DNA of 64,000 nt, from NCBI RefSeq assembly GCF_023055435.1, contig NW_025964223.1:44702001-44766000 (forward strand). The letters are read 5' to 3'. The notes below the pieces were generated by a model that was given only the letters and a program-made list of their open reading frames with translations, was not told where the DNA came from and ran no database searches. The stretch's first letter is position 1. The number at the start of each line of letters is the position of its first letter. Both the position numbers and the translations under genes were made by a program. Shown piece after piece: positions 1-64,000 of the stretch. The stretch comes from Haliotis rufescens. Its lineage: Eukaryota.

Positions 1-734
1 AAGTTGTTTTGGGTATTGCCACCAGCCGGGTGCAGAGTAGAGGCGATCGTTTCGTTTTGGGGAGACCTGTGTCGTACATATAATACCAGAGTGGATTCCA
101 TGAATGTTAAGGATATGGCTAGCGGTTGTGCGTCAAGTAACATTCAACATTGTAAGATAATTTCCTTTTCACTTTTAGGGTGCAGGTTCCACTCAGCCAT
201 ATGTGTATGGTATAATATCATACTATTTCAAGTCTGCAACATGATATTGTGCGAAACTAAACTGAACAAAACAAAATAATCTGTGTTTTGGTATCACTTG
301 ATATCCATGTGTCGTAGATGGCGATCATTCTGATTATTTTCCTCACTGTTTTCGGTCACAGCAGCAAGGTGTGATCAGGATCGCGTAAATAAATGAGTAG
401 TAGAAGTAAGTACGATCGACGATTCATCTTTTTATACACAGATTATCGAATATCTTAAAAACAGAAATGTCCCATAACAAAAGTATCGAAAGTATTGAAA
501 TGCGGACAATAAATGCAATTGAAGAATCAGTTACCTAAACGTACTGTCGTTCAGTGTCGTCATGGTCAATGTAAGCCATGACTGGTCACGAGAGGGTCAT
601 CTTAGTCAAGGACTGACAGTTACACATAATTGTCCTCATCAGCATTCATTAACAGAACATTAACAGAACACAAGGTTCTTTCCGTAGATAAGTTTAGCAA
701 GCGTCACACAGTGGGTAAACAGAGTGATGGTGAT

Positions 735-900
735 GTGTCTACTGCAAAGCCCTACGTTACTTCGTATAGCAACAAAGCATAGACATCACGATATATTATT
801 CAATTATTAATACACACTTTGTGTCTACTGCAAAGCCCTACGTTACTTCGTATAGCCACAACGCATAGACATCGCGATATATTATTCAATTATTAATATA
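735..900. repeat. Local tandem duplication of about 78 bp
   Basis: tgtctactgcaaagccctacgttacttcgtatagc...tattattcaattattaata at 735 and 823. Confidence 0.85.
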
Positions 901-1494
901 ATTATTAATTATATTAATCTCAAATGCCGCTGTCTATGGCCAAAATAAAAAAAAGTTCACAAAACTCTGGTCCTATCGAATACACTGGCTCTTTTCCGGT
1001 CGTGAAAATTCATGTCCTGATTGGTAAGGTGTTTGTTCCAAACGCTGTCCACTTTGTGCGAGGTCACAACAAATTCAATGACTGAATATAAGGCCTTGGT
1101 CCTGGGATGGGCATCCAGATGAAATGCTCGGCATAGTGAGAGAGTACACATTGTACTCCTGATGTATTCACAGCTTTGAGATTGGGGTAATTAACATCGT
1201 TTGGAGATGTGGAGGTCTGCAGTGCAGGCAGAGAATGATATCCACTCATGGCTTGCCTTATGTTCAGCGCCAGAGCTCATGGGACAGCGTACGTCAGCGT
1301 AGCCAATTGATCGATTTGGTGTGGACCAGACGACAGCAGGGAAAGTACCCGACTCTCCTCCCAACAGAATGGGGTCCGGCCATTAATCTACAACAATCTA
1401 ACATAAGAGTGTTACACCACTACGAACGTGTGAGTGGTACAATACGAAGTGGGCAAATCATAAATACATCCGAATAAACAATTGTATGTGATAC

Positions 1495-1725
1495 AGTGTG
1501 TGGCAGTGATCAATGCTAATGGTGGTCACACCAGGTATTGACTGACATTTTGTGTATTGACCCGAAACTGTGTAAGCTCTTAACATTTGAAAAAAACAAT
1601 TATGCCATCTGCCTTTTAATCCATTAAACTGTCTTCAGTCATTTTTTTTGTCAATCGTGCCCTATTAGTATTTCTTGTCTTTACTGTTGAAAATAAATAA
1701 CATGTATACTGCATACTCGAGTATA
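1495..1725 (+). mobile_element. 3' fragment of a Tc1-like element
   Basis: Closely matches 58730-58940 of the full-length Tc1 element (ggcagtgatca...cacaccaggtattgactgacatttt...catactcga). Confidence 0.75.
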
Positions 1726-1983
1726 TATACCTATATGCACAAATGTATCTTCCTACCACTTCAGTAAGAAGGATAAGAATAAAAGTGTTAATATAAAAAC
1801 ACCTAGACATTTGGTAGCTCTAAAGTACGTGCATACAGATAGTTACTTTAACTTGAACATAAGTCAAAAACACGATAAAGGTTTGACCGATACAAACATC
1901 TGTTGTGTAGCATACAATGACATCATACTGAAGTGAGATAAGGACATTCTTTTGGTGGTGGTCGTGTTTGACGAAGTGAGAGG

Positions 1984-4900
1984 ATGTTGCTGTATATTTT
2001 GCTGCTACTACTTCACACAAAATGTATTGAAGGTACATCGGAATCATGTAAGTAATAAGGTTCCGAATATAATTACCTTTTTTTATTTGTACAAAAACAT
2101 GTATACACGCATATGTGGAATATGTTCTGTTCACTTAGCGTATATGCCATACGTTATGTAAAATACATAGTGCATGTACATGCGGTTAGTGGCATATAGC
2201 AAGGAGCAGGTTATAGATTGTTCAGTGTTTCTGGAAAGAGTATTTTACAAAAATGACGTGAATTCATATTGACGAAAGAAAAGCGTGCAGTAATAACTGT
2301 GATTTGGTTGGTTGGTTGGTTGTTTAACGCCGCACTAAGCAATATTCCAGCTATATGGCGGCGGTCTGTAAATAATCGAGTCTGGACCAGACAATCCAGT
2401 GATTAATATCATGATCATCGATCCATGCAATTTGGATCGATGACATGCATCAACCAAGTCAGCGAGCCTTGACCACCCGATCCCGTTAGTCGCCTTTTAC
2501 GACAAGCATAGTCGCCTTTTACGGCAAGCATGGGTTGCTGAAGAAGCTGAAGTTTGCTATTCTACCCCGGATCATAACTGTGAAGCATGTTCATACTAAC
2601 AGTAGATTGTAACATTCCACTTCTTGGGACCTCATAATATTATATTCATAATTGTAATGTATACGCAAGATGAAGTACACGTTGCAATTGTCGACTTTAT
2701 TTTATTGATTGGGGAACATTAAAAAATACAATCACGAAGACGTCAATGATTTAAAAGAGGAACCGTAAATATTTTCATTTGTCCTTGGGAATCTTTATAT
2801 AGTACTTTCTTACAGTGATAAAGTAATAATTTACAATGCAGACATAAATATTCCATCAACGGGACATATAATTCCCGTTGACATCTGTGTAAGCAAAAAT
2901 GTGCTTCGCATAATTATGAAATATAGACATATCAAAGGTCTAAGTCTTTCACCATCGGCAAATTATTGGCGAGCTAAATATCCAGTCCAAGAATATCCAC
3001 GGGCATCGGATTTAGAGGACTAGAGTGAGTGAGTGAGTGAGTCTGGTTTAACGCCGCTTTTAACAGTATTCCAGTCATATTACGGCGTGTCAGCTTCATG
3101 TGGGAGGAATGCCCGAAGTGATGCAGGTCTCAGACGTTTACCACTTCGGTAAAACCCACGAACACTGGTATATGGTGCTGACAAACCTAGAAACATAATC
3201 GGGGCGAACCGGGATTCGAACCCACAATCATAGGTTTCTGGCGTGCTTAAGGGACGCAACTCTGTACAGCAAATCGCGGCGCCTTAGACGACTGGGACTA
3301 AGGGATAGTTTAAAGAGAAACGTTATAATCAGTTGGTATACAAACTGCAGGGAATGGTGCTTAGATAACTAGAGACACGATGAAAAATTGAAATAGGTAT
3401 GTGCCTATTGAACAAATTCTTAAATGAATATATTATTAAAAAAAACCCAGGGAACTTATCATTATTATGTGTCTATGAATCACTATCAAATTGTGATGAT
3501 ACCAAGTGTTCGCGAAAAAGGTGAGGGCATCCTGCTTTACTGGTGGCACCAGTCACACACGCAAAGGCAAAAACATAACTTCGCTTCATAGACTGATGCA
3601 AGGAACGAATTGCCATATGCTCAGAATGTATCCAATTTGCATTTTTGGGTGAGGGTAACATTTTAACCAGATCAGGCCATCCTACATGTATTTGAAAAGA
3701 CAAAGCTAAATTGTGGTATGGTGATAGGGAACTATCAGGATTGTTGTCACAATGACAGTGCAGAACAACACCATTTAAGCCATATCAGCGTAATATCAGA
3801 GAATGAATGTTTAGATTGACATTGGTCACAATATACATTTTTGATATGCTTGACTTTCAGGCAACTGCTGCCCAGATGCATGGATCCGGTACGGTAATTC
3901 CTGCTACATGTTTGTTGGTACCACGGAGACATGGGTGGAGGCATCTGTGAGTATCAGTATGTCACCCCTAAAAGTTGCATATACACAATATAAATATCCA
4001 CACATGCACTCCAACAGATTACAGTTTATTGAAATGTGAACTTCATCTTTCAAAGCAGTTAAGAGAGAACATTTAAAGACAAACATATATGTATCAATAA
4101 CGGAACTCTTTTTTTGTAAACATTGTACATATATATGTTAATACTGGAAACTATAATTAATGAATGTGTGAAGGAGCAGCTGTCAAATGAAAGGCGTTTT
4201 ATAGTTTTCAAACGAAAATGAAAGACAATTCTTACTTGAAATCCTGTGTATATCTGTGAAATAATGTATACAATGACTACATACTGGCGGCTTTGTTTCT
4301 TTTTCATTGATAGAGATGAACATTCTAAAGAACATTTGCAAACTTTCCACATGTGGTTATCTCTGAGTATAATTAAATTCATACCCTGTGCCGTAATGGA
4401 CTGCTAATCGAGTTCTTTTCCGTGTCATCTGTATACATGATGTTTGTAAAATTCGACTATCTGTACCTAAGGTTACAAATGACGATTCATCAGTAAGTGA
4501 ACGAAATGCACCCAAATACTTCGTAATTATTATGAAACAATTCCATAATGATATACGAAAAATATTTGACATTTCAAATATTATTACCTCTGAAATAAAT
4601 AGTGAACATGTTTGAAATTGGCAGGTGCATGTTATGATACAGGCAGGTTGAAGCGACATCTATACTGGGGAAATCATTGTGATTAGTCAGTTAAATGGAC
4701 CTTGTTATGAACAATGGGAATATTTCTGTATGCAAAAGTAATGTGTGACAATAACAAGCGAACTGCTGAACGCCCCCAATGACTTTAAAGTGATATCTTT
4801 CAATGACGGTTGTATTGTGGTATCAGGTTAGTTGTGAAGGAAAACTTGAATGAAACATTTTGATGGCTACTAGCGTATTATAATTGTGTAGTTTCATTTA

Positions 4901-5737
4901 TATTGAATATCAAATGTTGAATATGTACACGATATCAACTCCGTTAATGTTACACTTGAGTTAAATGTTTTGAAATCTTGGTGTCTTTCAGCAACAATGT
5001 CTTATGCGTGGATCGGCATTGGCTGCTATTGAGACTGCTGAAGAAAATGCATTCATAACTGGCTATCTGAAGGTGTTTGGCGGTAATAACTAACCTACAC
5101 ATACATTAATGTACACTATATAGTTTACGTTGTTATGACACTTCATATTGGTTAGGTGAGGGACTGACTGCTAATTAAAGTGCAATTCTGTTTGTGCAAG
5201 CCATTGTTTCTACATAATACCATAGATTTGTTACATGGTTGGTTCTTACTACATCCGCAGATATTGGTGCCAATATGCAGACGTGGATAGGTGGCAGTGA
5301 CGTAGAGATAGAGGGAATATGGAAGTGGGCCTCGAGTGGAGAACGTGTGACATACACTAACTGGGCACCCACCGAGCCCGACGAAACTGGAGACTGTATG
5401 GTCATATGGCCAGCCGGTGGCTACAACTACAGATGGGCAGATTATCCGTGCCACAGCCTAGCAAAGTTCATCTGCGAAAAAAAGTATGATTTGATGCTGA
5501 TATTGCACTCATTGAGATTGTTCCTCAAGTACACTACACTATTATCATGGAGCGATGCAATCATTTAGTTCCTAGATTGCCTTTTCAATATCATGGACTC
5601 ATATATCATGTATTGTCAATTTATAATAGTTCAGGGCGACATATATCGCCAATTTGAAGACTTTATTTTATGGAATAAGATGGTAAAATCATGGTCCTTT
5701 AATTTTCAGGATAACAGCCGGAAGTCTTGTTGGATAA
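1984..5737 (+). CDS. Secreted perlucin-like C-type lectin, copy A1 (about 158 aa, EPD/WAD)
   Basis: Exons 1984-2032 (signal MLLYILLLLLHTKCIEG), 3861-3946 (NCCPDAWIRYGNSCY), 4992-5082 (QQC..LAAIETAEEN.FI), 5261-5483 (WIGGSD..EGIWKW..YTNW..EPD..DC..WADYPC..FICEK), 5710-5737 (KITAGSLVG*). All introns GT-AG with compatible phases (1,0,1,2); 477 nt open frame; AATAAA at 5786. Confidence 0.9.
2303..2573 (-). mobile_element. SINE-like element with non-tRNA head and (AACC)n tail
   Basis: 10-bp TSD ataactgtga (2293-2302 / 2574-2583); near-identical to the copy at 52067-52331. Confidence 0.85.
3023..3300 (-). mobile_element. tRNA-derived SINE, second family, (ACTC)n tail
   Basis: Minus strand has an A-box-like agtcgtctaaggcg, B-box gggttcgaatccc and the shared tail tggaatactgttaaaagcggcgttaaac followed by (actc)n. 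Confidence 0.7.
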
Positions 5738-7109
5738 TCAAAATACATTATTTACATTTTGCAGGAAGGACGTAAAATGTTCAAAAATAAAATTGTAAGA
5801 CATCATGACCATGTGTTTGTTTTACTTTTGAGTCAACTGACATCTGATTTAGATTAGAACCCGTATCTTCACACAGATGGATTGTACTTTCCAGGAAAGG
5901 GGAAGTAAAATGAGACATTCCTATCTTGTATTTTATTACCCCAAACATTAACATTATCGTTTTCCTCTCTTGTTGATTTTCAAAAATATGTACTTAAAGT
6001 TGCTTCAGTGCGAGATTCAGAATGGGGGGACATCTTTGTTGCCACCATTTCACCTACACTCCAATATGCCTACACTATGTATTATGAAAACAATTTTACA
6101 CTCAACTGAGCATGGCCCGAGACTGAGTTAGGTGCACATTGTGATGTTCTGGGGTAGCTACAAAATCACGACCAAATGGGATGGAATAAATACATCATGA
6201 CCAAAAGGGCCGGAATAAAAATCACAGTTCAGTTCATACCCCCGTGGCCAAACACAACGTGAGGCGGAAGTTCCAGTCCATCTTGTGTTCATCCTTTCCT
6301 GTATCCTGTTTGCATGCACTGCACCATCTGTGGCTTTCATCCACTACGTGATGTGCAGTTAATAAGTTGAGTCTTAACTTGCTTACAGTTTGTGATCAAC
6401 CAGTCTTGACTACTGTCACGACCTACGCCGACTAAGGCCGGACAAAAGTATAGTATGACTATACGAGGCAGTGAAACACAAGACAAATGTGCAAGAATCA
6501 TATTCTTACACGTTCACTTAAAGTGTCACGAAAAATAGAATTGCATTTATATAGCCAGTATGATGTACACTTTGATGACCAAGACAGACAGTGCGTAAAC
6601 TTAGCTCCTGCGCTTAATTAAAATATTAATTTTGAGGTATGTATTTGTAACAACCAAAAGAAAATGTAAAAGTGCAAATTAGGACTCGAGGTTTGGCTTA
6701 ATTAGCACAGTTGGCTAGGTATGGAAGCTGGTTGGCTATTGCCACCAGCCGGGTGCAGAGCAGAGGCGATCGTTTCATTAGTTTTGGGGATGCCTGTGTT
6801 GCATATATAATACCAGTGTGGATTCCATGTATGTCAAGGGTATGACTAGTGGCTGTGCGTTGTGTAACATTCATTCAACTTGAAAAATATAACATTGTAA
6901 GATAATTTCCTTTTCACTTTTAGGATGCGGGTTCCACTCAGCCATATGTGTATAGTGTAATATAAAATGTTAGCAAGTAACACGGTTTCACAGAGTTATT
7001 TCAAGGTTGCAAGATGATATTGTGAGAAACTAAATTAAACAAATAAACCAATCTGTTGTGTCGAGGATGGTGATCATCCTCATTATTTTCATCACTGTTT
7101 TCGGTCACA

Positions 7110-8260
7110 GATAGTTGTCCCCACTGACAAAGCGACGAATAGCATCAGCATTATCCCTACTTTAATTTAAGGCCAGTATATTTACAGAAATATGCCCAAA
7201 CCATGCATCAGTACTATCACCTTTTGGCTTGACTTTAAAACCTGAAGCATGTTCATTCCTCCTTTGTACTGGATTCAAAAGCAAGGATAGATAAATTGCT
7301 GGATACGGCAAATGTACCACCAAATCCCTGGCTCAACGATTAACCATAATTCTTAATACAATCCAGGAAGGACTTTCCCAATTCAGAGAAAGTATTTGAG
7401 ACTAGTGGAATTAATACCATGTGGATTCCCAAAAAACTCAAAGGATTTGCTGAACTATTTACAATCTCAGAAAAGAACCAGGTTCAATTACATATGTGCT
7501 TTTTCAACTCTGTACGCCACTATTCCACATGATAAAAATCTTTTCCTTGATCCATGGAGATTTTGTAAGAAAACGTGATGACCATAGATATAAATGTTGT
7601 CGGAATTTCTCCTTGGATTGGCAAAGTCTAAACAAAGCAATTTGGCCAAAAATGTATTTTAAGCTTTATGTACATTGATGATCTGATATCGTTCAATAGC
7701 TACCCACCTAAACGAGAAATAAAGGAGAACTGTGAGCCCGCCTCATCTGTTTCATATTTAGATCTATGCATATAGAATCAGTGTGACAAAACACAACCCA
7801 CAAGATTATATGACAAGAGAGGTGACGTCACCTTTCCAATAGTCAACTTTTCCTTTATGTCGAGCAATATTCCTGCAGCTCCAGCCCTCTGTGTCTACAT
7901 TACGCATCTTTTGAGATGCAATCGAACATGCTCTTTCAACCAAGATTTCAAAGAGCGTCATACGACTCTTGTTCAGAAGCAGTTTACCCTAAGTTACAAC
8001 CATACAAGGCCTCAGCAAAGCTTTCAAAATGTTTTATGGTGGACATGTGGACAACATTTCCAAATTTGACGCATCAGTGACAAGAAAGATGTCCGATGTA
8101 ATTCCCTATTTTGACTTGTTCCATATGTTCCCGAGTTTCAGGTGAGCAGTTGACTTGCCCTTGCATGTGTTTGTGACAGGTGCCACTGGTGGGGCAGGAT
8201 ACGCTCACCTGAACACCTGGTATTATCACTATTTGATAGTTATTCATACTTGCATGCTCA
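7110..8260 (+). mobile_element. Degenerate Penelope-like retroelement (Naiad/Chlamys-type RT), internally deleted
   Basis: Frameshifted RT motifs LYWI.K, KCTTK.L, KNSKDLL, FSTLYATIPHDK, YIDDL, SSVSYLDL, LYDKR.D..FPIVNF.FMSSNIPAAPA..VYI, followed by the family 3' end. Confidence 0.75.
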
Positions 8261-8926
8261 TGACAGTCAGTAAAAAAGACGGAAATATTCTAGGCCTTAG
8301 AAAAAGTACCACTCTGGTGAAATACATGGTGCTCACAACACACGAAACTTAATGATGGAGAATCTGGAATTTGAAAGCCCGATTGTTGGCTTACTTGACG
8401 CCTATGAGAAGCCTTAGGCGACTGGACCACCCATTACGAGAGCGTTATATTTTGGATCAATCGTAATTTCAGTAAACGGTACTTCAACTGCATCACAAAT
8501 GTCAGCATAATGTTGAGGAATGTTGAAACAAACTGGTCGGTTAAAGTGATTCTGCGAGGACAGAATTATAGGACGGCTTGTGGACGCAATTCTTTCCAAC
8601 CTTATTGACGTCGCCTCAGAAAACTGAGCTGCCGGTGACAGCAGAATAATACTATGTTTTAACAATAAAAAACCCAAATATATTGAACAATTAGCAAATT
8701 CTTATCACAAATAGATAAACATGTACATGCAAGAGCTGAACTGGACAAATAGTCAAATCTGATTTAATGGGGTGAGATTTAAATTACATACGGGGACAAT
8801 GTGGACGTGTCGCAGCAGTCATCAAAACTATCGAACTACGTTAATGTATGTGCCACGTGACCAAGCAGCCAGAATAATCGAATTAGATAAGCTAGTGTAG
8901 ATTCTCGTTACATTTGCCACGACAAA

Positions 8927-10802
8927 ATGACGTTGTTCTTCCTATCCCTGATAGTGCTGGTGACCACCACTGTCCAAGGTAATGCAAAGTACAGGTGTGT
9001 GGCAGGACATTCCGGATAGATGAACAAGGATTGTGTGTTTACAACTTTCAGTGACCTGAAATTTATCAGCGATATATAATTGTATGTATTTATCTATTTG
9101 TTATCTATAAGGTATTATTACTCTCGCTTGACATGGTATCCTGACTGGAATATGTTCTTAAATTGATCATATGTAGGTTCTTTTTTCAGACGTAGAAATA
9201 GAAAGTCGTTAATTATGATCATCAATAGGTTGATATCGTTACACTTTTCCTCAGTGTCGAAAATGCAGTTATCCCAATGTGCTCAGCTGTTTCATAAAGA
9301 AACCTGTCGTCGTCATAATAAACTCTCGATGGTTCGTCAATCTCACAACACATATTTTCCAGGATGTTGTCCAGACGGATGGATCCGGCATAGTGACTCC
9401 TGTTACATGTTTGTAGCAACCAAGGCAACGTGGCTCAGGGCGGCTGTAGGTACAGTATGCTACCCAAAGCTACAAGAGTAGTAGAAGTTAATCTGTGAAG
9501 ATGACACAACCAACTTTTTTGTTTTACGCAGTACTCAGCAATATTCCAGCTATATCACCTCAGTCTGTACAAACTGAGACTAGACCGACAGACTAGTGGT
9601 TAATAGCATGAAAACGACCCATACCGAAACACAATCAGCAGTTTCACACATTATAACCACGAAATCCTCGTTAGTGGGTGCTCTTGTAAAGTTTGGTGTA
9701 CGGCGAATATTTGCCAAGGGAGCAACAATCCTCGGCCTTGTTTAACCTGGATGTTCACATATTTACTGATGTAGAATGTTATTATTGAATTGACGCAAGA
9801 GCGTTGCGGAGGCACATGCAATCCTCACAGAGATATCAATCTACTTCAGCAAATGTGTTCGGAACGTGGAGCAGTGTTGGTAGCTATTGAAACTGCGGCT
9901 GAAAATACCTTCATACGGGACTACCTACGGATGTTTGCAGGTAAATGACCTGTCCTTTATAATTAGAATTAGGTACCATTTGCAGTTCAAAGCTTAGAGA
10001 TATATCTTTGGGTAATAGAAGCGTCCTACATTTACGTAAGTATTGTTCTTTAATGTATTTGCAACAAGAGATGACTATCAAGACTTACTATGCTAGGCAC
10101 ACAAGATATTTATAAAGTTGAACGATTTATGGTTGTGTTTGTCATGCGTTCATTCTGAAGTGTACATGTGTATCCAGGTCTTGGTGCTGATATCCCTACG
10201 TGGATCGGTGGCACAGATGCGCAGGTGGAAGGTGTATGGAGGTGGTCCCCGAGTGGGAACAGACTGACCTATGTTGACTGGGACCTGAGCGAGCCAGCTG
10301 GTTGTCCTACCTGTGGAGATTGCCTGATTATATGGCCCGGCTACAACTATCACTGGGGAGATTACCCATGTTATCATAAGAAGAGTTTCATGTGCGAAAG
10401 AAGGTAGTGCATACAAATAAATTCTGTTTCATGGGCTTTATAAGTGACTTTCTGAAAAAGCTTGTATCACACTTTCATCTGTGCCTCTGTCAATTGGGGC
10501 GGTCGGGTAGCCTAGTGGTTAAAGCGTTCGCTCGTCACGCCGAAGACCGGGTTCGATTCCCGACATGGGTACAATGTGTGAAGCCCATTTCTGGTGTCCC
10601 CCGCCGTGATATTGCTGGAATATTGCTAAAAGCGGCGTAAAACCATACTCACTCACTCACACTGTCAATTAACATGTATTGATTCTAGTGGTTTTACCTC
10701 TCGCATTACCGGAAATGTGAATCAGGTACAGAATTTTCTGAGGTAAATGATCATAACTCCATTTATGTCAACAGGGTTCCGAATGGCAACATCATTGGAT
10801 AA
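8927..10802 (+). CDS. Secreted perlucin-like C-type lectin, divergent copy B1 (about 159 aa, EPA/WGD)
   Basis: Exons 8927-8978 (MTLFFLSLIVLVTTTVQG), 9363-9445 (CCPDGWIRHSDSCY), 9850-9940, 10178-10403 (WIGGTD..EPAGCPTCGDC..WGDYPC..FMCER), 10775-10802 (RVPNGNIIG*). GT-AG introns with the same phases as the A copies; 480 nt open frame. Confidence 0.9.
10496..10661 (+). mobile_element. tRNA-derived SINE in B1 intron 4
   Basis: A box tagcctagtgg, B box ggttcgattcc, (actc)n tail, 9-bp TSD ctgtcaatt (10487-10495 / 10662-10670). Confidence 0.9.
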
Positions 10803-11699
10803 ACATAAATTGTACTCCTTGCTGTTCCACCAAGGCTATCATTATACCTATGGCTATTCGCAGACAGAAACTATGTGAAAATGATAAATGAATATGTTTA
10901 AACATAAAAAAAATATTTGTTTGTTTTTTATTATTCATAGAACTAACAACCATAGGCATAATCGACATTGCTTAATTCATCATCTACATTATGGGTATAC
11001 CAGGTTTACAGCAGAAATGTCACATTGAGAACTCTCACTTTTAAGTACACAAAATGGAGAATATATTTTATTCTGTTGAGTAGAGAGATATCGCCCTCAA
11101 GGTCCAAATGTTTAGTTTGTTAACTGCCACATGGAATCATGCCTCCATTTCGAATCGTCAGCCATAGCCAGCGTCTTAAAACAGTGTGGGTTTCAGTAAA
11201 TTCAAACAATCTTATATTTAATTCCGTGTTCACTTTACACCTATGCTGTCTTAATGTCGGTGAAAGGTGACAACATAATAAAAGAAGTTTCTCTGGATTG
11301 GCGGTTGGGGGCCTATCAGTAAGATCATTTGGGGCATTTGGCTTTTTTTCTGACCCTGACACTATGACATAGAAGCTGTCGTGACATGGACTGAATATTC
11401 TGTGCTGCAATTTTAAACAAAATTCAGCTAGCATTTGGTGAAAATAGTGGCAAAATATGTAGGTTAGCCCTCACTAGTGAGGAATGCCATTTAGTTTTAC
11501 ATGTATTCTCTATATTATGCCATTATGGTACTTAAATATGACAGTACGTTCTGCATAATAACGAGGGTAGGAAGCAGGCAGAATGACCGTGGTTTTATCT
11601 AGTGCACCGACTAAAATAGTTTTTTAAACTTTTGAACTCATGTCAGAATTTGACGCTTGTATTCATAATGGCTACACATTATTATTTTCGTAATAATGT

Positions 11700-11918
11700 G
11701 AAAAGCAATATTACTAAAAACACCTCGACATGAGATAGCGACGAAATGCTTCTTTACGTGCAACATCTAGATACATTAATTTGAATATGAGAAAACCAAC
11801 ATACGATAAAGGTTTGGCCAATAGAAACACCCATAGTGTAACCTACATGTAAATGAAAACATGGCGCCATACCGAAGCAAGATGAAAGGACGTTATTTTT
11901 GTGGTGGGCGTGTCTGAC
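11700..11918 (+). pseudogene. Promoter/5' remnant of an A-type lectin gene, truncated just before the ATG
   Basis: Aligns to the blocks upstream of A1 (about 1790-1972), A2 (14425-14620) and A3 (24150-24340): cgataaaggtttggcc...aaggac.ttatttttgtggtgg.cgtgt.tgac. Homology stops about 12 nt before the paralogous ATG. Confidence 0.65.
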
Positions 11919-12992
11919 CATGCATCATAGTGATTGGGAAAAGTTCAAAGCCGCTCAGCGAGGCCAAGTTGCATATTTTGACCACCTGATCCTCACTTGT
12001 TATCCCCAGGATTAGTGTAAAGCACACGGTTGTTCGATATCTACATTATGTGTTGTTGTTATCAGTATTAACACGACGTTATATACTCGAGCTGGAATAT
12101 TGCTGAGTGTGTCGTTAACAACAAAACAAACACATAGTTTGCAAAAAAACTTCTGCAAATGTTAATGTGATATTACCAGTTCAGTGTATGTGTCACAACA
12201 TGTCTCCTAACATGTGAGGTATGGTTCGGCGAAGGTCATACCTTAGTGACGCCCCTTATCAGTCAAACTGACATTTGGTATTCCCGTATTGTTCAGATCT
12301 AACGGTATCTTAGATAGCTTTACATTGACATATGTGCCAATTCCCGTCGGTAACTTATTGGCCTATACAGCAGAAGGTGCGTGTTTGATAGATTTCTAAA
12401 CGGGGAAGTGAGTAGTTGGATGGAGTATTTGGTTCAGCAACCTTGTAATGCTACATGAGCTAGTGGGAAGAGGTCTTGGGTGATTTTGGAAACAAAGAGG
12501 GATGAGCACGTTGACGAATCCTTTTACTTAACATGCGCTAGAAAATGGATTTGGAAGTGCCATTCAAAGTACATGTATGTGTTGCTAAATATGCCGTTTA
12601 TTAACAAAAGCCTTGAATTTATTTGTTCAACATTAATTTTAATACAAGTTACACGTAGAAATTCCGTGAGAAACATATATAGGTCACATTATTCCATAAA
12701 TAACACAATGTGTAACGTGACGTTTTATGTGTCACCACACCCCAATGATGTAGGTCATTGATCCTCATATCAAGCCCTTGTTTAACTGACCAAGCATCGA
12801 TTATTTACAGACTACCCAGATATAAAATGGAACAATAAAGACTGCAGCCGTAATCAGAACACTTTCTGCTAGTATGTGTTTCAGCCTAGATATGAATGAT
12901 ATACCGAAATAGTAACACAAATGTAATAGGTGGGAGGAGAATATCCGTTGCGGCTGTTCGCGGTTCTCCCCTTCTAATTTTATCACCGATGT

Positions 12993-13175
12993 AGGATCGG
13001 GTGGTCAGGCTCGCTAACTTGGTTGACGCATGACATTGTATCCCGAATGCGTTGATCGATGCTCATGACACCAATCACTGGATTGTCTTGTCCAGACTCG
13101 ATTATTTACAAACCGGCGTTAAATAGCTGGAATTTTGCTGAGTACGGAGTTAAACAACAATCCAACAAACAAAAA
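12993..13175 (+). mobile_element. 5'-truncated copy of the non-tRNA-headed SINE
   Basis: ggatcgggtggtcaggctcgct...ccagactcgattatttaca...gctggaattttgctgagtacggagttaaacaacaa matches the 2303 and 52067 copies. Confidence 0.8.
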
Positions 13176-14149
13176 TGTCAAAGTGATGCGCTGCATTATC
13201 GTTTGTTACGTGTATGTCATTCAAATGATATAATATCAAATTGTTTAAATGGTAATGTATAACCCAAACTTTTATCCCGGTATTATGCAGTTATTTTTGA
13301 AGCAGTCATGTCTGGTATAATTATAGTTTAATTAGCGTCTAGATCGCCTTATGTTAAGTTTCCGTACTATTTATTTTCATCTGTTCATGCTACCACTAAG
13401 TGTACACTTTTAAACTCAATTTGCTGGTCAACACAGAGTGCCTATGGTATGTGTATTATTTATGCTATCTGTGATTTAAGCAATTCCGAGGATATTGCAA
13501 TTGGTCGGAAGTGATTTGATATGATACATCAGGGGAAACTGAAATTCGTTTGTAAACCGATGTAATTTCGATTCATATTTTCATCAAACAGAAACAAGAT
13601 GACATAATATTTCAAGATATCACCACTGTCGAATATTTGTCGTAAGCTCATACTTATGTGTGATAAAGACAAACACTGTAACTTCAGAGTGAACACACAC
13701 GTTGTCTACCAACCGATCATGCATGACCATGACTTTGAACTCACACCGGAGGAAAGAACTGTCTGGAATAATAGACTAGTGATGATGACGTTATTTCTGC
13801 TTTGGATGACGTTTTACACCACCAGGAGGCGGCCTTCTACACCAGTTGGATCCCGACAGTCGAGCATCGTTGGCAGAAGACCTCGGAGAGGATTATGTTG
13901 AAAAAATAATTAGCAACCAACTCCGTTTACGCAGTCCATCGAAGTTAATCTCTGAAGTTTTCAGCCACCCCTCGTAGTAAAACAGACCGATGCAAATAGA
14001 CTGCAACAGTTCGCATTTATTTCTTGAATGGATCAAAGACAAACCTCTTTAAGATATTCCATGTGGGCACTTAGCAAGTTACAACAACAAGGTTAGGGAT
14101 AAACCTGAACGGTACATCAACGGAATAAACCCTTGCATCACAATGCGTC

Positions 14150-14365
14150 ATTATTCTTCACACTTTTATTTGTGTCTCTGTCAAAAACATTGATTGATTC
14201 GGGGTTTTTTACCTCTCACATTACCGGAAATATGTACACATGTACGGGATTTTCTGAGGTAAATGAACAAAACTCCATTGATGCCCACGGGGTTACAAAT
14301 AGCAAAACCCTTGGATAAACGTCAATTATACATTTGGCTTTTCCATCCAAAGCTATCATTATAGT
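14150..14365 (+). pseudogene. Orphan last intron, terminal exon and 3' UTR of a B-type lectin
   Basis: Aligns to B1 10465-10850 minus its SINE (ttacctctc.cattaccggaaat...ttttctgaggtaaatga...ttggataaac). The acceptor aacAG is mutated to cacGG and no CTLD exons are nearby. Confidence 0.75.
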
Positions 14366-14632
14366 TACCTATTCGTCTACACTTGTGTTTTTGTAACACT
14401 TTGACAAGAAAGAATGGAATGAATGCTGTATTATTTAGAACACCTAGATATGAGATATCGACAAAGTACAGCTGTATGTGCACGTAGACATTAACTTACA
14501 CATTAGAAAGGTAACATGCATGTGATAAAGGTTTGGTCAAGAGAACACCTGTTATGTTACATTCAATGACATCAAACTGAATTCAGATAAAGACACTATT
14601 TCGTTTGTGGATGTGTTTGTCGACTAAACAGG

Positions 14633-17600
14633 ATGTTGGTGTTTATTTTCTTGCTACTACTTCAGACAGGAGATATTGAAGGTACAAACGTAGAATATCG
14701 TCAATAATCATCCAAATATGATTTTCATGTGTACATATACATGTATTGACGAATATTTGAGCTGTGTTTCAACCCTTCATGCACAAAATACTCTACATGT
14801 AAAACAATTACAATAAGGGTTGCGGGCTAACCCTTATTACAACCCCTAAGGTAATAAAAATACTTTTAATGTGATCAACAAATGACATTTGGGGTTGCGG
14901 GCTAACCCTTGTTTCAACTCCTTATTTCAACTCCTTATTTAAATAATACTCTTAGTGTAAACATTTTTTTACATTAAGAGTTGACATGACAGATAACATT
15001 ATTTGTACATTTAGGGTTGTCATTATGAAAAAATTCTTATTGGACATTCATGTAACTTTAAATTCCCTCTTTACAACGACCACCTGGTTGCTATATGCAA
15101 GGTTTTGTCAAAGGGTTTATGACCCATGGCCCTTTTAACCGATTTCTTACAAACTTAGTGTGTTACAAATGTTATCTTAAGATACTCTACAAGGCAACCT
15201 CATTTACGTTACTATCCTAATACGGAAAGAGGGACTCTGTTTGAATGAGATGTAGTTATTGTCCGATTTCGTTCAATATGTATTGGATATTCCCCACTCC
15301 TTGTATAAGCTTCCTGCCAAGTTTGATTGAAACTTACAGGGTAGGATAAGATGAGATATTTTTTTAAGTAAATGTTGATGACATACGATGCATGCAGCGC
15401 CACGAAATGAGCTCTCCGCGGGACGTCGTACCAGGTGTTCTATAAATACTGTGTTTCGACATATTTTATGAATCAATCGTATTGGATTGTGAATAGATTT
15501 CGCATGACGGATGACGCGCGCCGTACAAAGAAGGATCGCAATACGTCAGATAAGCCTTTCGGCCATCTTCCATGTATGGAAAAAAATAAGCAAACTAGAA
15601 CTGTCTTATGTGGAATCAACTACCTCCCGTAGACGTATGATAATGTTAGCGTGAACATCCGAACGTACCTCTGCAATCGCATAAGAAGACCTAATCGCAA
15701 CCTCTGTTTTTCACCTGAAGAGTATATGAAATAGGGAAGGTTATTTGAAGGAGCAATCAGATGTGCAACCAGAACCTATGTGGTTAGCATAGCATGTCAA
15801 TATAAGGAATTTAAACGAAATCGGACAATTTCTAAATACCGACCAATCAGATGCCTCGGTTATATTTACATGGTGCGAAAAACTATTCGGTTGAGTTCTA
15901 AAATACATTGTACCTAACTACCAAATTTGAAAGAAATTTCTATATATTGATCAATCAGCTCTGCATGCGCAGATGCCTCTTTCCGTTGTCATGGGAGCAA
16001 GGTAGTTACGTAAATAATGTCTCATTGTATAGTGTCCCTTGATACACTTTAATTTGTACCATGATTGAACACATTTGGCTAAATGACATGTTAGTAATGA
16101 TCACTTAAAGAAAACCTATAAATAACAACCAGGTTGTCGTTGTTGAGGGGTTGTTGGCATATGAAAGGTGCAGTGCACATGATCCATGGCTCTACTATAT
16201 GTAGTTTCTGAGAGTACGCGCACAGTTGAAGGAAGAATATATTCGATTGCGAATAATCATAAGAAATCGAGCAAAAACAATGAAAAATGTAAATATAGCA
16301 AAAAGTACGCTAGATTTCCAATCAATCTTTGTTTAAAAGAACATTGTACCATACGTGGTGATATGTACGATATTAAAACGTAATGTAAAGAATTAATTTA
16401 AATTAAGGGTTGCGGGGAGTTACTTTTAATGTAAATAATACATTAAGAGTTAACAAGTTTTGTTCATTATTCCTATAAACCTAACATTGAGCCACAAACT
16501 TCAAAATGGAATTGGGGGTGGGGGTCGCAACAATTTAACCAGTCACAAACCAAATTCGTGCATAAGAAAGAGCAATAATATCAGTTACGTGTTGGTAGAG
16601 TCAAAGGAAATCGGAATAAAAGTACAAAATATCAACTGTTAAGCCATACCAGCGTTATATCAATATCAGAGACATGATTTCATTTGAACCACACACAATA
16701 AACATTGGTAATATAATTGGTCACTATATATACTGGATATGCTTAATTCCCAGGCAACTGCTGTCCAGATGCATGGATCCGATACGGTAATTCCTGTTAT
16801 ATGTTTATTGGTAGCACGGAGACATGGCTGGAGGCATCCGTGAGTATCAATTTGACATCCATGAAAGTTGTACATATACACAAAATATAAAATATACTTA
16901 TATGTACTCCATCAGTTTACAGATGTTTAAAATGAGAACTGTTTTGGTCAGAATGATATGCTTCGTTATCTGTTAAGCTATAACTATTTGAGCAATACAG
17001 AGAGGACAAAGTATGCATTTTATGACAAACATATATGTATCGTAAACGCACTACTTTTCTAAACATTGTATTATTGCAATAACATTGCCGCTTCACACAT
17101 TCATATATTTTGGTTTTGTGAAATACAATTTTTTGGAGGTTTGAAGAAAGAAATGCAAAACAAAAGCTATGTTGCGGGAAGAAACACAGTACGATACTCT
17201 CACCAAAAGTTTATTCACATTTTCGTTTTCACCACGTTGCAGCGTTACCGTTACCGTTATAAGACATTCGTTTGTGATGATGAGGTTAAACAAATCTGTG
17301 TTCTGCCATAAACCACCCGTGAACCCTCTTGACAACATGGAGGCCTTCTGTCCTACCCACAACATGTGCTTGTGATCATGTGATCAGGAACCAGGATGTA
17401 GATTAACTATAAAAACTGCAAAAGTTTAGGCAGCTGGGTGGGTTTGGATCCTATAGCCTCAGTAGTAACAAATGGTTATATTATCGTTGCAAGTGATTTA
17501 CTCATTAAACCAAGGACACTTGAGAACTTATGTTGATATTTTAAAATATTATACTTATGCTATACTTTTAATAATTTGAAACGTTAGACTAAGTGTTCTG

Positions 17601-18524
17601 CTCGTACGCGTACAGCTATCTTCTTTTTCAGAGTTTAACATTTTTGAAACGAACACAGAAAGACAATCTTGATTTGACATCTTGTGTAAAAGCAAGAACA
17701 CCATACACTGACGGCTTTGTTTTCATTTCACTATCGGAGATGAACAGTCCACACAACCTTTCGCATTATATTCATACTCTGCACCGCAGTGGACTGCTGC
17801 TCGTGTTCCATTCCATGTCAGTTGTGTATGGTTAACTATACATCCAATATCCAACATCTTGCAATCCGTAAGTGAACTAACTGCACCAACCATGTCATGT
17901 TATTTTTGTAAATATAAGCGCACAAACCGGTTCCATAATTATAAGAAATATCTACTAAAAGAGGTGTATATTGTACGATCCCAACTATATAATTGGCATG
18001 TGTTTATGAATGATAATCAAATAGTCATGATACTAGGTGTTTACGAAAACATAAACGAATCCTGCACCACCGGTGTCATCCTTCACTAACACATGCAACA
18101 GCAACTCAGTTGTTAACCTGAAAACAAACACGGGAACATATGTTGCACATCACTGTATGTAACTCCATCAAACAATTCATTTGTCACTGATGCGTCAAAT
18201 TTGTAAATGTTCTGCACATGTCTACCATTTAACCTTTTGAAAACTGCGATGAGGCATTGAATGTTGTAACCCTGATCAAGCAACTTTTAAGCAAGAGTCG
18301 TACAATTCAATAATGACATACGAAAAAAATTCAAACGGCATTTCATAGTGAACATGTTTGAAATAGGCAGGTTTGAAATGTAATCAGACAGGCAGGTTTA
18401 AGCGACATTAAACTGGGACCATTTTTGTTTTAGTAAACTGGGGCTTGTGGCTAAAACGAAAATGTGAACATTAATGTATCCAAAACATGTCGACGTAAAT
18501 GATAAGAACAAATATTGCACGCCC

Positions 18525-18559
<35 letters not shown>

Positions 18560-19506
18560 ACCCTCCAATTATGTCACAATGTGGGTTGCATTATCTTGTC
18601 AGGTGTGCTGTGAAGGATTGCTTGAAATGAACCATTTTGGTGGTTACTTGTGTATCATAAATGTATATGATTGTGTATATATATTGACATCAAATGTTTT
18701 ACATGTACACAATATCATCCCAGGTACACTTGTGATCAGTGTTGTATAATCTTAACTTATTTCAGCAACAATGTGTGGCGCGTGGAGCGGTACTAGCAGC
18801 TATCGAGACTGCCGAAGAAAATGCATTCATACAAGGCTATCTGAAGGTGTTTGGAGGTAATAATTAACGTGCACATGCATGAATGTACACTTTATATTTT
18901 ACGTTTTACGTCTATTTTTTTTAGATGAGGCGTGACTGCAAAATCGAGTACAGTTTCTTTTGTGTTTCATTTCATTTGTAATAAATTGTTTCAACATGAT
19001 ACTACAGATTATGCACATGGTTGGTTTTTATTGCACACGCAGATATTGGTGCCAATATGCAGACGTGGATAGGTGGCACTGACATGGAGATAGAGGGAAT
19101 ATGGAAGTGGGCCCCGAGTGGAGAACGTGTGTCATACACTGACTGGGGATCCGGCGAGCCACAAGGTTGTGCAACCTGTGGAGACTGCCTGGCCATATGG
19201 CCCGGCTACAATTACAAATGGGCCGATTACCCTTGCCCCTCTCGCGAGAAGTTCATCTGCGAAAATAAGTATGATTTGATGGTGATATTCCCTTTTTTGA
19301 GTTTGTTCCGCGAGTACACTATACAATTATCAGGAATCAGTTTCTTTCTAGATTGCATTTTGACTATCATGGACTCACATATATGTTTTGTCAATTTATA
19401 ATTGTCCAAGGCTACATATATCGCCAATCGATACCTTATGTCACTCTGTCAGATGCATAATATTCCTTTAAATTTCAGGATTACAGACGGAAGCCTTGTT
19501 GGATAA
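14633..19506 (+). CDS. Secreted perlucin-like C-type lectin, copy A2 (about 159 aa, EPQ/WAD)
   Basis: Exons 14633-14681 (MLVFIFLLLLQTGDIEG), 16754-16839, 18766-18856, 19043-19268 (EPQGCATCGDC..WADYPC..FICEN), 19479-19506 (KITDGSLVG*). 480 nt open frame, GT-AG introns. Confidence 0.9.
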
Positions 19507-20949
19507 TCAAAATGCGACAGTACATGTAACATACAGTACATAAAATGTTCTCAGATTAAAGTGTAAAACATGTCAAAACATTTTCTTTTACCTTACAGTA
19601 CATTGACATCCGAACCAGCATCTTCACTCAAATGTTGTAAAGGTAAACTTAGATGTATTCTACTATACAATGCCAAACTGTTGCATAATGCTATTACAAT
19701 TTCAGATATCAAACCCTCATACTCGAAACTGCAGAAGTATGCATTCAATGGGACAATGGACATTTACTGCACGATCCCTGCCTGCAGATAATTCTCCTCA
19801 GTGTCACAGCAACACGAAGTAACAATCAGTAAAAATGCCATTTGGTGAAAGTATAGAAACAGATCATATTCGCACAGGGCACATGTTCATGATATCATGA
19901 AGTTAATTGTTTAACTCCATTTTTATAAACGCAATATAAAAAGATTTAAAACATAAAATATAACGCTGAATACTTCCTCAGACAAGTTTAAGTGATATCA
20001 TCAGGGAGATTCTCGTATCACCAAGGATATTCTCGAATCACGAGGGATATTCTCGTATCATCAGTAGAATCTTGTAGCATCGGGGAGATTCTCGTATCAT
20101 CAGAGCAGACGCTCTACCAATAGGCCACGGAAGTGTCCCAAAGCATTATAGACATGCGTTCTACTGTCCCGTTGCGAGGTATCAAATCACGTTTACACGT
20201 CAGTCTTAACATAATACAACTGGTCCAGACTCGGTGATTTACAGACCACATATAACTGGAATATTCCTGAGTGATTGTCGTAAAAGGCGACTATATATGC
20301 TTGCTTGTCTTTAAAGGCGGCTAACAGGAGCGGGTGGTCGCTGACTTGGTTGATGCATATCATCGTACCACAATTTCATAGATTGATGCTCTTGATATCA
20401 AGCACTCGACTGTCAGTTCCAAAATCGATTATTTACAGACTGTCAATATAGTAATCCATAGTTTACTGTATTGACATATTTGCGATTTTGCGAAACTACT
20501 TCATAAAAACATGAAACGATTTGGTAAATATCTGTTTATGCTAAGTTGTCCGTTCACATGCTCTGGTAATCCTGCAATCAAGTGAACTATGCTCCACAGT
20601 TTATGAATCATGTACTCTATCTACATGATGGAAATTTACAGTTACTTATTCAAATTGCTTTTCACAATACCAACATGCACTGACACTGTAGTAACATGGT
20701 CAATAATAGTGATCAACATGACTACAAGCTGACTTCAGGCTTGTCCAAGAATGACATCAGCAAAAACTTGTAAAACAGACAATCCAAGGCTTATAAACAG
20801 CTCCACTACATGGATCCATCAACGTGGTGAAGAAAAAACCCTATCCACTGAGCCAATAAATATTTCAGGGGGCATCCTCCATTGTTGATTGGTCATTCAC
20901 ATTATGACTGATCATGATATCCATTCCCGACTATGTAATACTAACAGAC

Positions 20950-21160
20950 TTTAAAATATGCTACCTGTTGTTCCCCTTCCTGGTGTTCGGCATTTAGAGG
21001 ACAAAACAAGGACTTGCCGGCTCGGATGTCTGAATATTGTGTCTGATCATGAGTGGGTAGCACTATCAATACTAAACCGGACTAGTACAAGCAGCCACAT
21101 GCACAGCGCTCTATAATTACAATAATTTTAAATGCGACGTTAAACGACAATTCATCTCAC
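20950..21160 (+). mobile_element. Degenerate SINE, possibly V-domain/RUDI-like
   Basis: Central gact.g.cggctcgga...atattgtgtc.ga...tagcactat and tail gcgacgttaaac resemble mollusc V-domain SINEs (recalled, not searched). Confidence 0.4.
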
Positions 21161-22199
21161 ATAACCAATGAGTGATCTGCTTGAAAACATTAACAGCTTT
21201 CTACAAGAGCGTCATAGTATTCGGCTTGCAAGTTTAGATTGGGCAGATCTGGATAAAAGTCTCCGGTGATTATCTCCTTGATACCTTATAAAACATAAGA
21301 CATAAATCTAACTACATTACACACCATGCTCATTGATCATGACTCAAGTATTTCCTTCTCTTCCAGGTTGCATGAATTACTTTTACTGGGTTAAATGGGA
21401 AAGTAAAGTACAAAAAGAAATTGTTATTTTTTTGCGAATATCAATTGTTCCATAACTCCTATTTCCGAGGGGAAAACATCTTAACACTAATAGAAAGTAT
21501 TTACACCATGTATATGTCCAAGTGAAAGTGTTGAAATCACACGCTCCGTAATCGGCTTCCAAAACACACGTATTTAGGGGCGTGGCCTCAAGGTACCGGC
21601 GCAGCGGTTTGGTTGTTGCTATACATATACCTTTTCTGCTATTTCTGTTAATCCTACAAAAAAACAATATTGTATACATTGTTGCCTTTGATCTTGATAT
21701 TGTGAATAATCAAAATATCAATTAACAAAATCATTAACATTCTGTAACTATACAAATCTGTATCTGTAATCTGTAAAAATAAATAAACTACAGTATTCTG
21801 TTACTAGCATCCTGTTGGGTACGAAAAACGGTGACTTTTTACTTGTCCAGCAGCTGGCCAAGGGATAATCCCCCTCACCAATTTTCGCTATACAGTAGCT
21901 CCCGATACATGCAGTCCTGTTGAATTCTGTATTTGTGAAAGTGCGCGAAATCAGAGACACAGTTTATCAGCTGTTAAGGAGTTTACTTGCGTGTATGTTT
22001 CTTCGTTAAACACTGTTTTCATGTTTTGCTTTCCCATATCATCTTTCTTGTCCTTGTCTTCCGTGACCAAAGTCCGAAAGGAAAGCGTTGTAAACGCCAT
22101 GGTCCTTACTCCTACCCATTTCACTCACATGAAAACAGAACGACCTGTACATGTTATTTGTTGTCAATTTCGTCTTTTCGACGACACGATAACGGAAGT

Positions 22200-23850
22200 T
22201 GTAACATAGGGTGTCAGTATAGAACATAGATGTATATATTTGTTACATATACACGCACGTACAAAAAAAGGTTGTCAGTATACAACATAACTGAACATAT
22301 ACAATAAGGTGTCATCATAATACATAGTTGTATATATTGTTACATATACAAATAGGGTGTCAGTTTGGAACATTGCTGTATATTTTGGTACATATACACA
22401 TAGGGTGTCAGTATAGAACATAGCTGTTTATATTGTTACATAAACATATAGGGTGTCAATTTAGAACATAACTGTATATGATGGTACATATACGCATCGG
22501 GTGTCAGTATAGAACATAGTTGTATATATTGTCACTTATCATCCAAAACTGGCTCTCACAGGAGATATCACTTGGATGAGATCAAGCGATATCTACACTG
22601 TAGATATCGCTGCAATGAAATTACATCACAATGCTTTGCAGACGATTGTGACATCACTGGTTACCATGACGTCACAATCAAACGACATCACTAATGGCTC
22701 TGCTACTGAAGCTGTTTTCAGTACTTTTTACACTGAAGACACTGCTAATTACTGTCTACAAATTGAAAAAGTTGAAAGAATGATGTTGGATGATAAATAA
22801 AATCTCACCCTCGTGTCTTTTGATATCAAATATATCAACACTGGTTGATAAAAGTGGCACAAATCCTCGGCAAGCCTCGGATTTTTCCCACTTTTATCAA
22901 CTCGTGTTGATATATTTCATATCAAAAGACACGAGGGTGAGATTCTCTATATATACACATCGGGTGTCAGTGTAGAACATAGCTGTATATATTGTTACAT
23001 ACGCACATAGTGTGTCAGTACAGAACATAGTTGTATATATTGTTACATATACGCATAGGGTGTCAATTTAGAACATAGCTGTATATATTGTTACATATCC
23101 ACAAAGGATGTCAATTTAGAACATAGATATACACAGTGGTACATATCCACAAAGGCTATCAGTATGGAACATACTTGTAAGTATTGTTACACATACACAT
23201 AAGGTGTCAATGTAGAACGTAGATGTATATAATGGTACATATACACATCGGGTGTCACTATAGAACATAGTTGTATATATTGTTACATATACACATCGGG
23301 TGTCAATTTAGAACATAGCTGTATAAAATGGTACATATACACATCGGGTGTCAGTATAGAACATAGTTATATGTATTGTTACATATACACAAAGTGTGTC
23401 AGTATAAAACATAGCTGTTTATATTGTTACATAAAGATATAGGGTGTCAATTTAGAACATAGCTGTATATAATGGTACATATATACATCGGGTGTCAGTA
23501 TAGAACATACTTGTATATTTTGTTACATATACACATAGGGTGTCAGTATGGAACATAGTTGTAATATTGTTACATATGAACATCGGGTGTCAGTATAGAA
23601 CATAGCTGTATATATTGTTACACATGCACATAATGTTTCATTATAGACCATAATTGTATATATTGTTACATATACACATAGAACGTCAATTTAGAACACA
23701 GCTGTATATGTTGTTACGTATCCACAAAGGATGTCAATTCAGAAAATAGCTGTACATAATGGCACTTATACACACCGAGTGTCAGCATAGAACGTAGCTG
23801 TAACTATTGTTGCATGTACAAATGGGGTGTCAGTGTAGAACATTGCTGTA
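22200..23850. repeat. 48-bp minisatellite array, interrupted at about 22535-22950
   Basis: Unit agaacatagctgtatatattgttacatatacacatagggtgtcagtat repeated in tandem. Confidence 0.9.
22801..22944. mobile_element. Foldback/hairpin element (MITE- or Crypton-like) inserted in the satellite
   Basis: About 57-bp inverted arms aatctcaccctcgtgtcttttgatat.aaatatatcaacac..gttgataaaagtgg around a ctcggcaagcctcg loop. Confidence 0.75.
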
Positions 23851-24239
23851 CATGTGTTGTGTTTCACATTAAGAACAGTTGACACTTCAACCTTGATGAT
23901 CAGTTTTGCCTAGTGTCATCTTTTCAGTATCTCTCAACGTATGTTTACAGAGTTTGGACAAATAAGGTTTCTCGTATATTTATCAATGGTGACGTTTCTT
24001 TTGCTGTTCAGTATATTATTATCATTATTATTAACGTAATATAAAAAAAAGTATTTAGCAAATTCATGTTCGATAGTGAGGCTTGTATACATAATTACTG
24101 CACATTTGTGTTTTCGTAACACTTTGATAAGAAAGAATGGAATTAAAGCTGTATTATTAAGAACACCTGGATCTGAGACAGTACTGTTGTAGGTGCAGAT
24201 AGACAGCTACATTAATTTACACAAAAGAAACGAAATATG

Positions 24240-24350
24240 CGATAACAGTTTGGTCAATAAGAACAGCTGTTATGTTACATGCAATGACGTCACACTGAAG
24301 TAAGATAAGGACAATATTTCGTTGGTGGATGTGTTTGTCGAATTAACAGG
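24240..24350 (+). promoter_or_regulatory. Conserved lectin proximal promoter with CRE-like and GATA motifs
   Basis: TGACGTCA 24285-24292 and AGATAAG 24303. Paralogous TGACATCA/AGATAA at 1918/1936 and 14567/14585, with GATA always 48 nt before the ATG. Confidence 0.45.
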
Positions 24351-27300
24351 ATGTTGGTGTTTATTTTCCTGCTACTACTTCAGATAGTACAGATTGAAGG
24401 TACAAACGTAGAATATCGTCAATGTTCATCCGAATTTGATTTTTATCTGTACATTTGTAAATACACATGTATTCACGCATATTTGTAATATTTTCTGATC
24501 AGTTAGTGTGGATACGGTTTGTTATGTTACATGCATATTTTATGTACATGTAAATTACTGTTACATAGAAAGGAGCGGGTTATATTTTGTTCATTATTCA
24601 TAGAGTATTAACATTTAGCCATACACTTCAAAAATGAAATTGATGCCATACTGACGAAAATAAAAGCGACAATCTCCTTCCCAAAGCCATGGGTATTCTT
24701 TGCTAAAGCAGAGTCCATTGTACAATTCCGACTGCATCATGAACATGTGTAACTCGTCTCGCTCACTCACCCGGTCACTCACTCACTCATAAGCATAAAC
24801 ATAAATAATACCGTGATTTAACTGGAATACTGTTCAATATGGTGATTAACCCAAATCACTCACTCATAAGCATGTGTTTGTGAAGCACTATCAAAAAGTG
24901 ATGATAGCAGGTATTCGCGAAAAGGTTAGCATGCCTTTATCCTGCTCCACCGGCGGCACCCGTCATAAAAACATGTAAGTGCAGCTGAACAAATTGAAGT
25001 CAACAAAGGGAATTGGATCGGACATTATTTTGGAATGCCATCAGCATGTCTCCTATGAAACACTTCGAAAGTTTTACTGAGGCCTTCATTAGTGTAACAA
25101 ACACACAACTTTTGAGCAAGATCTGTACGACGTTCTTTGAATCAAATTATCCTGAACCTCTGAAGATGGTCACCACATTTTATAGAATATAAGGATTTCT
25201 ATCACAATATAAGTATAAAAGAACAACGGTTACGCCACACCAGCGTAGTATCAATATCGGAGACATGATTTAATTTGATTTGATACATACAATGAGCATA
25301 AACTAAGATGTCCATTTCCATAGAATTGTGTAGTTGTTGTTTTTTTTCCCTCTTGAATATTTTACAAGAAGCTTTCAAACATATGTTAGATTTATATTGG
25401 TCACCATAGATACCGGATACGCTTAATTCCCAGGCGATCGCTGTCCAGATGCATGGATCCGGTACGGTAATTCCTGCTACATGTTTATTGGTACCCCGGA
25501 GACATGGATGGAGGCATCTGTAAGTATATGTATGATATCCATAAAAGGTTGTAATACACAAAAAATATATAAAATATTTATGTAAATATTTATGTAATTC
25601 ATCATTTTTTAAGACAAACATATATGTATCATGAACCGGAATTTTTACCTAAACATTGTACCATTACTATAATATTGCTTCCTAACATTTTCATAGATTT
25701 TGGTTTAAAGAACGTTGGAATGTGTGAAGAAGCAAATAACAAACAAAGCTAATTTCCTTTTCACGGTTTCAAATTTTTCAAGCGAAAACAATTTTAACAT
25801 GACACCCTTTGTATATCTAAGAAGGAACATCACATACTTACATAATTTTCATTTTATTGGTCACGTCGCTTTATAAGTGCAGTAATCTTGAACGCGACGT
25901 AAAACCCCATTTCACCACCATTTACAGAGGTAAACATTCTTCAAATCCACCAAAGAGGACTGCCACTTAAATCCCATTCAATGTCAGCTGTAAAGGCATT
26001 GATCAGGCCTTGAAATATAAAGGAACAAAATACAAATAACATTTTTAATAACATAACGTCTGCTATATATAGTGAAAATGTTTTAAATAAGCAGGTACAT
26101 GAAATCACTTATTCACGTTTGTGCGACATACATGGACCATTATTATGATGCTTCAGCAAGATGAACATTGTGGCTAACGAGAAAATGTTAACATGGAAAA
26201 GCAATTATTTATTAATAACAAACGTAATACAGCACGTCCCCTTATGGTGGTTATAGTGATAACTCATATTGTGGCTTGCATTGTCTTATCAGGTGTGCCG
26301 TCAAGGAAAACTGACATGAAACATTTTGTTGGCGACTAGTGTTACACAACTGTATATTTTTATTCATACTGAATATCAATGTTTTACATATGTACAATAT
26401 CAACCCAGTGACACTGGTGGTAAATGTTTAATAATCTTGACGTTTTTCAGCAACAATGTGTGTCGATGGGAGCGGCTTTAGCAGCTATCGAGACTGTCGA
26501 AGAAAATGCATTCATAACTGGTTATCTGAAGGTGTTTGGCGGTAATACTTAAAGTGCACATGATGAATGCAAACTATATATACTCTGCACAAAACGAAAC
26601 GCAAAATGAGTTAAGTCGTAAATATCTTACAGAGTGTTGTCGATGTCAATACAAAATTAATACCGAAAATGAATTGGTTATTTCTGCATATATTGGGATT
26701 GATTTATTTGGAAAGAATGAGGTACTGCAGAAATTTAATGACCAGATGGAAAACTCGCAAAAACACAACCACGTGAGTGCCTGGAGCTGAAACACATTAA
26801 CATGACATGCACGTGCATCATCACTTGTTAAGCTTTGAAAATGTTGGGTTTCATTTGCATGCCATCCTAATCTTACAGCAAGACAACAGCGAAAACATGC
26901 CACCACTAACTTAATCCACACGCTTCAACGCCATCAGCCTACCGAGAATCATTTTTGCCGTAGCCAGGTTTTTCCACGAAGCACCAAGCACAATTACAAG
27001 AAAGCGGAACCGTTATCGGACATACGGAACAACAAGTGACCTTCCCGGGCCCAGATCCGGTCGACCACGTATCTCTACTAGAGCACAGGACAGACTCATA
27101 CCGCTACGTCACTTACGTGAACGAACCACCTCGGCCACCTCTACAGCTACGACAATGCCAGGATCGCGTAGGATATCAGCCCTGACATTTGGGAACCGTT
27201 TACGGAGCTGAAGTCGCTAGTCGACCAGTTCGAGGTGTCATTTTGACGGACCTGCATCGTCGGCCTTGACGTCAATGGTGTCAATGTCACAGAACATGGC

Positions 27301-28819
27301 CGCATCTGCGATTGAGACAAGTTTGGCAGAGTGACGAGAAACGTTTTATGCTTCGCCGTGCGGATGGTAGACGTCGTGTTAACATACGTCTCGGAACGTT
27401 CTGCGAGAAGCTGCATACAGGAAGTGGACAGATTTGGTGGTGGTAGTGTGATGATGGGGGCAGCAATCTCTTAGACGTGTAGAGCAGACTTGGTACAAGT
27501 GCTGGGGAATTTAACGGCACAACGTTACACGGATGAGATTCTTCGGCCACCCGTCCTTCCCGTTATCCAACGCCCGTCCTCACACGGCAAGACTGACAAC
27601 AGGAATCACAGGGGCGGTCGGGTAGCCTAGTGGTTAAAGCATTCGCTCGTCACGCCGAAGACCCGGGTTCGATTCCCGACATGGGTACAGTGTGTGAAGC
27701 CCATTTCTGGTGTCCCCCGCCGTGATATTGCTGGAATATTGATAAAAGCGGCGTAAAACCATACTCACTCACTCAGGAATCACAACATCCAGATCCCGCC
27801 ATGGCCCTCCGGGTCTCAAGATAAATGTAACATGTATGGGATGCACTGGATCAACGACTGCGAGCACGTCAGCAAAAATCACAGAACAGTGTGCCACCCC
27901 AACAGTTGGCACAAGCACTGCAGTCATTTTCCAGGCCACAATTCGGGATCTGATTGCTTCCATGGGACGACGATGCCAGCCAGTTTAGGACTTTAATGGT
28001 GGCCATACAAGATATTGAGAAGAGATGACCTTCACCTTGAAAATCTACTGTAAAGTTCTATATGAGCCATATGGAACCTGGGTCAATGGCAATGATGAGT
28101 GCAAATTTTGAACAATCGATTACCATCTGCTTAATATTCATATGTGATATCAAATATTCATCTAAAATAAGTTTGCGTTTCTATTTTTGCAGAGTTTATT
28201 TTACGTTGTTATGACACTTCCCAATTATTATATCAAGGACTGACTGCAATTTCAAGTGCAATTTCCTTTGCGAAAACAGTTATGATAACTTGTTTCAACA
28301 TGATAGTACATATTCTTTACACGGTTATTTTTTAATGCACACGCAGATATTGGTGCTGATATGACGACATGGATAGGTGGCAATGACATGGAGATAGAGG
28401 GAATATGGAAATGGTCCCCGAGTGGAGAACGTGTGACATACACTGACTGGGGATCCGGGGAGCCAAATGGTTGTGTAACCTGTGGAGACTGTATGATCAT
28501 TTGGCCCAATTACAACTACAAATGGGGTGATCTACCGTGCCACACACAAGAAAGGTTCATCTGCGAAAAACAGTATGTTTTATTGCTGATATTACCCGTA
28601 ATGAGTTTGGTGCTCAAGTAAACTATACTGTTATCATGAAGCGATGCAATCAGTTGCTTCCTCGACTGCCTTTTAAGCATCGTAAACTTCATTTATATAT
28701 TACTATAATTGTTCACGGCTACAAACATTACCAATTGCAAGACTTCATTTCACTGTGTTAGATTCTTGCATAGCATTCCTTTACTTTTCAGGATTACTGA
28801 CGGAGGCCTTGTTGGATAA
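24351..28819 (+). CDS. Secreted perlucin-like C-type lectin, copy A3 (about 159 aa, EPN/WGD)
   Basis: Exons 24351-24399 (MLVFIFLLLLQIVQIEG), 25434-25519 (DRCPDAW), 26451-26541, 28347-28572 (EPNGCVTCGDC..WGDLPC..FICEK), 28792-28819 (QITDGGLVG*). Intron 3 is enlarged by a Tc1 insertion but its splice sites are intact. Confidence 0.9.
26583..28194 (+). mobile_element. Degenerate Tc1-like DNA transposon in A3 intron 3
   Basis: TIRs ctctgcacaaaacgaaacgcaa / ttgcgtttctatttttgcagag with TA at 26581; transposase remnants (RSGRPRIST.AQDR, DE.RF.L..DGR.RV, FGGGSVM.G, GNLTAQRY.DEILRP, ARPHTARL). Empty site present in A1 and A2. Confidence 0.85.
27611..27773 (+). mobile_element. tRNA-derived SINE nested in the Tc1 element
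   Basis: Near-identical to 10496-10661; 11-bp TSD caggaatcaca (27600-27610 / 27774-27784). Confidence 0.9.
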
Positions 28820-28984
28820 TCACCATGGTGATATATTCAACAGGCGGGACATAAAATGTTCTCATATTAAAGTGTAAAACCTGGCAAATTGATTCTTTTG
28901 AGAGACAATTGACATCCGATATAGATAAGAGACCGCATTTTCACTCAGATGTTGTAACAGTGAACCTGGATGGATTCTACTAGC

Positions 28985-31900
28985 TGTATGTAATCACACG
29001 GTGTCAGTATACAACGTAGCTGTATGTAATGGTACATGGGCATGTAATGGTACATGGACACACGCAGTGTCAGTATACAACGTAACTGAATATGATCGTA
29101 CATGGACACACACGGTGTAAGTATCCAACGTAGCTGCATATAATGGTACATTGACACAAGCGTAGTCAGTTTTGGACACAAGGTGTCAGTATACAAAGTA
29201 GCTGTATATAATGATTGTGGACACATGGTGTCAGTATTCAACGCAGCTGCACATTATGGTACATGGACACAAAGGGCGTCAGTACACAACGTAGCTGTAT
29301 ATAATGGTACATGGACACACATGGTCTCAGTACACAACGCAGCTGTATATAATGGTACATGGACACACATGGTCTCAGTACACAACGCAGCTGTATATAA
29401 TGGTACATGGACACACACGGTGTCAGTATACAACGTAGATGTATATGATAGTACATGGACACACGGGGTGTCAATATACAACGTAGCTGTCGGTTATGGT
29501 ACATTGACACACACGGTATCAGTGTAGAACGTAGCTGTCTATAATGGTACAATGACACACACGGTGTCAGTATACAATGTAGATGTATATGATGGTACAT
29601 GGTCACACACGGTGTCGGTATAAAACGTAGCTGCAAATAATGGTACATGGACACACACGGTGTCAGTATACAATGTAGATGTATATAATGGTATATGGAC
29701 ACACACATGGTGTCAGTATAAAACGTAGCTGCTTTTAATGGTACATGGACACACACGGTGTTAGTATAAAACGTAGCTGCATTTAATGGTACATGGACAC
29801 ACACGGTGTCAGTATAAAACGTAGCTGCATTCAATGGTACATGGACACACACGGTGTCAGTATACAACGTAGCTGTCTATAATGGTACATGGACACACAT
29901 GGTGTCAGTATAAATCGTAGCTGCATATAATGGTACATGGACACACACACGGTGTTAGTATACAATGTAGCTGCATATAATGGTACATGGACACACACGG
30001 TGTCAGTATACAACATAGATCCATATAATGGTACATCGACACACACACGATGTCAGTATACAACATAGATGCACATAATGGTACATGGACACACACGGTG
30101 TCAGTATAAAACGTAGCTGCATATAATGGTACATGGACACACACGGTGTTAGTATACAATGTAGCTGCATATAATGGTACATGGACACACACGGTGTCAG
30201 TATACAACGTAGCTGCATATAATGGTACATGGACAGACACAGTGTCAATATACAACGTAGCTGTATATAATGGTACATGGACACACACGGTGTCAGTATA
30301 CAACGTAGCTGCATATAATGGTACATGGACACACACGGTGTCAGTATAAAACGTAGCTGTATATAATGGTACATGGACACACACACGGTGTTAGTATAAA
30401 ACGTAGCTGCATTTAATGGTACATGGACACACACGGTGTCAGTATACAACGTAGCTGCATATAATGGTACATGGACACACACGGTGTCAGTATAAAACGT
30501 AGCTGTATATAATGGTACATGGACACACACACGGTGTTAGTATAAAACGTAGCTGCATTTAAGGGTACATGGACACACACGGTGTCAGTATACAACGTAG
30601 CTTCATATAATGGTGCATGGACACACCCGGTGTCAGTATATAACGTAGCTGCATATAATGATACATGGACAGACACATGGTGTCAGTTTACAACGTAGAT
30701 GCATATAATGGTACATGGACACACACACGATGTCAGTATACAACGTAGCTGTCTATAATGGTACATGGACAGACACAGTGTCAATATACAACGTAGCTGT
30801 ATATAATGGTACATGGACACACACGGTGTCAGTATAAAACGTAGCTGCATATAATGGTACATGGACACACACGGTGTCAGTATAAAACGTAGCTGCATTT
30901 AATGGTACATGGACACACACGGTGTCAGTATACAACGTAGCTGCATATAATGGTGCATGGACACACCCGGTGTCAGTATATAACGTAGCTGCATATAATG
31001 ATACATGGACAGACACATGGTGTCAGTTTACAACGTAGATGCATATAATGGTACATGGACACACACACGATGTCAGTATACAACGTAGCTGTCTATAATG
31101 GTACATGGATACACACGGTGTCAGTATAAAACGTAGCTGCATATAATGGTACATGGACACACACGGTGTCAGTATAAAACGTAGCTGCATATAATCGTAC
31201 ATGGACACACACGCTGTCAGTATACAACTTATCTGCGTATAATGGTACATGGACACACACGGTGTCAGTATAAAACGTAGCTGCATTTAATGGTACATGG
31301 ACACACACGGTGTCAGTATACAACTTATCTGCGTATAATGGTACATGGACACACACGGTGTCAGTATAAAACGTAGCTGTATATAATGGTACATGGACAC
31401 ACACGGTGTCAGTATAAAACGTAGCTGCATTTAATGGTACATGGACACACGCGGTGTCAGTATACAACTTATCTGCGTATTATGGTACATGGACACACAC
31501 GGTGTCAGTATAAAACGTAGCTGCTTTTAATGGTACATGGACACACACCGTGTCAGTATACAACGTAGCTGTCTATAATGGTAAATGGACACACACGGTG
31601 TCAGTATAAAACGTAGCTGCATATAATGGTACATGGACAGACACGGTGTCAATATAGATGCATATACATGGACACACATGGTGTCAGTATAAAACATATA
31701 TGTATATATCGGTACATGTACACACAGGTTGTTAGTATATACAGCACAGCTGTTTAAATTGGTAATTATACACAAAGGTTGCCAGTATACAATGGAGCTG
31801 TATTTAATGTAGGGAACACGCAGGATGTTAGTAACTATAGAAATCATCTCTAAATAGCGGTACATGTACAGTGTGTCCGAAAACAGTGTAACTGCATACA

Positions 31901-32330
31901 GTGATGTATTTACAGTACAGCACATTGTAGTATAAATCGATATGTATACCCACCTGATGTAACCTAGTGCAGAAAATTCATAGTTGGATATATTCGTACA
32001 TGTCCGCACAGGCTGTCAATATACATCGTAGTCATATATATTGGTACGTGTACACATAGTGTCTCAGTGTCCAGGTATATATAGTGATACATGTACGCAC
32101 ACTGGGTGTTAGTATGAAAATGATAGTTGTATATATTGATACATGTACACACAGTGTGTCGTATACAACGTAGCTATGAATAGTGGTACACACGCAGGTT
32201 GTCAGCTAAGAACCTAGCAGTATATATTGGTACATGTACATCCAGGATGTCCGTATACAACGTAGTTATATATAGCGGTAAATGTGCATCCGCAGGTTGT
32301 CAACATGTGACATAGCTGTATATATATACG
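28985..32330. repeat. 48-bp minisatellite array (about 70 units)
   Basis: Unit aatggtacatggacacacacggtgtcagtatacaacgtagctgcatat; homogeneous in the middle, decayed toward 32330; homologous to the 22.2-23.85 kb array. Confidence 0.95.
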
Positions 32331-32635
32331 TGGACACTTGCGGGGTCAGAAAAGAACATAGGAGGATGAGCATGCGCCAGAATAGTATTTCGCTGAATGA
32401 GTACTCGGTCAAAATCGTCTAACACCTGTATAATTATCAAATGATGTAGGGCAAAAATAACACACACAAAGATGTAATGCTTATTCTACCCTAATCTATA
32501 ACACGTCATATATTGGTTTTGAAGAAACACAAAGGTGTAACTACAAATATCCAACGAAATTCAACTTTGTTCAATAAAATATAAGAGGAACTTAATGACA
32601 GACACAAGACATTTTTATTATGATTAACACAAATA

Positions 32636-33265
32636 CTGTAAAACGTGAAATTAATGCGTCTCCAAAATAATGCGACCGCTGGCCCCTAGCCAAAAATGCG
32701 ACTCAATATGAATGCGACACCCCCTCCTCTCAAGCATCATTGGATTTATATCTGAACAAAATGTCCTCTGTCAGGTTTACAGGAGAATCCTCACCTCAAT
32801 CCAACCTTACATTAATACAATCACACACCAAATAGCACCGCTTAATGGTGCTGAGTAAAGTACTACAGCTAAAACAATGCGTGCGCGCTGGCTCGTGTCG
32901 GCCTTTGATGCAGTCGCGAAGAGCAAGGACACCGTGTTGGGTGGCGTTTGTTTGGTCATGCAGGTGTGATCAGTGATGACATTAGTGAGTAGAGCGCTTG
33001 TCTTGACCCAAGCAGTGACAATTCACAGGACGTAATTCGTGTTTGAATGACCATTGTTTATATACATGTACTTGTTACAAGTGCTGCTCAATAAACATTG
33101 ATGTGGAATACATAGTTTTTTTGTTTTCAGCGTATGTCTAAGTTGGTATTTCTGCTATCCAAAATGTCTTATCGTTGATATAAATGCGATGTTTAATAAT
33201 GCGAGCAAAGACCACTCGCATTTTTCGCATTTAATTCACGCTCGCGTTAATTTCACGTTTTACAG
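32636..33265. mobile_element. MITE (Tc1/mariner/pogo-type, non-autonomous)
   Basis: 23-bp TIRs ctgtaaaacgtgaaattaatgcg / cgcgttaatttcacgttttacag flanked by TA on both sides; no ORF. Confidence 0.85.
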
Positions 33266-33480
33266 TAGTTATACAACCGTATGATAAAGCCGGCGTACTT
33301 GAGAGCACCTACCGTTGAATATACATAACCAGTCAAGCGTGGTGATTGGTAAAAACAATTAGGGTAGGGATGAGGGTGGGGGTTATGGTGGGGTCACCTC
33401 ACTTAATATAGTGGGTGGGCCACTCGGGCATAATCGCAACATAAGATGCACTTTACATGCGCACGCTCACCAAGGTAACA

Positions 33481-34970
33481 TGTCTGCGGTTTCTAAAATA
33501 CTATCTTTCCACAAATATTGAATGTTTACTGAAATAAGAAATTGCCAGAATACAATTTCGAATTGACAGAAACCCTAAACATTGATTTCTAATTAACTTC
33601 TTTGAGAGACAATTAGAAATTGGATAACTAAGTAAAGATAAGATGTATGGATGAACAAGTTATTTGTTACAATTAGGAGCAACGTTTCGGTGGAGGTTCT
33701 AACACTTACTTGATAGCGATTTTAGAACCTACACCGAAACGGCGCTCTTAATTGTAATAAAGGTGTTGTTCGTCAATACATCTTATCCTTACTTGATTCC
33801 TAAGTATTTGAAGCAGTGTGTCAATAATTCACTGCCACTAACTAGTATCTCACAGAGTTGTATCTTTGTCGATATTCATATTTTCTCTTGTAATATTAGA
33901 TCTAAAAGCAATGGCATTCTCAATTTAGATTATTTCAAACGTTTAAACCTGAGTAAATTGCATTAAACATTCCTTTGAAATGAAATGACACACGTTGTTT
34001 CCACATACATGTAGCTGTGTGTCTTCCGTATTCGTACCGAGTAGCATTCAACTTTGACACATAACATGACAAAACCGATGACCATAAGCGCCTATTCAAA
34101 ATTATTTATTGACATAATTTACATGTAATTTCAAGTCTGAATGCTCGAGTAATTTATGGTTAATTTAAAGTCTTAATGCCAGAAACTCGCCATGATCTCG
34201 TGACCAGGAGATTATGAACTTTAAAAGACACGTAACTCTAGGAATTTAATCTATGCTGATTACGTGAGTAGTGTCGGGAATGGCAGATACGCTGTATTCA
34301 TTAACCCGAGAATAACTTTATGCTCTTTTGCTTCATAATAATATTGTTTGACTGAAATGAGCTGACTGTCACGGCAGTATCCTTATTATTACCAAATCAA
34401 AATACCAATTTGTATACACCTGTGTGACATTCATTTAATTGTAACATACCCTTTGATACAGACATTCAGAAGTTGGGAGTAAATGAAGACATGAAACATT
34501 TATGGATAACAACTTCTTATTGTAAATAACGAGGTTTCACCTGTCTGCGGTTTCTAAAATACTATCTTTCCACAAATATTGAATGTTTACTGATATAAGA
34601 AGTTGCCAGAATACAATTTCGAATTGACAGAAACCCTGAAAATTGATTTCTAATTAACTTCTTTGAGAGACATTTAGAAATTGGATAACTAAGTAAAGAT
34701 AAGATGTATGGATGAACAAGTTATTTGTTACAATTAGGAGCGTTTCGGTGGAGGTTCTAACACTTACTTCATAGCGATTGTAGAACCTACACCGAAACGG
34801 CGCTCCTAATTGTAATAAAGGCGTTGTTCGTCAATACATCTTATCCTTACTTGATTCCTAAGTATTTGAAGCAGGGTGTCAATAATTCACTGCCACTAAC
34901 TAGTATCTCACAGAGTTGTATCTTTGTCGATATTCATATTTTCTCTTGTAATTCTAGATCTTAAAGCAAT
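33481..34970. repeat. About 430-bp direct duplication (33481-33912 and 34542-34970) containing a ~165-bp foldback
   Basis: The two segments are near-identical; each holds an inverted repeat (33630-33794 in copy 1). Confidence 0.9.
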
Positions 34971-35799
34971 CATTACATAATCAGTTTACTCAATGATTAC
35001 TCTGAGGAAGTGACTAATTTTCTACCATTTAGGAACCCGTGACTCCTTCAGATATTCCCTCTTCAACAAAATGGACCTTTACTAATGCCAGCAGGCCAAT
35101 GTTTAAATACAATCCAACATATTAAAACCTGATCTGTTTATTGAAGTTGCTGACCCTTTACAGTTCTTTTCTTATGAACAAAGCAAAACATGGGATACGT
35201 ATCTAAGTCCTCTACAAAACATAACCGAAACGGATGGTTCAACAAATATTGCAAACAAGCTAGGACGGCAAGGGGAAAGGGTGAAAACTATTTCCGTCAC
35301 CATCCTATCATATGTAATTTAAATGAATGATTCAAACTGTATTAAACGTTAGGGTCTTAACCTCGCTTCCACCATCCTAAGAATGCGATTGAATTATTCA
35401 CGGATAAATTGGATATTTCAAAAACACTTGCCTAAACATTGGCAAAACATTCTTTCTAAGCAGAGGAGGACCAAGAAAACCTTTGAGGAAAGAATTGCTT
35501 AGAAGATATTCAGTAGCAGATGACCGTTATACAGGGACCCTGGGGGCAGAAGAGGGCCAAGAACACCACAGGAGGCAATGATTGCCAATAAGATATTCAG
35601 GGGCAATTGACTATCACAAGTTGTTGTGTTGTTGTTGAACGACGCACTTTGCAATATTTCAGCTATGTGATGGCGGTCTGCAAATAATCGTGCCTGGACG
35701 AGGTGCTTGAAAACCTGTGTTTGGATGGATCGTGACAGAACCGTTGAACGTTATTAATAGAGAGCAACAACATTTGCTACTGGTTATTGCACAGCTGAA

Positions 35800-36460
35800 T
35801 GCACTTATGTCCCTTCACTGTCAAAGACGTCGTTTGACGAACGAAGAATTAGGCAGATGCAGATGCATTAGACATATGCTCCAAACTGGGTCAACACAAC
35901 GCAACGTTGCAAACGTCTTTGATGTCAGACAAAGTGTTCCGCATGGCATGGAATCGAGATCAGACGTTTGGTGCAGTCACCAACATGCAGGTTTCGACAG
36001 CATTCCAATGAAGCCGAATATGACTGCTATTGAGAAAGCTCAATCATGACCTGGGGTGGGATCAGTGGAGCTGGAAGAATTGTTGTCCTACAGCGGGGCA
36101 TTATGACAGGTATGCACTACAGGGATGACATTTTGGGTGTGTACGTGAGGCCGAATGCAGGGGCAATCGGACCGAACTTCATCCTCATGGACGATAGCGC
36201 ACGACCTCATCGTGCCAGGGTCGTTAATGTCTATTTAGAGCAGAGGACTTTTGTCCGCATAGTTTGGCCAGCCAGGTTTCTCGGCCCCAACCCTATCGAA
36301 GTCATGTGGAACGAGCTGCTGCAAGTACTGGAAAATACTGGAACACCTCAATGAGCTCACTGAAGAGTGGAACAATCTGCCCTTGACAACCATCCAGGCA
36401 CTTATTTGGAGCATGAGACGGCCGTGCCAGGCTGTGATAGCATCACATACGCTCTACTGA
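35800..36460 (+). mobile_element. Tc1-like transposase remnant, internally deleted
   Basis: RRRLTNEELGR..ML..G.TQRNVA..F, then WGGIS..GR, YRDDIL..YVRP.AGAIGPNFILMDDSARPHRARVV, WPA...PNPIE.MW. Confidence 0.8.
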
Positions 36461-37239
36461 TAGTAGTTTCTTTTATTGGGACATTGAATTTGTTTCCGTG
36501 ATGTTTTGACGTTTCAGTTTTAGTGAGATACTCTCAGTTTGACGGGAGATCGGACTGATTATTGGTCACATGTTGTTCCCTGGCATTGTCTGCAACACGA
36601 AAACTGACTTTTGTTCATTAAACGTGTTTCTATTATCAGATACCACACTTATGGTATTCAAGTACGTTGTAATGCGCAAATGAGAATACCTACTTTTCAC
36701 GAAAATGCATCGTAATTTACGCACTCTTGACTAACTTCATCAAAGTATCCCAATCCCAACGCTCATGTTCATGTATTTGTTGTATTTTCGCACATAACAT
36801 CAACTCAGAGGAGAACAGTCTTTTTGAAGGTTACGGAAAGAGGGGAGTGGTGACGAATCATGTATATTAATGAGAAATGTTAAAGACCTCGTTATGTTTT
36901 ACCATAGCGAAGAGGAACATTTATTTCTTTAGAATAGTTATCAAAGTGAGACAAAAGAAGTATGTTGATATTTCCAAACGATACATAGCAATTATGGATA
37001 CTTGAAAATAATGAAAGGGGGTGTTTAACTTGTTTCCAAGTGTATATGATTCAAGTGTAATCGTATGTCAATATTTGAGGTAAAGTATTAAAGCAAAATA
37101 GATTGATGAGGTGTGCTACCAAAGTCCTGACTCGTGTTGTAATAATAGGCTCTTTATATTGCGCATATTTCCACACCACTCAATACAACAATGTGACAAT
37201 CTTATTGTCTTTTTAAATGTAATGATTGTATTTATAGAG

Positions 37240-37359
37240 AATACAACACTCATTCTCGTTAGATACCATTTTTACGAAACTAGTAGACTTTCTATGGAAT
37301 CTGACTGAGCGAAAGCGAGTTTCGTAAACATGGTATCTAACGAGAATGAGTGTGGTATT
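37240..37359. mobile_element. Foldback/hairpin element core
   Basis: About 42-bp inverted arms acactcattctcgttagataccat.tttacgaaact / agtttcgtaaacatggtatctaacgagaatgagtgt around a gagcgaaagcgag-containing loop. Confidence 0.7.
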
Positions 37360-38445
37360 TTATTTATTACCCACGTTAAATATATAGGTATAAGTGTAAA
37401 TACATAACAACTTTCGTTCGTTGACAGACCAAACTGAAACCGTTTGCGAAATCTGGTTGCGCATGAATATTGATATATGACCAAATATGCACATTGTTGA
37501 CATTTCTATGCAATCGCATTAACAACATGCGCCTGCAGATGTGTTTGCAAACATAACAGCACTGACGCTCAAGATCCTTTTGGAAGAATTTCTTCAAATT
37601 ATGGTAATTCAAGCGCCATGTTGTTAGTATGCAGGACACCTATAAGGAAATTTGAAAAGTCACATTAGCGCCGCGCTTTGATCATGAATATCGGACCAAC
37701 AGTCGGTCCCTCGCACTGCCGGTGTCCTGGCTGTACAATGAAAGTCGTTCGGTTTCCTTGATCTATCAGCTGAATTTTTATCATGTCCGTACCATTTTGG
37801 AAGAGGGAAATCAGAGTGTTCGCCAAAGACATTCATGTTAACTGTACCACCCTATACTGAAGACGTGAAAATCAACTAACTCAAGTCTGCTTGCATGCCA
37901 GTGACAGCTTCGAACGAAGGGCAAGGTCACCACCGGAATAAGAAAGGACAACCGTGATCTACTAACAGCGTTTTACGCTAGAGATAGGCAATGTTATTGT
38001 TCACATTTGGGATATTTTAGGCCACATAATCAGTAATCAGGCACACTTCTACGGGGGTTTCGAATAATTTGTATCGGAAATGTTCACTTTGCGTGATCTT
38101 GTAGTGCAGTCGTGAACAAACAAATCCCAAAACAGTGCCACAAAATACGTTTCGAAGGGGACACTGATGGCACAACCGGATCATCCCAAGGGAGTTTAGA
38201 TATCTGTCCAGATAGTATAAACTGACTTCATTTCACCACGCTTATCCTTTTACGATAAATCAAACTGAAAGCTGCGAAAGTGGTCGGGTGCGCCATGCTC
38301 ATGGGGATCTATTGGTCGGTAGTCGTACATTGTAAATGGATTATATAACTCGATTATATAATGTCTGTAGAAGCTCTTTGCATAACCTATATAGAATGCA
38401 AACCGAATTTGATCCGTGTAACTATCTTGTTTGGTTTAATAAAGT

Positions 38446-38998
38446 GTTTACGGCACAACGATACATCAACGAAATTCTCCTACCACACGTCCTCCCAATT
38501 CCAACCAACGGCAACGGTGTACTCCAGCATGACAACGCTCGACCATATACAGCACGGATCACAAGAGCTTGTCTACACAACAACAATGTTGATGTTCTTC
38601 CCTGGCCATCCAGATCCCCGGATTTGAACCCGATAGAGAACCTGTGGGATGGATTGGATAGACGGCTACGCCAACGTCAACCTAAACCCCAGACGTTGCA
38701 GCAGTTGGCTTTTGCGTTGCAGGTCGAGTGGGCTACCATTCTCCAGGATGTGATTTGCATACTCGTCTCTTCCATGGGCAAGAGATGTCAGGTTGCTATT
38801 GATTCCAACGGGGGACATACGCGTTATTGATGGTAGCTGACCTTCACCTTGGACTTTTACTATGTACAGATAACTAAGATGACACCATCACCAAGTGTTC
38901 TCTCCACAACATCTTGGCTCAATAACTTGTACGGTTCCTCGAATAAATGTATTTCCATACCTCACACGAATCTGGCTTTACGTTTCTTTTTTGAAGAG
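38446..38998 (+). mobile_element. 3' half of a Tc1-like element (C-terminal part of a DD34E transposase)
   Basis: TAQRYINEIL.PHVLP...LQHDNARPYTARIT...VLPWPSRSPDLNPIENLWD...GGHTRY*; right TIR ttacgtttcttttttgaagag followed by TA. Confidence 0.85.
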
Positions 38999-39154
38999 TA
39001 TATTATGAGTGGCAATAAAACGTGTGTCATATTCATTCTTTAATCTGAATAACGCCTTGGTGCTAGATTTCTGCACTCTTTTCATGATCAAGTGTATGGA
39101 TTACATAGTACATAATCTTTTAATATCTGCCATAAAATTAATCAGTAGCAGATT

Positions 39155-39400
39155 GTGATGATACCAAGTGATCGTGTCCTGTCCCACCTATGGCATCAAT
39201 CACAAACACATGAAAAACTACCACAAAAGGTGGACAAAAGAGGGAATTGCATCAGATATTATTTTTGCAAACGGTTCGAGCGTCAAATGTGGAAATGTCC
39301 TCCAATGTTCTAGCATATTTTTTAAAGCTTTCCTGTGGCCTCGGATGTTGTATTACTGGTGAAACAACTTTTGAGCAAGCGCCGCATGACGTTCTTCGTA
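39155..39400 (-). mobile_element. Penelope-like element 3' fragment
   Basis: Reverse complement matches 7950-8235 (RT C-terminus PQ.SF.K...H.E..S.FDA and 3' end). Similar pieces at 3478-3575(-), 24885-25145(-), 54520-54630(+), 59165-59270(+). Confidence 0.65.
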
Positions 39401-40639
39401 GAAAGAACGTACTCAGTTCTGGATTAAATATCGGGGAAGAAATGCCTATCCCTGCAATAAGTCCCTTTGACAATAACATTGATGAAAACGTCTGAACTAT
39501 GACTGAGCAAGAAAGTTCTTTTCTTCCACAAATCATGGGAAGATTGGCTATCAACGGACTACTAGAAAAAACATTAGCTGATAAGTTTAGCTCAATACAA
39601 CCAGAGAGTACTATATTATCACGGCCCCGTAATTAATCAACTAGGTTTCGAATGACCACACAGCAGCAAGTCGACCCGTAAACGGTCTAACGAAACCTGG
39701 AAGTTAAGACACATGATTTTGACGGCTATATACGTGTGCGCGGACGTTAGAGAGAACAACCTCAGGTAAGCTGGGGAATGCAATGGCCTGACGAGCTGAC
39801 GAAGTATGTTTCTTAACATAGGGAAAGCCTGAATAGCAAACTAACTACATGTACGAAACCAATACGGGAGATTTAAGTACCAAAAGTATTATTATTGAGG
39901 TGTCAAAAATGACCGTAAACACATGGGAAATACCTATAAGTACCAGAAAATCGCGCAACACCGTGAAAATAACAAACAAAATTTAACACATGAATAAAGT
40001 AGCAAGCATATATGAAATAACATATATCAAATCAATACATGATGAAAAGGTGCCATTAAATTGCTACATAATAAAATATACTAATTCTCTAACAAGGAAA
40101 GCAAAAACACTGGACAACGATGACTGCCGGACTTTGCCGAATGATGAAGAAAGTCGGTCAATTAAAGCGAGGAAGGGTCCGGACACTAGACCGTTACTAG
40201 ACTGGTTTTTCGACCCGGGAACATTGACAAGTGACAGTCTACATGAGTCGAAACACGGATCGACTCCATAGTTACTATATGCATTTCTTCGCTTTGTTCA
40301 CTAGGATAAGTCGTACAGAGAATATGACAGGCAATCAAACTCTCTGATGTATCCCAATGTACGCCAAAACACTAAGTCCAAGATTAAATAATCAGAAGCA
40401 AGGAATGTTGAAGTAGTCCGTTAATGTTTATATCATCTCCAAAACACAATTTCGTGAAAACCGTATGAAAGTCAAAATGTGTCGTTCATACTTTCGAGGT
40501 CCTGTGACCGAACTCTCGTCCAATGGAAAAACAGGTTATCTCGTAAACTTCCCATTACAAAATGTAATTTTGCTTAATATTATTTCTGGTATTTTGGTAA
40601 AGGTAAAACCTCGGTAAAAGCCCTCGCTCGAGGACTGTT

Positions 40640-41650
40640 TCAACTGTAACTAAAGTTTCAGGTATATCGATGATCTGATATCGTTCAACAACCTCAATTT
40701 AGCCAATTACCTTCCACTGATTTACCCACCTAAACTAGTAATAATGGAGACTGTCTCATCTGTTTCATATTTAGGTCTATGCACAACGATTCAGAGTAGC
40801 AAAACACAATACACAAGAAAGTCAACTTTCTCCTTTTGTCGAGCACTATTCTAGCAGCTCCAGCCTTTGGTGATACAATCAAGCATGCTCTTTTTACTAA
40901 GATTTTAAAGAGAACAATGCCTACTCAGAAGTTGTTTAATTTCACTATTCGAGGCCACAGTAAAGATTGCAAAATGTTTTATGGTAGACATGTTGAGAAC
41001 GTTTCCAAATTTGAAGCATCAATGACAAAAATTATGTCCGACGCAATTCCCTATTTTGACTTCTATCCTGGGTTCTTGTGAGCTTTTTTCAAGTTTAAAA
41101 TTGCCTTTGCATGTCTTTGTGACGGGGACCATTGATGGGACAGTATGCGTTCAACTTTTCGCGAACACCTGGTATCATCACTAGTTGATCATGATCATGA
41201 TTTAGTTGGAATCGTACAATCGTACACTCTTTTTTCCTTAGCATCGTGGTGTACAAAGTTGAAAAATCAAATGTTTTGAGATCATTTAACTTGGTTCTTT
41301 CTGAGATTGCACAAAACATTTTGAGAATCCACATGGTGTTGATTTTCATTCCAACACTTCATTCAACCCACACTCAAATTATTTCTGTGAATATGAAGAT
41401 TATCCCTCCTTCATTGCATTAAGGATTATGGCTATTAGATCTTTGAGACAAGTTATAGGTAGGACGTTAACACTTGATGGCCTCGGCAACATATCACTTT
41501 GTGCGGATATTTATGGAACTTTGGAATTCAGTACACAAGCGGAATGGACTTGTCTTCTGGTTTTAATGTTAAGTTTTTAGTACTGTTGCGATGTTTTTTG
41601 ACAGATTTGTTCCTCAGTTAACATGTTGGCCTGATAAGTCACACTCATAC
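40640..41650. mobile_element. Penelope-like element debris in two convergent pieces
   Basis: Plus strand 40640-41230: FRYIDDLISFNN, SSVSYL, LSST.LAAPA, FYGRH and the family 3' end. Minus strand 41230-41650: INTMWILK, KTFDFSTLYTT. Confidence 0.75.
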
Positions 41651-43008
41651 CGATTTATTTAATCAAACGATTAAAGTCGTGATAGTTAAATTATCTATAA
41701 TGGTTAAGTTATGTTTATTATCATAGTCGAACAAGTTTTGTAATTTTGTTGTGTCACATAAACAAATACTGCACGGACATGGGTCAGAAAGTAAACGTTC
41801 TCCAACTTTACTGAACATTTTTAGTGATGTAAGTAAATGGACTTTTGTTGTTGAAATACATGTTGCCTTCGGACATATTGTACATACTAGGTTGAATTTA
41901 AGAGTTCATGGTATCCCGCAAGACCACCCGAGGACGGCAGTCTTAGCAATATGTTGCAGCAGCATTGCATACTGAGGGAAGTTTTACTGTCTTTGACGAA
42001 ACACTTTCTCTTCACCAGCAGACAAAACAAATTAATGCAAGTAAATTGTTGCGTGGTTCTTTGGAAAGTTGAAAACAAGTCCATTCAGGTTCACAAAGCC
42101 AATTTATATGGCTCAAATCTAGTTCATTAGGATCAGGATCAACACATGTGTTTTACATAATGGCTGACATATTGGATCTATAAAAAGTGGAATTAATTAA
42201 TGAAATGGATTTAGAATGGGTTAATACTAAAACAATGAATAGCATGAATTAGTAATTGAAGCCCAGGTAAAATATCTTCCCACTGTTCACGGAGGTTACA
42301 TAAACAGCTATTACTTTATAACAATAATATAAGCAGCAACAAAAAGTTTCCATAATCATACGAATTTTCTGCCTGAAGCAGATTCTAGGCCAAATGATTG
42401 TTCTCAATAATAAAACTAATATGATATAACGTGCTACTCGACATTCATAATATGCATAAGAACAGGAAACAGCGCCATCATCAGATATTGGGATTTGCAG
42501 TTTATGTCCAATGAAGTTTTTTCCTGGTACACTATATGTATTATCGTGTCCAGACTCAATATATTATCTAGAGGCGGCCGAATATAGCTGGAATATTGCG
42601 ATGAAAAGCATAAAAGCATAAAATAAATGTTTTCTCCTATTTCTAAAGATTATTCTGTGAATCAGTTGTTTAACTCGATAGCTTGGCCAGCAACAGTACG
42701 TCTAGACAGTTGTGATAAGATATCTTTTCTTGACCTTCTTGACCTTCACTTATGTTTGTCACACTATTTTGTGACAGTTTAACTAGAACAAATATCTAAA
42801 AGTTGTCATTTCATTATTATTCTTTTTAGAACTAAAAGCATCTCACCAATGATACGATTGAACAAATCCATACAAATGATTTCTAATTTTAAGTTTAGGA
42901 CATCCGGGTGTGTATGTTAATAATATTGTTAACTATATGTACATGTACGCCTGATTATATCACTGTGTAATCTTTTAATGAATACAAACCACCCTTTCGT
43001 TCCAAGGT

Positions 43009-43179
43009 GGGGTGGTCGGATAGCCTAGTGGTTAAAGCGTTCGCTCGACACGACGGAGACCCGGGTTCGATTCCCAACATGAGTACAGTGTGTGAAGTCC
43101 ATTATTGGTGTCTCCCGCCGTGATATAGCTGGAATATTGCTAAAAGCGGCGTAAAACCATTCTCACCCCCTCACTCACT
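43009..43179 (+). mobile_element. tRNA-derived SINE (older copy)
   Basis: Same family as 10496 and 27611; A and B boxes present, more diverged. Confidence 0.85.
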
Positions 43180-44335
43180 TACGACAAACATTGCTGAATA
43201 CCAATTCTAGCCTGGGTTTTCACGGGTATGTATACATGTACATGTGTTAGATGCATATACTTACCTGGTGATTTTCGCGTGTATAAATATACACATAACG
43301 ATAAAAACATGTCATCTTGTCAAATGTATTAACATCAATACACAGTTGACACAGAAATGGTCTCGAGTTGCAGTTCACTAGGGGGCAGGGTATCGGTATC
43401 ACCAGAAATACCGTAGCAAAGCAGCGAACTTGAGTTGAGTCATTTATTAAAAGCTCATACTTAGATAATGTACTTCTACAAATACACTTAAATACAACAT
43501 CGCCGCACGAATTTCACGTTCCTCGAGGTTACACACAAGCCAATTGCAAGGCACAGACCATTCCGGGCTTTGCGTGGAACTTGCAAAGTGCCGTTGCGCG
43601 AATTGTTCCCTGTACACGTAAATGTTATTCATAGATCGCGAGCATTTAGCTGTGCTCTGAGACATTCGCGAGAATAATAGGTTGACTATGTTCTATATTT
43701 ATCACTGCAATTTTATCTTAATAAATTGAAGGAAGATTGCAAGTAGCGAATCGCAAAGCATTCTCTATAGAATATAACACGTTACATCAGTGAGATGGGA
43801 TTAACAACATCCATGAAGACAACTGTCATGTGTATGCACAAAGCATCATCATCAAATGGCGCACTAACGTATCTCAATGTCCCTGCGCCCATATCTGACT
43901 GATCAACAATGGCGTGCGGCAGCTTGGGATATTGAGTGATTTCTGCAGGATAAATGCCACATTCATCTGAATAGCATCATCATATGTTCCACACCATATG
44001 ATTGTGTGTCAATTACTGAGTAGTGTCACCATTAGTTATTCATAGTGACTGATTGCTGTACACATATTCTCCGAGATGGTGATAATGACTAACTAATACG
44101 TGTCAGGGGGCAACAATTATAACCTAACAGATCAAGAATTTAATTCTTCGTCAATACTGGATAACAGCACTCTTATGAGGATGGTACTTTACGCTGCTAC
44201 TATACTTATCATCTAATGTAATATTCAATAATAATATTAACATAGGCTGCGTGTAGAGGGCACAAGGGAGCTGAGCTGATGAGCCTTACCAACCCGACTG
44301 TGCCAGGATCCCCCAAACCTTCTTTGCTGCATTTA

Positions 44336-44558
44336 NNNNNNNNNNNNNNNNNNNNNNNNNNNNNNNNNNNNNNNNNNNNNNNNNNNNNNNNNNNNNNNNN
44401 NNNNNNNNNNNNNNNNNNNNNNNNNNNNNNNNNNNNNNNNNNNNNNNNNNNNNNNNNNNNNNNNNNNNNNNNNNNNNNNNNNNNNNNNNNNNNNNNNNNN
44501 NNNNNNNNNNNNNNNNNNNNNNNNNNNNNNNNNNNNNNNNNNNNNNNNNNNNNNNNNN
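44336..44558. other. Assembly gap (223 N)
   Basis: Run of N; 44245-44333 is repeated at about 44737-44828 across the gap. Confidence 1.
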
Positions 44559-44845
44559 GGTTTTGTACCTCCCAATCTGTTGACTGACATTGGGAGAGTA
44601 CAAGGAATACAGCCCTTCTGACAATCTGCGTCATTAATGCAGAAGGATGCAGAAGGAGAGTCGTCACATTCTCCGAAAAGTTCTGGGTGGATTTGACAAG
44701 GCGGCGCTTCCTGGGAGAAGTCCCATTCGCTGTCTGGGCTGCGTGTAGAGGGGGCAAGGGCCCTGAGCTGCTGATGAGCCTTACCAGCCTGACTGTGCCA
44801 GGATCACCCAAACCCACTTTGTTGCATTTTTCATTTTAATCTGTA

Positions 44846-44885
<40 letters not shown>
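44559..44885 (+). mobile_element. Probable 3' end of an R4/Dong-clade non-LTR retrotransposon ending in (TAA)n
   Basis: MQK..S.HILRKVLG resembles the conserved C-terminus of R4/Dong ORFs; followed by a short UTR and about 13 TAA units (44845-44885). Confidence 0.5.
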
Positions 44886-44886
<1 letters not shown>

Positions 44887-45500
44887 GAGGTTTATATATT
44901 GTCAACCACCTGTCAGTAATATTGGGGCTTCAAATACTGTTGCACAATATCGTGACAACATCATTGGTAAAACATGGTGGATGCATCTGCATATATCTGT
45001 ACACCGTTTCTTATATGCTGCGGCGAAAATCATTTGAACATTCACAAACGCCTAGGGAAGAATAGCATCTTTCAAGTCATAATGGCTTCTCTATTAGCCA
45101 GTAGTTGCATATATTGCTGGGAAATTTATGATAACGAGGAATCAATAAAGTTTATACTTGCGATAATTGTAAGTCGATACTGTGCAATTGTTAAGACGCT
45201 TTATCGTGTAAATGACAATAAAGTTGATCCAAGTTGATATTGTTATATGTGATATAACAATGTCAGAATGTAACTGTGTCTGTCTCCGACAACAACAGAA
45301 AAGATGTTACACGTGGGTTTCATGGAGGCGATTGGCATACACCGCAATAGTAAATTTAAAGCTTACCATAGGAAAGTCTACTCGATCGGAAGTCACATGT
45401 TATCCCCACTAGCATCATCTAAATTAAGTGGATTTTAAAACAGGATTAACTTTCGCACGGACACGTTTTAAGGAGTTGCTACACACACGACACATCCGGG

Positions 45501-48500
45501 ATGGATACAGGGCTTACGACAGCGCTTTTGTTGTGTTTATTGTTGTCACACTGCTTCGTCATACAAGGTAAGGAAATTGTATGTTGAAATGAGGAAAGAA
45601 AACCATTAACTTGAGACACAAAACTGTACCACTTATGCACGATGACCTTAACATGAATATATTCATCCAAATATCAAGTTTGAGAGAATACATAGTAGAA
45701 CGTTTTTCACGTTAGTGGGACATGTACCCCTGCTTTCAGCAGTGTTGATTTATATCTCTATAACATGATATCAATGTGAGTGTGTCGTCACCCTGTCTTC
45801 AGCAGTGATGATTCAAAATAATATATAATATGATATCATATAAGTGTGTCTTCACCCTGTCGTCAGCAGTGATGATTCATATATCTATAATATGATATCA
45901 TATAAGTGTGTCTTCACCCTGTCAACAGCAGTGTTGATTCATATATTTATGATATGATATAACGTGAGTGGAACTTAACCCTGTCTTCAGCAGTGTTGAT
46001 TCATATATCTATAATATGATATCATATAAGTGTATCTTCACCCTGTCAAGAGCAGTGTTGATTCATATATTTATTATATGATATAACGTGAGTGGGACTT
46101 AACCCTGCCTTCAGCAGTGATGATTCCTATATCTATAATATGATATCATATAAGTGTGTCTTCACCCTTTCAACAGCAGTGTTGATTCATATATTTATGA
46201 TATGATATAATATAAGTTGGGCTTAACCCTGTCTTCAGCAGTGTTGATTCATATATCTATAATATGATATCATATAAGTGTGTCTTCACCCTGTCAACAG
46301 CAGTGTTGATTCATATATTTATGATATGATATAACGTGAGTGGAACTTAACCCTGTCTTCAGCAGTGTTTTTATTCATATATCTATAATATGATATCATA
46401 TAAGTGTGTCTTCACCCTGTCAACAGCAGTGTTGATTCATATATTTATGATATGATATAACGTGAGTGGCACTGAACCCTGTCTTCAGTGTTGATTCATA
46501 TATTTATGATATGATATCATGTAAGTGGCACTGAACCCTGTCTTCAGCAGTGTTGATTCATATATTTATGATATGATATCATGTAAGTAGGACTGAACCC
46601 TGTCTTCAACAGTGTTGATTTATATATTTATGATATGATATCATATAAGTTGGACTAAACCCTGTCTTCAGCAGTGTTGATTCATATATTTATGATATGA
46701 TATCATATAAGTTGGACTAAACCCTGTCTTCAGCAGTGTTGATTCATATATTTATGATATGATATAACTTGAGTGAGACTTAACCCTGTCTTCAGCAGTG
46801 TTTATTCCTATATCTATAATATGATAGCATATAAGTGTGTCTTAACCCTGTCTTCAGTGTTGATTCATATATTTATGATATGATATCATGTAAGTGGCAC
46901 TGAACCCTGTCTTCAGCACTGTTGATTCATATATTTATGATATGATATCATGTAAGCAGGACTGAACCCTGTCTTCAGCAGTGTTGATTCATATATTTAT
47001 GATATGATATCATATATAAGTTGGACTAAACCCTGTCTTCAACAGTGTTGATTTATATATTTATGATATGATATCATATAAGTTGGACTAAACCCTGTCT
47101 TCAGCAGTGTTGATTCATATATTTATGATATGATATCATATAAGTTGGACTTAACCCTGTCTTCAGCAGTGTTGATTCATATATTTATGATATGATATAA
47201 CTTGAGTGAGACTTAACCCTGTCTTCAGCAGTGTTCGTTCATATATTTCTAATAAGATATCATGTGATGTGATGCAGGTTTAGGAACTTTATCTCTTTGG
47301 TTATACCCGCGAGCATGGGTATGATGCTCACAAACGAATTTAGATAATAATCAGGGCCACGCCTAAAAGTGTTGTTTTCGTGCATATATTCCGTTTGACG
47401 AGTAATCCCAAGTCTACGCAGCAAAGCGATTCACATTGTTATTGTCATCACATTTAAAGGATGTATGTAAAATCGATATTCATTTGTAGTAGACAAGTAC
47501 TGGTAGCGTTAATTCGTTATGATGGAATATTATCCTCTTCTGTTTGTGTAGGACAGGTGTGCCGACCTGACCCGGGTGATAAAGGTAACTTTTGATCAAT
47601 ACGTGACCTTGCCTTTAAGACATAGTATATTGTGTTTAATGTATCACACAGTCTAGCCGGAATAACGGCTGCTCTAAATCATATTGTCTTTCCTTATTTT
47701 TGCTAAAAATACATATAATTCAAATTTACTGCTACAACTCTTTTTAAGACAGTGTACAAATACTGTTATCGATCGATGCAGGAAGACACTAACTTGATTG
47801 GGACGGGGAAATAACTGGGACTTGATTTGTGTCCTGTCCTTAATTCACAATCGGTGCTGTTGGTTTGTTGCTCTGTTATAATGCTACAATCGGCAATATG
47901 TCAGCTATATGACGACCGTCTTAACGTAATCCAGTGACTGACACCAAGAACATTTATACACGCAGTTGGAATAAGATGACATACAATAAACCACGTCACC
48001 GAGCCTTGCCACCCTATCCATTTAGTCGCCTCCTACGAACCACATATGCTGCACCGCTAATATAAATTCCACGTTATTCTTATCCCGAGTCCCAACGGGG
48101 GATATTGGAACATATAGGACATTCCATGCTTTACCGTTTTGCAAACACCTCATTAACATGTACTATAATTCGTGAGTATTAGACGTTTGATTTCCTCCCA
48201 TAAAGACTTCCGAACATAAATACCCCTACAGCATTCAATTTTGTCAATTTGAATATTAATACATATCCAAAGTAGAAAAACGTGTCAAAGAATGTGGTTT
48301 TATTCTAATTCTTTATGTATTTCTTTTTTAAAGTTGTCAACATGTGCGAGAACTCCTTCAGTAACGGTAACTCCCTCTATCTGGACACGGCAAGAGCTGT
48401 CAATTATCAAGACAGCTGTATGTGTTGGCTCCAGTCGCAAGGTGGCTCTGTTGAACTCCTGTTATCCGTGCGGGGAAATGAAACTGACTGTGATTCTACT

Positions 48501-51500
48501 CTGTTGCTATCACCACACATTGAGTACTCGTTTAGTTGTGTCGGTAAAGAGCCGATTACTGCCACAGGGAAAATAGAGCCTGGCCAGGTCGTCTTTATTT
48601 CTCTCACAAAATCATCCACTGACGCTAAAGCGGCGTTGTGCGTGCACATAGGGCAACTATCGTTTGGAGGTGAGTGAGAGAGTAAATGTTTATGACGCCG
48701 AAAACATACATATTCCAGGTATGTCACGGCGGTATGTAAACAATCCAGTTCGGGAAGGCGCACCAGTGACTGAAAGAAGAATGTATGAATACCTATTTGC
48801 GTCTGTGTATGAACAAAAATATGCATTAGTTCATGAACAACTATATGCGGCAGTGTATGAACGACTACATGCGGTAATATTTGGACATCTATATGCCAAA
48901 TTGTTTGATAGGCATTACTTAGAAGTTGACGGATGACAAGGTAGACACAATTTTATAGATAACAACGTCTTAGAAGTTGACGGATGACCATTGTTGTATC
49001 TATGCCCAATAGAGTGTGGACATCTATACCCAGAAGAGTGTAGACATCTATACCCAGTAGTGTGTAGACATCTATACCCAGTGTTGTGTGGACATCTATA
49101 CCCAGTAGAGTATAGACATCTATACCCAATAGTGTGTAGACATCTATACCCAGTGTTGTGTGGACATATATACCCAGTAGAGCATAGGCATCTATACCCA
49201 ATAGTGTGTGGACATCTATACCCAGTAGAGTGTAAACGTCTATACCCAATAGAGTGTGGACATCTATACCAATTGTTGTATGGACATCTATACCCAGTGT
49301 TGTGTGTGTAGCTATACCCAGGAGAGTGCAGACATCTATACCAAATAGAGCGTGGACATCTATACCCAGTTTTGTATGGACATATATACCATGTAGAGCG
49401 TGTACATATGTACCCATTGTTGTATGGACATCTTTTCCCAGTAGAGTGTAGACATCTATACCCAATAGAGTGTAGACATCTATACCCAATAGAGCGTGGA
49501 CATCTATACCCAGTTGTTGTATGGACATCTATACCAAGTAGAGCGTGGATATATGTGCCCATTGTTGTATGGCCATCTACAACCAGTAGAGTGTAGACAT
49601 CTATACCCAGTAGAGTGTAGACATCTATACCCAGTAGTGTGTAGACATCTATACCCAGTAGAGTGTAGACATCTATACCCAATATAGCGTGGACATCTAT
49701 ACCCAATATAGTGTAGACATCTATACCCAGTAGAGTGTAGACATCTATACCCAGTAGTGTGTAGACATCTATACCCAATAGTGTGTGGACATCTATACCC
49801 AGTAGAGTATAGACATATATACCATGTAGAGCGTGGACATATGTACCCATTGTTGTATGGACATCTTTTCCCAGTAGAGTGTAGACATCTATACCCAATA
49901 GAGCATGGACATCTACATGTATACCCAGTAGAGTGTAGACATCTATACCCAGTAGTGTGTAGGCATCTATACCCAATACTGTGTGGACATTTATACCAAG
50001 TAGAGTATAGACATCTTTACCCAGTAGTGTGAAGACATCTATACCCAGTAGTGTGTAGGCATCTATACCCAATAGTGTGTGGACATTTATACCCAGTAGA
50101 GTATAGACATCTTTACCCAATAATGTGTGGACATCTATACCCAGTAGAGTATAGACATCTATACCCAATAATGTGTGGACATCTATACCCAGTAGAGTGC
50201 AAACGTCTTTACCCAATAGAGCGTGGACATCTATACAAATTGTTGTATGGACATCTATACCCAGTGTTGTATGTGTATCTATACCCAGTAGAGTGTAGAC
50301 ATCTTTACCCAGTAGTGTGTAGACATCTATACCCAATAGTATGTGGACATCTATACCCAACAGAGTATAGACATCTATACCCAGTAGTGTGTAGACATTT
50401 ATACCCAGTGTTGTGTGGACATCTATACCCAGTAGAGTATAGACATCTATACCCAATAGTGTGGGGACATCTATACCAATTGTTGTGTGGACATCTATAC
50501 CCAGTAGTGTGTAGACATCTATACCCAATAGTGTGTGGAAATCTATACCCAGTAGAGTATAGACATCTATACCCAGTAGTTTGTAGACATCTATACCTTG
50601 TGTTGTGTTGACATATACCCAGTAGAGTGCAAACGTCTATACCCAATAGAGTGTGGACATCTATACCAATTGTTGTATGGACATCTATACCCAGTGTTGT
50701 ATGTGTATCTATACCCAGTAGAGTGTAGACATCTTTACCCAGTAGTGTGTAGACATCTATACCCAATAGTATGTGGACATCTATACCCAGCAGAGTATAG
50801 ACATCTATACCCAGTAGTGTGTAGACATTTATACCCAGTGTTGTGTGGACATCTATACCCAGTAGAGTATAGACATCTATACCCAATAGTGTGGGGACAT
50901 CTATACCAATTGTTGTGTGGACATCTATACCCAGTAGTGTGTAGACATCTATACCCAATAGTGTGTGGAAATCTATACCCAGTAGAGTATAGACATCTAT
51001 ACCCAGTAGTGTGTAGACATCTATACCTTGTGTTGTGTGGACATATACCCAGTAGAGTGCAAACGTCTATACCCAATAGAGTGTGTAGACATCTATACCA
51101 ATTGTTGTATGGACATCTATACCCAGTAGAGTGGAGACATCTATACCCAGCGTTGTGTGGACATCCATATCCATGCAGTGTGTGGACATCTACACCAAGT
51201 AGTGTGTGGAGCATCCATTTCTGAGCATGTCTCTTGTGGTGATATACAGAGGTTAAGTGATAACATGATTACAGAGATATATGTAACGTGACATATCCTT
51301 CCCTGGTGAAACAAATATAGTATGTGTACAAGTAATTAATAATATAGGTACTGTTTTTTTCTGGAAATTCAAATAGGAACTGTAAGTTCCCATGATCCCC
51401 ATTATTGTAGCCTAGCTTTGTTTGCTGGTGCCCTTTATCAACAGATATTTCACAATAAGTACATTGTTTTCATCGCTATGTGGCTGCAATATTGTGGATG

Positions 51501-54500
51501 CGGATTTTACTAGCTCACTCTGGAAACTTCTGAATGACCATCAAAATGTTCGTCTATTTATTATTTCATCTTTGGTCTGTTTGCAGGATCTCTCAGTTTG
51601 AACTGCTATGCGGGGACCTTGAAACCATCAACAACCACTTCTGTTCCAGTAACTACGCCGACGCCGACTCCGCCTCCAACTACAAGGCCTAGTACACAAA
51701 CTGTCAGCAGGGGTCTGGTGCCTCCTAATACAGGTATGCATCTTCAAGTCTATGGCCATATTATCACAAAGATTCGTTGCCTCTTTAATAACGTTAACCC
51801 CCTCGTATTCATAACCATTTGGTTTGAACCAGGGATTGAACACTTTCCAATCCAAACCATTAAGCTTAACCGAAACGTAAAAGACACCACAGCCGTTGAT
51901 CTTCCTTCTCATGACTGATAAGCATTTTGTTATAACGATATGTACAATTACATGCATAATTGTGATTTCAACAGCATATGTGAAGCACCACTTTATGGTC
52001 CGAAACACAACAGCAATCGACAAACTGAATGACTATATGAAACGTTAAGGGACAACAGAGTATTTGTTTGTTTGTTTGTTGTTTAACGCCGGACTCAGCA
52101 ATATTCCAGCTATATGACGGCGGTCTGTAAATAATCGAGTCTGGACCAGACAATCCACTGATTGACAGCATGAGCATCCATCCATGCAATTTGGATCGAT
52201 GACATGTATCAACCAAGTCAGCTAGCCTGACCACCCGATCCCGTTAGTCGCCTTTTACGACAAGCATAGTCGCCTTTTACGGCAAGTATGGGTTGCTGAA
52301 GACCTATTCTACCCCGGAATCTTCACGGGTCATAGTATTTGTAATTTGTCGCTTTCTATATCCGACAGGGACATCGTGCAATGCAGAACTTAACTTTGCT
52401 TCAGGCGCTGTCAGTGCCTGTCATATATGCGTGTAAAGTATGATGAAGCGCCACATTTTGCTTTAAACATAGTTTCCCGGTTCCAAGTTCAATTCAGCGC
52501 GTATGCGTCTTCAGGTCACCTACATGTTGAGATCTACATTGAAAATAAATGTTCATCACCTGAGCAGACGCACGAAAATGACTAAAATACAGCCTTGAAA
52601 CATAAAATAGAACATTACAGACTGTCAGCCAATCGGCCAGTTCTGAACCAGTGTGAATGTTAAATAATGTTGTATACAGGAGATATCTGTTTCAGCCAAC
52701 ATCTGCTCAGAGGACCCCAATGACAAAGGTATGTTGATGCAACCTCCTCATCCAGACGTTTTGTTTGTTTGTGTGTTGTAAAACGTCAAAAATAGCAATA
52801 TTCCCGCGATATAACGGCGGTCTGTAGATAATTTGATCAGTACCAAACAATCCAGTGATTGACGTCATGAGTATCGAACTACGCATTTGAGATACGATGA
52901 CATGCATCAACCAAGTTAGCGAGCCTGACCACCCGATTCCGTTAGACGCCTCTAACGACAAGCATAGCCGCCTCTTAAGGCAAGCATAGGTTGCTAAAGA
53001 CATATTCTATGTCGGATTATTATGTAAGTCAGAATTCAGAATTCAGAAGCACTCCGGTGTATATACGTACATCATTGTCCTATCATGTTATTCCAGACCT
53101 CGTGTGATATACTGGTGATAATCTTTTCATAATGTTTGTCATGGGCAACCGAGTGGTTTAGGGCACCGCATTTCCACGTGATCCCTTATGTGCAACGTTG
53201 TTATAACGTTGTGAAATAACGTTGCACGTTCACGTGATAATAACGTTGTGACAATGTTATATCACGACGTTACCAATCCACAACCTTTCCCCAACGCTGT
53301 GACAACGTCGTGTGTTAGCTGGGTTACACGCACCATTTCGATTCCGTTGTTGGAATGACTTGTGCCATTTCATTTTCACAACATTAACATCGAATGTCAT
53401 TGTATAAATGAAAACGGGGCAGTCCAACTCAATGGTTGGGTAAAATTCTGTAACCAGGCCACATTGGGTAATGATCTGATGCTGGTGTGATGGTAATGAA
53501 ACGTATGTCTTCTAGATATCAGACAGTTAGCACTGAGAATGTTGAGTGCCTAGAGAGGTTTAAGATTAACATCTTGTGTTATGGTAGCAGTAATACAAAC
53601 ATATGTAATATATGCAACGTAGATACAATGGCTTGCATCAAATTTACATTTCAGTCATCAACATGTGTGAGCGCGACTTTGGCAGCGGTAATTCTATCTA
53701 TATGGATACAACAAAAGCTGTGAACTACCAAGGCGACTGCGTGTGTCAACTCAGGGCGCAAGGTGGAGCTGTTGATCTCGAGTTATCAGTGAAGGGTGTC
53801 CACGCCGACTGCAACGCCACCCTGTATCTAGCTCCCTTCATTGACTATACCTTTAATTGTGTACAACAGGAATCTGTTTCGACAACAGGGAAGATCGAAG
53901 TGGGCCAAACCGTTTACGTTACCCTGTCCAAGGCATCTCCTGACGCTGTAGCCGATTTGTGTGTGCACATAGTGCAAACATCGTCTGGAGGTATGGCAGC
54001 AGGAAATGATGAATGAGTGCATTACATTTTACGCCGTTTTGGACAGTATTTAAGTTATACAATGGCGATATAACGTAAACTTTACGTAACGAAAACTGAT
54101 ATTTCCATGTGACACAGGTCTAGCACGTTTGCCACTTTTGTAAAATGAATTTGCTGTGCACGGTGCCAGGAACTAAGAATCATCATCCTTGAGAATATAG
54201 CTTCTAAGCTCCAATCAGCGGATCCTGGTACGGCAACACCGTATACCAATTTCACACCCATGTCCCAGAAGACAAAATGATGCACGTGATGTATGGTTGA
54301 TGTAGATGAATAGATAGATATTATACAGTAGCAATACCAAATGGAATTAAAAATGTGATGAATATTGGAGCCATAATCACAGGCTAAATTACCGATATGG
54401 CTTCAGGTGTAACGATATAAGGCTCCGATATCAATATCCTTATAAAGCTTTAAAAACCCTTTTGAAAGGACGCAATTCCATTTGTTACTTGTACTATTTT

Positions 54501-57500
54501 ATGCGTTTCTGTGTTTGTTCAGATGAACATTTAACTTGCCTTTGCATGTGTTTGTGACGGGTGCACATGATACTCCAACCATTTCGCAAACACCGAAATT
54601 CATTCACAATGTATAGTGATTCATAAAGAGACACTCGTGATAAAGTCCGAATTGTACAATTGACTCTATTTCTAGCGACAATGTCTCGTGATTATGGAAT
54701 TGGTTTTGATGTTATCTTAAACTTAAATACGTCTAATGACATCAACAACATTGGCATATGTTATCCGTTAATGCACAAATATAACTGAAATGAGTGTGGT
54801 ATAACTTCGTTTCTTCTGAATCATTCCAGCTGGATCTCTGAGTTTGACCTGCAGTGAAGGCACACCGAAACCCACCACAACTCCCCAACCACTACCATCT
54901 ACAACCAGCCAATCTGCCAACAGTTCAGGAAGCGAAGTGGCGGCCAGTACTGCGAACATCACCACCTCTGCAGTTAATCCGCGTGGATCTGGTGAACCGC
55001 GCACAAATGATACAACTGTTTCTTTTCAAAAACCACCGGTAAAAGGTGAGTACAGATTAACAATTTAAGACAAAATAAATTTCTTTTCACTCATGTGTCC
55101 AAAATGTATTCATAAATATCAACGTTTCTACGTCTTTTAACTTGACTGCAAATTGTATTTCTCTACAGAAATCGGTTAAGTAAACTATTTTAAGTTCATA
55201 GTGAATTCTGCAAGCTACATTCTGTTATGCAGAAAGCAATGAGTAATTCCGTATATTGCGATGTTTCGTTTCATCCCCATGTTAATTTTTATCATTATTG
55301 ATGAATATTATTGGAATGAGCATCATGACAACAAACCCGTACACTTTCGTAATCAAAAACAAAACTATATTGTACTTAGTTGAGACAAAATGACGTGGAG
55401 TCTAAACTTGTTGTTGATGTTGGTTGCAGAACCTACTTGTCAAGCCACACCTGGAGATAAAGGTATGTTTGTCTGATGTACCATATTCTTATCACTTCAC
55501 AATATTTCAAGACTCACTGGTTTTAATAGTTAATTATTCATGGCACAATCAATTAAATTTAAACCAATTAAATCGCATCAATTCAAACTAAAGCTTTTCG
55601 TCTGAAGCATTGGATATAATAGAAGAGGGTTACCGAAAGAACAGAAAATTAAAGCTTCTCCCAAGGCGATACAAATGATGAAGATACATTGTTAATTATC
55701 TTCTTCTGTATGTTCGTAACATACATCGATAATCATTACCTTTCAGTTGTGAATATGTGCGAGAAAAGCTTTGGTAGTGGAGCTGCCATCTATCTGGACA
55801 CTGCAAAGGCTGTCAACTACCAAGGCAGATGTGTGTGCCAACTGAGTGCCCAGGGTGGGGATGTCGATCTCCAGTTAACAGTGCAGGGAGCCCATGCAGA
55901 CTGTGACGCTACCCTGTATTTCCCTCCGCCTATTGATTACACATATAACTGTGCAGACAGGACATCCTCAAATAGTACAGGACGGATCGAGTCAGGAAGG
56001 ATGGTTTTCCTTACTCTCACCAAAGGCTCTAAAGCTGTTGCAGATTTCTGTGTTCTCTTAGTTCAAGCATCATCAGGAGGTAACACCTTATTACATATAA
56101 CTGTTTATTACTCACCCCTGAAGAGATCACCCGTTTAGTAACAATAAGCCGGTATTAAACAGTGTGGAATACCAAGCGCGTGCTTATGAAACTGCGGGAA
56201 GTTTCACTGACAAATATTGAAAACTTTCAATATCCCTTAGCTAGTTCAATGACATTGCGTGTAGTAATGACAGATCACTGAGAGGAGCTTATGAACACTC
56301 AATGACCCTAGCGACCCTTTGCTGGGCTGACGTCACATGGCATTGTTTCGCCGGTTTGTCCTGCAACAAAATTTCACAAATAACGTTACAGGGTATTGTG
56401 ACCTGCTTGAAACTTTGTGGTGCAGAATCCCGCTCCACAAGCCGATCGTTGTGCAACGGCAGTCGTAAGTCTATGTTAAAGTGTTTGAGTTACGATCACC
56501 TTAGCACTGCGGTAACTTTGTGGAACGCCCTCCTTAATTCTAAAGTTGGGCTGTGGTATTCAATAAATACGTGTTTGATATGTTTGATGTATTATTCTGT
56601 TACACTCATTTGGGTTATGCTGTGGATCGCGTAGATGTCTGCCTATTCACACACAACAGTGAAATTTTAGAAAAAATGACATAAACGGCACGTAATAAAT
56701 AAAATACTAAAGTCGTGAATAGTTCTGGCATCTGACGAGCAAAAGCGAGTCAGATACCAGATCTAGAACTCTTCAATCGTTTCATAGAATTGAGATTACA
56801 CGGGAGCTGTTTTCTATAGTATTCTATATCTTTAAAACACGTCATACTTTCATGTTTTCTGGAAATTATTTTTTTTATTGTTCACAATGACATATTTATA
56901 TTTTTCGGTAATGGCATATCCGTACGTCACTGCTTAGACAATATTGTGTTGATGGGTCAACTTGTAATTGATTTAACATCATTTCAAAACCCGAGTGTCA
57001 TGCGATAATCACAACAATCACTAATTGTACAAATAGAGAATATTGTGCATTGTTTCTACGAAAACTGCCTCATGTCTGTCACATGTCCCAAAGATGATTC
57101 AAAAAAGAAAGATGACATTTTCATAATGATATTAATAAAAGCGACAAAACCCTTTCCATACCAGAGATATTTCTCTGTTTTGTAGCAGAATCAATTGTAC
57201 GATTCGAACTATATCATGTGTATGTTCTTTGAACTGTATTTAAGTTATGCAAGGGCGTGTCACCGTACTTATGGTGTTATGCCTATGTGACACACGTATT
57301 GGACGACTTCCCACGTTGGTGACATTGATTTGCTGGGTATGGTGCTGAGAAACTAAGAATCATAGTCGGTGGGAATATACAATTCCAATATCCAATCAGA
57401 GGATCCTGGCACGGCTAGTTGGAACGTTCCCTACGAAATGGGTCATCTGTGCCCCAGAAGACATATGGTGCACGTGATAGTATGGTTGATGCAGATGCAG

Positions 57501-60500
57501 ATACTGACACGCAAAAGAAACGCAAGTGGTTTTAAGCAAATAGGTAACAAACACGGAACCATAAATTGATACGAGATTTAGTGAAGCCTGATGGTGTTAT
57601 CAATATTGTTGTTTGCATTTTGGAAGCCCCGAGTAAAAACGCAACATAAAAAACGAAACACCAAAACGCACCATTTCAATGAATATGTGGGTATCATGAA
57701 CTCATTTCTCGCGAAATCGAAAATTCACGAACTGTCATGAACTGTAGTAGGTATAAAACTGTGGCCGATTCTTGGACCTACCACTCCTTGGTCAACAATG
57801 CCACGCCTAAATCAAATTCAGAGAAACCAGGCTATCGGATGTTTGGAAGCTGGAGAGTCTGTCCAAGATGTTGCCCCTCATTTCAACGTTAACATAACCA
57901 CACTTTACCGTCTCCTGCATCGATACAGTGCTACACAGACCACAGATGACCTTCCTCGGAGCTGTCGTCCTAGGTTCACCACATTTCGACAAGATCGGCA
58001 GATTACCCGTCAACACCAGCGACATCCGTTCCTAACTGCAAGTGAAAGTGCTCGACAGACCATAGGAACACATAATCGACACATTAGCCGGGACACTGTG
58101 ATAAGACATCTCCGTTCCAACAACCTCAAATGTCGCCGACTAGCACGTCGTCCTGTTCTCCAACCACAGCATCGACAAGCACGACTTCAGTGGGCACAGG
58201 GTCATCACAATTGGCGTCATCGTGAGTGGAGGCGTGTCTTTTTCTCTGATGAAAGTCGCTTTGTGTCTCCCATGCAGACAGAAGAGTCAGAATTTGGCGG
58301 CGTCGAGGTGATCGTTTCGCTTACAGAAACGTTGTGGAAAGGGATCTATTGGTTGGACCTAGCGTCATGATATGGGCAGGGATTGGACTTGGACTTGGAC
58401 CCATGTGCTTTCTGAGCGTTGCGCAAGGCCTGGGACACTGCGTCACTGCTCAGCGGTATATCGAGCAAGTGATCAGACCCCACGTTGTTTCATTTTTTGC
58501 ACAACATCAATAACACAATTTCCAGCAGGGACAACGCTCGTCCCCATGTTGCTAGAGCTACCATGGCCTTTCTGCAACAACACAACATCCGTGCCCTCAA
58601 CCCTGATCTGAACCCCATCCAACACTTGTGGGATGAGCTTCAAACGCGTCTGCACAATGTGCGCCCAGTCCCTACAACTGCCGATGAACTACGCACACAT
58701 CGTCTGATCCACTCAATGTACAGGAGATGTTTGGCAGTGATCACACCAGGTATTGACTGACATTTTGGGTATTGCCCAAATCTGTATAAGCCCTTAACAT
58801 TTAAAAAACAAAACAATCATGTCCTCTGCCTTTTAATCAATTAAACTGTCTTCAGTTACATTTTTTTCAATCTTGCCCTGTTTGTATTTCTTGTTTTTAC
58901 TGTTGAAAATAAATAGCATGTATATTGCATACTCGACTTGCGTTTCTTTTGTGTGTGAGTATATATATTATTTAGTATTAAAACCAATTGCGAATGAAAA
59001 AGCGTGATGAATAATGAAGCCATAAGCACATGTGTTTGTAAAGTTATCATTAGGGTTTCAAGGCTATCAATATAAGGCTATGAATAAAAACAAGTTTTTA
59101 TGGTAGCTATGTGGAGGACGCATTCCATATTGAAACTTTTATGATATGTTCCTGTGTTTGTTCAGGCGAACATTTGACTTGCCTTTGCGTGTGTTTGTGA
59201 AGAGTGCTATCGGTGGGCTCACCTTATCGCAAAGAGCTGGTATCATCATCATTACTTGATAGTGACTCAAAAACACATGCTCGTGATATAGTTGGGATTG
59301 TACAACGGACCTTTCCACTAGCAGACTTCTTGTTATTATAGAAACGATTTTCTTTGTCAATGTGTATGTTAAATTGCATCTGACCAACAAGAGTGGCGCA
59401 AAAGTATGTAATTCGTTAATGCACAGACTTTATTGAAATGATTGTGTTATGACTTCGTTCCTTCTGAATCATTCCAGCTGGATCTCTGAGTTTGACCTGC
59501 AGTGAAGGCACACCGAAACCAACCACAACTCCCCAACCACAACCATCTACAACTAGCCAATCTGCCAACAGTTCAGGAAGCGGAGTGACGGCCAGAACTG
59601 CGAACATCACCACCTCTGCAGTTAATCCAGGTGGATCTAGTGAACCGAGCACAAATGATACAAATACGACAACTGTTTCTGTTCAAAAGCCACAGGTGAT
59701 AGGTGAGTAAACAATTTTAGGACATTGAAGGACAAAATCACTTACTTCTTATACAAATAAATTTGCACAAAGTAAATACATAAATCCGTTTCGTATGGGA
59801 TTTCGTTCTGTGGTCCTGCTAGGTTAATGTATTGATATATATTATAGGATTGGACATTATGAAAAAAAAAGAAACTTAATTGGTATCGAAACTATTAGTA
59901 GTAGTGTCTAAAAGCTGTGATGTATATATATTGTTGATGTTGGTTGCAGAACCTGTTTGTCAATCCACATCTGGAGATAAAGGTATGTTTGTCTGATATT
60001 CTCTTTTAAATTAAAATTTCATATAATTTCAGAATATTTGAAAACTTGCTGAGATAGTCCTACAATAACCAAGTAAAATTAAACCAATCAAATAGCATAT
60101 ATTCAAACTAAAGCTTTTCGACTGAAGCATGGGACATAATCAAAGTGAATTACTGAAAGATCAGGAAACTAAAACTTCTCACCAAAGCGGCACAAATGGT
60201 GAAGATAGATGATTAATTATCGTCTACTTAACGTTCGGAACATTAAGTACATCGATAATCATCCCCTTTCAGTTGTGAATATGTGCGAGGGAAACTTTGA
60301 TAGTGGAGCTGCCATCTATCTGGACACTGCAAAGGCTGTCAACTACCAAGGCAGATGTGTGTGCCAACTGAGTGCCCAGGGTGGGGATGTCGATCTCCAG
60401 TTATCAGTGCAGGGAGCCCATGCAGACTGTGACGCTACCCTGTATTTCTCACCGTCCATCGATCACACCTATAACTGTGCAGACAGGACATCCTCAAATA

Positions 60501-63500
60501 CTACAGGACGGATCGAGTCAGGAAAGATGGTTTTCCTTACTCTTACCAAAGGCTCTGATGCTGTTGCAGATTTCTGTGTTCTCTTAGTTCAAACATTATC
60601 AGGAGGTAAAACAAAATTAAATGTAATATATGCGTTTTTCAGTGACAAAACAGAAGTACGTCGCAGCATAGGAAATAGTGTGTTGATTAGTCAACATGTA
60701 ATTTATTTACCACCATATAAGTACACCAATGTCATGCAATAATCATAGTCATCAGCTTTTGTGCACATATACCGTGTTGCATTGTTCCGATCAATCCCTA
60801 TGCCAAAGATGATTCCAAAGATGATTCAACAGACAAATGAAGTCCCTGATCAGAAGTAAATCGTTTCTGAAAATATCGGCTAAATCGTACATACCTATAT
60901 CGTGTAAAACAATACATCCCCCACTTCTGCATAGCAATGAATCGTGGCTATATGCAACATGAACTGTTTCTCTGGTGTTATGTTAAAATGTGCGCAAAAT
61001 CAGTGTCAATTTACATGTGTTAATGAGGTGAATATGTTAGATACAGAGATATGATTCTGCATAATTCTAGCAAAATTCTTTTCATTTATTGTGATAAAGA
61101 GATTTGACATCAATCATATAATTAGGATTGCTTCTGATCTCCAGCAGGATAACCGTATTCATTTTAAGATATATTTTTTTCTGTGCAATGTACAATTGAG
61201 ACATCAATAAATACAATATCTTTGTGTGCATGAATATAATTGATCTCTCATTTCTGAAAATTCAACGAGTGTATATTTTAGTCATGACTGCCATTAGAGA
61301 CAAAATCTCTATTCACATGTTACACGATGGGACAATCATCATTCAGCCATGTCAATGTACGGTTTTCTATCATAAAGCAAGTCATTATTGACACAGAATC
61401 TTTGGAGGCCCTATTTCCTCTCATATTTCACTTTACATGATGTGTACACTTTCTGTTTCCATGTATCTCAGGATCTCTAAGCCTAAACTGTTTGGAAGGG
61501 AAATTAAAAGTTACTGTCGTGCCCCCTACAACGACCTCCACTTTGCCCAACAGCACAGGCAGTGAGGTTACTAAAACCGGTGCCACTGTAAAGACTAACA
61601 GCTCCTCTTTACCGAAAAGCACTACCAGCCCTTCTGTACCGACAAACACCACCGATGGGGGAAACGGTACCATCAAGGATCCGCAACAGGCGCCCTTAGA
61701 ACAATCTCCTGCCCATTCTACGATTGTTGGTAAGGATTCTTAAGCATTTGTGAATGATCGTCATTGTCACCTTTGACAATTTGATTGGCTGCGTCACTGA
61801 CAAATTTTCAAGAGGCAGTCAATCCTCATGAACGCTAATCAGGAAGTGTTTACCGCTGATATATAAATGGGTTAATGGTATTACATTAAATGTAATATAA
61901 TATGGGCATTTGAATGTTGTTATGATAAGGTTTTGGTATTGGTAAGTTCCACACAGTATGTTTTTAATGTGAATCGAATAGTTTCAGATTTCGTGGAAGA
62001 ATGTAAACTGCCATGCATCAGAAAGTATACACACTTGTTTAATGGGGACTAAAACAAGAAATTGTGATGTATTTGATACGAGTATCATGGTTGTGTTTTG
62101 GACCTTAAGTTTCCTCTATTTCGGCGACTGTTTTCAGCTCAGTATGTTTTGACAACGTTTGTATTTATTGGTTAAATATAATTTTCCAGTGTATACTTTC
62201 TTTGGCCTCACAGTTTATATTTCATGACAAAACACCGTTTGCATTGTTATTTTTTTTAATATCTCAGTTGCACATCAATACTGATATGAGTTGGCGTACG
62301 ACGGGTGATTAACAGAATATTGCCGAATATTGAAATCTTGTGTACTGGACATTACATGGCGTCAAAAAGGTATATCATCCATAAGAAATTGAGTCAAGTG
62401 AGCTAATTGTTTCGCATTGACAAGTCAGTGTAATAAGCAGCGATCAGCTACTTTTCGAAAATGGACAAACTTGAGGAGCGTGCAGTGACCAAGTGCTTAC
62501 AGATAAAATGGCAAGCACCAACAGCTATCCATGAATATATGAGTACAACAGGAGGGAATGATGCCCCTTCCGTGCCACTGTAAGAAGTTTAAGCCTGTCA
62601 GAGATCGCCTAAAAACGACCCCCGTCCTGGAACTTGTCACGTCAGCAACACCTGAAAAGATCAAGAGAATCCACTGTATAGTGATGGCCGACCGGCGTCT
62701 GAGTAAGCGTCATATTGCCATATTGCCATATAAGGCAAAGACTGTCCTGTCAGCAAGACAGATCATGGCATCCGTGTTCTGGGATGTCGGCGATGTCATC
62801 ACGGTGGACCATCTTCCTAAAGACCAGACATGAAACGTGCACAAATCATGATCAGTGATGGCCATAGTGTTTAAAATGCATGCGTGTCGCTTTGAAGATT
62901 AGTCATTCAGCAGCACCTCCTTTCCTTCAGACCAAGTTACCAAAACATGAGGAAAGCTCCAGCCGAAACCCATTTCGACTTGAAAGAAGACGTTATGCCA
63001 GATGTGGGGAACTTTGTGGAGAGCCAAGAGAAAGAATTCCACTCAACTTGGATAAAATCTCTCCAACATTGTTGGCAAACGTGTACCAGTCTGGAAGTGG
63101 ATTGTGTTAAAAAATAAATCATATTAATGTCGCAGGTCAAGTATGTCTATGTGCGGCTCAGGACACATCATTCACCCCTCGTATCATGAAGTTAACGGAT
63201 ATATACTTCAAGTGAAACATTAGAATGTAATACACAAACAAATTGCTATAGATAATATTCTTATTCGATGTCCTGAATAGTCATGACTCCCAAGATAAAC
63301 TTCATATTGTTTTTTTCAGTGAGCATTATTGTGGTAACTGCCTTTGGGATAGTTGTGCTGTTGACGATAATAATGGTCATTGCGAAACGTGTCAGGTACG
63401 ATATCTTGTCTCAAATACATTGCAGCTTGCTTGCGATTACGCATGTATGTAAGGCCCCGCATGATCATGTGTTAGTCATATTGTATTTTCCATTTTTTGT

Positions 63501-63972
63501 GACATCATGGTACGATGATTTATATTTTTAACTAATGTGCAGACATATAATATATGAGTGATTGTGTAAACGGTATGCAAATATATAACGTCAATAATCG
63601 AAACAGATTCCATTGGGCGTATAATTTAAAAAAGAAATTATATGAATGAATCACTAAAAATCAGGGTAAGAGGGTAAGTATGTCCTGCACTTCCGGTAAC
63701 AATCAGCAATACTAAGGCTATGTTTCCATGGCCTGAAGACCCGCCAAACCAGTGACTGAAAGGGAACTGAGCAATTAACCAGTCTGTTGGAGTTACATGC
63801 CGGAAAGTCGGCCAAATCACAGCCTCACGAGTCGACTTGTTGTAAAAGGTGCATAAAACATCATTATATTTATTTGCGCAATGCCTTTGTCTTTCTTAGG
63901 AAAAAGTCAAGTTCCAATCAAGTGGCAGCTGCCCCAAGTTCTGCCAACGGTCTGATCAACGTCAGCCTATAA
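45501..63972 (+). CDS. Uncharacterised type I membrane glycoprotein, about 843 aa: signal peptide, 4 x (8-Cys domain + mucin-like linker), TM helix, short tail
   Basis: 15 GT-AG exons: 45501-45567 (signal MDTGLTTALLLCLLLSHCFVIQG), 47552-47584, 48334-48669, 51587-51733, 52696-52728, 53655-53990, 54830-55045, 55430-55462, 55747-56079, 59478-59702, 59950-59982, 60273-60605, 61472-61729, 63320-63395 (TM VSIIVVTAFGIVVLLTIIMVIA), 63900-63972 (..GLINVSL*). Total 2532 nt, in frame with no internal stop. Confidence 0.85.
45725..47265. repeat. 62-bp minisatellite in receptor intron 1 (about 25 units)
   Basis: Unit accctgtcttcagcagtgttgattcatatatttatgatatgatatcatataagttggactaa. Confidence 0.95.
48995..51215. 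repeat. 24-bp minisatellite in receptor intron 3 (about 90 units)
   Basis: Unit gacatctatacccagtagagtgta; produces LLGIDVYT-type pseudo-ORFs. Confidence 0.95.
52067..52331 (-). mobile_element. Full-length non-tRNA-headed SINE-like element
   Basis: 5' end GACCCGTGAAGA, (AAAC)n tail, TSD agagtatttg/atagtatttg (1 mismatch). Older copies at 52760-53015, 47860-48100, 9515-9760 and 20220-20450. Confidence 0.85.
57504..58959 (+). mobile_element. Near full-length Tc1-like transposon with frameshifted transposase (57798-about 58760)
   Basis: TIRs ctgacacgcaaaagaaacgcaagt / acttgcgtttcttttgtgtgtgag with TA on both sides; MPRL..QRNQAIG.L.AG.S...VA.HF, DDLPRS.RPR.TT.RQDR, WRRVFFSDESRF, DNARPHVAR, PDLNPIQHLWDEL. 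Confidence 0.92.
62299..63181 (+). mobile_element. Degenerate mariner-like element
   Basis: TIR ends TA-cgacgggtgatt / attcacccctcg-TA; remnants MDKLEERAV.K.L, VMADRRL, KAKTVLSA.QIMASVFWD..DVITVD.LPKDQT. Confidence 0.8.
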
Positions 63973-64000
63973 CTGGACACAGGAACAAACAAGGACATGA

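Follow-up and report, generated by a model that had tools for sequence, protein, structure and literature searches.

The window, a stretch of 64,000 nucleotides from Haliotis rufescens, contains a protein-coding gene of 15 exons on its forward strand (45501–63972). The gene product is probably a type I membrane glycoprotein that carries eight-cysteine domains of CUB-like predicted fold on stalks, and is putatively a multivalent recognition or adhesion molecule. The protein (P0001) can be divided into a signal peptide, four eight-cysteine domains on S/T/P-rich linkers, a transmembrane helix, and a cytoplasmic tail of 27 residues.

Gene structure and exon anatomy

The start codon is located at position 45501, and the stop codon ends at position 63972 (Table 1). 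Three-frame translation showed four closely similar core exons, and the mapping of P0001 yielded only one set of GT-AG boundaries that joins the 15 exons, all of which are open, across 14 of 14 introns. The joined coding sequence of 2532 nt equals P0001 plus the stop codon, and matches the public RefSeq model XP_046363232.2, which has 843 residues and the automatic name 'mucin-5AC-like'. The complete 15-exon frame of the original prediction was thus recovered. Its description of the gene as undescribed holds in part: the gene was already in RefSeq, but under an uninformative name, and literature searches by accession and locus name retrieved no paper naming any member of the family. The 'mucin-5AC-like' entry in a paper on abalone haemocytes is a generic list item with no traceable link to this gene (PMC11250055). 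P0001, the database's own record, was used for all whole-protein steps. The exons were joined by script solely to check identity, and were searched individually in the sequence searches.

The coding sequence of each domain is split over three exons: exon A of 33 nt, exon B of about 335 nt, and exon C, which contains the last strand and the linker. Phase-1 introns flank all of these exons, which makes the in-frame duplication of whole units possible. The four core exons share 51–56% identity with domain 1. Satellites and transposon remnants crowd the introns, which would agree with an artefact of gene prediction, or with a pseudogene in decay, built from repeated exons. Such an origin is extremely improbable, given the open exons with their single consistent splice solution, the full-length ortholog of identical architecture in H. 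asinina, dN/dS values well below 1, and the confidently predicted AlphaFold2 domains. Judged from its sequence, the red-abalone gene is real, intact, and conserved.

Table 1. Exons of the eight-cysteine domain gene, in window coordinates
Feature	Length (nt)	Position	Strand	Content	Supporting observation
Exon 1		45501..45567	+	Start codon and signal peptide (23 aa); phase 1 end	P0001 mapping with GT donor
Exon A1	33	47552..47584	+	Domain 1 first Cys and PGDK motif	
Exon B1	336	48334..48669	+	Domain 1 core, six of eight Cys	Family profile match, E 2.4e-59
Exon C1	147	51587..51733	+	Domain 1 last strand (GSLSLNC) and T/S/P linker 1	
Exon A2	33	52696..52728	+	Domain 2 first Cys, PNDK	
Exon B2	336	53655..53990	+	Domain 2 core	Family profile
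Exon C2	216	54830..55045	+	GSLSLTC and linker 2	
Exon A3	33	55430..55462	+	Domain 3 first Cys, PGDK	
Exon B3	333	55747..56079	+	Domain 3 core	Family profile
Exon C3	225	59478..59702	+	GSLSLTC and linker 3	DNA 93% identical to exon C2
Exon A4	33	59950..59982	+	Domain 4 first Cys, SGDK	
Exon B4	333	60273..60605	+	Domain 4 core	DNA 94% identical to exon B3
Exon C4	258	61472..61729	+	GSLSLNC and juxtamembrane T/S/P stalk	
Exon 14	76	63320..63395	+	Transmembrane helix and KRVR stop-transfer	AlphaFold2 helix 790–828
Exon 15		63900..63972	+	Remainder of 27-aa cytoplasmic tail and stop codon	

Architecture of the protein

The domains of P0001 have lengths of 127–128 residues (n = 4), and all four share the cysteine spacing C-x11-C-x23-C-x-C-x21-C-x15-C-x32/33-C-x15/16-C. 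The H. asinina ortholog and the paralogs preserve this spacing, which, like the identity among the core exons, speaks against a chance pattern; it is invariant in 23 domains from 11 proteins. The first-cysteine exons of domains 1–4 carry the motifs listed in Table 1. The motif V[VI]NMCE, the strand C[VL][HL][IL][GV]Q, and the motif GSLSLxC occur four times each, at predicted exon ends, and the domain contains a near-invariant aspartate in a Y-L-D motif. Linkers 1–4 are 44, 67, 70, and 78 residues long, have an S/T/P content of 47–61%, and are not tandem repeats. P0001 contains 16 N-x-S/T sequons, including all seven types listed in the original prediction; glycosylation of the linkers is predicted from their composition. 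The transmembrane helix lies within residues of about 795–820. The tail (817–843) is devoid of tyrosine and ends in ...NGLINVxL.

The AlphaFold2 model of P0001 comprises an N-terminal helix (residues 3–22), four blocks with pLDDT values of about 80–90 joined by linkers with values below 50, and a transmembrane helix (790–828). The repeats with their motifs and cysteine spacing, the sequon-bearing linkers, and the membrane anchor with its 27-residue tail had all been proposed originally as a beads-on-a-string membrane architecture, which both the RefSeq model and the AlphaFold2 prediction reproduce.

With its signal peptide, S/T/P-rich stretches, single transmembrane helix, and short tail, P0001 has the sequence features of the broad class of membrane-tethered mucin-like glycoproteins. 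The gel-forming mucins, including MUC5AC, share with it only the S/T/P composition of the linkers: a Pfam scan of P0001 detected no VWD, C8, TIL, or cystine-knot modules, and the protein of 843 residues has a transmembrane anchor and lacks the long PTS tandem array. P0001 is therefore outside the gel-forming class, and the name 'mucin-5AC-like' is a misnomer driven by composition.

P0001 resembles in plan DMBT1/gp340, the salivary agglutinin, and similar surface glycoproteins, in which repeated cysteine-rich globular domains are separated by short O-glycosylated S/T/P spacers; in DMBT1 the resulting multivalent display is used for pattern recognition. DMBT1 is secreted and is built of SRCR domains together with canonical CUB and ZP modules. 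The abalone protein has the same domain-stalk-domain plan, but its eight-cysteine domain is unrelated and it is anchored in the membrane.

Predicted fold of the eight-cysteine domain

The domain is predicted by AlphaFold2 to form a jelly-roll beta-sandwich, and the linkers are predicted to be disordered. The domain of family member P0006, modeled using a 19-row alignment, reached a pLDDT of about 90. In a structural alignment against PDB representatives (VIA-align), the first eleven rows were all CUB domains, with Z-scores of 6.9–7.6, and in a re-alignment of Foldseek candidates Kremen scored 8.0 and the spermadhesin aSFP 7.9. The CUB domains matched were those of Kremen, C1s, MASP, spermadhesins, meteorin, cubilin, and neuropilin, and the overall range of Z 6.9–8.0 (rmsd 2.7–3.0 Å over 97–106 aligned residues) is no proof of homology, as a generic jelly-roll arrangement can give Z-scores of 8 or less. 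Foldseek returned weak and mixed jelly-roll matches for the whole 230-residue model, because this model included the transmembrane helix. ESM feature neighbours of the domain are also CUB clusters, which we treat as a weak lead only.

Scores slightly lower than those of the CUB domains were obtained for the ColG collagen-binding, PPC, and GOLD domains. The bacterial PPC and ColG/ColH collagen-binding domains are jelly-rolls of similar size (Z 6.0–7.4; Foldseek E about 1e-3; ESM Atlas structural neighbours with TM of about 0.54). Unlike the abalone domain, they are bacterial, calcium-dependent, and cysteine-free; they have no sequence similarity to it, and they rank below CUB.

Both the abalone domain and the CUB domain (PF00431, for example Kremen1 CUB, aSFP, PSP-I, C1s/MASP CUB2, and neuropilin a2) are extracellular beta-sandwiches of about 110–130 residues that occur in multi-domain surface proteins and are encoded by phase-1 exons. 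The structural alignment often begins at the second cysteine of the abalone domain, as CUB begins at its first cysteine, and the Cys2-Cys3/4 (23/25) and Cys5-Cys6 (15) spacings are reminiscent of the C1-C2 and C3-C4 disulfide pairs of CUB. The ligand-binding subset of CUB domains carries a Ca2+-binding Tyr/Glu/Asp/Asp site, for which the near-invariant aspartate of the Y-L-D motif is at most a candidate residue. In contrast to the four conserved cysteines of CUB, the abalone domain has eight, and its additional N- and C-terminal cysteine-bearing strands are encoded by separate exons.

Pfam contains no model for the eight-cysteine domain, in agreement with the original reading. With hmmscan, neither the four core exons nor whole proteins gave a CUB match at E up to 10, none of the 150 listed matches of a genome-wide PF00431 scan lies at this locus, and the family profile of 23 domains had an hhalign probability of 2% when compared with a profile of 11 abalone CUB sequences. 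A search of the PDB by sequence returned no match. The sub-threshold Pfam matches TMEM154, UPF0669, and DUF7827 were rejected as noise, as they cover transmembrane or low-complexity segments or sum their scores over repeats without a passing stretch. The AlphaFold2 model of the domain can be superimposed on the CUB jelly-roll, but the CUB sequence profile does not recognise it. Because neither profile nor profile-profile comparison links the two, we describe the domain as CUB-like in predicted fold and not as a demonstrated CUB member; at this level, the earlier suggestion that the repeat might be a beta-sandwich of CUB-like kind proved right.

Distribution and genomic organization of the family

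Profile-based screening of 1.84 billion protein representatives retrieved nine relatives. Eight are Haliotis sequences, covering three named species, and the ninth is from the neomphaline snail Gigantopelta aegis; among these representatives the domain appears confined to abalones and related snails. The bacterial repeat protein P0010 (E 9e-4) lacks the cysteine pattern and was discounted as a spurious match. A word-index search with core exon B2 returned no candidates of 62–196 residues, and hence no transcript fragments.

Fifteen family core exons are located on the chromosome of the gene itself, the majority inside a segment of about 325 kb, and this tandem cluster adjoins C-type lectin genes. 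Some paralogs are single-domain transmembrane proteins and others contain true mucin-type tandem repeats: P0002 has about 13 tandem copies of a 15-residue S/T-rich unit, and further paralogs have long PTS regions.

Conservation and evolution

In H. asinina, the four-domain plan is shared by the ortholog P0014. Compared with H. rufescens, its domains are 71–84% identical and free of indels, its linkers are 51–55% identical with indels, and its tail is 77% identical. These values bear on the alternative of a membrane mucin with a barrier or lubricating function: its stalks would be the working part, as a glycocalyx or as an anti-adhesive coat that may be shed into mucus, and its cysteine-rich domains would be structural spacers only. 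Abalones are mucus-rich animals, and the composition and many sequons of the linkers, the tandem units of P0002, and the PTS regions of other paralogs agree with such a role. We nevertheless consider it unlikely, since conservation is much stronger in the domains and tail than in the linkers, the linkers are short and non-repetitive, and the Pfam scan detected no SEA or other cleavage module.

Old domain pairs have dN/dS ratios of 0.12–0.24, consistent with purifying selection. The recently converted pair B3/B4 has a ratio of about 0.86, calculated from only 19 substitutions, a count too small to claim positive selection. Exons B3 and B4 are 94% identical in DNA and their flanking introns 63–80%; in each species, domains 3 and 4 have become homogenised. 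This homogenisation and the B3/B4 ratio, together with the confinement of the family to abalones and a neomphaline snail, the cluster adjoining C-type lectin genes, and the presence of spermadhesins among the best fold matches, would suit a gamete- or immune-recognition receptor undergoing rapid lineage-specific evolution. This special case of a recognition molecule is slightly less likely than a mucin, as the older comparisons point to purifying selection. Somewhat less doubtful, though tentative, is a broader proposal: a new extracellular domain family of vetigastropod/neomphaline origin, or of extreme divergence, with clustered gamete or immune receptors shaped by exon-limited gene conversion and divergence between species.

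Proposed role

The most likely role of the protein is that of a putative membrane-tethered binding or recognition glycoprotein; like the original prediction, we infer an adhesion or recognition receptor. The stalks, presumably with heavy O- and N-glycosylation, would keep the four globular modules off the membrane, each a binding site of its own on a flexible connection. The modules may bind a protein or glycan ligand, as CUB domains do, so that the whole protein would act as a multivalent recognition or adhesion molecule at the cell surface. Since the conserved tail lacks tyrosine, it may act in sorting or in attachment to a scaffold, and not in signalling of the kinase type.

Both the fold and the display of domains on stalks are already familiar, and nothing is overturned by these results. 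They define an unnamed, lineage-restricted extracellular domain family with nine relatives, no Pfam model, and no literature found, and provide it with a confident predicted fold, an exact exon anatomy, and a chromosomal cluster. The gene is a clean case of phase-1 exon-unit duplication with exon-focused homogenisation. The family members are candidate surface recognition molecules of abalones, masked by the annotation labels 'mucin-5AC-like' and 'uncharacterized', and are of relevance to aquaculture, to disease, and to Haliotis as a model of gamete recognition.

Gene structure and protein organization

Three-frame translation of the window identified four closely alike open stretches of approximately 112 amino acids each. 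Upstream of each core lies a short stretch whose last residues are [PS][GN]DK; downstream is one that opens with GSLSLxC and continues into T/S/P-rich sequence. The aligned core exons share 48 invariant columns and are 51–56% identical to the first one. Comparison of the core-exon profile with 1.84 billion representative proteins retrieved the 843-residue P0001 (XP_046363232.2, labeled "mucin-5AC-like [Haliotis rufescens]" in RefSeq) with four matches. The encoded proteins are RefSeq records of the red abalone, H. rufescens, in which the window sits on a 63-Mb chromosome-scale contig of the 1.33-Gb genome.

P0001 was mapped onto the window as 15 exons. When a tolerance of ±8 nucleotides per boundary was allowed and GT...AG was required, there was exactly one solution, the joined translation of which is P0001 followed by a stop codon. 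This reproduces the 15-exon frame of the original prediction, with identical start and end coordinates. All analyses of the complete protein were based on the RefSeq entry itself. Introns 1–13 are all in phase 1, and the last is in phase 2. A set of three exons codes for each domain: exon A (33 nt) provides the first cysteine and the xGDK motif, exon B (333–336 nt) six cysteines, and exon C (147–258 nt) the last strand with the eighth cysteine, plus the linker.

P0001 can be divided into a signal peptide, four 8-Cys domains separated by linkers, a transmembrane segment, and a 27-residue tail without tyrosine. All four domains have the anticipated spacing C-x11-C-x23-C-x-C-x21-C-x15-C-x32/33-C-x15/16-C. 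The linkers are 44, 67, 70, and 78 residues long with an S/T/P content of 47–61%, and the protein contains 16 N-x-S/T sequons.

Positions of features of the gene, its surroundings, and paralogous core exons (window coordinates unless stated otherwise)
Feature	Position	Strand	Remarks
Gene of P0001	45501–63972	+	four cores
Signal peptide	P0001 residues 1–23
8-Cys domains 1–4	P0001 residues 26–153, 198–325, 393–519, 590–716
C-type lectin exon	5239–5568	+	upstream; Pfam Lectin_C E 1.9e-10
C-type lectin exon	19021–19401	+	upstream; Pfam Lectin_C E 1.5e-7; additional insertion containing Cys-x-x-Cys
Minisatellite	~29–32 kb		upstream
Tc1/mariner remnants	~35.7–38.8 kb		upstream
Assembly gap or mask	44336–44558		223 N, just upstream
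62-bp satellite	45714–47263		intron 1; 25 copies, higher-order period 433 bp
24-bp minisatellite	48998–51215		~92 copies, most of the B1–C1 intron; yields long spurious ORFs on both strands
Tc1-type transposase remnant	57798–58760		intron; HTH_Tnp_Tc3_2 E 8e-14
Mariner-like fragment	62558–62833		intron; partial mariner DDE E 1e-4
Duplicated unit copies	55411–56083 and 59931–60609; 54467–55015 and 59115–59663		C2-A3-B3 and C3-A4-B4
Five core exons	44.55–44.57 Mb of contig		three-domain P0002 and single-domain P0015
Five divergent core exons	44.78–44.87 Mb of contig
One core exon	47.13 Mb of contig

Conservation of the gene

The H. asinina ortholog P0014 (844 residues; 65% identity to P0001 at 98% coverage) has the same four domains and cysteine spacing. 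The domains of the two proteins are 71–84% identical with zero indels, whereas the linkers are 51–55% identical and contain indels. The tails share 77% identity, and their final 16 residues are almost unaltered. For the older within-gene domain pairs, dN/dS is 0.12–0.24, with dS saturated. Every exon is open and every splice site canonical. The existence of an ortholog, the conservation of domains and tail over linkers, the low dN/dS, and the intact exons and splice sites together indicate, at the level of sequence, that the gene is real and under constraint.

Fold of the 8-Cys domain

The proposal that the repeat corresponds to no named Pfam domain holds: Pfam scans gave no match to the core exons at E-values up to 10 and only noise on whole proteins. 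A sequence search of the PDB with the domain found no match. The model of the single-domain paralog P0006, calculated from a 19-row family alignment, has a pLDDT of about 90 over residues 30–155 and contains eleven strands and one short helix. In the model of full-length P0001, four blocks have pLDDT values of 80–90, linked by segments at approximately 27–39, and a transmembrane helix is present. The domain is thus confidently predicted to be a beta-sandwich.

When the model was aligned to 48,161 PDB representatives, CUB domains filled the first eleven rows (Z 6.9–7.6, rmsd 2.7–3.6 Å, 97–109 residues aligned), among them those of Kremen, C1s CUB2, MAP-1, spermadhesin PSP-I, MASP-1, meteorin, cubilin, and neuropilin-1. 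They were followed by ColG collagen-binding domains (Z 6.7–6.9) and GOLD domains (about 6.3–6.5). Re-alignment of Foldseek candidates gave Z-scores of 8.0 for Kremen and 7.9 for spermadhesin aSFP (106 of 111 aSFP residues aligned), although models that have no true relatives commonly reach values of up to 8.

Both sequence-level tests for CUB family membership failed. The Pfam CUB model identified at least 150 CUB exons across the H. rufescens genome, none of those listed lying at the 8-Cys locus, and hhalign comparison of a 23-domain family profile with one built from 11 abalone CUB domains returned a probability of 2%. The eight-cysteine pattern, in which separately encoded strands carry the terminal cysteines, genuinely differs from CUB. 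Because the predicted structure matches but the sequence tests found no match, the domain may be called CUB-like in fold but only putatively a member of the family, and the "very divergent CUB-like beta-sandwich" suggested originally is the best available description of its predicted fold.

Family members and paralog cluster

Searches of the 1.84 billion representatives with a profile, and of a 5.8-billion-sequence collection with the 19-row profile, found family members only in H. rufescens, H. asinina, H. cracherodii, and Gigantopelta aegis (one protein, E 1e-4 with the small profile), and in three unnamed fragments of Logan and ENA assemblies. The H. rufescens contig of the window carries 15 core exons, four in this gene and eleven that, judged from sequence, constitute a paralog cluster around it.

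Family members range from single-domain transmembrane proteins of 230–240 residues to a protein with four full domains and a partial fifth. Some contain true mucin-type tandem repeats; P0002 combines three domains with about 13 tandem 15-residue S/T-rich repeats. The divergent H. cracherodii member P0016, the H. rufescens counterpart exon of which is L015, has a long cytoplasmic tail with the tyrosine motifs NPVY (an NPxY-like endocytic signal) and YTLV, and therefore some family members may signal or internalise.

Evolution of domains 3 and 4

Domain 1 pairs with domain 1 of H. asinina, and domain 2 with domain 2. Domains 3 and 4 instead cluster by species (bootstrap 87 and 99 for the two groupings), and are 87% identical to each other in H. 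rufescens and 95% in H. asinina, but 76–78% across species. DNA comparison showed that the unit C2-A3-B3 is present again as C3-A4-B4, introns included. Exon identity is 94% for B3/B4 and 93% for C2/C3 (dS about 0.07–0.08), whereas the flanking introns are only 63–80% identical. Together with the grouping by species, this suggests that a tandem duplication came first and that exon-focused gene conversion followed; the likeness may alternatively stem from independent duplications. The B3/B4 dN/dS of 0.86 comes from 19 substitutions, too few to prove anything.

Putative function

The gene encodes a type I membrane protein of the secretory pathway, in which four independent globular modules under constraint are separated by linkers that are compositionally biased and unconstrained; the tail is conserved. 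These linkers are probably stiff and O-glycosylated, and would project the modules from the cell surface. The modules probably bind ligands in the manner of CUB and other jelly-roll domains, and their fourfold presence would provide multivalency. The tail, with its hydrophobic V-x-L end, probably serves in sorting or scaffold binding. We consider the protein likely to be a multivalent surface binding or recognition glycoprotein, and unlikely to be mainly a barrier-type membrane mucin. A gamete- or immune-specific role is a sub-case of the recognition reading made attractive by the lineage restriction of the family, the arrangement of its genes in a cluster next to lectin genes, and the concerted evolution of the repeats; we nevertheless regard it as quite unlikely.

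The gene, its domains, and its architecture were as originally described, and the interpretation is largely supported. The gene was already predicted in RefSeq, where its automatic name is misleading. Our literature search found no named family members, and the 8-Cys domain appears from its sequence to be a new family for which no family model or literature was found. It is of moderate interest as a new domain family in a familiar design, in which a jelly-roll, CUB-like module is combined with mucin stalks and a transmembrane anchor.
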